Virus record (IMG/VR): IMGVR_UViG_3300028887_000099
Coordinates: 21,888-85,887 of that record
Length of the DNA: 64,000 bases
Origin: a virus
Taxonomy: Duplodnaviria; Caudoviricetes
Direction: 5' to 3' (one strand)
In this document: in pieces, positions 1 to 64,000 of the stretch
Layout of the letters: each line of letters starts with the position of its first letter
Position numbering within the stretch: position 1 is the first letter of the stretch
Translations under genes and position numbers: made by a program
Notes under the pieces: generated by a model
What the model was told of the DNA's origin: nothing
What the model saw: only the letters and a program-made list of their open reading frames with translations
Database searches by the model: none

Positions 1-4
1 AAAG

Positions 5-1003
5 ATGGCAATTCCAGCAGGCATTGGATTGTTTATTGCTTATATTGGACTTCAATCTGCTGGTATTATTATTCCAGATAGTTCAACTGCCTCAGCTATG
101 ACATCACTCAATATTATAAGTGGTGGAATTACATGGGCTACACTTATGCCAATTTTAGTAAGTATTATTACTATTTTGGTTATTGCAGCACTTGTAGCTT
201 TACGTAAGCGTGGCGCGGTATTAATTGGAATTTTAATTGGAACTATTCTATATTATGCAGGCGGTTTTACTATTCCAAGTTTTTATAATGCTTTTGCTCT
301 TTCTTCAATTAATTTTGGTGGAGCATTTAAAGCATTTAATGATGAAGCACTTTTTGCCGTATTTAGGTCTGGTTTTGATTTTAGTGGTTATATCACCGCA
401 CATGGTGAAGTAAGTTTTATTTTTACTTTAATTACATCAATGCTAGCCTTCTGTTTAGTAGATATGTTTGACACAATGGGCACTTTATATGGAGCGTGTT
501 CTCGTGGCGGTCTTATGACAGAAGATGGAGAAGTTTTAAGTCTTAATAAGGCTATGTTAAGTGATGCAATTGCTACTATTTTTGGTGCAATTTGTGGTAC
601 TTCAACTGTTACTACTTATGTTGAAAGTTCTACTGGTGTCGCTGAAGGCGGCCGCACTGGACTTACTGCACTTACTACTGCTGGACTTTTCTTTATTGCG
701 ATGTTCTTCGCGCCGATTGCTTCATTGATACCTGGCGCAGCTACTGCGGCCGCACTTATTTATGTTGGCGCGCTTATGTTATCTTCAGTTCTTAAAGTTG
801 ATTGGGATAATGCTGAAGCTGCGGTCCCCGCATTTTTAACAATTGCATTTATGGCATTTAGTTATAGTATTTCTAATGGTATTGGTATCGGAGTTATTTC
901 ATATACTCTTATTAAAATCTTTACAGGGAAAATAAAAGAAGTTAATATTGCTACTTGGATTATTGATATACTTTTTATAGCAATGTTTCTATTTAGTCAT
1001 TAA
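5..1003 (+). CDS. NCS2 (AzgA/PbuG-like) purine permease, 5' end outside the window
   Basis: Highly hydrophobic ORF with NCS2 motifs DMFDTMGTL and YVESSTGVAEGGRTGLTA; frame is open from the window start; ends in TAA. Confidence 0.9.
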   Translation: MAIPAGIGLFIAYIGLQSAGIIIPDSSTASAMTSLNIISGGITWATLMPILVSIITILVIAALVALRKRGAVLIGILIGTILYYAGGFTIPSFYNAFALSSINFGGAFKAFNDEALFAVFRSGFDFSGYITAHGEVSFIFTLITSMLAFCLVDMFDTMGTLYGACSRGGLMTEDGEVLSLNKAMLSDAIATIFGAICGTSTVTTYVESSTGVAEGGRTGLTALTTAGLFFIAMFFAPIASLIPGAATAAALIYVGALMLSSVLKVDWDNAEAAVPAFLTIAFMAFSYSISNGIGIGVISYTLIKIFTGKIKEVNIATWIIDILFIAMFLFSH

Positions 1004-1042
1004 TAAGATAGTCAGGCTGCCAGACTCTAACTGGCAGTATAT

Positions 1043-1119
1043 GCAGAAGGTAGTTTAATTGATAAAAATACTGGATTGTGGCTCCAGTGATACGGGTTTG
1101 ATCCCCGTCCATCTGCCCA
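1043..1119 (+). tRNA. tRNA-His (GTG)
   Basis: Cloverleaf folds by hand: anticodon stem CTGGA/TCCAG with loop TTGTGGC, T-arm ACGGG-TTTGATC-CCCGT, encoded G-1:C73 pair and CCA end; one acceptor-stem mismatch. Confidence 0.9.
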
Positions 1120-1120
1120 T

Positions 1121-1194
1121 GGGAGATTAGTCGAATGGAAAGACAGATGATTGCAACTCATCAAGTATCGGTTCAAGTCCGGTATCTCTCTCCA
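1121..1194 (+). tRNA. tRNA-Cys (GCA)
   Basis: Acceptor GGGAGAT/ATCTCTC, anticodon stem GATGA/TCATC with loop TTGCAAC, T-loop TTCAAGT, U73 discriminator, encoded CCA. Confidence 0.92.
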
Positions 1195-1215
1195 TTTATT
1201 TAAAAGGTGATGTAT

Positions 1216-1374
1216 ATGTTATCGCTTTCACGTACAACTCTTCTTTCTTTAATTCAATCTACTACACATGATGAAGTCCCTAAAATTGTTGTAGATTATT
1301 GGTTTACAGTATATGGAAAAGAAATACCACAAGACGAAGGGGCGCAACTTGCAAAAGAAGAAATAAAATTTTAA
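1216..1374 (+). CDS. small hypothetical protein (52 aa)
   Basis: ATG after AAGGTG, ends in TAA, followed by a hairpin and T-run; no recognisable motif. Confidence 0.4.
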   Translation: MLSLSRTTLLSLIQSTTHDEVPKIVVDYWFTVYGKEIPQDEGAQLAKEEIKF

Positions 1375-1407
1375 GACTCATAATTTATGGGTCTTTTATT
1401 TTTAAAT

Positions 1408-1436
1408 TTGACTTTTTTTAAAAATTATGATATAAT
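1408..1436 (+). promoter_or_regulatory. sigma70/sigmaA-type promoter
   Basis: TTGACT-17-TATAAT with extended -10 TG. Similar promoters at 2004-2032 (TTGAAA-17-TATAAT) and 4598-4626 (TTGATT-17-TATAAT). Confidence 0.8.
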
Positions 1437-1466
1437 TATAATAGAAAATAGGAGAGGAGTAAGAAT

Positions 1467-1976
1467 ATGAATTATTATCTTGCGCCGAGTTTTAGAGATA
1501 AAAAAGTTTTATGTGAGCCTTATGAAAAAGATGGAAAATTATATGTTAAAATACAAGGCAAAACTAAACCTCGTGAAGTGCGTGCATATACTACTCCTTT
1601 AGCTTCTTGGCAAAAAAATAAAGAAACAGCTATTTATGTTGAATGGTTTGAAGACTATGTTGTACCACATAATTATACCAATGAACATTATAGTGAAGTA
1701 ATCGGTATTCGTACTGATAAAGAAGGACGTAGAGGAGTATGGTTTTATAGACGACTCCCTAACGCTTTTGAATATAAAAGAGGAGATAATATTATGTTAT
1801 CTCCAGTTTTAGGATATCATGGTTCTATTGAAGAGGAACCTATTGAAAAATTTGATCCTATTTTTGTGAGTGAAGATGAAATTATTTTTGAAAAAGGATT
1901 TAAACGATTAGTAACTGCAACATGGTGGGAAGAAGAGGTCGCGCGCATCCATCGAATTTATACAGAAGAGGAGTAA
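1467..1976 (+). CDS. hypothetical protein
   Basis: 169-aa ORF with strong RBS (GGAGAGGAG) downstream of a promoter. Confidence 0.75.
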   Translation: MNYYLAPSFRDKKVLCEPYEKDGKLYVKIQGKTKPREVRAYTTPLASWQKNKETAIYVEWFEDYVVPHNYTNEHYSEVIGIRTDKEGRRGVWFYRRLPNAFEYKRGDNIMLSPVLGYHGSIEEEPIEKFDPIFVSEDEIIFEKGFKRLVTATWWEEEVARIHRIYTEEE

Positions 1977-2055
1977 TTTTACTTCTCTTTTTTTATTTGA
2001 AAATTGAAAAAATTTAAAATTTATGATATAATATAATTAGAAAATAGGGAAAGGA

Positions 2056-2793
2056 TTGATAATTGTGGCTACCTGTGAAACCATATTTCAAACCACCAAT
2101 ATAAGTCAATATAATAAATACTGTGATTTTATTTATAAATTGGTTTCAGATTATTTTGAAGCCAATGGAATAGACTCATGGGAAAATTTTTGTTATGGTG
2201 ATGATGTAGAAAATGAACCTATTTATTTTAATGGTGAAATTTGTTCTGGTGCCACAAAAGTAGTTCTTGTCCCTTATGATATGCCTTTTGTTATTAAAAT
2301 CCCTTTTTCTGGTTGGCGAGAAGATTGGGATGGAGAATGTATTCCTTTTGAAGAAGGATTTAATTCGGCTCTTGAAGAATTGGGATATTCTACGCAAGGC
2401 AATAATTATTGTGATCTAGAAGTTAATGTATATGCAGCAAGTGTGCAAGAAGGAGTTTCTCAATTTTTTGCACCCACTATCTTTTTTGATGAAATTAACT
2501 CTTTTCCAATTTATATTCAGACTAAAATAACTGCTAATACTTGGGCTACTCGTAAAATTAAACCTAAGGATAATGATACCTATACCTACGCTTCTATTAA
2601 AAATAGTGATATGATAGATCCAGAGTGTGGTACACGGCTTCTACAATTTTATAGTGTTGAAGAAATTGCTCGATTTCTATCTTTTGTTAAAACTTATAAT
2701 ATTGTTGATATTGATAATTTTAGGAATGGTGGAGTAGCTGCTGAAATAGGTCGCTATATTTTCTGGGATTATTCTGGATATTATGAGAGGTAA
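2056..2793 (+). CDS. protein-kinase-like fold protein (putative)
   Basis: Motif order SGATK...FVIKIP...E...DIDNFRNGG...WDYSG resembles the glycine loop, VAIK, catalytic loop and DFG elements; start codon uncertain. Confidence 0.5.
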   Translation: MIIVATCETIFQTTNISQYNKYCDFIYKLVSDYFEANGIDSWENFCYGDDVENEPIYFNGEICSGATKVVLVPYDMPFVIKIPFSGWREDWDGECIPFEEGFNSALEELGYSTQGNNYCDLEVNVYAASVQEGVSQFFAPTIFFDEINSFPIYIQTKITANTWATRKIKPKDNDTYTYASIKNSDMIDPECGTRLLQFYSVEEIARFLSFVKTYNIVDIDNFRNGGVAAEIGRYIFWDYSGYYER

Positions 2794-2795
2794 AA

Positions 2796-3212
2796 ATGAC
2801 TTATACTTGGTATATATGCGATGATGGAACTCTTGAGTTTGAAATAATAGAGAAAATTGGGAATCAAACTTTATTACTTGCGGCGCAAGAGCTTCATCAT
2901 ACTTCTGACACTTATTATTGGAATTTATGGCTTACTCTTGCAAACAAACGTTCACAGCGCGCTTTCAATGAAGAGCATATACTTTTAACTGGTGTTAATC
3001 CTTTTTTGACTTATAAAGTTGCTATTAGACTTCTTCAATATTTAGAAAAAAATGTTTGTAAAGAATATAAGCAATATAATCATCAATTTATTGCTCATTG
3101 GGTAGATAATCGTAGGCGTGATGCATATATTAAAGTATTAAGTAAATTTGGTTATAAAATAGGACAATATAAAGGTCAAAAACGTTTAATAAAAACAATA
3201 AAGAAAGGATAA
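2796..3212 (+). CDS. hypothetical protein
   Basis: 138-aa ORF in an operon-like arrangement. Confidence 0.65.
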   Translation: MTYTWYICDDGTLEFEIIEKIGNQTLLLAAQELHHTSDTYYWNLWLTLANKRSQRAFNEEHILLTGVNPFLTYKVAIRLLQYLEKNVCKEYKQYNHQFIAHWVDNRRRDAYIKVLSKFGYKIGQYKGQKRLIKTIKKG

Positions 3213-3215
3213 AAC

Positions 3216-3590
3216 ATGCGATATACTTCAAAGTATTCAAAAGAATTTACAAATGAAATGACAGGACGAATTGCTGTTATTTTAGCAGAAGAACAGCAGG
3301 CTCTTACAATTTCTGATATTCAATCTAAGGATATTAGATTAACCGGTATTACTTCTCAAAAAATGGCACGTATGATAAATCATTTAGTAGATGTTGGTTT
3401 TGTTGCTAAAGCTAAAGGCCGTGATGGGCGAATGGTTTACAAATGTTTGGCTATTTTGGAAGAAGAAGGAGTAGATCCTGAAATTTATAGATATGGCGCG
3501 AACACTTATGATAAAGTAAATGAATTTAAAAAGGAGTATATAGCAAATCATCCAGAGTATAAGGCTTTAATTTATAGAGAAAAAGAATAA
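3216..3590 (+). CDS. winged-helix DNA-binding protein (putative)
   Basis: Pattern ALTISDI...TSQKMARMINHLVDVGFV...GRMVY fits a wHTH. Confidence 0.55.
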   Translation: MRYTSKYSKEFTNEMTGRIAVILAEEQQALTISDIQSKDIRLTGITSQKMARMINHLVDVGFVAKAKGRDGRMVYKCLAILEEEGVDPEIYRYGANTYDKVNEFKKEYIANHPEYKALIYREKE

Positions 3591-3607
3591 CACAAAAGGA
3601 GTTAATA

Positions 3608-3817
3608 ATGAAAGTAAGTATTTGTGATAGATGTGGTACTTTAATTGAGCCTTGGCCACATGATGGAGAATTTTATAATAGAGTAATTCAAGTAGGAGAA
3701 GATTCTTTTTCTTTGTCAACACCAGAAGGAGAAATTTTTGAAACTTATGATATTTGTGATGAATGTTATAAAAGTTTTAAAAAATGGATGAAACATAAAG
3801 GATTGGAGAATAAATAA
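3608..3817 (+). CDS. small Zn-ribbon-like hypothetical protein
   Basis: CDRC...CDEC motifs; RBS AAGGAG. Confidence 0.6.
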   Translation: MKVSICDRCGTLIEPWPHDGEFYNRVIQVGEDSFSLSTPEGEIFETYDICDECYKSFKKWMKHKGLENK

Positions 3818-3819
3818 AA

Positions 3820-4038
3820 ATGAAAAAGAATATTTTTATTAGTTTTATTATTTGTGCTTTGCTTACATTTGTATTAATTTATATGGCTAATTATCATTTC
3901 CTCATTTTTCATGTAATTAAAAATATTTTATTTGGTTTGGGTTGTATTACTTTGTTTTGGCTTGTATATAAAATGGTTGAAACCCCTTGGGGCCAAACCT
4001 CTAATACAAAATTTCTTGTAAATTATAGAGGGAAATAA
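3820..4038 (+). CDS. small membrane protein
   Basis: Two hydrophobic segments; closely coupled to the previous stop. Confidence 0.55.
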   Translation: MKKNIFISFIICALLTFVLIYMANYHFLIFHVIKNILFGLGCITLFWLVYKMVETPWGQTSNTKFLVNYRGK

Positions 4039-4111
4039 AATGTGGTGGCTTATTCTTGGTGCTATTTTTTATATTTTTATTATTCTTGTTTTAATTGGAG
4101 GTTCAGATTAA

Positions 4112-4594
4112 ATGGATACAGTACATGCTTTCTATACTCCTTATAAATTTTGGAGAACCCCAATTAAGTGGATTAAAGATTTCTTTTGTAATTGTTCAAT
4201 CGCGCGCGATCGTATTCGTAAAGGATGGAGTCCTAATGATATATGGAATTTAGAAATGTATCTAAGTTCTATTATTGGAGAGAGTTTAGATTTTCTTGCT
4301 TCTCATCATATGGGGTATCCTGGTAATGAACCTTTTGAAACTTCTGAAAAATGGGAAGATTGGCTTCGCGCGCAAGCTTATCCATTTAAACATTATTTAG
4401 AAGATAATGATAATGAAAACCCCTTTAGTGAAGAATTTATAAAGTGTTTAGATATTGATACACTAGATTTAATATCTGATGAATTACGTAAAAATTATAA
4501 TGAAACAGATAGAAAAATTCAAGAAAAAAAATATCAAGAAGTCCAAAAAGCTATGGAAGAACTTGGTAAATATTGGGGACATCTTTGGGATTAA
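4112..4594 (+). CDS. hypothetical protein
   Basis: 160-aa ORF, RBS GGAGG, ends in TAA. Confidence 0.7.
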   Translation: MDTVHAFYTPYKFWRTPIKWIKDFFCNCSIARDRIRKGWSPNDIWNLEMYLSSIIGESLDFLASHHMGYPGNEPFETSEKWEDWLRAQAYPFKHYLEDNDNENPFSEEFIKCLDIDTLDLISDELRKNYNETDRKIQEKKYQEVQKAMEELGKYWGHLWD

Positions 4595-4769
4595 AATTTG
4601 ATTAATCCCAAATTTTATGGTATAATATATATAGAATAGAAAAGGAGATATAAGATAATGGATCATTGGATTTGGATTTTCTTTTGTCTCGGTATCTGTG
4701 TTGGTATGTTAATCGGTGTTGGTCTTGTATTTTTTTTGGACAAACATTTTTAAGAAAGGAATATCTAAA

Positions 4770-4985
4770 ATGCCAAATGAATTTTATTGCGCTTATTTTG
4801 ATAATGGTGAACAATATTTTTTTAGGAATAAGGATAAAGCTTTTGATTGCGTATGGCAACAATTTTTAAATGCTAATGCAGGTTATTTAGAAGAGATTGA
4901 TCTTAAAGAAGCAAGGGTAGAATTATATGAATTATACTTCATTGAAGGTTTTGGTGGAGTAGGAGTGTGTGGTTTCCAGGATTAA
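4770..4985 (+). CDS. hypothetical protein
   Basis: Start moved to the ATG at 4770 behind AAAGGA. Confidence 0.55.
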   Translation: MPNEFYCAYFDNGEQYFFRNKDKAFDCVWQQFLNANAGYLEEIDLKEARVELYELYFIEGFGGVGVCGFQD

Positions 4986-4998
4986 GGAGAAACAAAAA

Positions 4999-5247
4999 AT
5001 GAGAGACCCTAATCGTATTGATGAATTTTGTGAACAAATTAAGCGCACTTGGCATCATTTTCCAGATTGGCGTTTTGGACAGCTTGTAGCGAATATTTTT
5101 GGAATCTATGATAATCCTTCTTTTTTCTATATTGAAGATGAAGATGCTTTACGGTATTTTAAAGCTCAGGAAACTCCTATGAGTGAAGAAGAAGCAGAGG
5201 AATTTTGGAATAAAGCCCACGGGTTATGGGAGAGAAAAAAACTATGA
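4999..5247 (+). CDS. hypothetical protein (MRDPNRI type)
   Basis: RBS AAGGAG before ATG 4999; ATGA overlap with the next gene. Confidence 0.65.
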   Translation: MRDPNRIDEFCEQIKRTWHHFPDWRFGQLVANIFGIYDNPSFFYIEDEDALRYFKAQETPMSEEEAEEFWNKAHGLWERKKL

Positions 5248-5657
5248 ATTTGAAAACTAGTCTAAATCCTAAAGTACATCAGCGTGCAGTTAATAGAGTA
5301 CTACGTGACGTTAATAAAAATATTGAGAATGACGAATTGTGGCAGGGTCGTTTTTTTATTCGTCAATGGGCGCGGCAGGTAGTAACTTATGAAGACCATA
5401 GTGGGATGCTTCTTTATCTTGAATTGCGTTTTTATGATAAAAAAACCAAAAAGTTCATTCGGTATTTTTGTGACTCTCTTGATGTAATTGCATGGGGCGG
5501 TTCTAGAATTTTCTATAAAATGAATGATTTTATTGTATTAGATCTTGATGTATGGCGTAATGAAGACCCTCGAAATGAAAGATTTGATTGGCGCACGATT
5601 CCAGCAGAGAAGATAATAAAAACAGCGACAAATTTAAAAGAGGATTGGATACGTTAA
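5244..5657 (+). CDS. hypothetical protein
   Basis: Coupled by overlaps to genes on both sides. Confidence 0.65.
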   Translation: MNLKTSLNPKVHQRAVNRVLRDVNKNIENDELWQGRFFIRQWARQVVTYEDHSGMLLYLELRFYDKKTKKFIRYFCDSLDVIAWGGSRIFYKMNDFIVLDLDVWRNEDPRNERFDWRTIPAEKIIKTATNLKEDWIR

Positions 5658-5872
5658 TGAAAATAATAATTTATGGTGGAAGAGTTGGTCAAGGAACCGA
5701 ATGGAGTGAAGAATTTGACTTCAACGAGGATTCTACTATAGAGGATATTAATTATTTTGCGTGCGGTCTTTCAGAAGATTTTATAGAAGAAACCTTAGCT
5801 TATGCACCAGATATGTATGATTTTTGGTATGAATGGGAAGAAGAAAAAATAGAGTATACTAATAAGGAGTAA
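5657..5872 (+). CDS. acidic hypothetical protein
   Basis: TAATG overlap with the previous gene. Confidence 0.6.
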   Translation: MKIIIYGGRVGQGTEWSEEFDFNEDSTIEDINYFACGLSEDFIEETLAYAPDMYDFWYEWEEEKIEYTNKE

Positions 5873-5876
5873 TAAA

Positions 5877-6101
5877 ATGAAAAATCTTGCTATGGCTAAA
5901 GTTCGCTACTGGAATGAAGTTGAAGGGTTGACGGAAAATTGTAATGTTTTGTTGTACTGTAATAGTTTTGTAGATGGTGTAGAACAGCTTGAAGAATATT
6001 ATGGAAAAGAACTTGAAAAAGTAGAGATAGAGTTGTTTGATACAGGATTGTGGCATGTCTCAGATGAGGTTGCTGCATCACTTATAAAAGATTTTGTATA
6101 A
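5877..6101 (+). CDS. hypothetical protein
   Basis: RBS AAGGAG; last gene before a terminator. Confidence 0.6.
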   Translation: MKNLAMAKVRYWNEVEGLTENCNVLLYCNSFVDGVEQLEEYYGKELEKVEIELFDTGLWHVSDEVAASLIKDFV

Positions 6102-6133
6102 ATTTGATGACGGCGCGCCTTCAACATAGAATA

Positions 6134-6172
6134 AAAAAGCTAAGTAGGTTCGTCTACTTAGCTTTCTTTTTA
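6134..6172. terminator. bidirectional intrinsic terminator
   Basis: AAAAAAGCTAAGTAG-GTTCGT-CTACTTAGCTTTCTTTTT between convergent genes. Confidence 0.75.
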
Positions 6173-6541
6173 ATCTGCGCCGTTTCTATAAGGATAGTCC
6201 TCTAATTCTTCAGCCATATATTCAGTACAACTTCCATCAAGAGAAGTCACAAATTTATAACGTCCGTTCCATGTACGAGTTGCCTCAATTAAAATACTAT
6301 TATATAATGATGTGTCATCATTTTCAAATAAAAAATAAACTAAACCATTATTAAATCCTTCTAAAATTTCTGCAGCGGTTTTATCACATTCAAATATATT
6401 CTATTCATAAGTTACTGTAACTATCATGCTTTTACCTCCAGAACCACCTTGATTTAATTGTTCCAACATCCCTCGTAAAATCCATGGGTTTGGATTTGAA
6501 GGAGTTTCCATTATATAGTTCACAATTTCTTCTATCTCCAT
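6170..6541 (-). CDS. hypothetical protein (123 aa) with one in-frame TAG read as Gln
   Basis: RBS AGGAGG, ATG at 6541, TAG at 6401-6403, frame stays open to TAA at 6170. Confidence 0.65.
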
Positions 6542-6654
6542 AATAGGTAAAACCTCCTATAAATCTTAATTACCCTAATATATAAGTCTAAAATTTTCCA
6601 AAAAACTTTAAGAAATATATGGCTGGATGACCTAGCCGTCCAAGGAGTAATTTT

Positions 6655-6879
6655 ATGGAATTTTGGTATGAAGTTCCATTCATTGTATCTTATTTTAATG
6701 TTGAGGGCGCGCAGTCTATTGGAGTAGCATATCACGAATATATAATTGATCTAAAAGAACGGCGCGCAACTTCAACAAAAGAAATTTTAGAAGCGGGTAT
6801 AAAAAGAGGTCAAGATCCTGATGATATAATTATTGAATCTGAAAATTATGAAATTTATGTGGGTGCGTTTTAGGCATGA
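6655..6879 (+). CDS. hypothetical protein
   Basis: RBS AAGGAG; TAG at 6871 is followed by GCA TGA, so the end is 6879 under code 15. Confidence 0.55.
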
Positions 6880-7522
6880 CCGGGCGCACCTTAAAATTTT
6901 CCAGAAAATTTTCCTCAAAATTTTGTAAAAACGTTTAAAGAAGTTTACATTAAAGTGTAAACGATGAAGAATATACTCAAAATTATAATTAAGCGCAAGC
7001 TTTAGGTGTAAGTTTTAGGCGTAAGGTTTGAAGTAAGTTTGAAGTAAGCTTGAATCTGTTAACGCTACTGCCAGCGCGAAGCGCTGGCGTGGGGGGTTGA
7101 AGGGGGGAAGAACCGGGGAGCGAGAGCGCGAAGCGCTCTCGTGGAGCGGTTCTGTGCCTCCCCCCTGGAGCGAGCGCGTAGCGCGGAGCGCTACGCAGGG
7201 AGCTTCTATAAGTAATACTTATAAGTAGTACTTATAAGTAGAATCTAATACGGCTCAACCTTAATTTTGGTCGGTGGCAATGGAAGCTGTCGGTGGCATA
7301 GAAAAAAACTAATTGAAGGAAGTTTTGGAGGAGAGGTTTAGTGGGTTTTTGGGAAGTTTTGGTAAGTTTTAGTGAGTTTTGGTGAGTTTTGGTGAGTTGT
7401 TCCTGCCCTCAAATTTTGAAAGTTAGCAAATTTTGAAAGTTGTCAAATTTTGGAGAGAAAAAACAGAGGGAGCTTTCGCTCCCTCGTATACGTTGTACTT
7501 ATAAGTAGTACTTATAAGTAGG
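6880..7522. repeat. non-coding hairpin and tandem-repeat block (origin, terminus or other cis signal candidate)
   Basis: Three GC-rich hairpins with GAA/GGA loops (7070-7088, 7122-7140, 7177-7197), repeated palindrome TACTTATAAGTA (7205-7240, 7495-7520), tandem TTTTGGTGAG-like and AAATTTTGAAAGT repeats; no ORF. Confidence 0.75.
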
Positions 7523-7524
7523 GC

Positions 7525-7893
7525 TTAAGCCCGCTTGTATCCAACGACCTTACGACCGTCGACCTTCAGCTCGCCCTTCTCGACTCCCTCCATCTTGTTG
7601 AGCAGAGTGGAAGCCTTAGACGGGGTAATATCAAGGGCTTCGGCGAACACGGTACGAGTCTGAAACTCGTCAGTCAGAATTTCTGCGAGAGCTTCCTTCA
7701 GCTTCGCATCGTACTCCTGAGCAGCCAGCTGCTTTGCGGAAGGCTTGCGCTCAGCGTTCTTGCGCTTCTCATTCTGCGCGTCATGCTTCTCCAGACGACC
7801 GCGCACCATCTCCAACAGCTCGTCGCGGTTGGCCTCGGTCTCGCCAGTCTCCAGAACGTTAATCAGCTCTACGTACATCTCACGAATAGTCAT
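7525..7893 (-). CDS. winged-helix protein, paralog family A
   Basis: N-terminal MTxRE helix, basic linker, C-terminal wHTH-like segment; similar to 9592-9969 and 12817-13173. Confidence 0.7.
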   Translation of the reverse strand: MTIREMYVELINVLETGETEANRDELLEMVRGRLEKHDAQNEKRKNAERKPSAKQLAAQEYDAKLKEALAEILTDEFQTRTVFAEALDITPSKASTLLNKMEGVEKGELKVDGRKVVGYKRA

Positions 7894-8419
7894 GGTTGGT
7901 CCTTTCTGCGCCTGTGCGCAAGCGTTGGTCGCTACCCATCTGATGTCGCCAGATTCTTAAGCCTTTTAGCGACGATAAGGCTCGCATTTCAGTCTTTCTC
8001 TCTCACTTTCTATATATATTATAGCACGAATTTTAAAATTTTTCAAAGTTTAAAAGAAAAAATTTAAAAATTTTAAAATTTGACAAAAAATTTCCAAATT
8101 TTGACAACACGCAGCTTATATTTCTCCTTATATTATAACATAAATTTTAAAAAATGTCAAATTTTTGCAGCTCTAGGGATTGTTTCAAACGCAGCTCAGG
8201 CGCAGCTCAGCTGCTATGAACGGGTGGCTTCGTTAAGTAAAACGCACCCGCGAATCTCATCGAGTGGAACGCTTGTGCTTCGGTTTACATAATATGGTGT
8301 TATGTCAACCTGCGGGCATAAGATTACAAATAGTTACAAAATTTGACTTTTTTAAAACTTGACATAAAATGGAATTTAGACGTGCACGTCTAAAACAACA
8401 TATAAAAAAAATCTGTCTA

Positions 8420-9076
8420 TTACCAGACAGATTTTTTCATTTTTTTATGTTGTGACATACACCGCGCGAAAATCTCTTTTTCGATTAGTACATCTTCAAG
8501 ACCTGTATGACTTTCAATAAAGTCATTATTTAAGGTGATGTACCGATATAAAATTTCGGCGGTCGCGCGTGGAGTACCGTTTTTCTTTAAATAATCATTG
8601 CGTGCACACCAACGAATGTATGTCGGTTGGCAACAAATAGTATCTTGTGCCATCTTCAAAGTATCCCACAAGGGAATGCCGTATGGAAGAAAATAACGTG
8701 TGCGCGACTTCGTCAAGTATCGAATAGTGTATGCGGTTGACCGATAATCAAAACGCGCATTGTGTGCAATGATTGCGCGCACGTTCCACTTCTCGCACAA
8801 TTCACGCACAATTTTACGCGCAGTATAAATAGATACAATTTTGCGCGTACCTTGCCGGATTTGCTCTTCATACATCGCGCGCTTTTCGGCGTAATAAGCG
8901 GTATCAAACAGGGCGCGGTCAGCACAAAAAACCTCATAAATAATGAGGCTAAAAGTTTCATAAATGCGCCCGTGCTTATCGACAATTGCTCCACCAATGT
9001 CATACATAATAGGGTCATCCAGAGAATTTGCCGTTTCAGTATCAAGTACCATATAATAGGAAATGCGCCTGTCCAT
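8420..9076 (-). CDS. DEDDh 3'-5' exonuclease family protein
   Basis: ExoI VLDTET, ExoII AHNARFD, ExoIII HTGLED. Confidence 0.85.
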   Translation of the reverse strand: MDRRISYYMVLDTETANSLDDPIMYDIGGAIVDKHGRIYETFSLIIYEVFCADRALFDTAYYAEKRAMYEEQIRQGTRKIVSIYTARKIVRELCEKWNVRAIIAHNARFDYRSTAYTIRYLTKSRTRYFLPYGIPLWDTLKMAQDTICCQPTYIRWCARNDYLKKNGTPRATAEILYRYITLNNDFIESHTGLEDVLIEKEIFARCMSQHKKMKKSVW

Positions 9077-9179
9077 ATCTAAGACCTCCTTTTAAGATAT
9101 ACTAAGTTTACCATAAAAAAGGAATAAAAGCAAGAGTAGTTTTTAGACGTTACACGTCTAAAATTAAGGGAAAGACGGA

Positions 9180-9461
9180 TTACTCCGTCTTTTCCTTTTT
9201 CTTGGCATCCGCCTTGGCCTTGCGCTCCGCTCGCTCCCGAAGCTTGTCAGAGTACTGCTCCCGGGCGGAAACATAATCGTCCTCGCCGGACTTGAGGATG
9301 GACACGGTCACGACCATGATGCCTTCCTCACCATCTTCGACCACAGGCAAATTGAGCTTGTTGGACTCAATATAACCCACGTCCTCACCGTGCTCTTCCA
9401 GAAGATTATAAATTGCCTCCAGATAACGAGCACGACACTTATTCGCAAGGGACAACTTCAT
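9180..9461 (-). CDS. hypothetical protein, paralog family B
   Basis: RBS AGGAGG before ATG 9461; GEDVG.IESN..N.P...DGEEG shared with 10700-10987. Confidence 0.75.
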   Translation of the reverse strand: MKLSLANKCRARYLEAIYNLLEEHGEDVGYIESNKLNLPVVEDGEEGIMVVTVSILKSGEDDYVSAREQYSDKLRERAERKAKADAKKKEKTE

Positions 9462-9591
9462 GAGAAACACCTCCTTAAACTGTACTTAAAAGATACCATA
9501 TTTTTTAAAATTTGTCAAGAAGTTTTTTTAGACGTAACACGTCTAAATTATTTTTTTATGAAAAGAGGACACTTTCGTGTCCTCTTTCGTT

Positions 9592-17438: not shown

Positions 17439-17680
17439 AGTTACAAAACGATTACAAAACAGTTATAAAACAGTTACAAAATCGGGAGTAAAGGTAACAA
17501 AAGGTTACATATACCGGAGGGTCTGATCTATGCAAAATGCACAAAAACAATACCCCTGTGGGGCGTGCTTTTGGGATTTTGACCAATTGGAATTTTCCAA
17601 CCCGCGGCTCGTGGTAACAAATTCTCCAGAATCAAAATTCTACAGAACCAAATTCTACAGAACCAAAATTCTCCAAAACT
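17439..17680. repeat. direct-repeat cluster in the divergent intergenic region
   Basis: Four about 11-bp units (AGTTACAAAAC-like) at 17439-17482 and four about 15-bp units (CAAATTCT(A/C)CAGAA-like) at 17618-17679. Confidence 0.8.
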
Positions 17681-17690
17681 ACTTTAAAAT

Positions 17691-17719
17691 TTGACTTTTC
17701 CGCCCCAACGTGTTATAAT
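17691..17719 (+). promoter_or_regulatory. sigma70/sigmaA-type promoter of the packaging/structural operon
   Basis: TTGACT-17-TATAAT with extended -10 TG, followed by RBS GGGAGG. Confidence 0.8.
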
Positions 17720-17745
17720 TATACTATAGGGAGGAAAATCATATT

Positions 17746-19062
17746 ATGCCAAAAAATAGACTCAAATTAAATTTCGAATTAGAAAGTGCAGAAGACCGCA
17801 CTCAATTCGTCACATCTTATCTCGACTCAATTAAATTTATTCCAACCGAAGCAGAACTTGAAACCATTTCCAACTATATTTTATGGGGTAAAAACTCAAA
17901 AGGAAAAAACGCCCAACAAAATAAAGAAATTGAGTTGAAAAAATGGACAAGCGCACCTGTTGAAAGCCTTGAAGGTCTAATTGAAACTCCTGGTTTCTAG
18001 GAATCTAGTGTGCGTTTATTATCTGACCCTCCTACGCGTTTATCTCGTGCAACTTTCGACCGCAAGGCCGCACTTGAAAATTCTCCTCCTTATTTGCAAG
18101 AAACACTTATAGACCTCTGGCGTCAAATTGACGAGTTAGAACTTCAACTAAATTATTATGAACTTTGGGTTGGGAAAAGAAAACTTCCTCCTCGTTCTCA
18201 ACTTGAAAATCTCTTCACTGAAGAAGAACGCTGCGCCATCAACGAAAAGGCTCTTCGTCTTTCCCAATTTAAGTATTTAAAATTAAGACATTAGCTTATA
18301 GAACTTAGAACCCAACAATATATTTATCAAGACTCCTATAAAACCCCAATTCTTCCTCATTTTGGAAGTTAGGTTACAACTTTTAACTCTGAAAATCTTT
18401 TTATAGGCGAAGATATTACGGTTTATCCTGCAGGCCTTAAAACATCCTCAAAACTTAGCCAAAAACTTTTTCCAACTGATAGGATGTGCGCGCCGCAAGA
18501 CTTTACACCAGAAGATCTCATCACTCTTTCAAAACTTCTTTGGGAGAAAACCTCAACATTTTTTTTAGATTTTACTAATCCAACTCACGTTTTAAGCCTT
18601 TATAAAGCATGCGCTGATTTAGAAGATGCACGTGTTATTGACCCACACAACATCTATGGGACAGCTTCATATTTATTAGAAACACTTTTCTATTATGAAG
18701 CGCGCGCAAACCTTACTCCTCTTCAAAAAGATCTTCTTACACTCAAACTTACAAACACTCCTAACCTTGAAATTAGTAAAAGGTTGAATTCAACATATAA
18801 TAAAACTTATAATGAAAATTATATTTCCACAATTTTTCATTAGAAAATTATTATGTAGGTCGCGGCCGCGGCCTCTCTTCATCGTGAAGTTCTCGAAAAC
18901 ATCTTCTATCCTGAAAACTTTAAAAAATGTAAAGATTGCGGGCAAGTTTTACTTATGAATACGAATAATTTTGTGAGGTAGAAAAAATCTAGTGATGGTT
19001 TTTCTCCACGATGTAAGTAGTGTGAAAAAATTAAACGAAGCAAAAAAAAGGAGGTCACATAA
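17746..19062 (+). CDS. 438-aa putative regulator: sigma-region-4-like HTH plus C-terminal Zn finger (TAG=Gln)
   Basis: Track fragments 17746, 18010 and 18484 are one frame joined by TAG; LTPLQKDLLTLK...NLEISKRL segment; CKDC...CKQC; ends in TAA. Confidence 0.7.
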
Positions 19063-19308
19063 ATGAAATAGACAGAAAAATTTATACAATAGATTTCGAA
19101 ATTGGAAGTAACTGAATTTATAGGCGTCGCGCGCATTCTTAAAGTTCCTCTTGTTGAATTATCGGAAGAAGATCCAACCCATTATGTCGCGCGCGACTTC
19201 ACAACTGTCCTCAACGACCTCCTTCAAAATTATGAATTAAGTTCTCGTACACGTCGTCGTGAACTCCTTGAGTTAGTGCGCGCAGCCGCACATAAGGAGG
19301 TTCCCTAA
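19063..19308 (+). CDS. hypothetical protein (TAG=Gln)
   Basis: ATG directly after the previous TAA, RBS GGAGG, two TAG in the first 10 codons. Confidence 0.7.
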
Positions 19309-19310
19309 TT

Positions 19311-20297
19311 ATGCCGATAATTCCAAAAATTCCGCATCCTGCGCACGGTCAAACCAAACCATGTAATTGTTGTGGTAAAATTTTACCACTTTCACAATTT
19401 TCATAGACTCATAACTATTTTTATATAGATGGATATTTACCATATTGTAATGGATGCATTACAGAAGAAATTGAAAAAAATGGGGGAGACTGGAAGTTTA
19501 TTGATTAGTTATGTATGTGGGCTGGCATCCCTTTTATTGTGAAGGAATGGGAGAGAATTTAGTAGATTACATTACCTACTGAAACTTGGGCAACATACGC
19601 GCGCGTTTTTAGTGGATAGGAGTATGAAAGTTTGGGATGGGGTGATTATTATAAACAATATAAGAGATTGAGAGAAGTTGGACTTTTAGAAGAAGAACTC
19701 CCCGAAATTAGGGAATAGAGATATAGAGATTTAAGAAGAAAATGGGGAGAAAATTATGATGATGAAGAATTAAATCATCTTGAAGATCTTTATAAGGGAC
19801 TTCTCAATACTCAAAATATTAATGGCGCGCTTCAAATAGATTAGGCTTAGAAACTTTGTAAGTTATCTCTTGAAATTGATAATAGAATTAGAGCAGGAGA
19901 TAAAGAAGTTGATAAGTTTATGTCGTCTTATGATAAAATTATTAAAAGCGCAGAATTTACACCTAAAAATACTAAAAATGCAACTGATTTTGATTCTTTT
20001 GCAGAAGTAGCATATTGGCTGGAGAAACGAGGCTTTGTTAATAAGTTTTATGATAATGTTACGAGAGATGTATTGGATGAGACGCTTAAGAACATAGAAA
20101 ATTATAATTAGAGATTATATATAAATGAAGGTGGAATCGGAGAAGAAATTACGTAGAGGTTGCGCGCGCTCGAATCGGCAAACAACCTAGAGGAAAATTT
20201 CTATAACATTCAACCCGACTTTAATGAAGATGAATATGATAATGCGGCCTATATTTTAGATGAAGAAGAAGAATTTAACCCGGAGGGAAATTTCTAA
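19311..20297 (+). CDS. 328-aa protein, probable terminase small subunit (TAG=Gln)
   Basis: Continuous frame with an N-terminal CNCC...CNGC Zn motif; directly upstream of terL with TAATG overlap. Function inferred from position. Confidence 0.6.
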
Positions 20298-22072
20298 TGG
20301 CAGTAATTTAGTTAATGGACCCTAATATAGTCCAATTTAATACTAAAGACCGTCTTTATCATGATGACATTGAATTAGAAAAAGGAGTTGTAATTACTCC
20401 TTATTTTTTAGAAAAGAATGAAGAGCTTATTTAGCAATATATATAGATTTTTACTGCTTATCCTGATGTTTTTCTTGATTTGATTACTCCTCTTGATTCA
20501 AATTTTACTTTGTTTCCTTATCAACGTTTATTCTTGCGCGCGTGCATGAGATATACAAAAATATATATTACCGCGGCTCGCGCAACTTCAAAAACTTTTC
20601 TTTCTATTCTGGCAAAATATTTGTAGTGTATGTTTTTACCAAATCATGTTGGCTCAATTGTAGCACCAAATAAATAGCAAGCCGCGAAAATTAGTAGATA
20701 GAAAATTGAAGAGATTTGGCGCATTTGGCCTCTTCTTGAAAAAGAAATTGATAAGGCTAATTTTGGTAAAGACTATGTTGATATTTTCTTTAAAAATGGA
20801 AGTCGTCTTTCTATCGTAGGTGCATTAGATTCAGATCGTGGTATTCGAACCCACGCAACTTTAATTGATGAAGCACGTGATCAAGATGGAGATGCAATTA
20901 ATGAAATTATTTTACCATAGATGAATGTGTCTAGACGTATGCATAATGGTTTAATAAATCCATATGAAAAAATAAATACATAGGTTATATATGCAACTTC
21001 TGCTGGTACTAAATCTTCTTATGCTTATGAAGCTTTAATTGATACCTTTGAATAGGCTATAATTGATCCTAAAACTGCTTTTTGTATTGGATTAGATTAT
21101 CGTGTACCAGCGCAACATAATTTAATTGACCCAACTTATGTTCGTAATTTAAAAATGTCACCATCTTATAATGAAGCTACTTTTGCAGCAGAATTTTTAG
21201 GTTAGTGGCTTGGAGGCAGTGATGAATCTTGGTTTGATTTTGAACGTCTTACTAAATATAGAAAAATAAAAAATCCTGAATGGTATCCAAAATTTAGAGA
21301 AGATCCAAATGTTTTTTACTTAATTTCAGTAGACGTAGGCAGACTTCATGACCAAACAGTCGCTTTTATATGGCGAGTTAATATTCGTGATAATAAATAT
21401 TATGGAACTGTAGTGAATTTATTTGTCCTTGGACGTCAAGCAGAATCGAAAACTTTCACTTAGCAGGCAATTGATTTAAAACGTTTAATTGAAATTTATA
21501 CACCGCGCGAAGTCGTAATAGATACAAACGGACTTGGTATTGGTCTTGCAGATGAAATGATTCGGTCTCAACTTGATGAATTTGGAAAAGAATTAGTACC
21601 ATATGGCTTTTTTAATAATGAAGATTATAAAAAGATATAGCCAAAAGAAGCACCACAAATTCTTTATTCCCTAAAAGCTAATGGCCCTCTAAATTCAAAA
21701 ATTCATAGTAATGCCTACTCTCGTATTAATAGTGGTATGGTTCGCTTTTTAATAAGCGAACAAGATGCGCGCGCCGCGCTTCTTGCAACAAAACTAGGTC
21801 AAAAAATGTCCACGGAAGACCGCATTAAGCGTTTAATGCCGCATGAACTTACCACAAAATTATTTGAAGAAATGGCGAATTTACGTTTACGTAAAACGGG
21901 ACTTGATATAGTACTTGAATAGATTAATGCGCGTTTCCCAAAAGATAAATATTCTGCTTTTGCTTATGGGCTATGGCGCATTAAAGAAATTGAAGAGGAA
22001 AACTATAAAAAAGTTAGCCGTAGATAGGGCGGTATTCGTAAATTAATTTTCTTTACTGGAGGAAAAACCTAA
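20297..22072 (+). CDS. terL: terminase large subunit (591 aa, TAG=Gln)
   Basis: Walker A variant TAARATSKT, Walker B TLIDEA, nuclease ISVDVG and C-terminal KDKYSAFAYG; TAATG overlaps at both ends. Confidence 0.9.
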
Positions 22073-23532
22073 TGGCAGAAATGGATATGGAATTATTCAA
22101 AAAATCCATAAATGCAATGATTGTAAAGAATGGTTAGTCTTGGAGTAATTGGGATAATGCTTGGAGACGTAAACAATTTTCAAAAGAATATAGTAAAGAA
22201 GAAGTAGAACGTGTTTTAACTTCAAATAATCCAAAAGCATTGTAGCAATTATCTCGTTCTTTTTTTTATAAAGATGGGTTATACAAGAGAATTTTAATTT
22301 ATTATGCTACACTTTTACGTTATGTAGGTATTTTAATCCCTAATCCAAATGCGGGCATTGAACTCTCCACCCCCTATGTAATTAAAAAGTATAATAATGC
22401 TTTAGATTATATTGATAAGATGAATTTGTCAATTCTTCTTACTAATTTTTCTCTTGCTGCATTAGTAGATGGCTGCTATTATGGCGTACTACAAGATGTA
22501 AATAAAACTAATTTTGTTTTATTAGATTTACCTTTTGAGTATTGTCGTTCAAAATATAAAGATTTTTATGGTAATGATATAATTGAATTCAATGTATAGT
22601 ATTTTGATTCAATTGGAGATGAGACGGCGCGCAAGCAAGCCCTCAAAGTATATCCTAAAATAATTTCTGACCATTATAATCGCTATCATCGTGGGACTGT
22701 ACACAAATATTGGGTAAAGATTCCTGCCGATATGGGTTTTTGTTTTTCCTTTTTTGATGATTGCCGACCACTCTTTTTAGATATTATACCTGCATCTATT
22801 GATTATGATGATGCAGTTGAACTTAATAAAGAGCGTGATTTAGAAGAAATTCGTAAAATTCTTGTATAGCATATTCCTCATTTAGCTGATGGTACTCTTG
22901 TTTTTGAGCCAGATGAAGCTCAAGTAATGCATGATGGTGCTGTCGGAATGATGAAAGGAAACAAAAATATTAGTGTTTTAACAACCTATGCAGATGTAGA
23001 GGCTGTTATCTCTAAAACTTAGTCTGAAGCAGTTACCAATACTCTTGAAAAATCATTATAGAATGTGTATTCAAAAGGTGGAGTGAGTGGGCAATTATTT
23101 GCACCTACTGGTAGTCAAGCACTTCCAACCTCTATTACAAATGATATGGCATTAATGATGATTTTAGGAAATAAATATGGGAAATTTATTAGCTATATAA
23201 TTAATAGTTTATTTGCAAATTCTAATGTGAATTTTAAATATACAATATTACCAGTTAGTTGGTATAATATGTTTGATTATATTACTAATACATTAAAAAT
23301 GGCTTCAAGTGGATATAGTTTTCTTCTACCTGCAATCGCGGCCGGCCTATCACAAAAAGACTTAATGAATGTCAAGACATTAGAAAATGAAGTTTTAAAA
23401 TTAAAAGAATAGTTAATTCCATTAGATTCTTCATATACTTAGTCAAATGGAGAAGTAGGTAGACCTTCTCTTCCTCTTGAAGAAAAATCTCCCAAAACTC
23501 TTCAAAATGAAGAATCATTAAATAATTAGTAA
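22072..23532 (+). CDS. portal protein (486 aa, TAG=Gln)
   Basis: Follows terL; C-terminal PLDSSYTQS..GRP motif of the type seen in such portals; size fits. Confidence 0.8.
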
Positions 23533-24893
23533 TGGAGGCTCATATGGATAAATCTATTTACGAGTTTCCAGTAGCTGTTTATGGAAGCTTAGAAAAATAT
23601 AATGAAGTTTTAAGTAAAGCAAGATGCCGTATTTTTTATAAGTATGAAAATCGAAATGGGACTTATATTACGGATGAATTTGCAGAAAAGCTTCTAAATA
23701 GTTTACCTTATGCGCCTGTTAAGGGTATTTATAGTGTAAATGATGATGATTACACTGACCATGGTACAGAGCGAGACCAAGGGCGCATTTATGGTATTGT
23801 ACCTGAAAATCCTAATATTTCATGGGAACAACATATAGATGAAGACGGGGTAACTCGTACTTATGCTTGCTCTGATGTTTTAATTTTTACTGCTCTTTAT
23901 AAAGAAGCAAACGAAATTATTGGAAAAAGTTAGTCTATGGAATTATATCGTCCTTCACTTCAATATCATGAAGCCATGATAAAAAACCAACGTTATATTG
24001 TATTTGATGAAGGTTGTTTCCTTGGATTATAGGTTTTAGGTGAAAAAATTGAACCTTGTTTTGAAGGTGCTTCTTTTTATACTTTACAAAGTACAATTGA
24101 ATATGCAATTAATGCAATAAAAAATTACGGAGGTACTAAAATGCCAGTAATTAATTTTAAACTTTCTGATGATGAGAAATTCCGTGCGATTTGGAATTTA
24201 CTCAATACAGAGTTTAATGAAGAAGGCAACTGGACTGTAACTTATAGTATTTTTGCCGTATATGATGACTATGCACTTGTATTTAACTATGAAACCGGTG
24301 ATTATAATCGTGTTTATTATACTAAAAACGACGAAAATGATATGGTTGAATTGGGTGAAATTATTAAGTGCTATGTTGTTGATGTAACAGAGAATGAAAA
24401 GCAGACTCTTGATACTCTGCGCGCTCTTAATGGCGGAACTTATGAGTTAGTCAGTGAAGTTTTAGTTAATGCTCAAGAAAATCTTGATAAAAATTCTGAA
24501 TATTTCACCAAAATTGAAGAGTTAACTACAACTATTGCAACTTTAAATACAGAGAACGAAAATTATAGCGCACAATTAACTGAAGCTAATAATTAGATTG
24601 CTTCTCTAACAGAAGAAAATAATTCTTTAAATGCTTATAAACTTGATATTGAGGAACAATAGAAGAACGCTGTTATTGAAGAATATAGTGAAATTTTAGA
24701 TGAAGAAATTCTTAATACTTATCGTTCAAAGATTGCAGATTATACTGTTGAAGAACTTGATATGCATTTGGCTTATGAGTTAAAAAAGAATAATACTTCT
24801 GTATTTACTAACACTGGAGATAATTCTGGTTATACTCCAAAAAACACTCCTCTTGAAGGAATTTCCGCAATTTTATCTAAATATAAAAAGTAA
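23532..24893 (+). CDS. prohead protease/scaffold protein (453 aa, TAG=Gln)
   Basis: Fragments 23532 and 24141 are in one frame; N-terminal protease-like domain and acidic coiled-coil C-terminus; position between portal and capsid. Confidence 0.7.
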
Positions 24894-24910
24894 TTTAGGA
24901 GGCTATTTAT

Positions 24911-25474
24911 ATGGCTAGAATGGTTATTGATGGTTATGGCCAAGTTGAACTTAACAACGTAGCTTTCCGTCGTGATGGCCGCATTGAGGCTCAGTGTGCT
25001 CTTAGTACCACTGACTTCGTAAGTGCGCCTGCTGAGAATGGAATGATTCTTCGTGTTAAGAAGGCCAACCACGAAATTTGCTTTGCAGATGCTTCTGCTG
25101 CGAATTAGCTTTACGCTCTAAATTATAGTAGCGAACATATGTATGATGAACGCAATCCTGGCTTAAAGAATTTCAAGCTTAATGCTACTAATGATTTTTA
25201 TCCTCGTGTAGGTTATCTTGCTGTTGGTGATCTTTGGACTTCTAACTGCGTTGATTTTGGTAGCTATGCTGGTGCTTCTAATACTGAGGCCGGTCGTATT
25301 GCTGCTGTTGCTAGTGCTCTTGCTTCTGGCGCAGTTTATGCTGCTGTTGGTACACAGGGTGCCCCAGTACTTGCTTCTTCAGCACCTGTTGCTGGTCCTG
25401 TAATTCAAGTTATTAAGAAAACTACTATGCCTGATGGACAGGATGCTTTCCAGTTCCAGGTACTTAGTGTTTGA
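24911..25474 (+). CDS. capsid decoration/minor head protein (187 aa, TAG=Gln)
   Basis: Fragments 24911 and 25139 join through one TAG; high-expression codon usage; directly before the major capsid gene. Confidence 0.65.
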
Positions 25475-25493
25475 TTAAGGAGGGTATAATATA

Positions 25494-26543
25494 ATGACAC
25501 TTAAAGAGTTTAGAGATATTGCCCTTCATGCCGCTAAGGGTACTGCTCCTGCCGAATTTACCGTAGAAAACGTTAATGACGCTTTTGTTGATGGTCTTAA
25601 GGAGCTTGCAGGTTCTTATAATTAGTTTATGAAGAACCGTTATGATATTTATGATATCATTATTGAATCTATTGATGACATCCTTCCAAAGAATGTTATT
25701 GATGCAGTTGGCGCTTTTGCTGAGGTTAAGCAAGTAGCATAGGGCGACAAGGCTATGTTCCGTGTTAAGAAAGGCCGCGCTCGTGCAAAGAAGTTCCTCA
25801 CTCAAGTTGGTTTAAGTGGTGTTTATGAGACTTTCCGTCTTGATGCTGACACTTTTGAAATAAGCGCACATGCTGTAGGTGGAGGCGCTACTATTGATTT
25901 CGAGCGTATGCTTGATGGTGCTGAATCCCTTGCTGAAGTTGTAGGTATTGTTACTGAAGGCCTTGAGAATGCTGTATATGTTGAAGTACAAAAGGCTCTT
26001 ATGGCTGCCCTTTCTGTAATGCCTGCTACTAATGTTTATTCTGGTAGTTGGAGTGCAGACGAAATGGTTCGTCTTCTTACTACTGTTCGTGCATATGGTA
26101 GTCCTGTTATTTATGCTTGCCCCGAATTTGTGGCTGATATGGGACCAGATGCAATCGTTCCTGTTCTTATGAATAGTACTACTAATGTTGCTCAGGGTAT
26201 TTATAGTCCTAAGGATATTGAAGCTATTCATGATTATGGCTTTGTTAACGTATTCCGTGGCGCGCCTATTGTTTAGATTCCTTAGAGTTTTGTTGATGAA
26301 ACTAACACTGAAACCTATGCAAATCCTCGTCTTGCTTATATTTTCCCTGCAGGCCAGGAAAAGGTTGTTAAGGTTGTTCTTGAAGGAGCAACTCAAATTC
26401 GTGACCATGAGAATAAGGATAATTCTATGGAAGTTTATGCTTGGAAGAAAATGGGCTGCGCAATTCTTACCCATCACAACTGGGCAATGTATGAGAATAC
26501 TAGTTTAACCGATACTTCCGCTAAGGATATTTACGGTTTCTAA
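25494..26543 (+). CDS. major capsid protein (349 aa, TAG=Gln)
   Basis: Continuous frame from ATG 25494 (RBS AGGAGG) to TAA, followed by a terminator; size, position and codon bias fit. Confidence 0.8.
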
Positions 26544-26555
26544 TTTTGTTTTAAA

Positions 26556-26580
26556 GGGGAGGGGTTATTCCCCTTCCCTA
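26556..26580 (+). terminator. hairpin after the capsid gene
   Basis: GGGGAGGGG-TTATT-CCCCTTCCC stem. Confidence 0.55.
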
Positions 26581-26626
26581 TAATTATATTATGCGTAAAA
26601 CGCAAGGAGTAAAAGGAGAAGATATT

Positions 26627-27103
26627 ATGTCAGATAAAATTAAAGTTATTAGTACAGTAAATGGTCGTTGTGGTATTGATAATGTAGACCTACACATTTC
26701 CCGTCGTTGGCCCGCGCGCGGTTCAGTTGTTACTTTTACAAAAGAGCAAATCGAAGAATTGATGTTTGATTCTGCTTTTAGTAATATGGTTAAAGAAGGG
26801 CTATTATATATTGAAGATATGGAAGTAAAAAAAGAGATTGGAGTTGAACCTGAAGACGCAACCACTCCTACTATTATTTTACTTGATGAAAAAGCTTTAA
26901 ATCGTTTATGGAAAATTATTCCATTCGCGCAATTTAAAGTTGAAACAAAAAAACTTACTAAACAATAGATTGAACTTTTAGCTCAATATGCTATTACTCA
27001 TGGGGAAGATGGCTCAATTGATAAAGCGAACTATCTTTCAACAATTAGTGGTTATCAAATTTTAAAGGGGATTGAACTTAATAAACAAAGTAAGGAGGGT
27101 TGA
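26627..27103 (+). CDS. hypothetical virion-module protein (TAG=Gln)
   Basis: RBS AAGGAG, reads through TAG 26966 to TGA. Confidence 0.7.
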
Positions 27104-27105
27104 AT

Positions 27106-27534
27106 ATGACTGAATTTTAGGTCGTATATGATGCTTTCCTAGCAAAAATGTTAGATGATGAATGGGCCAATTGGTATGAAGAAGATTTACAAGCCGATTG
27201 GAAGGCTCTTCTTATGGGAGCACTTACATGGTTTAAATTTCCACGCGTTTCCTTAGATTATACTGATGAAGGGTTTATAAGTGATTTAAATAACGATGAA
27301 ATTTAGATTCTAGCCACTTACATGAAATGTGAATGGTTAAATAGAACGATTTTAACTTGGGAAAATATTAAACCTCTTTATGAGGAAAGAGATTTTTCAT
27401 AGGCTAATTTATTAAGTAAATTTAATGAAACTTTAGCGGCTGAAAAGAAGAATGCCGCGCGCCTTGAAGCGAAATATTATCGTTCTATTAATCATAAACC
27501 ATTTGATTATACATAGTTGGCGCGGCAAGGATAA
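27106..27534 (+). CDS. probable head-tail adaptor (TAG=Gln)
   Basis: 142-aa continuous frame; position and size fit; TAATG overlap with the next gene. Confidence 0.6.
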
Positions 27535-27785
27535 TGGAATATTTAGAAGGCTATAATAATAATTTAAAAAATCGTTTGTTTGGTCTTTTATGTGAATATG
27601 AAAAAGGAAGAGAATGGGAGAAATTTCTTGATTCTATCCTTATTGAATTAATTTCTTATCCAGATGAACGAAAAACAATAAATTATTATCGTCTTTATAC
27701 AAAAGTTTCTTCACTTCGTTATTTAAGTTATGAATATTTTAGGACTACAGTATTTGACTGTATGAGTCTTTTATCAAAGATATGA
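27534..27785 (+). CDS. hypothetical protein
   Basis: 83 aa, coupled by overlaps on both sides. Confidence 0.7.
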   Translation: MEYLEGYNNNLKNRLFGLLCEYEKGREWEKFLDSILIELISYPDERKTINYYRLYTKVSSLRYLSYEYFRTTVFDCMSLLSKI

Positions 27786-28519
27786 GTGAATATTTTGATA
27801 TTTATAAATAGAGATTAAATCGGTTTGGAACTGATTATTAGTCTCGCATTTAGGGAGAACGCGAGCATAATTTTGACCTTTATTTATTAAAAACTTTATA
27901 TCGAGTTGATTTTGAATATTGTGGATGCCCACATGCGGGCAGTCTTGAAAAATATAAACAAGATGATACTAAAACTCTTCAATATTTATTAACTAATGTC
28001 CATTTAGATATTCCAAATGGGACTATATTAGAATTAGTTGATAAAAATAATGAAAAATAGCCTTGGATGATATATTATTTAGAAAATATAAAAGCTAGTG
28101 GTTATAATCGTTATATTATGTTAAAGATGACTCATTTTCTTACGTGGATGGCACGTGATGGTAGTGTTTAGACTTCTTGGGCATATATGTATGGACAAGA
28201 AGATAATATGCTAAAAGATGAGATTCGTTCTCGTTCTCGTATGGATGCACTCTATGCTGAAAATTTGAAATCAAGTTTTTTTGTAATGCCACGTAATGAA
28301 TTTGTGAAAAAAGATAGTTATTTTGTTATTGGTGATAAACCTTTTCAAGAATATTACCGAGTTACTGGATATGATATTTAGTCTAGTGAAGGGGTAGAAT
28401 ATGTAACTATTGACCCTGTTTATGAGTTTGATTTGACTGCTGCGCCAGAACAAACTTCCACTGAAGAACCAGAAGATTTCTTTTGGATTAATGGGGGTGT
28501 AAATAATGGCGACTCGTAA
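27782..28519 (+). CDS. probable head-closure protein (TAG=Gln)
   Basis: 245-aa continuous frame containing track fragment 28187; call from position. Confidence 0.6.
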
Positions 28520-28997
28520 TTTAGCAGATTTAGGCACAAATCTTCAAAAAATTATTACTCGTTTATAGGCTAATTAGACCCTTTTAAAATTATTATATTA
28601 TACAAATAAAGACCCGTATTCAGAAGAAAATTTAACAGAGTAGCAAATTAAAAATGAAGTTTTTGAAAAACTTATAAAAATTGTTCCTCGTGTTGGACCA
28701 AAAGAAACAGCACAAAGTTTATTAGCCTTACGTGTTGTGCGTGGTCGTTCTAATGAAGAAAATAATGAGTTTCGTGACTTTGAGATTGATATTGAAGTTT
28801 TTGTTCCAATGACTTAGTGGATTATAAAAGACTCTAATTTACGTCCTTTTGCAATTATGGGTGAAATTCATAAATCTCTTAATAATAAAACAATTGATGG
28901 ATTAGGAAAAATGATTGGGGGAGATTTTCAAATTAATTTCTTAACAGATGAAATGAGTTGTTATGAAATGGTTTACTATATAACTAGTTATGATTAA
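28506..28997 (+). CDS. probable neck/tail-terminator protein (TAG=Gln)
   Basis: 163-aa continuous frame absent from the track; call from position. Confidence 0.55.
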
Positions 28998-29736
28998 TCC
29001 TAATTTTTTTATTGGTTAGCCAGTTGCTTTTTAGTCAGTATGTACAGTATATCCACCTAAAATTACTGAAATTTTAGCAGATATAAATTACCCTGTTTAT
29101 AGAAAAATTTTATTTAATACTTAGGAAGATTTAGAAGATGAGTGGGTAGAACAAAATTTATCAATGGAAGAATTACCCACTCCTTTAGAATATATTTTTG
29201 CTATGGCAGCAGTTGATACTGCAATTAAAGCAGTTATATTAAAAGGATTTGAGTTTTTTATACATGAACCAGTAATATTGTTAAGTGATTAGAAGAAAAT
29301 TATAATTGGAGATTTATAGTAGACTTTACAAACAATTAAATCTATAGATGAATTACGTATTATTGATGAATCTAATTTTTTTGAATTTTAGAATTTATTG
29401 CGTTAGTCTATAGGTGAAAAAGAAGCTGAACCCTATAACCCAAATGAAAATCCAAAAATTAAATATTTTAAGGCGAAGGCGCGCCTTCGCGATAGAGTAA
29501 AAGCAAAATCTAAAGATGCTTTAAATTTAGGTACTACTTTAGCTACAATTTGTTGTATGAATTTTGGCCTTAATCCACTTAATATTGGAGAGTTAAGCTA
29601 GGCAGCAATTAGTGTTTTAATTCGTTATTATTAGGAAAAAACTAAATATGAAACGGATATTTCTGCTTTGTTGGCTGGCGCAGATAGTAAAAAAATAAAA
29701 CCGCAAAATTGGATTAGAAATATAGAAGATTTATAA
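28990..29736 (+). CDS. hypothetical tail-module protein (248 aa, TAG=Gln)
   Basis: Continuous frame absent from the track because of many TAGs; ends in TAA. Confidence 0.65.
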
Positions 29737-29755
29737 AATAGGAGGTCATTTCTAA

Positions 29756-30649
29756 ATGGCTAGTATTTTAGACCGTTATGGTATTAAAGAGGTTGCAGAC
29801 GTAACATTCTATGAAATTAATTCAGATGGTACTGCTGGTAAGCCAGTTCTTTATCTTGATACCCTAAAAGTTTCTACTATTGAATAGACTGCTGAGCAAG
29901 TTGATGCCCGTGGTGGTAAGGGTAACCCAAAACTTATCACTTGGGATTATGGTAAGGAGATTACTATTAATATTGAAGATGCTCTCTTTAGCCCAAAGTC
30001 AATGTCTATTATGCTTGGTGATGGCACTGTAACTCATGCAACTACTCAATATATTCAACATACTGCAGTTGTTCGTCTTGATAATACAGGTAAATTCCCT
30101 GAGTATTTTATTGCAGACGTATATGATGCTAACCAGGGTTCTGCTCGTAAAAAGATTTATATTGGTGCGAATGCTTCTGCTCCTGCAGGTATGGTAAAGC
30201 TTGCTGACGCAAACATTGCTCTTGCAGATAATAGTGCTTTTGCCAATGCGCAGTTAGTAACAGAGGCAGGTACTGTAGTTGATAGTAACTTTACTTCTTC
30301 TGATTTGCTTGGTGCTGCTGCATCTGCACAATATAGTACTTATGCAGGCTAGAAGATGATATTTACTTATGCTGTAAAGGCAACTACTAATACTATTACA
30401 ATTTCTGGTGATAGCTTCCCTGGTACTTATTATGTTACTGGCGACACTTATGCTCGTTCTGATGTTGATGGTAAGGACCAGTTCTTCCAGTTCATTATTC
30501 CAAAGGCAAAGATGAGTGCAGAAAATACGATTACTCTTGAAGCTGAAGGCGATCCTTCAACTTTCAATATGAATCTTACCGTACTTCGTCCAGAGTCTGG
30601 TGATATGATGAAGCTTGTACAGTATGAGCTTGAAGGTAGCGCAGGCTAA
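29756..30649 (+). CDS. major tail tube protein (297 aa, TAG=Gln)
   Basis: YGIKEVADVTFY...TLKVSTIEQTAEQVDARGGKGNPKLITWD; RBS GGAGG; followed by a terminator. Confidence 0.75.
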
Positions 30650-30664
30650 TAAAAATTATTTGAA

Positions 30665-30696
30665 GGCGGAGGGAGGATTCCCTCCGCTATTTTATT
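30665..30696 (+). terminator. intrinsic terminator after the tail tube gene
   Basis: GCGGAGGGA-GGAT-TCCCTCCGC followed by a T-rich tail. Further hairpins at 31515-31546 and 39150-39172. Confidence 0.65.
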
Positions 30697-30711
30697 AGGA
30701 GGAAAAGGAGC

Positions 30712-31497
30712 ATGGATGAAAGTTTTGTTTCATTTAAAAGTTTAGAGGATGTACACTTAAAAGCTACTTATGAAATGAAAGCTAATGGGAAAACTTTTCA
30801 AGAAGGCGAAACTATTGCTTTATTTGATAAAATTTAGATTAGTAAGTTAGATGAAATAAAAAATTATATTGCTGCTCGTGGAGGTTTTGATAATCGGGGG
30901 CACGTATTTTGGGAGACAACTAAAGAAATTTAGTTTACTTTTTCACAAGGAGTTTTCTCAACTTTATAGTTTGGTATTTTAAATAATGCTAATGTTATTT
31001 AGATTGAAGAAGGAGAACCAATTTTAATTACTAAAATAGAAGAATTAGAAAGTAATGCCGTTGGTAATATTATGACTACTGAGGAAGCAGTAGACCAAAT
31101 TTTTATTTATAGAAAATCTGACGGTGAACGGCTTTCTTGGAATAGAATTGGACGGTATTTAAAAATAAATGAAGCCTATTTAGATGTAATTGTATTTTAT
31201 AGATATAATTATGTTGGTGGCGCAGGTGTTGCAAAAATTGGGCAACAATTTCTTGGTGGATTTTTGGAATTAGAGGGAAAAACGAGAGTAAAGGACGATA
31301 CGTCTGGACTAATTACTACGGGTATTATAAAAATCCCGAAACTAAAATTAATGTCTGGCTTATCTATACGAATGGGCGCGCAGGCTAATCCAGTGGTTGG
31401 AACATTTTCCGCTGTAGGCGTACCAGTAGAATTACGACATAACAGTTATGTTATGGAATTTGAATTCTTAAATAATGATATAGATAGTGATATGTAA
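30712..31497 (+). CDS. tail-tube-like paralog (261 aa, TAG=Gln)
   Basis: IAARGGFDNRGHVFWETTKEIQFTFSQGVFS aligns by eye with VDARGGKGNPKLITWDYGKEITINIEDALFS of the tube protein. Confidence 0.6.
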
Positions 31498-31563
31498 ATT
31501 CCATTTACTTTAAGTCAGCATTAGTTTTAGCTAATGCTGATTTTTTATACATGAGGTGGGAAA

Positions 31564-34500
31564 ATGGCAAGTCATAATTAGAGATATACTTTAACTTTTG
31601 ACGCTGAATTAAATATAGGGTAGATGAAAGGAGCACTTAATAATATTTAGAGTGCTTTAAATAAACTAAATATCCCATCTACTGCTACAAAAGGGTTAGA
31701 AGATACTTTTCATAAATTATCAGAAGAACTTCGTAATTTTGAAACTCTAAATGGGAAAGGAATTAAAAGTTCTGGTGATTTTAAGAAAATTGAAACTTCT
31801 GTTGAAAAACTTATTACTTTATATGAACGTTTAAAAGTATAGGCAAAAGATTTGGGTAAAGCTTCTGGAAAAGATTTAGAGAAACTTTTCCCAGCAGGAG
31901 TAACTGAAAATATTAATAAAGCTACTACTGCAATGTCTACTTATATTAATAAAGTTAAAGCAGCATAGACTGAAGTAGATAAATAGAATAAAAAAGTTCG
32001 TGAATGGACTGCACAATTAAATGCTAGAGAACAAAAGAAAGCTTCAATCGAATAGACTTTAAATACAGCAACGGCAAATGTTGGTGCTGCTGAAAATGCA
32101 ATAAAATCTAAAGCTAGAATTGATGATATTGCGGCTGCTTATGATAAAGTCCGAGAAATGGCTGATAAAGCTGCGGCTTCAGCATAGAAATATGAGGCTG
32201 TTGTTGCAGCAGGAACTGCGACTTCTGGTTAGAAGAGTGTAGTGACTAGAGCAAAAAATTTATAGACATTAATTAAAGAATATGATAATGCAAAAGCTGC
32301 TGCAAAAACAGCAACCACAGATTTAGAAAAAACTGATAAAGAAATTGAGAACGCGCGCCGTGCACTTGAAAAATATTAGGCATTAGTAGCAGACGCTTTA
32401 AAAAATCAACCAGTAGCTGAATCTACTGCTTTAAATAATCTTTTTCAAGATTTAGAAAAATTAAATGGTATAGATTTATCTAATTATGACCATACTTTTG
32501 AAGGAGCTAAAAAAGCTTTAAGTGATTTTGTTTAGGCTAATGGCTCTGCTGCAATTCAAGAAATTAACGGTTTTATTTAGGTTTTAGAAGCTGAAGGAGT
32601 TAATTGTGATGAATTGCGTCAAAAAATAGAAGCAACACGTATTGAGGACGAGCGTCTTCAAAATTAGATGCGTGAAATTGGCGCGATTAAATAGCGTATT
32701 TAGTATTTCTTTGGCCTTCAAAATACAATTAATTTAGTAAAGCGTGCTATTCGTAGTGCTTTTAATACAATTAAAGAACTTGATAAAGCTATGACTGAAA
32801 CAGCAGTTGTTACTGACTTCTCTGTTTCTGATATGTGGGCATAGTTGCCTGAGTATACAAAGCGCGCGAGCGAACTTGGAGTTACTACATTAGAAGCATA
32901 TCAAGCTGCTACACTTTATTATCAGTAGGGTTTAAAGACAAATGAAGTAAATGCATTGTCTATTGAAACATTAAAGATGGCGCGTATTGCAGGTCTAGAG
33001 GCTGCTGATGCTACTGACCGTATGACTAACGCTCTTCGTGGTTTCAATATGGAATTAACTGAAGCTAATGCATAGCGAGTGGATGATGTATATTCAGAAC
33101 TTGCTGCAAATACTGCATCAAATGTTGATGAAATTTCAACTGCTATGACTAAAGTTGCTTCTCTTGCTAATAATGCAAATATGGAATTTGAAACTACTGC
33201 GGCTTTCTTAGCACAAATCATTGAAACTACTCGTGAAAGTGCAGAAACTGCTGGTACTGCATTAAAAACAGTTGTTGCACGTTTTTCAGAAGTTAAAAAA
33301 TTAGTTGATGAAAATACTATTCGTGGTCAAGACGAAGAAGGTTAGGTTATTGATGTTAATAAAGTAAGTACTGCTTTACGTTCTGCTGGAATTGATTTAA
33401 ATAAGTATTTTCTTGGCGAAGTTGGCCTTGATGATATTTTTATTGAACTCGCTGAAAAATGGGATTCTTTAACTTCTTTATAGCAACGTTATATTGCAAC
33501 TTAGGCAGCTGGTTCTCGTTAGCAATCTCGTTTTATTGCATTAATGTCTGATTATGCACGTACTTAGGAATTAGTTGGAAAAGCATATAATGCTAATGGA
33601 GCAAGTGCGCGTTAGTTTGAGAAAACACAAGACTCATTATAGTCTAAATTAGCTCGTCTAAAAAATGAATGGAACGAATTTTTAATGGGCTTAACTAATA
33701 ACGTTGTTATTAAAACAGCAGTTGATTGGTTAACTAAATTATTACATGGATTTAATTCCCTTACTAGTGCAATTGGTGAAGGTACTAATGGTTTAGTAAA
33801 ATGGGGTGTAGAATTAGGTATTGTATTAGGTACTCTTAAACTTGCTAAAGGTATATTTAAAACTGGTGGTATTTTAGATGCAGGTTTAGGACTTTTAACT
33901 GGCGGTACTGTTGTTGGTAATGCTTTAGAGAAAATAGGTTTAACTACTAAAGCTGGTGCAGGAGCTACTAGTGCAGCAGCACGGGGTGGTGCTCATTTAG
34001 CAGGTGCGGCTGGTACAGCTGGAACTACAGGCACAGTAGCCGGTACAGGATTAATGGGCGGTTTAGCCAAAATGGGGGCAAAAATCGCAGGAAAAGAATT
34101 GGCAACAAGTGCGGCTGCTATGGCTCCTGGAATGATTTCTTCTCTTGGTGCGATTGCGACTGCTTTAGGTGTTGTGGCTGCTGCTGTTGGAGCAGTTATT
34201 GCAGCATATTAGCTTTGGTTACATTTTTCATTAGCTGGGCAATTGAAATAGGCTGAACAATTTGCTGATATAATGAATAAAAATGCTAAAAATGCCAAGA
34301 AAGCTTCTGAAGAAATTAAGGCTATGTCAGAGTCTTACGAAAGTTATACAGAAGCAGTTCAAACTGCCTCTAATATAGAAGAAAGAAGCGCAGCAATAAA
34401 AGAACGTAATGATTATATTACTTCTTTATTAGAATAGAATTCAGCATATGCTTAGTATTTGGAAACTGAAATTTAGAATGGAGAAATTATTTTAACTTTT

Positions 34501-37500
34501 GATACTGAAAAATTAGAGGAAGGAATTAAGAAAGCCGAAGAAGGTGCAGAAAAAGCATAGGTTGGAGCAGATATGGCTACAGCAGTAGCAGCAGGTAAAT
34601 AGGCTGATATATATGAATAGTAGTTACGAAGTGCTGGTATTGATTTAGAAAAAGGTACAAAAACTACTGAATATCAAACAGCAAATGGAGAGATTCAAAC
34701 AATTGTTCAAGATTTAACTAAAGAAGAAATTGCTAAATATAGTGCAATTTCTTTAAAAGCTGAAGCTGCAAGAGCAGAAGAACAAAGTTATGCATAGATG
34801 GCATATCTTCGTAATTTTACAACTTCAGATTTAAATATAGATGATAATTTAGCTAGCTTATTTGCTGAAGGTTTCGCATAGACTTTTTCTGAACAATAGG
34901 GTGAAGATGAATTTTTAGAAAACGTTAATAAGAAGCGTTTCCAAAATTGGTGGAATGGTTATGCTACTAAAGAAGAGTTATAGAGATAGTATAAAGAATT
35001 ATATGGTACTGATGCTGGGGATTTAAAAAGGGGAGAATTAGCCAAACTTGTAGCAGAAGCCTAGGTAACAGAAGAAGAAGTAGGAAAATCTGAAAATACT
35101 GTAGCAGAATTATTAGCAAGTGATTAGGCTGAGTTATATAAAACAATTGCTGATGCATATTAGAAAGCTGGAGAAAAAACTACTGAATCATTATTAACCT
35201 TAGATATTGAAAATGATACTGAATTAGCAGAATATTTAGGTTTGGAAAATTTAGTAGATGGTTTTAGTGAATTAGAAAAAGCAATTGGTTTAGATGAAGG
35301 TGCTCTACGTGAGCACATGAAAACTTAGTTAAAACTTCAAAAATAGGCTTAGCAAGAAGCTGTAAATGCTACAGCAAAACGAATGCTTACTGCTGGGGCC
35401 TATTCTGATGAATAGATTATTAAGTTTGAGTTATTAAAAGATACTGCTGATTAGGAATATATTAATAAACTTTTAACTCAAGTTGAAGATTTTAGTTTTG
35501 GAGATAAAATTGTTAATTCTATTATAGATGCTATGGCAGAAGAGGATTGGTAGGATTCTGCTTTTTAGAGTTGGTTTAATAATCTTGATTTATCAAATCC
35601 AATTCAAGCATCAAATGAATTAAATAATGCTTTAGAATCAACTGATGAACGAATTCGTCAATTAGCTGAAGATATTTTAAATAGTGGAAATGCTGTTGCA
35701 GAATTTTCTGATAGCGCGCAAATTCAATATTTTTTAACTAGTGAGTCCTTTGAAAATTTAAGTGAGTCTTTAGATGACTTTAAAGAGAAAAATGGAGAAA
35801 TTACTTCTTCTAATATAAAAGAGTTAGCTAAATCTAATAAAGATTTAAACACTTTATTAAAAAATAATGTTGTCACAGCCAAAGGATTAGCTAATATACT
35901 AAAAGGGTTAGATGATGGTAAATTTACCTTTATGGATATTAATGATGCTATTTTAGCAGCAGTTAATAGTCTTGATGACCTTGATGGTATGGTTAGTGAT
36001 TTAATTGATGACCTTAATAGTTTTGACCCTGGCTTTGATGAAGATGATATTACTGGTTTTATTAATAAAGTTTATGATTTTTCTAAAGAAAAATTAGAAA
36101 AAGGTGCTTATGGCAATAATGCTATGGGTAACTATATGCGCTATATTTTTGGTGATCCTAAAGAAGGAGAAAAATATGGTGAAGGATATATCAATTGGTT
36201 AAATCGAAATCTTGCATGGCTTGAAGCAAATAAAGAAAATATGTACTCTGCCTGGACTGAAATTGCTGGAAGTTCAGAAGAGGGTGCTAAAATTTATGGC
36301 GATGGTGTCAGGTTATGGGAAGAAAACGGTGAAATTTTTATTGACACTTTAGGTCATACTACAGAAGAAATAGTTCAAATTTTAACAGAAGGATCTAAAG
36401 GAACAGCCAATTATACGGAACAACAAATCCGTATGATGATTGGAGATTTAAAACAATATTCAGCAGATTTAGCCTAGGCTCTTTCAGAAGCAGACTTGCC
36501 AAAAGCCATTGAAGCTTGGTATGAAGAACTAGATGAAATTCATGGAATTAAAATATTTGATGAGGCTCAAGTTAAAACATTATCTTCAGTATTAAATGTT
36601 TCAGAACAAGAAATTTGGACCGCTATTCAAAATCTTGCAAAAGATGCTGATGATTTACGTAGAATTGAATGGGATATTAATACTGATGGTATAGTTGATG
36701 GTTAGGAACGTTTAAAAATTTTAGAAGATTTAGGTGCAAAAATACGTGGATATTATACCATTGCAGGAAAAGAAGCTGATGAACGAGTATATTTAACATA
36801 GCATACTTTAGGTGGCAAATATACTAGTACTGGTCAATATGAAATTATCAATGCTGATAATTTACGTCAAGAATTACAAAGTGCAGGATTGGTAGAATAT
36901 TTTAGTTAGATTTTAAATGATTGTATTAAAGAAGGAGATCATTTTGTTCAAACCATTCGAGGTCAATTAACTGATATTGAAGTTCAAGCTGGCGAAACAG
37001 CTGGAGATGCTTTAGCCAGAGTAACTAGTGAAGTTGCAGATGAGGCGTTGGCTACTGCAATTAGTGAAAAATTAGCTGATGCATTAACAGATCTTAAAGT
37101 TGGTCTTGATACAACTGAATATGATGAGTAGTCTGCAGCAGTAAAGGAAGATTTGGAAGTTATAGATAATACTGAAGTTGCTCCTACTCTTACTGCCAAT
37201 ACTAGTCAAGCTGATGCAGCAATATAGACTACTACTTCACTTTTAGATGGTTTTGCTGCAAGACCTAATGTAATAGAAAAGACTATCCGTATGAGATATG
37301 AAGTAATGCATACGGAAGTTACTGATAGAGCAGCCACAGGAGGTATTGTACCTTCATATGCTAGTGGTAGTCATCGTTTACATGCAGGATTTGCTTTAAC
37401 AGGAGAAGAAGGACCAGAAATTATTTGGAATAAAAAATAGGGTTATAGTTATATTACTGGTTAGAATGGCCCTTAGTTCCAAAATTTAAATGCTGGAGAT

Positions 37501-39129
37501 AGAGTATTTAATGCATAGGAAACGGCGCGAATTTTACGTAATTCTGGTTTGTTTGGGTCATTTGCTAGTGGTAGCCATGTTGCTCGTGGTTATGGAGGAA
37601 CTGTTAAGACAACGGTTACTGGTTCTCCAGAAAATCCTGAGGCAGAATATGAAAAATAGTCTACTTGGTATAATGATTTAGATTGGTTATATAATCTTAT
37701 GGAAGATATAGCTGAGCTTGAACGTTAGCAAAATTTCCTTCAAACTCAACACAATATTTATCTAAAAGATATTAATGCAACAGGTCGTGACCTTTATAAT
37801 ACAACGCGTTCAGAATTAAATAATTTAGCTACTCAGCTAGATAATGAATAGGTGGCTTAGTTAAAAAGACTTTAGTAGATGCGTGAACTTTTTACTATGT
37901 TTCCACAATATGCTTAGTATGCTTGGTGGAATAGTAGTGATTAGACTCTTGAAATTAATTGGGATGCAATTGAAGCGATTCGAGATAAAGATACTTATGA
38001 TGAAGTAACTGAACTTATAAGTCGCGCCGAGGCTATTCAAGGGCAAATTGATGACGCTGAATCTGCTATGTGGTCTATAAAAGAATAGATTCAAGAACTT
38101 CAAGACCGTTACTTATAGAAATATTTAGATTTCCAAGACCGCGTATTAAATGCTTTAGTTGCACAATATTAGGCTACAATTGACAATCTTTCTACTTTAA
38201 ATGATACAATTAATGATTCTAATAATGCAATTTTAAATTCTATTTAGAATGAGATTGATTTAGCTCGTTAGATTCGTGATAATACTGATACAGAAAAAGA
38301 ATTATCTGATTTAGAGGCGCGCCTAGCCTATTTACAACGCGATACAACTGGTGCGAATGCATAGGAAATTCATCAACTTCAAGAATAGTTAGATGAAGCT
38401 CGTCAAGGATATAGTGATACATTAATTGATTAGTCTATTGACCGTTTAGCTTAGGCAAATGATAAAGCTGCCGAATAGCGTGAAAAGCAAATTGAGTTAA
38501 TGCAGGCTTAGTTAGATTATTTATAGAAATCTGGTAGTTTATGGAATGAAGTAGCTACCCTAATGGAAGGTGGTTTTGCTGGAGATGGCACCGTTATTCG
38601 TTATTCATAGCTTGAGTAGGTTTTACGTAATGCTGAAGATTGGGATGCTATGTCTTAGGCGCAACGAGATAATTGGGCTAATGAATTAATTCTTGAAACT
38701 AATGAAGTTGGCGCGCACCTTATCCAAATTAGCGAAGGACTTGATTCAATTAGTGCTGGTGTATGGGCTTCTATTCCTGCTCATTCCTATACAGCTACAA
38801 AGGTTGAAGAAAAATATGCTACTGGTGGACTTAATACTTATACTGGTCTTGCGCATTTAGATGGTACACCTAGTGCACCCGAATATGTATTAAATGCTCG
38901 TTAGACAGATGCATTTTTACGTTTGGCTGAGGTTCTTCCAACTTTTATGGGAACCAATACAAATACAATTTCTAACTCTTATGGTGGAGATATTTATCTT
39001 GATATAAATATGCATGTAGATGAAATAGGTAGTAATTATGACGTAGATAAAATTGCAGAACGTGTAAAGGATATAATTTATGATGCAAGTTCTTATCGTA
39101 ATGTAAATACATTGAATTTTATACGTTAA
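31564..39129 (+). CDS. tail tape measure protein (2521 aa, TAG=Gln)
   Basis: Track fragments 33079, 33685, 35932, 36496 and 38923 share one frame; TP901-type TMP core (ELAANTASNVDEISTAMTKVAS), Gly/Ala-rich hydrophobic segment, long helical repeats. Frame spot-checked rather than read codon by codon. Confidence 0.88.
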
Positions 39130-39189
39130 AAACTACTTAAATACGGAGATAGAGGGGACGAAGTCCCCTCTATAAAAGGGGGAATTTTA

Positions 39190-39996
39190 ATGAGTGTTTT
39201 TTCAGGAGATTTCTTAGGATTTACATTAGGGGATGTTCATTCAGAACAATTAAATATTACTAGGGTTAGTTCTGGTGATAGATATGATGATATTTTATTA
39301 CCTAATTTTAAGGATACTACTGTTGAGGTACCAGGTGGGGATGGTCTTTATTATTGGGATACATTTTATAATTAGAAGCCTTTTACTTTAAATTTTGCTT
39401 ATGATGATTTGCGTGATGAGGATTTACGTAAACTTAGATAGATTTTTGGTTTTAAAGGTATATAGCCTTTAATTTTTGATGAAACACCATATAAAAAATA
39501 TATGGTGAAATGCGCGGCGCCACCTACATTTCGTTATATATGTTTTGATCATTTAGAAATGAGGTTATATAAAGGAGAAGGAACTGTAAATTTAATTGCT
39601 TATTATCCTTATGCATTAGCTACTTTTTCACCTAATTTTTTAAATGCAACGACAGCCGTTATTAATAATACTGGAGATTTAGGGGCTTTTATAAAGATTT
39701 TTTATACTATAAGTAATGCTACAGGTTTAACCACAATTCAATTAAAAGATATGAATAATAATCAATTAAACGAATTAAAATTTAGAGGTTTTACAAAATA
39801 GGGTAATGATAGTTATATTATGCTTGATTTTAGAACTCATCTAATTGAAGGTTTAAATTCAAGTTTTTAGAAAACTGGTAATTTATATAATAAGTTTATA
39901 TAGAGTGGAGATTTTTTCAATGCACCTGTTGGGCGTACCCAATTTTCTTCTAATAAAAGTTTTTATAAATTAGAGTATACTCCACTTTATTATTAA
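39190..39996 (+). CDS. distal tail protein (268 aa, TAG=Gln)
   Basis: Follows the TMP; TVEVPGGDG motif typical of Dit N-termini. Confidence 0.75.
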
Positions 39997-40007
39997 GGAG
40001 GCAAAAT

Positions 40008-43000
40008 ATGGATAAATACGAAATTAGTTTATGGGAAGATTATTCTGCCTCTAATTCTACCTATTTTAATGAACGGAAAATATGTGTAATTGGTTCTGAC
40101 ACAATGACGTCATAGTCGCGCGCTCACGAACCTAATTTAGTGGAAGATATTAATGGTACGCATACTTTTACCTTTAAAATGTATATTTATTATACTGATG
40201 GTATAACAGGAGAAAAAATTAAAAACCCTTTTATATAGTATTTAATTAATGAGAGAAAAATAAAAGTATTTTGGAAAAATGAATGGTATGATTTAGTTAT
40301 TAAAAAATGTTAGGAAGATTCTAGTGGAAAAATCATCACTTATACTTGTACTGATTTATTTATTAATGAATTAAGTAAAAGTGGCTATTCTTTAGAATTT
40401 TCTACAGAGTTAGAAAATAATATTGGAACTATTGAAGAATTAGCAACAGCAGTATTAAAAGGTTCTACATGGTAGTATGATAGTTAGTAGTCTGATTATA
40501 TTGAATAGTATTGCGAAGGGACGGTTTATGAAGTTGTTGTATCTCGTGGCTTTACCGCAACTCGTTAGGCTTATGATACTACAGCAACTTAGAACATTAA
40601 TAGTGGTCAAAAAATATTAATTTTTTATGATTCTGTAGCTAGTTATTTTGATTTGAGTGGTAGTTAGTCTGCTACAATTTAGTTTTGGTATTCTGATAGC
40701 TATATAACAGATGTTAATGATATTTTAGTCACTACAGGAAATTGTTATAAAGCAGATTTTATTCTTAAGAAAAATGGAAACTACTTAGAAGGTTATATTA
40801 ATAATATTAATAATATTAATAATAGAGTTTTTCAACTTGATTTTTCCCAAGGGGTGTCTTAGAATTATCGCGCACGCCGTATGATTTAGTCACAAAAAAG
40901 TGAATATGACGATTTACTTGGTAGATATGTATTGCTTTGTAAAAAAGATGGTAAAGAAATTTATGAAATTGCTACTACTGAATATTCTGACCCATTAGCA
41001 GTAATTAATTTAATTGCTAATCCTAAAGATTTTACTAGTATGGAAGGGTGGATTGGTGGAGATGGAGTTATAACTTGGAAAATATATCCGGAATTTACAA
41101 GTACTACAACTATTAGCACTTATACTGCCACTTCTTATTTAAAAATAAATGGTTGGTGGGCTGACACAAATACAGGTTATATATATAATACTGGTTTATA
41201 GTCAAATATTTCTTATTTTACTCCAACTGCGCTTGAAATTAAAGATGGTAAAATCGGTGGGATTACAAAAGGGGAGAAATATGTTAGCCGCTTTAAAGCT
41301 AAAACCGATAATAATAATAATCCAGGTTCATATGTAAAAGCTGAAGATGGTAAAAAAATTTTTTGTTAGCTATTTAAATATGATAAAAATACTTATAAAG
41401 TAATTAATAAAAATGAAGGTGTTTTTGTTGTAGGTTCTATGACCGATAATGATAAGTGGGTTGAAGTAATTTTAACAGCTAATTAGTCTATTTCGGCTCA
41501 AGAAATGAATGATTATGGTTTATTTATTTATTGTAATGGTACTTATTGGATTGAAGATATATAGTTCTTTAAATATATGGAAGGTATTACTTCTTATAAT
41601 AGTACAGATTATAAGCGAATGAACCCTGGGGAAATCTCTCTTCAATCAGTTGCACGCCCAGTATATAAATATTATAATAAAAACCATTCAAATATTACAG
41701 ATCCAACTCAATTAACTTATCTTGGAGTTTTTGATACAGAGCAAATTACAACTTACCCACCAGTATATAATAATTATGAAAAAATAGCTACTATTGAAGC
41801 AAAAGAATCTAATCGTTTCAATATTTTATAGTCTTTAGCTGAAACGTTTTAGGCTTGGGTAAGATTTAGAATAGAACATAATGATGATGGTTCTATTAAG
41901 TTTGATAATAAAGGGATTCCATAGAAATTTGTTTATTTTAAAAAAGAGATTGGAGAAGACACTGGCATATCTTTTGAATATGGTATTGATTTAAAATCTA
42001 TTAGTCGTACAATTGATTCTGATAAAATTACTACTAAAATTATAGTTTAGAATAATGCAAATGAATATGCTTAGAATGGTTTTTGTTCAATCGCGCGCAG
42101 TAAATAGAATTTTAGTCGTGAAAATTTTATTTTAAATTTAGACTATTATATATAGCAAAATATTTTAGATAAATAGACTTTAAATAAAGATTTATATGGT
42201 ACTGGTACAAATAATATTGGATATTATTATTATTTAAGGAAGTATAATACAGAATATGATGAAATTACTGATTTATTAACTACTAAAAGAACTGAATTAA
42301 TAAAATAGAAAGCTGAATAGGAAGTTTATTCTTAGTATCTTTTGGCCGCTCAATAGCAAAAAGAAAATTTAGAATCTGATTTGATGAATTTAGCTGGTGT
42401 AACTACTTGGACTGGTGCACAAGTTTATGCTCGTGAGCATACTCAAAATGAAAAAGTATAGAGTCTTCTTAATGCTTGGGCTGAGAATAAGATATAGATA
42501 GATTTATATCAAAATTCACTCAATTAGATTAAAAATTCTATTACAACTCTTTCAAATTATATTACTAATAAAGAGAATAGGCAAAAAACGTTAATTGAAG
42601 ATATTACAACTAAGCACATTCAATTTAACAATAAATATTGTAATTATTTGATGGAAGGAACTTGGTAGGATGAGAGTTATGTAGATGATGATAAATATTA
42701 TTTGGATGCTATAAATGTAGCTTATACTTCTAGCCGTCCTCAACTTTCATATACAATTAGTGTATTACGTTTAAGCTCTTTAGACGATTATAGTTCAAAA
42801 ATATTTAAATTAGGCGATATTTGTTATATGTAGGATAAAGAATTTTTTGGCTATAATAGTGATAATATTACCCCATATAAAGAGCGTATTTTAGTAAGTA
42901 AAATTAGTTCTTTTTTTGATACTCCAGAAAAAGATATTATTACCGTGCAAAATTATAAAAGTCGTTTTGATGATTTATTTTAGCGAATCACTGCTACAAC

Positions 43001-44687
43001 TCAAAGTTTACAATATGCCGAAGGTACATTCGCGCGCGCGGCAGGAGCAATAAATCCAGATAAAACTTTAAGTTTTGCTATATTACAAGATACTTTTGAT
43101 TATAATGCAGATTTAGTTTTAAATAGTTCTAACTAGAATGTTGTATGGGATGATACTGGTATTACAGTAACTAATAAGTTTAATAGTGCTGATAAAACTA
43201 AAATAATTGCAGGCGGTATTTTTGTTAGTAATGATGGTGGTGTGACTTGGAAAAATGCCGTTCGTGGAGATGGAATTTCTACAGATTTATTAACTGCGGG
43301 CCGTATAAATACAAGCGAAATTTATGTTTATGATGGTAATGCGCCTTCTTTTAGATGGGATAGCCAAGGAATTACCGCTTATAGTTATACTAATTCTAGT
43401 ATTAATTTTGGAAAATTTGTACGTCATGATAAATATGGTCTTTACGGGTATAGTGGTACAAAAGACTTTAATCCAACTGATGAAGATTCTATTTGGAATA
43501 ATTGTAAATTTGGACTTACTTGGAAAGGGTTTTTCTTAAAAGGAGCAAATGGTGGCTCTGCTGTTGAAATTTCTGATAAAGGTAATGGAGTTACTTTTTA
43601 GATGAAAAATTCTATAGGTAACAATTCACTTGAAATTTCAACTACTAACGATATAATATTAAAAACTGGGAATATTAATAGAGTTATAATTGGGCGTTTA
43701 AATCCTTCTAGTTCAAATACTGCTTATGGTATTTAGATAAAAGATAATACTGGTAATAATATATTTAAAGTAAGTTCTGATAATGAAAATTCAATTGGTG
43801 GATGGAATTTAACAAAAGATTCATTTTATCATGCTTCTGGTAATAATAAAATTGGGTTATATTCTTCAGGCACTAATGCTACTGTTAATGGAGAAAATGG
43901 TACTTATTATATTCTTGCTGGAAATAATTTTGGTGTTACTATTGATGGTAAAATATATGCTAGTGCTGGTAAAATTGGTGGTTGGGCAATTTAGTCTGAT
44001 AGATTACGTAGTAATGTTGCTAATAATAGTTATATAGATATTTTAGCAAATGGTAGTATTAAAGGAATTGTAAATAATACTGAAAAATGGAGTATTGATC
44101 GCAATGGAATGGCCACTTTTAATAATGCTAATATTACTGGTGGGAAAATTGATTTAGGTAAAGCAAAAATAGAAAATGGTATTGGACATTTTGAAGATAT
44201 TGTAATTACTGGTAATAATAGTAGTTTTAGAATGGGAAATGTTTAGATTACAAATGATTAGTTATATACTACTGTTTTACATGCTAGTGGTGGTGGCTCT
44301 GTTGGAGGATGGAGTATTGGATCTAACACTTTAAGTGGTGGAGGTAATACGGTATTATGTTCTGATGGCTATCTTATAATTGGTGGTTATCAATTAAGGG
44401 CCGGTAGTATTGAAGGTGCTCCTGGATTATGGTGTAGTGGAAATATATCAGCACCAAGTTTTACCACTAGTGGATACTTTATTACGGCGGGGGGTTATGT
44501 ATCAGCTCAATCATTAACTTTAACTGGAGGAACAACATGTAGTGTTAATGGTAGTGATTTATCGAAATTATATGAATGGGGATATTTAGATAGTTATAAA
44601 TATTTAAATCCTTCTTTATTAGCACGAACAGGGCGCTATCGAGTTTACGATGCAGAAGGAGCTACTATTGGTTGGGTAGACTTATAA
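40008..44687 (+). CDS. baseplate hub/tail spike, host-recognition protein (1559 aa, TAG=Gln)
   Basis: Fragments 40932, 41577 and 43242 are in one frame; follows Dit; C-terminal GGWxI repeats typical of tail spikes/fibres. Confidence 0.78.
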
Positions 44688-44691
44688 AAAT

Positions 44692-44724
44692 AAAAGACGT
44701 AAGATTAAATCTTACGTCTTTTTT
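44692..44724. terminator. bidirectional terminator between structural and replication modules
   Basis: AAAAGACGTAAGAT-TAA-ATCTTACGTCTTTT perfect 14-bp stem between convergent stops. Confidence 0.85.
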
Positions 44725-45082
44725 AATTATCTATCATATATAAAATCTTTTCTATTCTATCTGCATTAATTAATTCTTCTCCAAAATCTTCTAATTTTAA
44801 TTTTTCTATTTCAATATTATTTTCTACACTCCAAAGAATATTAACATCATGGGTAAAACTTTCAATGTTTTTTTGTGGGATAGAAAATTCTTCTCCTCCA
44901 GTTTCTTCTCCATATTGCTTTAAAAGTTTTGTACGTGCTTCTATAATTGCAGTATAATAAGGTTCTAATAATACTTTATTTTTAGCTAAAATAAAACTTG
45001 TTTTCACTTTAAATTTTAAATTTTTATCACTGCAAATATCCCATAAGCCTTCATATAATTTAAAAATTTCTCCATTTGTCAT
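44723..45082 (-). CDS. hypothetical protein
   Basis: 119 aa, adjacent to the previous stop. Confidence 0.7.
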   Translation of the reverse strand: MTNGEIFKLYEGLWDICSDKNLKFKVKTSFILAKNKVLLEPYYTAIIEARTKLLKQYGEETGGEEFSIPQKNIESFTHDVNILWSVENNIEIEKLKLEDFGEELINADRIEKILYMIDN

Positions 45083-45811
45083 TTATCCCTTTCCCTCCCA
45101 ATCTATAATTTCTACTTTAGGAGCCTAAATATCACTAAAATATTTGCCAATTCCAATAGCATCACATTCATCTTCGGTAGGCATAATTCCATACCATTCT
45201 TTTACAAGTAACTACATACTCCTTTTTCTGTCCACTCTACTTTTTCCTTTTACTCCACAATGAAGGCGCCAGGTATTTACATGAACAACTTTGTAACTTT
45301 TTTTCTCTTCATAACAAGCTTCCATTAAAATCCCTTGAAGGTGTGCTAAAATTTCAAAAGTAATTACTCCCGCAGCAGCCTAATATTGGATTCCTTCTAA
45401 TCCAATAAAATCAATTTCATACTAATCAATTAATGATATAAGCCACTATTTTACTTGCGCGCAGCGTTCAATTTCATTATCTCCAGTAGCTTTAAAACTA
45501 CCATAATCAATTAACTCTTTATTACTAAAAACAGCATATCCTGTTATATAGGTAGCCTAATCAAGGGCAAGAATGCGATATTCATTTTTTTTCTTTTTTG
45601 TATTATGAAACTCTTTTGTTTTAAGCTGCGCGCGCATACACATTGGACAAATTCGATTTTCTCGAATTTTTTTCCAAGGTGCAATTACTGTATGGCCTTC
45701 ATTACAACGAAACTCTAAATTAGAATCTAGGTTTTTATATGTTTCACTTATTAATATCCATTTGTCAGGCTGGATTGCCTCTTTTATATCTTCAATAGTT
45801 ATACGTGGCAT
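45083..45811 (-). CDS. RuvC-like Holliday junction resolvase with N-terminal Zn-ribbon domain (242 aa, TAG=Gln)
   Basis: ILALD-(TAG)-AT...TGYAVF, FIGLEGI, DECDAIGIG RuvC catalytic motifs once TAG is read through. Confidence 0.8.
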
Positions 45812-45816
45812 ATTAT

Positions 45817-46704
45817 TTAATTCGTGCCCGTTGAACCGAACCCTTCTCCATGATTATTTTCAAAATTACCAATGCTTGATACAGGTAACCAATTTACAAG
45901 GGGGACTTCTATTAATCTCATTTGTGCGAAACGTTCCCCTTTCCCAATTGTAAATGAAGAACCAAATTGTGTTCCGTCATGAATTTCACCATCTATTATT
46001 TCCATTCCGATTTGTTTAATTGGGGCATCAATATTTTCAATTAATACTCCAATTTCTTCATGATAATCACTATCAACAAGACCAGGACTGTTAGGAATTC
46101 GGAATTTAGTTTTACGGCTTAAACCAGAACGAGGTTGAATTAATAAAGCATAACCTTTTGGAATATTTACTTTCAAGCCGGTTGGAATCATAATGGATTC
46201 ATTAGGCCCAACAGTATATTCTTTTGGAGAATATATATCCATCGCGGCTGACCCATTAGTTGCATAAGTAGGAAGTTTTGCATCTTCACGACAAAGTTCA
46301 ATAGGAATTGAAATTATACGATGTGAAACTTTTTCAGATTCATTTATAGTATTTATAAAAGTTGTAAAAATAAATTTTAAAAAATCTTTTTTACTATCTG
46401 AAATTTCAGTATCTTCTACTGTAAAATCACTAATTGCTTGAACTAAATTATCTAAATTATCTGTAAAATCTTCTATCTTTAAACCACGTTGATTTATCAT
46501 TTGAGCAAAGCTTATACGAGCCTCCGGTGTATTAAAAGCATTAGCAATACTATCAAATAGGGCAGGTTTAACTGCTTCAAATTGTTCATCAGGCGTCGCA
46601 AGAATTGCTGCTATTACTTGAAGACCGTCACTATTATCATCTTCAAGTACATTTCCTATTGAATTAAAAAGTTCATCAAATACATAAAATTTATTTTCGT
46701 CCAT
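45817..46704 (-). CDS. dut: trimeric dUTPase with long N-terminal extension
   Basis: SAAMD, PRSGLS, GLVDSDY, ERFAQ and GFGSTG motifs. Confidence 0.93.
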   Translation of the reverse strand: MDENKFYVFDELFNSIGNVLEDDNSDGLQVIAAILATPDEQFEAVKPALFDSIANAFNTPEARISFAQMINQRGLKIEDFTDNLDNLVQAISDFTVEDTEISDSKKDFLKFIFTTFINTINESEKVSHRIISIPIELCREDAKLPTYATNGSAAMDIYSPKEYTVGPNESIMIPTGLKVNIPKGYALLIQPRSGLSRKTKFRIPNSPGLVDSDYHEEIGVLIENIDAPIKQIGMEIIDGEIHDGTQFGSSFTIGKGERFAQMRLIEVPLVNWLPVSSIGNFENNHGEGFGSTGTN

Positions 46705-46715
46705 AATAACTCCTT

Positions 46716-47189
46716 TTACTCATAGTATTTAGCATATTGATTATTAGATGCTAAAGTTACTCCAAGAATTTCATCATATCGGTTAGGTGCATTTGGTATA
46801 AATCTATCAAACTTTATGATAAGATTTCCTACTTTTTTTAGTTGTTCTACTTTTGAATGGATTTCAATTTCTTTATATCCAGTATAAATAATAATAATAT
46901 CATTACTAAAGTCACGAAACAAATGACACAACCATTCAAGATCATCAAAACTATCAAAGGGTTCTAAGCCACCACAAGTAATACCTTTAGTAAGAGGATT
47001 GGCTTTATATATATCAAAAATTTTAGTTAATGGTATATCAATTAATGGTTGTTTAATTAATTCACTATTTTGACAATTTTTTGAAGCAAAATCAAGATCA
47101 CATTTAAAATTACAATAAGGAAAAGCAATAAAAAGCGTTGGTTCTTTATAGTTTATAATATCGTAATCAGTTAATCCCCGAATTTTCAT
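46716..47189 (-). CDS. nrdG: anaerobic ribonucleotide reductase activating enzyme
   Basis: Next to nrdD; CNFKC...C cluster motif and TCGGLEP. Confidence 0.8.
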   Translation of the reverse strand: MKIRGLTDYDIINYKEPTLFIAFPYCNFKCDLDFASKNCQNSELIKQPLIDIPLTKIFDIYKANPLTKGITCGGLEPFDSFDDLEWLCHLFRDFSNDIIIIYTGYKEIEIHSKVEQLKKVGNLIIKFDRFIPNAPNRYDEILGVTLASNNQYAKYYE

Positions 47190-49098
47190 TTACATCCATC
47201 CACTTTCTCATTTTAAATTCAGCTTTGCGCTCTTTTGAATAAGTCTTTATAGGGGTATAAAAACCTACAATTCGAGTGTATTCAGTTTCTACTGGTTCAC
47301 CACAGATTGGACAAATCTTTCCATAAAATGCGTGATTATGCTTGCAGGCTTGTATTTTGGTATTAAAAGCAAAATAAGTAACTCCCGCGTCAGAAATATA
47401 ATTTAACATATCCCAAGCATTTTCAAATCTCTGGAACGGTGCATCAATATTTACATGAAGAATTGAACCGCCATTACAATACCCATCAAATAGAGAGGCG
47501 ATTCTTACGCGTTCTGCAAGGGTCGTCTTAATACCAAGAGGAATAAATTGATTTCCATAAAGAGGCAAATCATCAACCACGGTTCCAGGATACATCAATT
47601 TGTCTTTCTTCATTAGCTTCGCGGCCGCGCTCTCACCAGGAATTTGCTCGGTATTTACCATATAATCTTTATCAATGCAGAAAACATCTTTAACGTTGCG
47701 AATGGTATCAAAAATTTTCTTGCCGAAAGCCGCAGCTTCATCTTTATAATAGGTATTACCAAGCTCATCTTGATACGTATATCTAAAAGCTTTCATAGTT
47801 TCATAAATACCAATAAAACCAATTGTATTATATAAATGCTCAAAGTCTACCATACCAAGGCTAAAATTTTTAAGGAGACCTTTATCTACATTACGTGTAA
47901 TAATGTGACGAACGCAATCAAGAACTTCGAGGTCTAATTGAACCATATCACGAAGTGCAGTTAAATAACTTTGCTCTGTCTTATTTTCTAATGCAAGACG
48001 CGCGAGGTTAATAGTTGAGACTTTGACTGAACCAACTTTAAGAGCAGAGCCTCCAATACTATTAAAATATCCAAGGTCTTCAATATTTGATTTTAATCTA
48101 CAACAATTACTTAAACTATTAACACTATCGTCAATAAAAATATTAGAATCATTCCATTTCATGTTATGACGAATAGCCCAGATTGCAAAATCTTTATCAT
48201 TAAATTCTCCGTTTTGCTTAAGAAGAGAAATAGTTGATACTGGAAATGTCATCATATTATGAGAACGAATTTCGCTCATGGTTTCCAAATATAATTTCTG
48301 AAAATTCATTATTTCTTCTATTTCATCAATCATTAGTGTCCCATCAGGGAAGATTGCGCCGCCGAAAAGAGCAATAAGATATTCATGGTCAAAAACACTA
48401 GTATTAGTAAAAGCAGACTGAATGCCACCACGCAAGAAAGGCTGATTAAGAGCATATATAAGACGTTGGATATGTTGCTCTGCGTATTTTTGAGGCGAAA
48501 TAGTAAAATAATTATTCCGCACATCACGACTCCAGAAATAATACATATAAGGGATAAGATTCGGCAAACCAACGGCGCCGCTTGAACGATTGCAAGCATA
48601 GCTAACAAACTCCTTTACAAAATCAATAAAAGTTCCAAGATGTCTTGGTGGCTCAGCATTAAAATTTTCAATAAAATATAAACCTTTTTCTGCTAAATCT
48701 TTTAGATCATATGCAAAACAATAATGTATAAAACTAGTTGTATTTGCATCATGCATATATAAATGGCCATTCCATTCATTTTCTAACCATTCATTAGCTC
48801 TTTTGAAACCATATTTTTTATTCATTTCGTGATAAATCTTATTAAATGCAAGTAATTTTTGATGAGGTTTTGGCATTTCATTCATTAAAGTGACAATATC
48901 TTTTTGACCAACATTAGCATTACCATCTACTGATGCATCAGCCACTGTGTCTTCATCAACAAAATTATCAATAAAATCAGTATAAGAAAGTTGGCCATCT
49001 GAAAAACCATTTATTGCAGCCATTTCTTCTCCATATTTTTCTTGCATTTTATTATATTGAGTGGTAAAATTTTTACTAAGACGAATGTTAATATTCAT
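47167..49098 (-). CDS. nrdD: anaerobic ribonucleoside-triphosphate reductase (class III)
   Basis: HLYMHD, SNCCRL finger loop, C-terminal CPICG and YTRIVGFY glycyl-radical loop. Confidence 0.93.
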   Translation of the reverse strand: MNINIRLSKNFTTQYNKMQEKYGEEMAAINGFSDGQLSYTDFIDNFVDEDTVADASVDGNANVGQKDIVTLMNEMPKPHQKLLAFNKIYHEMNKKYGFKRANEWLENEWNGHLYMHDANTTSFIHYCFAYDLKDLAEKGLYFIENFNAEPPRHLGTFIDFVKEFVSYACNRSSGAVGLPNLIPYMYYFWSRDVRNNYFTISPQKYAEQHIQRLIYALNQPFLRGGIQSAFTNTSVFDHEYLIALFGGAIFPDGTLMIDEIEEIMNFQKLYLETMSEIRSHNMMTFPVSTISLLKQNGEFNDKDFAIWAIRHNMKWNDSNIFIDDSVNSLSNCCRLKSNIEDLGYFNSIGGSALKVGSVKVSTINLARLALENKTEQSYLTALRDMVQLDLEVLDCVRHIITRNVDKGLLKNFSLGMVDFEHLYNTIGFIGIYETMKAFRYTYQDELGNTYYKDEAAAFGKKIFDTIRNVKDVFCIDKDYMVNTEQIPGESAAAKLMKKDKLMYPGTVVDDLPLYGNQFIPLGIKTTLAERVRIASLFDGYCNGGSILHVNIDAPFQRFENAWDMLNYISDAGVTYFAFNTKIQACKHNHAFYGKICPICGEPVETEYTRIVGFYTPIKTYSKERKAEFKMRKWMDVNENSGIN

Positions 49099-49295
49099 TA
49101 TTGACTATTCACCCACTTAATAGCATTAACAAAATTATATATAGTGCCATCTACATCGAGAATGGGTGCAGATTTAAAACCCAAATCTTTCATTTTTTCT
49201 TGGTCATCACAAATAGTATATTGAATATTTTTTTTATTTAATTTCATCTCTAAAGCTGCACATTGAGGACAATGTGTACTATAAAGCGTTATCAT
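49098..49295 (-). CDS. glutaredoxin-like (NrdH-like) protein
   Basis: LYSTHCPQC...SAPIL thioredoxin-fold motifs. Confidence 0.85.
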   Translation of the reverse strand: MITLYSTHCPQCAALEMKLNKKNIQYTICDDQEKMKDLGFKSAPILDVDGTIYNFVNAIKWVNSQ

Positions 49296-49498
49296 TTAGT
49301 TACCTCCCTACTTCCACACCATTTACAAATACCATTTTCATATTCATGCCCAAAAATAGTCCCACATGAAATACGTAAACGTACAATTTCATCAGACAAC
49401 TTACTAATTTCTTCTGTTAAGATAAATTTATTTATTAATTCATCTATACGAGCTTGGTTTGCTACAATTTTAGAGTGTAGTTCTTCCTTCCCATTCAT
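49292..49498 (-). CDS. hypothetical protein
   Basis: 68 aa with C-terminal CKWC; ATGA overlap. Confidence 0.6.
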   Translation of the reverse strand: MNGKEELHSKIVANQARIDELINKFILTEEISKLSDEIVRLRISCGTIFGHEYENGICKWCGSREVTK

Positions 49499-50609
49499 TA
49501 ACTAATTTTCCTCCTTGTTGAATTACTGCAGGTACACTATAAAACATATCAAAGACTTCATAATTATGAATACGTATGTATTGAAAAGCGGCGCGCATTT
49601 CATCTTTAGATACTACTAGATGTACCCAAGGTAGCATATCCATATATGCTACTTTTCGACTAGAACAATAAGCATATAATGTTTTTTGCCGAGGACGGAA
49701 ATCTTCTAAAAATCCTTTACCATAAAAACAATTAATTAATTTCATTAAATTTAAAAGTTCTGGAGTTTTAAAAAATTCGGTGTCAATATTAAGTAAAATT
49801 TTCTATTTATTCTTTCGTAAAAATAAAGCTTGTTTATAAATTTCTGGTAAGACTCGTATTATAAAATCATTTTCATCAGAACACTAATATGTAAAGTTAT
49901 AAACCAATTGACGTAAAGACATAGAAGGCTCAGCTAACAATTCTATTATCTATTCATCTGTTAATAATCCATTATATTGAAGATAAAAACAACCACCCAT
50001 AGGGTAAATTGTAAGCCATTTTTTTAATATATCAAAGTTATATATTTGTATAGGGTATTTATTTCCTATATGATATTTTAAACCACGAGGGCGCGCATCC
50101 ATAATTTCTTTTATCATATCAAAAGCATTTGGTAAAGTGGCAATATCATAGTCATGTAAAACTACGCATGGATGACGAGGGCGCAATCTCTAAAAGGGGA
50201 ATTCTAAGTAAGTTTTACCATCTAAAGATAATCGTGCATGAGTTGCAGCAATTAAAGTTTTTATTTGAACTGCATCCTATTTACGTAAACCAAAATATCT
50301 ACTAAAACGAGTATAAATTTCAAAATCAGGCTCTATCATTTCCATTTCAATATTAAATGGTTGGTAGATTGATGAGAAGGCGCGCCCTCCATAAGTTACA
50401 GTAGGCATTAAAATAGTTTCATTATATAATCCATCATCATATTCTTTTCTAAAGTAGGTTTTAGTATATATTGTAGGATTAAGTTCATCATGAAAAACGG
50501 CAATATTTTTATTTTTCTTTTCATACGCAGCTAATTTTGCACATTCTAAATTTGGGATTACTCCGGGGTAATGGAAGTAATCATAATCATAAATTAAAAT
50601 TACTGCCAT
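49470..50609 (-). CDS. hypothetical protein (379 aa, TAG=Gln)
   Basis: Track fragments 50277, 49950 and 49470 are one frame joined by TAGs; ends in TAA. Confidence 0.7.
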
Positions 50610-50611
50610 TA

Positions 50612-53600
50612 CTATACCTCAGTTCTTTCAGATTTAATGATTAAGTGAGAATTGTCTAAACCTATAATTTGTTCTACTTTATGATATGGAGTTCTACTAT
50701 ATGTCTTTGCTACAAATGCATCTTCTTGGCGGATACCAGTTATGATAATTTTATTTCCTCTTGTGAAGATGGACTTTTCAATGATATGTTTCTTACCATC
50801 TGCGCCTTTTACAGAAATTTGTTTATCATACTGTTCAAAAACACCACCAAAGATTTTTACAGTCACAACTCCAGTTGTGGTTAAAAGAGACACTGTTTTC
50901 TTTGCTTTATCACGGTCTAAAACTGTTCCTGCAATACGATATAACTTAAAGATAGGAACTTGTTTGCCTTTGATGGGGATGACGCGCTCTACATCTGGAG
51001 TTTCGCTTAACTCAAAGAAATTCACAATTCCATACAATTCAAGATCGGCTGCGACCAGTTCGTGATCATGTGAATAGAATGAAACCGCATCCATTTCCCA
51101 CTTACTTAGATTGCCAAGACAATATTTGTTCCAGACATCACTTGTAAGCTTGTCGTTGATTGCATTGAGTAGCTGTTCTTGGTTCTTTTTAATATATGGA
51201 CGGATTTTATCCATATGTTTTTGATAGATGTTATCCCACTTTGTTTGAGAAACTTTAAAACCACTTTCAGTTTCAGCGGGCAATAACATATCAATATCAA
51301 AATTTTCAGAATAAAAGTTAAATGCAATATTATCTAATCCGTAATAGTTACTATCTAACTTTTGTTTCTTCAAATATTTATTAAAGTTAAATACTTTACA
51401 TACAAAATCAAATTCATTTGGAAGCAACTTAAAATCAATTAACATCTTCATATTTTGAAGAGTGACTCGTTTTTTCGTATCACTAATCATATTTACATAT
51501 TGATGCATTAATTCTACTCGGTCGCCAAATCCGTCGAAGGCGCCCGACTTAATGAGATTAATCATTTGTGCTTTATTGACTTTTACTTTTGAGAGGAAGT
51601 CATTAATGGAAGTATATGGACGATTAGAAATAATTTGTTTGACTATTTCTTCTCCAACTTTTGTGATGCCGCTAATACCATAACGGATTATATTTGCTTC
51701 CATATCTGGTGAGAATGTATAGGTAGATTTGTTGATATCAGGTGGCTCAACATTAATACCACTCATTCTTATCTTACCAATTGCTGTGGCGATTTTCCCA
51801 TAATTTACAGATGAGGTTTTCTTTTTCTTTTTAACTGCTTTAGGTTCATCTTCATCTTCATCTTCATCGTCTTCATCGTCAGAAGAGAAGTCTTCCATTT
51901 CTGTATATGTCTCTTCGACTTGAATAGTTTCTTCTTCTTCTTCCAATTCTTTTTCATCACCGCCTGCATCTGTAATCAAACACGCGCAGTTCCAAAAGAT
52001 AATTGGATATTTATATGCAAGATTCATTTCTTGAAGAGCAATTAAGCTATATGCAAGCGTATGAGATTGATTAAATCCATATCCACGGCTCATTGCAATC
52101 AAAACACGCCATACATATCTTGCAAAGTTTTGATTAATGCCTTTTTCTTTTGTTACTTCAAAGAATTCTTTTGTAAGTGCATCATAATCTTTTGGGTTTT
52201 TCTTTGCAATTGACTTACGAAGTTTATCTGCCCAAGTTAGACTGAAACCACCAAGTTCGGGAAGCTGTACAAGCTCCATGAATTGTTCTTGTGCAATACA
52301 GAGTCCATAAGACATACCCAAAACTGGTTCAAGTATCTCATGTTCTTGCGCGCCCAAGCCATATTTTTCCATTTCTCTATCCCACTCAATAGGATTGGCT
52401 TTAAAGCGAGCAAGTTTTTCAGTTGGCATTTCTCCACCTTTTTCTTGCGCCATTAGACGAATTGTAGAGTTGAGAATCGCCAAATCGTCAACTGATGTGG
52501 GTTTGAGAGTTGCGATACCGCTAATACCGGATTGTTTTTCCATTTGGAATAATGACTGAATCTCGTGATTCCAAACCATTTTCCACATCTTAGGATCATT
52601 TCGTTCTATATTATAAATACCAATTATATTTTCATAAGTTTCTTTGAGAGTGTGCTCGCGTTTAATTAGACCTGCATCACATAATAAGTCAATGCAATTA
52701 TGGATTTTATCCATAGCTTCAACAGAAAGTGCGTCATATTTGATAAGTGATACTGCTTCTGCATCATGCAATTCAAATTGCGTACAAATTGTACCATCAG
52801 GTGCGCGCATTAAAGCGGTAGAGTTTGTGAATGGTTCATCAACAAAGATAACACCACCTGCATGAACCCCAGAACCACAAATTAATCCTTCAATTTTTTG
52901 TGCAACTTTCCATAATTCTGGGTAATTCTCCATTTCAAATATAAACTGCTTAATGGGTTGGAAGCCATTTTCTTCATCACTATTATAACATTGGGACAAA
53001 GTCCTCAACATACCGCGATCAGCAGGAATTAAACTTGCGATATATTGCGCTATATCTACATCAATTCCAAGCCCGCGCGCAGCTGTAAGGATAGCTGATT
53101 TGGATTTTTCTGTGCGGAATGTAGCTACGTTTGCTACTCTATCTTCTCCATAATATTTACGGAACGCATTAAGGACTTGCGTACGACGTCCACCTTCAAT
53201 GTCAAAATCAACGTCAAGTACACTTACACGATCAGGATTCAAAAATCTCCATCTAAAAGTTCTTGTGTTTTCTCTTAATGGGTTAATTTGTGTAATATCC
53301 AGGCAATACAAAAGGATAAAACCAACACCCGAACCACGTCCACAACCAACAAGACTACCCGCCTCCCAGCAAATGTCAATAATATTTTGAAGGTTTAGAT
53401 AATATGCACTCCAGCGAGCTTTATTGACTTCAGATGATACCCACGTGTCTTCCAGGCAAGCATTTATTTCATCATATGCTTCTTTACATTGAAGGTCTGG
53501 ATGATGCTTAATTCCATCGAGAACTGCATTTACTAAATATCTGTCTGCTTCATATTTTGAATCATAAAAAGTTTGAAGCATTGGAATATTTTTAAACCAT

Positions 53601-54593
53601 TCTTCATAATCTGTATAATAGGTCAATACAGGTTTCCATTTCAATGATGGAATTTTGAGTGGGCGCAGTAGACTATAATCTTCAATGTTTTCTTTAATCT
53701 TTAAAATATTTTGGTATGCAGTTTGAATTTCATCTTCTGTAAAATATTTAAAGAAAGATTCTAATTCTTCTGTACCCATCATATAAGTAGTTGCATAGAA
53801 ATCATCAACTTCGCGATCGCCATTCTGTGCATTAAGATATGCTTTATGAACAACTCTATCCTCTTTTTTCAAATAATGAGAATCAGTTGTAATAATATAG
53901 GGGATACCACTAATACCTGCAATTTCTAGCAACTTTTTATTAACATAAATTTGGTCTTTATTTTTACTTGGCTGCATTTCTAAATAAAAATTTCCGCGAC
54001 CAAATAGATTGGCCATCTGATCCACCCAAATACCAATTTTACGCCCTAATTCTGCATTTTGGGTATCTCTATACTTAAGTAATTGTGTTGGAAGTGCACC
54101 ACCAAGACAAGCGGTGGAACCAATTACATGGCCAGGATTTTCGCCGATGATTTCAAACAAATCATTATAATATGTTGGAACACGTCTCATGCCGCGTGCC
54201 ATATAACTACGCATCCATGCGCGCGTTGAGATTTCACGAATTTGCTGCGCGCCGATTGCATCCTTCGCTAGAAGAATAAAATGATAATATTTATCATTTT
54301 CTTTATTATAGTTATTAGCATTTAATCCATTTCTACAAAGATAAATCTCATTACCAAGAATGACTTTAAGGTCGGGATATTTTTCTTTGAGCTTTTTGGC
54401 TGCACTTTCAGCCTTAACCTATCCACTAATACTTTCGTGGTCAGTTAAGGCTACTACTTTATGTCCAAGTTCGCCTGCATAGTTAAATAATTCATCCAAT
54501 TTGTTGATGCAATCGCGCAAACGAATATTACTATAGTCAGAGTGGTTCACCCTAGTTATGAAGACTACCAGGGTATTCAAGTTTAGTCTTCAT
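50612..54593 (-). CDS. dnaE: DNA polymerase III alpha subunit (DnaE family); N-terminus interrupted by a 10-nt insertion (54545-54554) and one in-frame TAG (54419-54421)
   Basis: PHP motifs (LHN/HSDYS, LTDHE, GNEIY, GSTACLGG, TTDSHY), GRGSGVG, LDVDFD, GVHAGG, YGFNQSH. ATG 54593 with RBS encodes MKTKLEYPGSLHN; the rest resumes in a different frame at HSDYSN. Confidence 0.9.
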
Positions 54594-54692
54594 CACTTCG
54601 CATCACCTTCCTTTCGATATTCATTACGAATATTAGAATTATAATTGTGGAAAGTCCCAAATTTTATTCTCTTTCTTCATTTTTCTAATTAT

Positions 54693-54721
54693 ATTATACC
54701 ATAAATTTAAGAAAAAATCAA
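54693..54721 (-). promoter_or_regulatory. sigma70-type promoter for dnaE
   Basis: TTGATT-17-TATAAT with TG. Similar - strand promoters at 60965-60993, 63366-63394 and 63732-63760. Confidence 0.75.
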
Positions 54722-54722
54722 A

Positions 54723-55223
54723 TTAAATTTGTTTCCAATAATAAGCCAAATTTTTATTTCCATAAATTATTTGATAACCTGGGTAACGCTCTTTAAATAA
54801 TTTAGGTGTTAAATTATCTTGTAGATGAATTTCCGCATTATTACCATAAATAGCACCTTGTTTATAAAGATAAGGTATAGCTATTAAGATTGCTTTTGAG
54901 TGATGTTCTGCTTCTTGTACAGCATATTGTGCATCTTTTACAGTTAAATGCTCTAAAACATCACCAAAAATAACTAGATCATAATTTTGTGGGTAAACAA
55001 AATCACAAATATGTTGTTCATATACATAATTATAATTTTTCTTTAATGCTTCTGCTGCATCATGCCATATTTCAACTGCAGTCCATTCATAATTATTACC
55101 TAATATATTATAATATGTTCCGCTCCCTGCACCCATATCACAAATTTTCATACCAGGTTTTAAATAACGCTGTAAGAAAGTTTTAATTTCTGCCTTCCCC
55201 ACCCAAGTACTTGTTCCAAACAT
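54723..55223 (-). CDS. class I SAM-dependent methyltransferase
   Basis: Motif I ICDMGAGSG and YDLVIFGDVLEH. Confidence 0.8.
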   Translation of the reverse strand: MFGTSTWVGKAEIKTFLQRYLKPGMKICDMGAGSGTYYNILGNNYEWTAVEIWHDAAEALKKNYNYVYEQHICDFVYPQNYDLVIFGDVLEHLTVKDAQYAVQEAEHHSKAILIAIPYLYKQGAIYGNNAEIHLQDNLTPKLFKERYPGYQIIYGNKNLAYYWKQI

Positions 55224-55294
55224 GTTTCACCTCAAACCTGTAAGCCATTTAAGCCATATAATAATAATAATAATTAAAAAAATCCAAAACATTG

Positions 55295-55981
55295 TTATTC
55301 CTCATATTTCCATTTATAACCATATGCTGTTTTACTTTTACCATTTCCAGTTGCTGCGCAAGATATATTTCCCGGTGAACCATGTACTGCTTTTGCTGCT
55401 TCTGCTAAACTATTAAAAGAAGTAATATAATTGTTGTTCAAATCATATTGATTAATTTTTTTTCTACGTTTCTTAACACCTTTTTTTATAATTTCTAATC
55501 TTTTTTCATATGTTCGTTGTTCTATTTCTTCTTTAGTAATACCTAACGACAACAATTGCTCTCTTATTCTCTATCCGGTTGCACCATACTATTTATAAAT
55601 TTGTGTCACTGTTAAATGTAAATCGTTCCAATAATGTAATATTTCTTCTGTTGTAAAATAAAATGGTTTTGTATAATTACGTCCACCATAGGTTATATTA
55701 TATCCATGTTCGAGTACATGGCTCTATAATTTATTAATCCAATATTTTTCTTTTTCATCCAACTCATCAATACTACATTCTTCTAAAATTTCATAATTAA
55801 AATTTTCAACTCCATATTTTCTTAATGCCTAGTGAAAAATACTACTATCATTTTTCGCTTTATCATTATTAAAAGCGGTATTAATATAAAGATGATAACG
55901 TCTATTTAACTATTTACTCTAACCAATATATCTTTTTCCATTTAATTTGTTAGTAAAACAATATATACCAATTTTATCCAT
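55295..55981 (-). CDS. free-standing GIY-YIG homing endonuclease with NUMOD1-like C-terminus (228 aa, TAG=Gln)
   Basis: GIYCFTNKLNGKRYIG-(TAG)-S; FHQALRKYG; C-terminal INQYDLNNNYITSFNSLAEAAK...GNISCAA...TAYGYKWKY. Confidence 0.88.
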
Positions 55982-56048
55982 CGTACTCACCTCTATTTTA
56001 AAGTAAAATTTTAATAAAATAACTTTAAGAAAATGATTTATTGAAATT

Positions 56049-57788
56049 TTAAAATTCTAAAAGTGAGTCGATTATTTCATAATTTTCAATAAATATTTGT
56101 GGAGTAATATTCCCCATCCATTTATTTAAATTCGCTTTACCTACTAAATTAATTTTAATTTCATTACATTTATTTAATTCTTCTATCATATTAAGAGCAT
56201 GAAATTTCATATATGCAATTCCATTATGAATAATTTTTAATGTATCCTTATTTGCTCCCATAATTTGAATATCTGTTATGTCTACATATAAATTTTTTAT
56301 ATAAATTAAAGCTTCTGGATTTTGTTGACCCCATACTTCTGGATATTGAGTTAAATTAATAATTAATTGTTCAATATCTTTATCATCTGCTTGACGTACA
56401 AAATTTACATTATAAGAACCCTCATTAAAATCAATATTTTGTAAAACTTGATTTGCATATTCATGAAAAGATCGTAAATTTTTATCAAGAATACTACATC
56501 CTGCAGCATTAGCATGCCCTTGCACATATTCAAAATATCCACTATCATTTAAAAAAGTTTTTAAATCAGTTAATTCACAATCTGATACATTTCGTATTGA
56601 TCCTCTATCATAACCTTCTTCGTTAAGACGAGCGATAATTGTTGGGTGCTTAAAACGCGCAGCCAATTTCATTGCAATTAATCCATTTATTTCTGATGGA
56701 AAATCATCCTCTTCTTCTAATCTAACGAATAAAATTTTATTTTGAAGTAAGTCATATTTATGAATTTTTTGTTCTAATTTTTCTACCATTTGGTCGGTAA
56801 TGCGATTTTGTTTAGATTTTGCATTTGTACACTCACGAAGAGATTCAATTGCAACTTTTTCCATTGTCCCCGCTGCGCCGCGCTTATGACATGGAACTTG
56901 ACGATGACCATCAATTAGCCCTAAGAATAAGCGTTCTTTTTCTTCCATAGAGCCAACTCGAATAAGAGCATTCATCATTGGGACAATATAGAAAGCTACA
57001 GTGGTGGGATTTACCATGCCATTCATAGAATATGATTGTTTATTTATAGCACTTTGAAAGAAATAATTTTGAATATTATTAAATCCATTTTTCATAATAA
57101 AACGATTTTCAAGATTTAAAACAGACCCCATATCTCCACAAATGCCAAGAGCAGCAAGGTCAATTAAATCGGCATAATATCTATCATTATTTATAATAGC
57201 TCCATAAAATCTACAGAATTGCCATGTTACCCCTGCACCAGTTAAGTCTTTATTAGGATAATGTAATGATGTTTGATTATTAATTAAACAAGCATATTGA
57301 CTAATTTTTTGATTTTCATCTATCTCATGGTGATCAAGAATTAAAAATCTTGTGCCTCGTGCACCAATACTTTCATGATACTCATAATCATTACTAGAAC
57401 TGTCTGGTAATATAATAAGGTCATAAACTACTTCATCATTATTTAATAAAGTTTCATAATGGTCTTGTAAACCATGTTGTTTATGTTCATGTAAAATATA
57501 GTTAATTGATTGATTTGGAGCAATAAGTTTTATATATTGATATATAATTGCCGCAGATGTAAAACCGTCAACATCACAATCAACTATAATTAAAATTTTA
57601 GAATTATCTGTATGAAGAATTTCTTTTAAAAGATTAGCTCCTTCTGTTATATTGTCTAATAATTGAGGATTATTTAATTGTTGTCTAGATGGATTTAAAA
57701 ATTCTTTTATATCTGTTACACCGCGTGCGGTGAGTAAATTTTCAAGATAATTAGTTGTAAAATTTTCATTTGCTAACTTAACTTTCAT
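56049..57788 (-). CDS. RecJ-like DHH-family ssDNA exonuclease
   Basis: VDCDVDGFTS, ILDHH, GICGDM, RGSIR, GHANAAG motifs. Confidence 0.88.
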   Translation of the reverse strand: MKVKLANENFTTNYLENLLTARGVTDIKEFLNPSRQQLNNPQLLDNITEGANLLKEILHTDNSKILIIVDCDVDGFTSAAIIYQYIKLIAPNQSINYILHEHKQHGLQDHYETLLNNDEVVYDLIILPDSSSNDYEYHESIGARGTRFLILDHHEIDENQKISQYACLINNQTSLHYPNKDLTGAGVTWQFCRFYGAIINNDRYYADLIDLAALGICGDMGSVLNLENRFIMKNGFNNIQNYFFQSAINKQSYSMNGMVNPTTVAFYIVPMMNALIRVGSMEEKERLFLGLIDGHRQVPCHKRGAAGTMEKVAIESLRECTNAKSKQNRITDQMVEKLEQKIHKYDLLQNKILFVRLEEEDDFPSEINGLIAMKLAARFKHPTIIARLNEEGYDRGSIRNVSDCELTDLKTFLNDSGYFEYVQGHANAAGCSILDKNLRSFHEYANQVLQNIDFNEGSYNVNFVRQADDKDIEQLIINLTQYPEVWGQQNPEALIYIKNLYVDITDIQIMGANKDTLKIIHNGIAYMKFHALNMIEELNKCNEIKINLVGKANLNKWMGNITPQIFIENYEIIDSLLEF

Positions 57789-57791
57789 TTG

Positions 57792-58838
57792 TCATACCTT
57801 CACCCTTGTTTCTAATAAACGTTTAAAAATTTTTTCTCCGTGGTCACTTGGAGAATCTTTAAGATTTAATAAATGTTCTTTATCATAAATAAAACTAAAA
57901 TTTGCATATGTAGAATATTTTTTACATATACCATATAATTTATCAAAATAATAATGGCTTTTTGGTTCTTCTTCTTGGTCAAAACATAATACAATTTCTA
58001 TAGGGTGACATTCTCTAATTAAAATATCTAAAGCATATTTATTTAATTTGTTACCACATACTGCTATACCACAATTTAAAATGTTAAAAGATTCCAGTTG
58101 AAGTACAAATTTTTCAGCTTCACCTATATATGCAATACCAGTTTTACGAATATTTTCTTTAGTAAAGTTTAGACCATATAAATTAAGGCTCAATGGATGT
58201 GAATACCATTTACCCTCAATTTGTATAGGCATATATTTACCAAAATTTTCAATTTCCCATGTATTTAACGCGCGCCCTCGAATTCCAACTAAGTGTCCAC
58301 GTGCGTCATAATGTGGAATAATTATTTTATTTTGTGATGGTGAAAAACGAATATTAAATTTATCCATTGTTTCTTTTGAAATACCATCATTTAACCACTC
58401 AATTGGATAATATTTAATAAATACTTCTAATATCCCTTCTGGATAAAAAGGGAGTTGACGACGTTCTTTTTGTGGAACATAATTGTCAGAAATGCTTTTA
58501 TATTGATTTGAATTTGTATGAGTTTGAATATTAGAACAATTTAAAATTACTTGATATATATCTTCATACCAATCATATATTATATCTCTTATAGTATAAT
58601 AATTTTTTAGTAAAGTAAAGATTGACATATTGCCATCTTCACTATAACATACAAATAAATGAGTATTTTTATAATAATATAATTTATATGAAGCTTCATC
58701 AGGATCATTATGATGGCAAATAGTTTTACATAAAAAATAATCATTTCTATCAATAGGTTCAGCACCTAATTTAGTCAATAATTCAAATACATTTTTATCT
58801 TTTAAATTTTCTATTATTTCAGTATAATCAATAGCCAT
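57792..58838 (-). CDS. DNA primase (Zn-binding domain plus TOPRIM)
   Basis: CKTICHH...C Zn domain, GIRGRAL, IGEAEK, CFDQE; adjacent to the helicase. Confidence 0.85.
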   Translation of the reverse strand: MAIDYTEIIENLKDKNVFELLTKLGAEPIDRNDYFLCKTICHHNDPDEASYKLYYYKNTHLFVCYSEDGNMSIFTLLKNYYTIRDIIYDWYEDIYQVILNCSNIQTHTNSNQYKSISDNYVPQKERRQLPFYPEGILEVFIKYYPIEWLNDGISKETMDKFNIRFSPSQNKIIIPHYDARGHLVGIRGRALNTWEIENFGKYMPIQIEGKWYSHPLSLNLYGLNFTKENIRKTGIAYIGEAEKFVLQLESFNILNCGIAVCGNKLNKYALDILIRECHPIEIVLCFDQEEEPKSHYYFDKLYGICKKYSTYANFSFIYDKEHLLNLKDSPSDHGEKIFKRLLETRVKV

Positions 58839-58839
58839 A

Positions 58840-60384
58840 TTATATAACCTGTTTTAGCCTTTCCAATTGTTCTCCAAAATCTGTTTCTTCCCAATTAATG
58901 GTATAAGTAAAATTATGTTCATATTGGTCTATTACTTCCATTCGGGAATCTGTCATATACAAATCTGTTTTACGAAGTGTGCCTAAATCTACATAACTCC
59001 AAATACGAACTTGACTCCATTGACCACTACGAACTTTATAAATGTCTGTTACTATATTGGGAATTTCACGTTCCATTTGCACAAAAAAATCTTGTTCTTC
59101 TTTAGTTGGTCTAGCCATTACCATGCCAACATCAGCTTTATTAATAATAGCACGTGAACCTGCAATAGATGATTCGTTTCTAATATTAATATTTGAGTCT
59201 GCATTAGCATTAACTTGTGTTGAAGTAAACATACAAACATTTAATTCAACAGCTATTTCTTTTAAAGCAGTTGAAAACATTAATAGAATTTCATCATTTC
59301 TTAAATTTACCCCTTTAAATTCCCCTAACAAACTAGGACTAATAAAAATATAGTCATAAAAGACATATTCGATATCATGTAATAAAACTTGTTCACGAAT
59401 TAAATTTTTAACTAAATCAATTCGTGGATTAGGCATTTGAACAATAAAGAAATTATCTTTATATTGTTCTATTATCCATAAAGCTTGATTTAAAATCCGC
59501 ATTTCTTGAGCAGAAAAATTCCCATAACGAAATTTAGATTCATTAAATCCTGTTAAATAAGCTAATATCATTTTTTGAATTTCAATTATGGTTTGTTCTG
59601 TTGCAATAAATAATACTTTTTTATTAGAACCATTAATAACCCAATTATTTTTTATAGCTTCATAACGAAAGGGGTAAGCAATATAACAAGCATCACCAAC
59701 GGCCTGACGAGTTTTACCTGTGCCACTAGCTGCACTTCGAATTACTAATGTACCAAGTCGCGCACCTGCGATGACTTCATTAATAATTTCTCCTTGAATT
59801 GGTATACCAATATCATTACCCTCAACAGCGTTGTCAATGACTTCTTTTATATTATAAAAAGCACTTTCTGTTTGGGTAACTTCATTTTGAATAAAATGAT
59901 GTTCAATACCCAAAATCTTCTTTTTAATCTCTTCTAATATATCATTAATTTCTAAGTTTTCAAAATTCTGATTTGTTTCTAATGCTTTTGGATTAGTAAG
60001 ATCTTCAATATAGAATTCACTAATATCAATACCATCTTTTTGAAGTTGATTGAGGAGATTAATTTTTTTAAGACGATTGTAATAAAAAGAAAAATTTTTT
60101 TCTTCCGCTAAATAGTCAGCGTCTTGTAAATATTCAATACCGTTATTTTTTGTAAAAATTACTGAAGCTGCACTGTTAGTTTGTAAATAATTTTCGATAT
60201 CAATTGGTTGTATACGCTGCGCGCCGCCACGATATAAACTATCTATTGCAGCAAAAATATATTTGTCAAATTTATAATAAAAATCGTCTAAAGTTAAATT
60301 ATATCGGTCTGTTTCTCCTAAATATTGTGGATGTTTCATAAGTGAGCCAAAAATTTGGAGTATAGAATTTTTATCAACTATCAT
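58840..60384 (-). CDS. replicative DNA helicase (DnaB-like, SF4)
   Basis: Walker A AASGTGKT, VFYDYI, TSTQVN, IAGSRAI. Confidence 0.88.
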   Translation of the reverse strand: MIVDKNSILQIFGSLMKHPQYLGETDRYNLTLDDFYYKFDKYIFAAIDSLYRGGAQRIQPIDIENYLQTNSAASVIFTKNNGIEYLQDADYLAEEKNFSFYYNRLKKINLLNQLQKDGIDISEFYIEDLTNPKALETNQNFENLEINDILEEIKKKILGIEHHFIQNEVTQTESAFYNIKEVIDNAVEGNDIGIPIQGEIINEVIAGARLGTLVIRSAASGTGKTRQAVGDACYIAYPFRYEAIKNNWVINGSNKKVLFIATEQTIIEIQKMILAYLTGFNESKFRYGNFSAQEMRILNQALWIIEQYKDNFFIVQMPNPRIDLVKNLIREQVLLHDIEYVFYDYIFISPSLLGEFKGVNLRNDEILLMFSTALKEIAVELNVCMFTSTQVNANADSNINIRNESSIAGSRAIINKADVGMVMARPTKEEQDFFVQMEREIPNIVTDIYKVRSGQWSQVRIWSYVDLGTLRKTDLYMTDSRMEVIDQYEHNFTYTINWEETDFGEQLERLKQVI

Positions 60385-60925
60385 TCATATCGGCTCCTTC
60401 AATAGAATTTAAGTCATATTTTAATTTTTGTTTTTTTGTAGTAGATTTTTTTATTGTTTTAATAGGACGATGTGAACGAATTACAATCTGTTCTTCAATA
60501 GCCTTCATAAAACCTCGTTTTTTCCACTCTATGTCAGTCCAATATTCTGTGGCCTCTTTATATACATATGGAACAATACCAATTCCACCATTACTTTTAT
60601 CCCAAGAATTATGTTTTACTTCATAAAAATATTTTAAAGTAAAATAAATGCCTTTATTTGTACATTTGTTTTCTTTTATAAATTTTTGTCGTTGTGCTTC
60701 GCACATATGATAATTATATGAAACTTTTAGGTCGCGCGCGAGAAAGTCATAAATATATAAAACCCAATCATCATCAGTTACATTGTCTAAATTATTCTTC
60801 CAATCATTAAAACATTGAGTATGATAATACCATCTTTTTGAAGGCATCACCCAGTCTTCTTGTGGTATAGTATTAGTATCAAAATATTTGCCACAAGCTC
60901 GGCACATAACAACATGTTTTGCCAA
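60374..60925 (-). CDS. hypothetical protein with CxxC motif, possible helicase loader
   Basis: TTG start behind AAGGAGAGG; CRAC motif; overlaps the helicase start. Function inferred from position only. Confidence 0.6.
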   Translation of the reverse strand: MAKHVVMCRACGKYFDTNTIPQEDWVMPSKRWYYHTQCFNDWKNNLDNVTDDDWVLYIYDFLARDLKVSYNYHMCEAQRQKFIKENKCTNKGIYFTLKYFYEVKHNSWDKSNGGIGIVPYVYKEATEYWTDIEWKKRGFMKAIEEQIVIRSHRPIKTIKKSTTKKQKLKYDLNSIEGADMNDS

Positions 60926-61042
60926 TACGACCTCTCCTTTCAAAATCTATTTCTTTCTATTATAATTATACCATATTTTTATATTTTTGTCAAATTTAAA
61001 AAGACACAGATTTCTCTGTGTCTTTCATTAATTATATAAATT

Positions 61043-62023
61043 TTAAACCATATCTCTCATTTCGTCTACAACTAATTGAAGTAATTCAACTTGATCTTCA
61101 GTAAATTCACTAAGTTTCATACGATGACCCATTATAATTTCAATTTTCTTTAAAATTTCTGAAGCAACTTCAGGTTTTGCATCATCACCAGTGCCTACAA
61201 GTTTACCCCAAAGATTTTGGGCCTCTGCACGTACTTTACTAAAATCAAGTTTCTCAATTGAAGGGGTTAGTGCAGCACTATCAACTACTGTTACACCATC
61301 TTCTTTTTCTGACCGTTCAATTGCTTGAGAAATTGCATCAACCAGGTCTTTATAGCCAAATGGAATTTTTGGAGCCATATATTTAAATCGGCTACCAGCA
61401 AAAAGAGTTTGGGTTTCTCTTGTATAGAGATAACGTTTAGCAACTCCATTTTCCCATTCAGTACCAATGTAACCAATAATATCAACGATACCATTACAAA
61501 TTTCTGCCGCGCGCTTTGGAAGGTCAGGGTAAATAATTTCAATTTCACTACCATCTGCAGTTTTTTCAATTCGTGAAGCATTGTGTGCAATTAAAACTAC
61601 ACCATAACCTAGCATTGTGATTTTACGAAGTGCATTTTCAAATTCCTTTTTTGCAGCAGAATAACCACCGCCCCAAGGTATTTCACTAATTTTTTGTACT
61701 CCATTTTGGCGACAAATAAATTGCTCACATTGGTCCCATGCAATAGACACAGTATCAACTATAATAGTTGAATAAAGCTCTTTTGCTTCAGGTTTTTCCA
61801 ATTGACGCAATACTGCTTTAAAATCTGACCAAGTATTAATATCTTGAGCCATTACACCACCAAGACCATTATAACCTCTTTCAAAGGCACAAAGAAGTGC
61901 CTTTGGAAAAGAGGCGGCCGCAGTAGTTTTTCCAGATTTTTCCTTACCATAAATAAGGACATATTTACCTTTTAAGTCACGACTAATGACAGAAGGTTTT
62001 ATATTAAAAATATCTACTGCCAT
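61043..62023 (-). CDS. AAA_24/Sak4-like ATPase (recombination)
   Basis: YGKEKSGKT, IIVDTVS, VLIAH; paired with an SSB gene. Confidence 0.8.
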   Translation of the reverse strand: MAVDIFNIKPSVISRDLKGKYVLIYGKEKSGKTTAAASFPKALLCAFERGYNGLGGVMAQDINTWSDFKAVLRQLEKPEAKELYSTIIVDTVSIAWDQCEQFICRQNGVQKISEIPWGGGYSAAKKEFENALRKITMLGYGVVLIAHNASRIEKTADGSEIEIIYPDLPKRAAEICNGIVDIIGYIGTEWENGVAKRYLYTRETQTLFAGSRFKYMAPKIPFGYKDLVDAISQAIERSEKEDGVTVVDSAALTPSIEKLDFSKVRAEAQNLWGKLVGTGDDAKPEVASEILKKIEIIMGHRMKLSEFTEDQVELLQLVVDEMRDMV

Positions 62024-62036
62024 TTAGATGGCCTCC

Positions 62037-62957
62037 TTAAAAACCAAGGTCAATAGCAGCCTTAGATGCAGGGGTATTGACAGGTGCAGGAGTTTGCTTA
62101 GTAAGAGCCTTATCCTTCAAAGATTCAAGATAGGCCTTGTGTTCTTTAAGTGCTGCACTTAGTTCTACTGGGTTAAAAGCAGCATCATCTTCAAGTGGAG
62201 CCTGGGTACCACTAGTTACAATAAGTTCGCTAACAGTGGTAGTACGTACACGAACTTCTGGCTCCCCAAAATCCATTTCTTCAATAACTTCTTGGGTTGT
62301 AGTAGAGAAGTTCAAGCGTCCCTTGGCTGTATAAGTCTTACCATTTTCCCAATAAGAAGTAATTGCATCAATTACAGTAGGATGAGTAGCATAAAGTTCC
62401 ATAGTGTCAACTTTCCCACCATACTGAGGAACAATAACCTTGATACGAAGCTTCTTAGGCTCAACTTCAACACCTTCATTATCAGTTACAAAATCCATAG
62501 AAGATACTGCAAATTGCATATTCCAAGTTGCTTCCGGTCTAAATTCACCAGTAGCCTTAGATACAAAAGAAGCATTTACACGTGGATAAGATACAAGTTG
62601 GCCCTGTTGATTATAATATTCATTCATACGGATAGATGCATTAGTAATACGAATCTTATCCGCGCTGACTTCATTCCCGGCTGCGGCAATGGAAGTATAC
62701 TGAGTCATAATTTCTTCCATTGAAGTATAGGCAGGATTTACTCCTCCAGCATTAGTATACTTACCTGCAAACATATAAACTGGAATGTCAAGAGTGTTAT
62801 CTACTCCATTAATTTCTTGATGAACAAGTACCTTAATATTACCACCAATATTTTCGACAGTGGCGCCAGTCTTCTTATTTACATAGGAACCATACTTTAA
62901 GTTAATCTCGGATAGGACTCCTTCGATTCTTACTTTATTTTCTGCTTGTCTCAACAT
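62037..62957 (-). CDS. probable single-stranded DNA-binding protein
   Basis: ENKVRIEGVLSE OB-fold-like start, duplicated beta-rich architecture, C-terminal DLGF; position next to the Sak4-like gene. Confidence 0.65.
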   Translation of the reverse strand: MLRQAENKVRIEGVLSEINLKYGSYVNKKTGATVENIGGNIKVLVHQEINGVDNTLDIPVYMFAGKYTNAGGVNPAYTSMEEIMTQYTSIAAAGNEVSADKIRITNASIRMNEYYNQQGQLVSYPRVNASFVSKATGEFRPEATWNMQFAVSSMDFVTDNEGVEVEPKKLRIKVIVPQYGGKVDTMELYATHPTVIDAITSYWENGKTYTAKGRLNFSTTTQEVIEEMDFGEPEVRVRTTTVSELIVTSGTQAPLEDDAAFNPVELSAALKEHKAYLESLKDKALTKQTPAPVNTPASKAAIDLGF

Positions 62958-63052
62958 TTCATTTTCTCCTTTTTATTTATTATATTATTTTTGTCCTTCT
63001 GAGAATATACTTTTTAGGAGTTAAGTAAGAACTCAACTCCTTAATTTATATA

Positions 63053-63304
63053 TTACTCTGCGTCCTGTACGTAGTTCATGCCAGCCTCAGTAAGCTGTAC
63101 ATAGGTAAGAGGCTTCTCCTCGCCTTCAACCTCAATCTTTTCACGAGTAGCAAGCTCCTTGTTGCAAAGAGAATTTACACGACCGGTAATGGAAGCAATC
63201 TTCTCACAACCAAGTGCAACTCTCATTTCCTCGGTGGTTGCGCGGCCGCCGTGATTCTGTAGATACTCAAGTGCCTCAAAAGTCTTTTCAGTCAACTTTG
63301 CCAT
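63053..63304 (-). CDS. winged-helix (MarR-like) DNA-binding protein
   Basis: TTEEMRVALG...ITGRVNSLCNKEL...YVQLTEAG pattern. Confidence 0.65.
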   Translation of the reverse strand: MAKLTEKTFEALEYLQNHGGRATTEEMRVALGCEKIASITGRVNSLCNKELATREKIEVEGEEKPLTYVQLTEAGMNYVQDAE

Positions 63305-63390
63305 AATTCATTTCTCCTTTTAAAATAATTTTATATTTTTATAAGGCGGCATACCTTATATTTTTATTATATAATTTTTTTAATGAAAAG

Positions 63391-63702
63391 TCAAATTTCA
63401 TTGTCTATTTTGTCTTGTTGCATAGAAAGAAGTTTTCTCTTATCAGTAATACTGTAATTGATGTTGGGGGCATAATTAGCATGTACATGACGACGATTAT
63501 ATCGTTTATTACGAGTTTTTGCCATACACACTCCACAACTACAATGAATTTTATTTTTACTATATTGGTGAAGATTATTATAATACCAATGAGGGACAAC
63601 TTCACCTACTATACTATAATCTCTTGCCCAATACCAATTTATTTTCTTTTTTCGAAGGGCCTTCTTATAATTCATGTGTCTACGCCATGCACGTTCTCGC
63701 AT
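63391..63702 (-). CDS. basic hypothetical protein
   Basis: 103 aa, HCSCGVC motif, own promoter. Confidence 0.6.
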   Translation of the reverse strand: MRERAWRRHMNYKKALRKKKINWYWARDYSIVGEVVPHWYYNNLHQYSKNKIHCSCGVCMAKTRNKRYNRRHVHANYAPNINYSITDKRKLLSMQQDKIDNEI

Positions 63703-63771
63703 AAAATCGCCCCTTTTGATTTTCTATATATATTATAGCATAAAATTTAGAAAAGTTCAAATTTTAATCTA

Positions 63772-63999
63772 TTAAGTCAAAATTTCATATAATGTTGAAG
63801 CTATAGTATGACACATAATAGAATGAATATCTTCTATATTTGTTGCAAGTTCAATATTAGTATGGAGTGATATATTTGATAATTTTTTAAGTTGCCCGCC
63901 ATTACCACCTGTCATACCAATGATAGTGTTACCTTGTTCTCGTGCATAGGATACTGCTTTAATTACATTTTGTGAATTACCACTAGTAGAAATTGCAAT
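63772..63999 (-). CDS. gmhA: SIS-domain phosphoheptose isomerase (GmhA-like), C-terminal part
   Basis: IAISTSGNSQNVIKAV...IGMTGGNGGQL...IEDIHSIMCH; start lies beyond the window. Confidence 0.8.
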   Translation of the reverse strand: MAISTSGNSQNVIKAVSYAREQGNTIIGMTGGNGGQLKKLSNISLHTNIELATNIEDIHSIMCHTIASTLYEILT

Positions 64000-64000
64000 A

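What the first reader, a model, noticed from the sequence alone, without database searches (positions are those of the whole stretch)
54530..54593. 10-nt coding gap in dnaE with the signature of programmed ribosomal bypassing (AAC UAG GGUG AAC)
The - strand reads ATG AAG ACT AAA CTT GAA TAC CCT GGT AGT CTT CAT AAC [TAGGGTGAAC] CAC TCT GAC TAT AGT AAT. Removing the 10 nt (54545-54554) restores the PHP metal-binding motif LHNHSDYS; without removal the frame ends after 18 codons at TGA. The gap has matched take-off and landing codons (AAC/AAC), a UAG directly after take-off, a Shine-Dalgarno-like AGGGUG, and a hairpin UAGGGUG-AAC-CACUCUG that puts the landing codon in the loop. Matched codons with a UAG in a take-off stem-loop are the established features of T4 gene 60 bypassing. 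Here UAG is also the recoded codon, so hop efficiency could depend on competition between RF1 and a suppressor tRNA, tying polymerase synthesis to the code switch. Alternatives: the same 10 nt can be drawn as CAU|AACUAGGGUG|AAC, matching the U/G splice-site rule of a group I intron (a minimal remnant or collapsed assembly); initiation at the in-frame GTG (losing the first His); or a sequencing error.
Basis: partly seen in the sequence, partly recalled or inferred. Interest (0 to 1): 0.9.

Follow-up and report, generated by a model that had tools for sequence, protein, structure and literature searches.

The report
Ribosome-hop gap in phage dnaE
The DNA polymerase gene of this uncultured rumen phage is broken after 13 codons by 10 real bases that begin with a stop codon; dozens of natural variants indicate that ribosomes jump over the break, a very rare way of reading a gene that has not yet been tested at the bench.

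Summary
On the - strand, dnaE reads 13 codons, then AAC UAG GGUG AAC, then continues in the +1 frame for about 1,310 codons. The 10 nt lie between the two His codons of the PHP motif. Contigs from three studies, in three sequence variants, carry them.

In related phage contigs, 26 of 103 unique dnaE 5' ends carry such a gap, in 15 types of 4-12 nt and in all three frame classes, at four different codons. Every type starts with an in-frame stop directly after the last good codon. Every type ends in a triplet that is identical, synonymous or near-cognate to that codon.

All gap-bearing genes also have a co-varying hairpin that pairs the start-codon region with the bases next to the take-off codon. 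The gap is the right-hand edge of a mobile cassette carrying a GIY-YIG or HNH homing endonuclease. In this window only the last 19 codons of that endonuclease remain.

Best reading (about 0.7): a short programmed ribosomal hop that repairs an endonuclease-immunity insert, a miniature and independent counterpart of T4 gene 60/MobA. No RNA or protein data exist. This scan has reported the same device in other phage genomes; I found no published account.

The parts
54693..54721 (-). Promoter-like site TTGATT-17-TATAAT with TG extension, homologous to the dnaE promoter of gapless relatives
54596..54652 (-). Remnant of a deleted GIY-YIG homing endonuclease gene: its last 19 codons and stop. The TGA overlaps the dnaE ATG by one base
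   Evidence: tblastn, 95% identity to the C-terminus of the L103 endonuclease, E 1e-6; alignment A2
54602..54611 (-). Extended Shine-Dalgarno GGAAGGTGAT, 8 nt before the ATG
   Evidence: GGTGAT is present in 20/20 gap-bearing and 0/61 other 5' ends of the first set. The second set has exceptions
54555..54593 (-). First coding segment of dnaE: 13 codons, ending with the first His of the PHP motif and Asn
   Evidence: The peptide is conserved with synonymous codon changes among gap-bearing relatives
54584..54593 (-). 5' arm of the start-codon hairpin (AUGAAGACUA)
54558..54567 (-). 3' arm of the start-codon hairpin (UAGUCUUCAU), ending directly before the take-off codon
   Evidence: 10 of 10 positions pair
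54555..54557 (-). Take-off codon AAC (Asn13)
54552..54554 (-). In-frame UAG directly after the take-off codon
   Evidence: all 15 gap types have a stop here
54548..54551 (-). Spacer GGUG. Stop, spacer and landing codon together make the 10-nt gap (54545-54554)
54545..54547 (-). Landing triplet AAC, the first Asn-cognate triplet 3' of the take-off codon. Strain variants have AGC
50612..54544 (-). Second coding segment of dnaE, from the second His (CAC) onwards, about 1,310 codons. It holds PHP, Pol III alpha NTPase, finger and HHH domains, and one internal TAG at 54419-54421
54537..54539 (-). TGA that ends the zero frame if UAG is read through
54723..55223 (-). 166-aa SAM-methyltransferase-like gene between the intact endonuclease gene and dnaE (context)
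55295..55990 (-). Intact GIY-YIG plus NUMOD1 homing endonuclease gene with six in-frame TAG codons. It belongs to a different family from the one linked to the gap (context)

Best explanation
The 10 nt are an untranslated coding gap that ribosomes cross by a short hop.

Proposed sequence of events:
1. Translation starts at AUG 54593, behind a strong extended Shine-Dalgarno sequence.
2. After 13 codons, peptidyl-tRNA-Asn sits on AAC with UAG in the A site.
3. UAG is slow to decode, so the tRNA unpairs and the mRNA slips 10 nt.
4. [quoted passage not shown] This restores the His-x-His metal site of the PHP domain.
5. I infer that a hairpin drives the slip. It pairs the start-codon region with the 10 nt just before the take-off codon and can re-form behind the ribosome.

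Origin of the gap: it is the right-hand edge of a mobile cassette consisting of a homing endonuclease gene, a new ribosome-binding site, recoded first codons and the gap. The gap breaks the endonuclease's target in the conserved His-x-His DNA, so it persists as an immunity scar. In this window the endonuclease gene has since been deleted.

Shown: the anatomy, the conservation and the cassette structure.
Inferred: the hop itself, its efficiency, the hairpin's role and the immunity function.
For: (1) The insert is real and stable: three studies, three sequence variants, and 14 of 15 differences in one variant are synonymous in the downstream frame.
(2) 26 of 103 unique relatives have a gap, in 15 types of 4, 5, 6, 7, 8, 10, 11 or 12 nt. 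The gaps lie after the first His, the Asn, the second His or the Ser codon.
(3) Every type begins with an in-frame stop (UAG, UGA or UAA).
(4) The triplet before the resume codon is identical or synonymous to the take-off codon in 10 types. In the others it is related by a G.U or wobble change: AGC for Asn, CAA or UAU for His. It is always the first such triplet downstream.
(5) All three frame classes occur, including in-frame gaps of 6 and 12 nt.
(6) One phage with an in-frame UAG gap is 93% complete and has no suppressor tRNA.
(7) The upstream mini-segment keeps its peptide through synonymous changes, including switches between the two Ser codon families. It is therefore translated as part of the protein.
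(8) The first His lies upstream of the gap. The Pfam PHP match begins at profile position 4, and the motif aligns with LHQH of the Thermus Pol III alpha structure.
(9) Start-codon hairpin: duplex dG is at or below -8 kcal/mol in 25/25 gap-bearing 5' ends, against 3/43 and 4/73 gapless controls. Pairs change in a compensatory way.
(10) Cassette: L134 differs from near-identical gapless phages only by a 1,056-nt block that ends exactly at the gap. A homing endonuclease lies upstream in 13/26 gap-bearing against 12/77 gapless loci, p = 0.001. The window keeps the last 19 codons of that endonuclease.
Against: There is no junction peptide, no reporter assay, and no RNA evidence beyond one RNA-library contig that ends inside the gap.

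The nascent chain at take-off is only 11-18 residues. It cannot supply a gene 60-like exit-tunnel signal, and it should be prone to peptidyl-tRNA drop-off.

Five types have imperfect landing triplets, and strain variants of this very gap have AGC instead of AAC.

In the L054 type, a UAU triplet (the presumed landing triplet of another type) lies inside the gap before the proposed landing site.

In this phage an amber suppressor tRNA exists and would compete with the hop.

The window's hairpin on its own is only modestly better than shuffles (z = -1.7).

Some matched flanking triplets could reflect how the insert arose rather than selection for re-pairing.
Confidence: 0.7

Rival explanations
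1. Shifty-stop frameshifting. The ribosome stalled at UAG shifts +1 (in other types +2) and then reads the rest of the gap as codons. DnaE would carry one to three extra residues, here Arg-Val-Asn between the two His.
For: The gap is 3n+1, and a stop in the A site is a known stimulator of +1 shifts. The 4- and 5-nt types are formally +1 and +2 shifts.
Against: Gap lengths cover all three frame classes, including in-frame 6 and 12 nt. AAC-U offers no +1 re-pairing for tRNA-Asn. No SD lies 3 nt upstream as in prfB. The model gives no reason why the last extra residue always repeats the take-off residue. Extra residues would separate the two His of a metal site.
Confidence: 0.1
2. Termination and reinitiation. 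The 13-codon segment is a leader peptide. Ribosomes terminate at UAG and restart at the GUG (54550-54548) one base later, making a DnaE that lacks the first strand and the first His.
For: GUG lies in the downstream frame just before AAC. The 11-nt relatives have UUG at the same place. Stop-start coupling is common in phages.
Against: Most gap types have no AUG, GUG or UUG in the downstream frame near the gap, for example the 8-nt Asn types and all Ser types. In the Ser types the whole His-x-His-Ser-Asp motif lies upstream of the gap and is still conserved with synonymous changes. The upstream peptide would not stay conserved if it were discarded.
Confidence: 0.08
3. Broken or dispensable allele. 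The gene is inactive or nearly so in gap-bearing phages, and is tolerated through co-infecting helpers or the host polymerase.
For: No expression data exist. The cassette behaves as a selfish element.
Against: About 1,310 downstream codons stay open in every gap-bearing contig. Strain differences are almost all synonymous. A quarter of unique relatives carry a gap, across many clades. Two conserved extra features, the stop-first rule and the hairpin, have no reason to exist in a dead gene.
Confidence: 0.04
4. Removal at the RNA level: a micro-intron, editing or polymerase slippage takes out the 10 nt before translation.
For: Group I introns and endonuclease inserts are common in dnaE and recJ of these phages.
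Against: Inserts of 4-12 nt are too short for any known self-splicing RNA. No Rfam family matches. There is no homopolymer run for slippage. The invariable in-frame stop and the cognate landing triplet point to the ribosome. One RNA-library contig still carries the first 8 nt of the gap (weak).
Confidence: 0.03

Closest known systems
Phage T4 gene 60 translational bypass within the MobA homing-endonuclease element (Bonocora et al. 2011, cited in PMC5009743; Manning and Atkins, bioRxiv 10.1101/2022.08.31.505936)
   Same: A coding gap in an essential replication gene. Matched take-off and landing codons. A stop codon directly after take-off. An upstream stem-loop that can form behind the ribosome. 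The gap travels with a homing endonuclease gene, is proposed to block self-cleavage, and outlives loss of the endonuclease.
   Different: The gap is 4-12 nt, not 50. The gene is dnaE, not a topoisomerase subunit, and the phages infect Firmicute-like hosts. Take-off is at codon 11-18, so no long nascent-peptide signal is possible. There is no general take-off stem-loop. The hairpin includes the start codon. The endonucleases are GIY-YIG or HNH proteins of other families. There are many gap positions and sequences rather than one homologous cassette.
Synthetic 'stop-hops' in E. coli (Weiss et al. 1987, as reviewed in PMC5009743)
   Same: [quoted passage not shown] The relative L097 (UCU UAG UCA) has exactly this design.
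   Different: The synthetic hops were inefficient. The review states that no natural in-frame stop-hop is known. Here the design recurs in nature with an added conserved hairpin.
Mitochondrial 'byps' of Magnusiomyces capitatus (Lang et al. 2014, cited in 10.1101/2022.08.31.505936)
   Same: Many short mobile inserts in essential genes are bypassed by translation, with matched flanking codons.
   Different: Byps are 27-55 nt, GC-cluster-like and spread over many genes. They start with an unreadable sense codon rather than a stop, and occur in a mitochondrial system.
Streptomyces phage Hau3 terminase bypass at UUA (PMC10732093)
   Same: A phage gene joined by a hop over a slow-to-decode codon. 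A junction peptide was shown by mass spectrometry in E. coli.
   Different: There the trigger is a rare sense codon tied to host tRNA supply, and no endonuclease cassette is involved.
prfB-type +1 frameshifting at a shifty stop
   Same: A stop codon in the A site promotes a change of frame.
   Different: It needs a slippery P-site codon and an SD 3 nt upstream. Neither is present here.

Membership tests
Programmed translational bypassing (gene 60 type) | Coding gap inside an otherwise continuous conserved ORF | tested here: met
   relatives read straight through the same motif
Programmed translational bypassing (gene 60 type) | Matched take-off and landing codons | tested here: met
   AAC/AAC in the window. 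Identical or synonymous in 10 of 15 types, near-cognate in 5
Programmed translational bypassing (gene 60 type) | Slow-to-decode codon (stop) directly 3' of take-off | tested here: met
   15 of 15 types
Programmed translational bypassing (gene 60 type) | Take-off stem-loop with the take-off codon in its 5' arm | tested here: inconclusive
   A 7-bp hairpin is predicted in the window but z is about -0.3 to -0.7. Present in some types, absent in most
Programmed translational bypassing (gene 60 type) | 5' stem-loop that can form behind the ribosome | tested here: met
   Co-varying start-codon hairpin in 25/25 gap-bearing 5' ends; rare in gapless controls. Its role is inferred
Programmed translational bypassing (gene 60 type) | Nascent-peptide signal in the exit tunnel | not testable with these tools
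   The chain is only 11-18 residues at take-off, so a gene 60-like signal is unlikely
Programmed translational bypassing (gene 60 type) | Junction peptide lacking gap-encoded residues | not testable with these tools
   Needs mass spectrometry
Programmed translational bypassing (gene 60 type) | Homology to the gene 60 cassette (same insertion site in Topo2L, 50-nt gap) | tested here: not met
   The host gene is dnaE and the gap is 10 nt. It works like gene 60 but is not a member of that element
Homing-endonuclease mobile cassette | Endonuclease gene adjacent to the gap, and a heterology block bounded by the gap | tested here: met
   The window holds only a 57-nt remnant
Homing-endonuclease mobile cassette | The endonuclease cleaves the gapless target but not the gap-bearing one | not testable with these tools
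   Needs a cleavage assay
Bacterial-type DNA polymerase III alpha (DnaE) | PHP, Pol III alpha NTPase, finger and HHH domains in order | tested here: met
   Pfam E-values 5e-20 to 2e-52; Thermus Pol III alpha structure match
prfB-type +1 programmed frameshift | Slippery P-site codon and an SD about 3 nt upstream | tested here: not met
   CUU CAU AAC UAG has neither
Group I intron or remnant | Match to the intron covariance model, or a conserved core | tested here: not met
   No Rfam match at E up to 1 in 50000-56500; the insert is only 10 nt

The most novel reading that the evidence does not exclude
These gaps are efficient, hairpin-driven natural stop-hops. The refolding of the start-codon hairpin behind the stalled ribosome pulls the mRNA forward by up to one stem length, which would explain why gaps stop at about 12 nt. 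Because the same hairpin buries the start codon, only one ribosome at a time is in the hop zone. The device arose independently of gene 60 as the immunity half of homing-endonuclease cassettes. In amber-recoding phages such as this one, it would also shut off polymerase synthesis once the suppressor tRNA appears.
Probability: 0.3. Interest if true: 0.92.

Novelty: new variant of a known kind. Interest (0 to 1): 0.85.

Why it matters
Programmed bypassing is known from very few systems. A 2016 review (PMC5009743) states that no natural in-frame stop-hop is known. The 2022 survey of gene 60 (bioRxiv 10.1101/2022.08.31.505936) states that no similar bypassing had been reported in other phages.

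This phage family offers dozens of natural variants of a minimal hop: 4-12 nt, three stop codons, four take-off codons, and perfect or wobble landing sites. Each variant has a simple co-varying hairpin. Together they form a ready-made mutational series for asking what makes a ribosome let go and land.

The finding also suggests that pairing a homing endonuclease with a bypassed immunity insert is a recurring evolutionary solution, not a one-off in T4.

In practice, gene callers will truncate or split these polymerase genes.

Tried and rejected
- Take-off or downstream hairpin as a general signal: folding 16-23 gap types gave z-scores scattered around zero.
- MAFFT plus RNAalifold on the His/Asn types gave no structure, because variable loop lengths misaligned the 5' arms. 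I replaced it with a fixed-register pair count.
- A genome-wide search for the bare pattern returned 227 chance hits and nothing convincing.
- An ORF-by-ORF comparison of this genome with a 115-kb relative found no other split genes. The few candidates were tRNA regions or antisense frames.
- Identity of the suppressor tRNA: whole-sequence similarity was uninformative.
- Cultured phages in the phage collection share only about 40-44% identity in this region, and their matches show no sign of a gap.
- The L010 frame change is a one-base loss in a T run, which is ordinary.
- RNA-library contig X21 reaches only part of the gap and may be DNA carry-over, so it does not settle splicing.
- The X6 joint that skips 54235-54550 has a 30-nt side and probably comes from another phage.
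I redid it with coordinates derived from the files.
- I could not fold or search the joined protein, because a hop-joined sequence is not a literal translation of the DNA.

Full report
**1. What is in the window**

On the - strand, a promoter-like site (54721-54693) and a strong extended Shine-Dalgarno sequence (54611-54602) precede ATG 54593. Thirteen codons follow, ending in CAT AAC. Then come TAG (54554-54552), GGTG and a second AAC (54547-54545). After that, CAC opens a frame that runs to 50612.

That frame encodes a Pol III alpha (DnaE) protein with PHP, NTPase, finger and HHH domains. The Pfam PHP match starts only at profile position 4. The first His of the metal-binding His-x-His motif therefore lies upstream of the gap. 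In a gapless relative the motif aligns with LHQH of the Thermus enzyme.

**2. The 10 nt are real**

Contigs from an independent sample span the site without a difference. Two further contigs, from other studies, carry 15 and 20 substitutions and still hold all 10 nt. In the 15-difference variant, 14 changes are synonymous in the downstream frame. The fifteenth turns the second AAC into AGC. Two viral contigs from other metagenomes show the same allele (L023, L024).

**3. Relatives**

The window is the last 64 kb of an 85.9-kb viral record from bovine gut samples. Three scans gave about 125 distinct related dnaE loci. All gapless ones have exactly 33 nt between the Tyr codon and the Ser-Asn codons.

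Twenty-six of 103 unique loci carry a gap, in 15 types:

| Position of gap | Types (length in nt) |
|---|---|
| After the first His | CAU UAG UUUAUU CAU (12); CAU UGA CC CAA (8); CAU UAG UU CAA (8) |
| After Asn | AAC UAG GGUG AAC (10, this window; also with AGC); AAC UAG GGUUG AAC (11); AAC UAG GG AAC (8); AAU UAG GG AGC (8); AAY UGA GG AAC (8); AAU UA AAC (5); AAU U AAC (4); AAU U AGC (4) |
| After the second His | CAC UAG C UAU (7) |
| After Ser | UCU UAG CG UCA (8); UCU UAG UCA (6); UCU UAG CGAAA UCU (11) |

Three rules hold without exception:
- An in-frame stop directly follows the last conserved codon.
- The triplet before the resume codon is cognate, or one G.U or wobble step away from cognate, to the tRNA of that codon.
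- It is the first such triplet downstream.

**4. Why a hop and not something simpler**

- Gap lengths fall in all three frame classes, so no single frameshift explains them.
- The 6- and 12-nt gaps are in frame. One phage with the 12-nt UAG gap is 93% complete, has no suppressor tRNA, and has no other in-frame UAG in recJ, the endonuclease gene or dnaE.
- Most types offer no start codon in the downstream frame, so reinitiation is not general.
- The upstream segment keeps its peptide through synonymous changes, including switches between AGU and UCN Ser codons. In the Ser types it contains the whole His-x-His-Ser-Asp motif. It must therefore be joined to the rest of the protein.
- A frameshift model would insert one to three residues between two metal ligands. 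It also gives no reason for the repeated codon.

**5. A conserved RNA hairpin**

Two earlier notes of this scan gave me the lead for this test. The first 10-15 nt of the ORF, start codon included, are complementary to the 10-15 nt ending at or next to the take-off codon.

- Duplex energy is at or below -8 kcal/mol in 25 of 25 unique gap-bearing 5' ends (median -11.4). In gapless controls measured at the equivalent positions, it reaches that level in 3 of 43 and 4 of 73.
- In a fixed register, 15 of 19 His/Asn types pair at 9-10 of 10 positions. Gapless genes average 5.4 and never exceed 8.
- One pair switches between G-C and A-U, and another between C-G and U.G.
- The Ser types use three different stems that co-vary with the Ser/Thr-Asp-Tyr/Phe codons.
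- In the window the stem is 54593-54584 with 54567-54558, and it dominates the predicted fold (z = -1.7).

When the ribosome sits on the take-off codon, the 3' arm lies inside the ribosome. Re-formation of the stem as the mRNA leaves could pull the message forward, the role proposed for the 5' stem-loop of gene 60 (bioRxiv 10.1101/2024.12.09.627546; 10.1101/2022.08.31.505936). This role is inferred here, not shown.

**6. The gap belongs to a mobile cassette**

On a tree of the polymerase body, gap-bearing genes are scattered among gapless ones that are almost identical. L134 differs from its gapless near-twins only by a 1,056-nt block. The block replaces codons 2-12 and ends exactly at the gap. 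It holds a 97-aa ORF, a GIY-YIG endonuclease gene, a new SD, recoded first codons and the gap.

- Full-length GIY-YIG endonucleases that are 63-66% identical to each other sit directly upstream of His/Asn-type gaps.
- HNH endonucleases sit upstream of three Ser-type gaps.
- Overall an endonuclease lies upstream in 13 of 26 gap-bearing and 12 of 77 gapless loci (p = 0.001). Those next to gapless genes belong to other families.
- Several gap-bearing loci have lost the endonuclease. The window is one of them and keeps only the last 19 codons, with a stop that overlaps the dnaE ATG.

This layout matches what is described for MobA and gene 60, including loss of the endonuclease with retention of the bypass.

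**7. Recoding context**

The full record has 37 tRNA genes, including one with a CUA anticodon. Several genes need UAG to be read as sense. In this phage the suppressor would compete with the hop and send ribosomes to the TGA at 54539-54537. A late shut-off of polymerase synthesis is therefore possible, but it is speculative. The device itself does not depend on recoding.

**8. Comparison and novelty**

The gap works like gene 60 but is not a member of that element. The gene, gap size and endonucleases all differ, and no nascent-peptide signal is possible. The closest formal match is the synthetic stop-hop of the 1980s. According to the 2016 review, no natural example of that is known. I found no paper describing these dnaE gaps. 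Other agents of this scan have reported the same device in other phage genomes. Those are unchecked notes, and I did not count them as evidence.

**9. Limits**

Everything rests on sequence comparison. Many gap types share ancestry, so the number of independent origins is perhaps five to seven rather than 15. Hop efficiency, the hairpin's role and the immunity function are untested.

Noticed in passing
window 54419-54421 (- strand), with G000 10542-10616 and 21383-21458: The only internal TAG of dnaE aligns with Trp (TGG) in 7 of 9 relatives. The anticodon arm of the CUA suppressor tRNA is identical to that of the phage's tRNA-Trp except for the middle anticodon base. The usual assignment of TAG to Gln may deserve a check.
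   Followed up: partly
window 50609-50614 (- strand): dnaE ends in TAG directly followed by a second stop, so its C-terminus differs by one residue depending on whether the suppressor is active.
   Followed up: no
window 55295-55990 (- strand): The intact GIY-YIG/NUMOD1 endonuclease gene has six in-frame TAG codons, so it can be translated only when the suppressor tRNA is active. Several cassette endonucleases in relatives also carry 4-6 TAGs (L099, L111, L115).
   Followed up: partly
L014:5436-6828; L128 and L137 near 6263-7365: dnaE of some relatives carries a further 1.1-1.4 kb insert with a GIY-YIG gene and a change of frame, probably an intron with a homing endonuclease.
   Followed up: no
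L111, L133, L170, L171 (recJ): The neighbouring recJ gene is interrupted at residue 425 or 487 by an insert of about 0.9 kb that encodes a GIY-YIG endonuclease. It may be an intron or a split gene.
   Followed up: no
L185, L193, L179, L197 (dnaE 5' ends): Four gapless loci have the GGTGAT ribosome-binding site, and two of them (L185, L193) also start with Met-Lys as the cassettes do. They may represent the donor lineage of the cassette's first codons, or cassettes that lost the gap.
   Followed up: no
L221:1400-1510: This 4-nt gap type (AAU U AGC) has no canonical start codon in frame upstream of the conserved peptide. It may be decaying, or may use an unusual start.
   Followed up: no
L103:3940-3960 and L099:3940-3950: The endonuclease stop codon overlaps or lies just inside the start of dnaE (TGATG in L103), which suggests translational coupling of the endonuclease and the polymerase.
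   Followed up: partly
L224:1-495: The 11-nt Ser-type gap is preceded by a DUF2726 protein instead of an HNH or GIY-YIG endonuclease.
   Followed up: no
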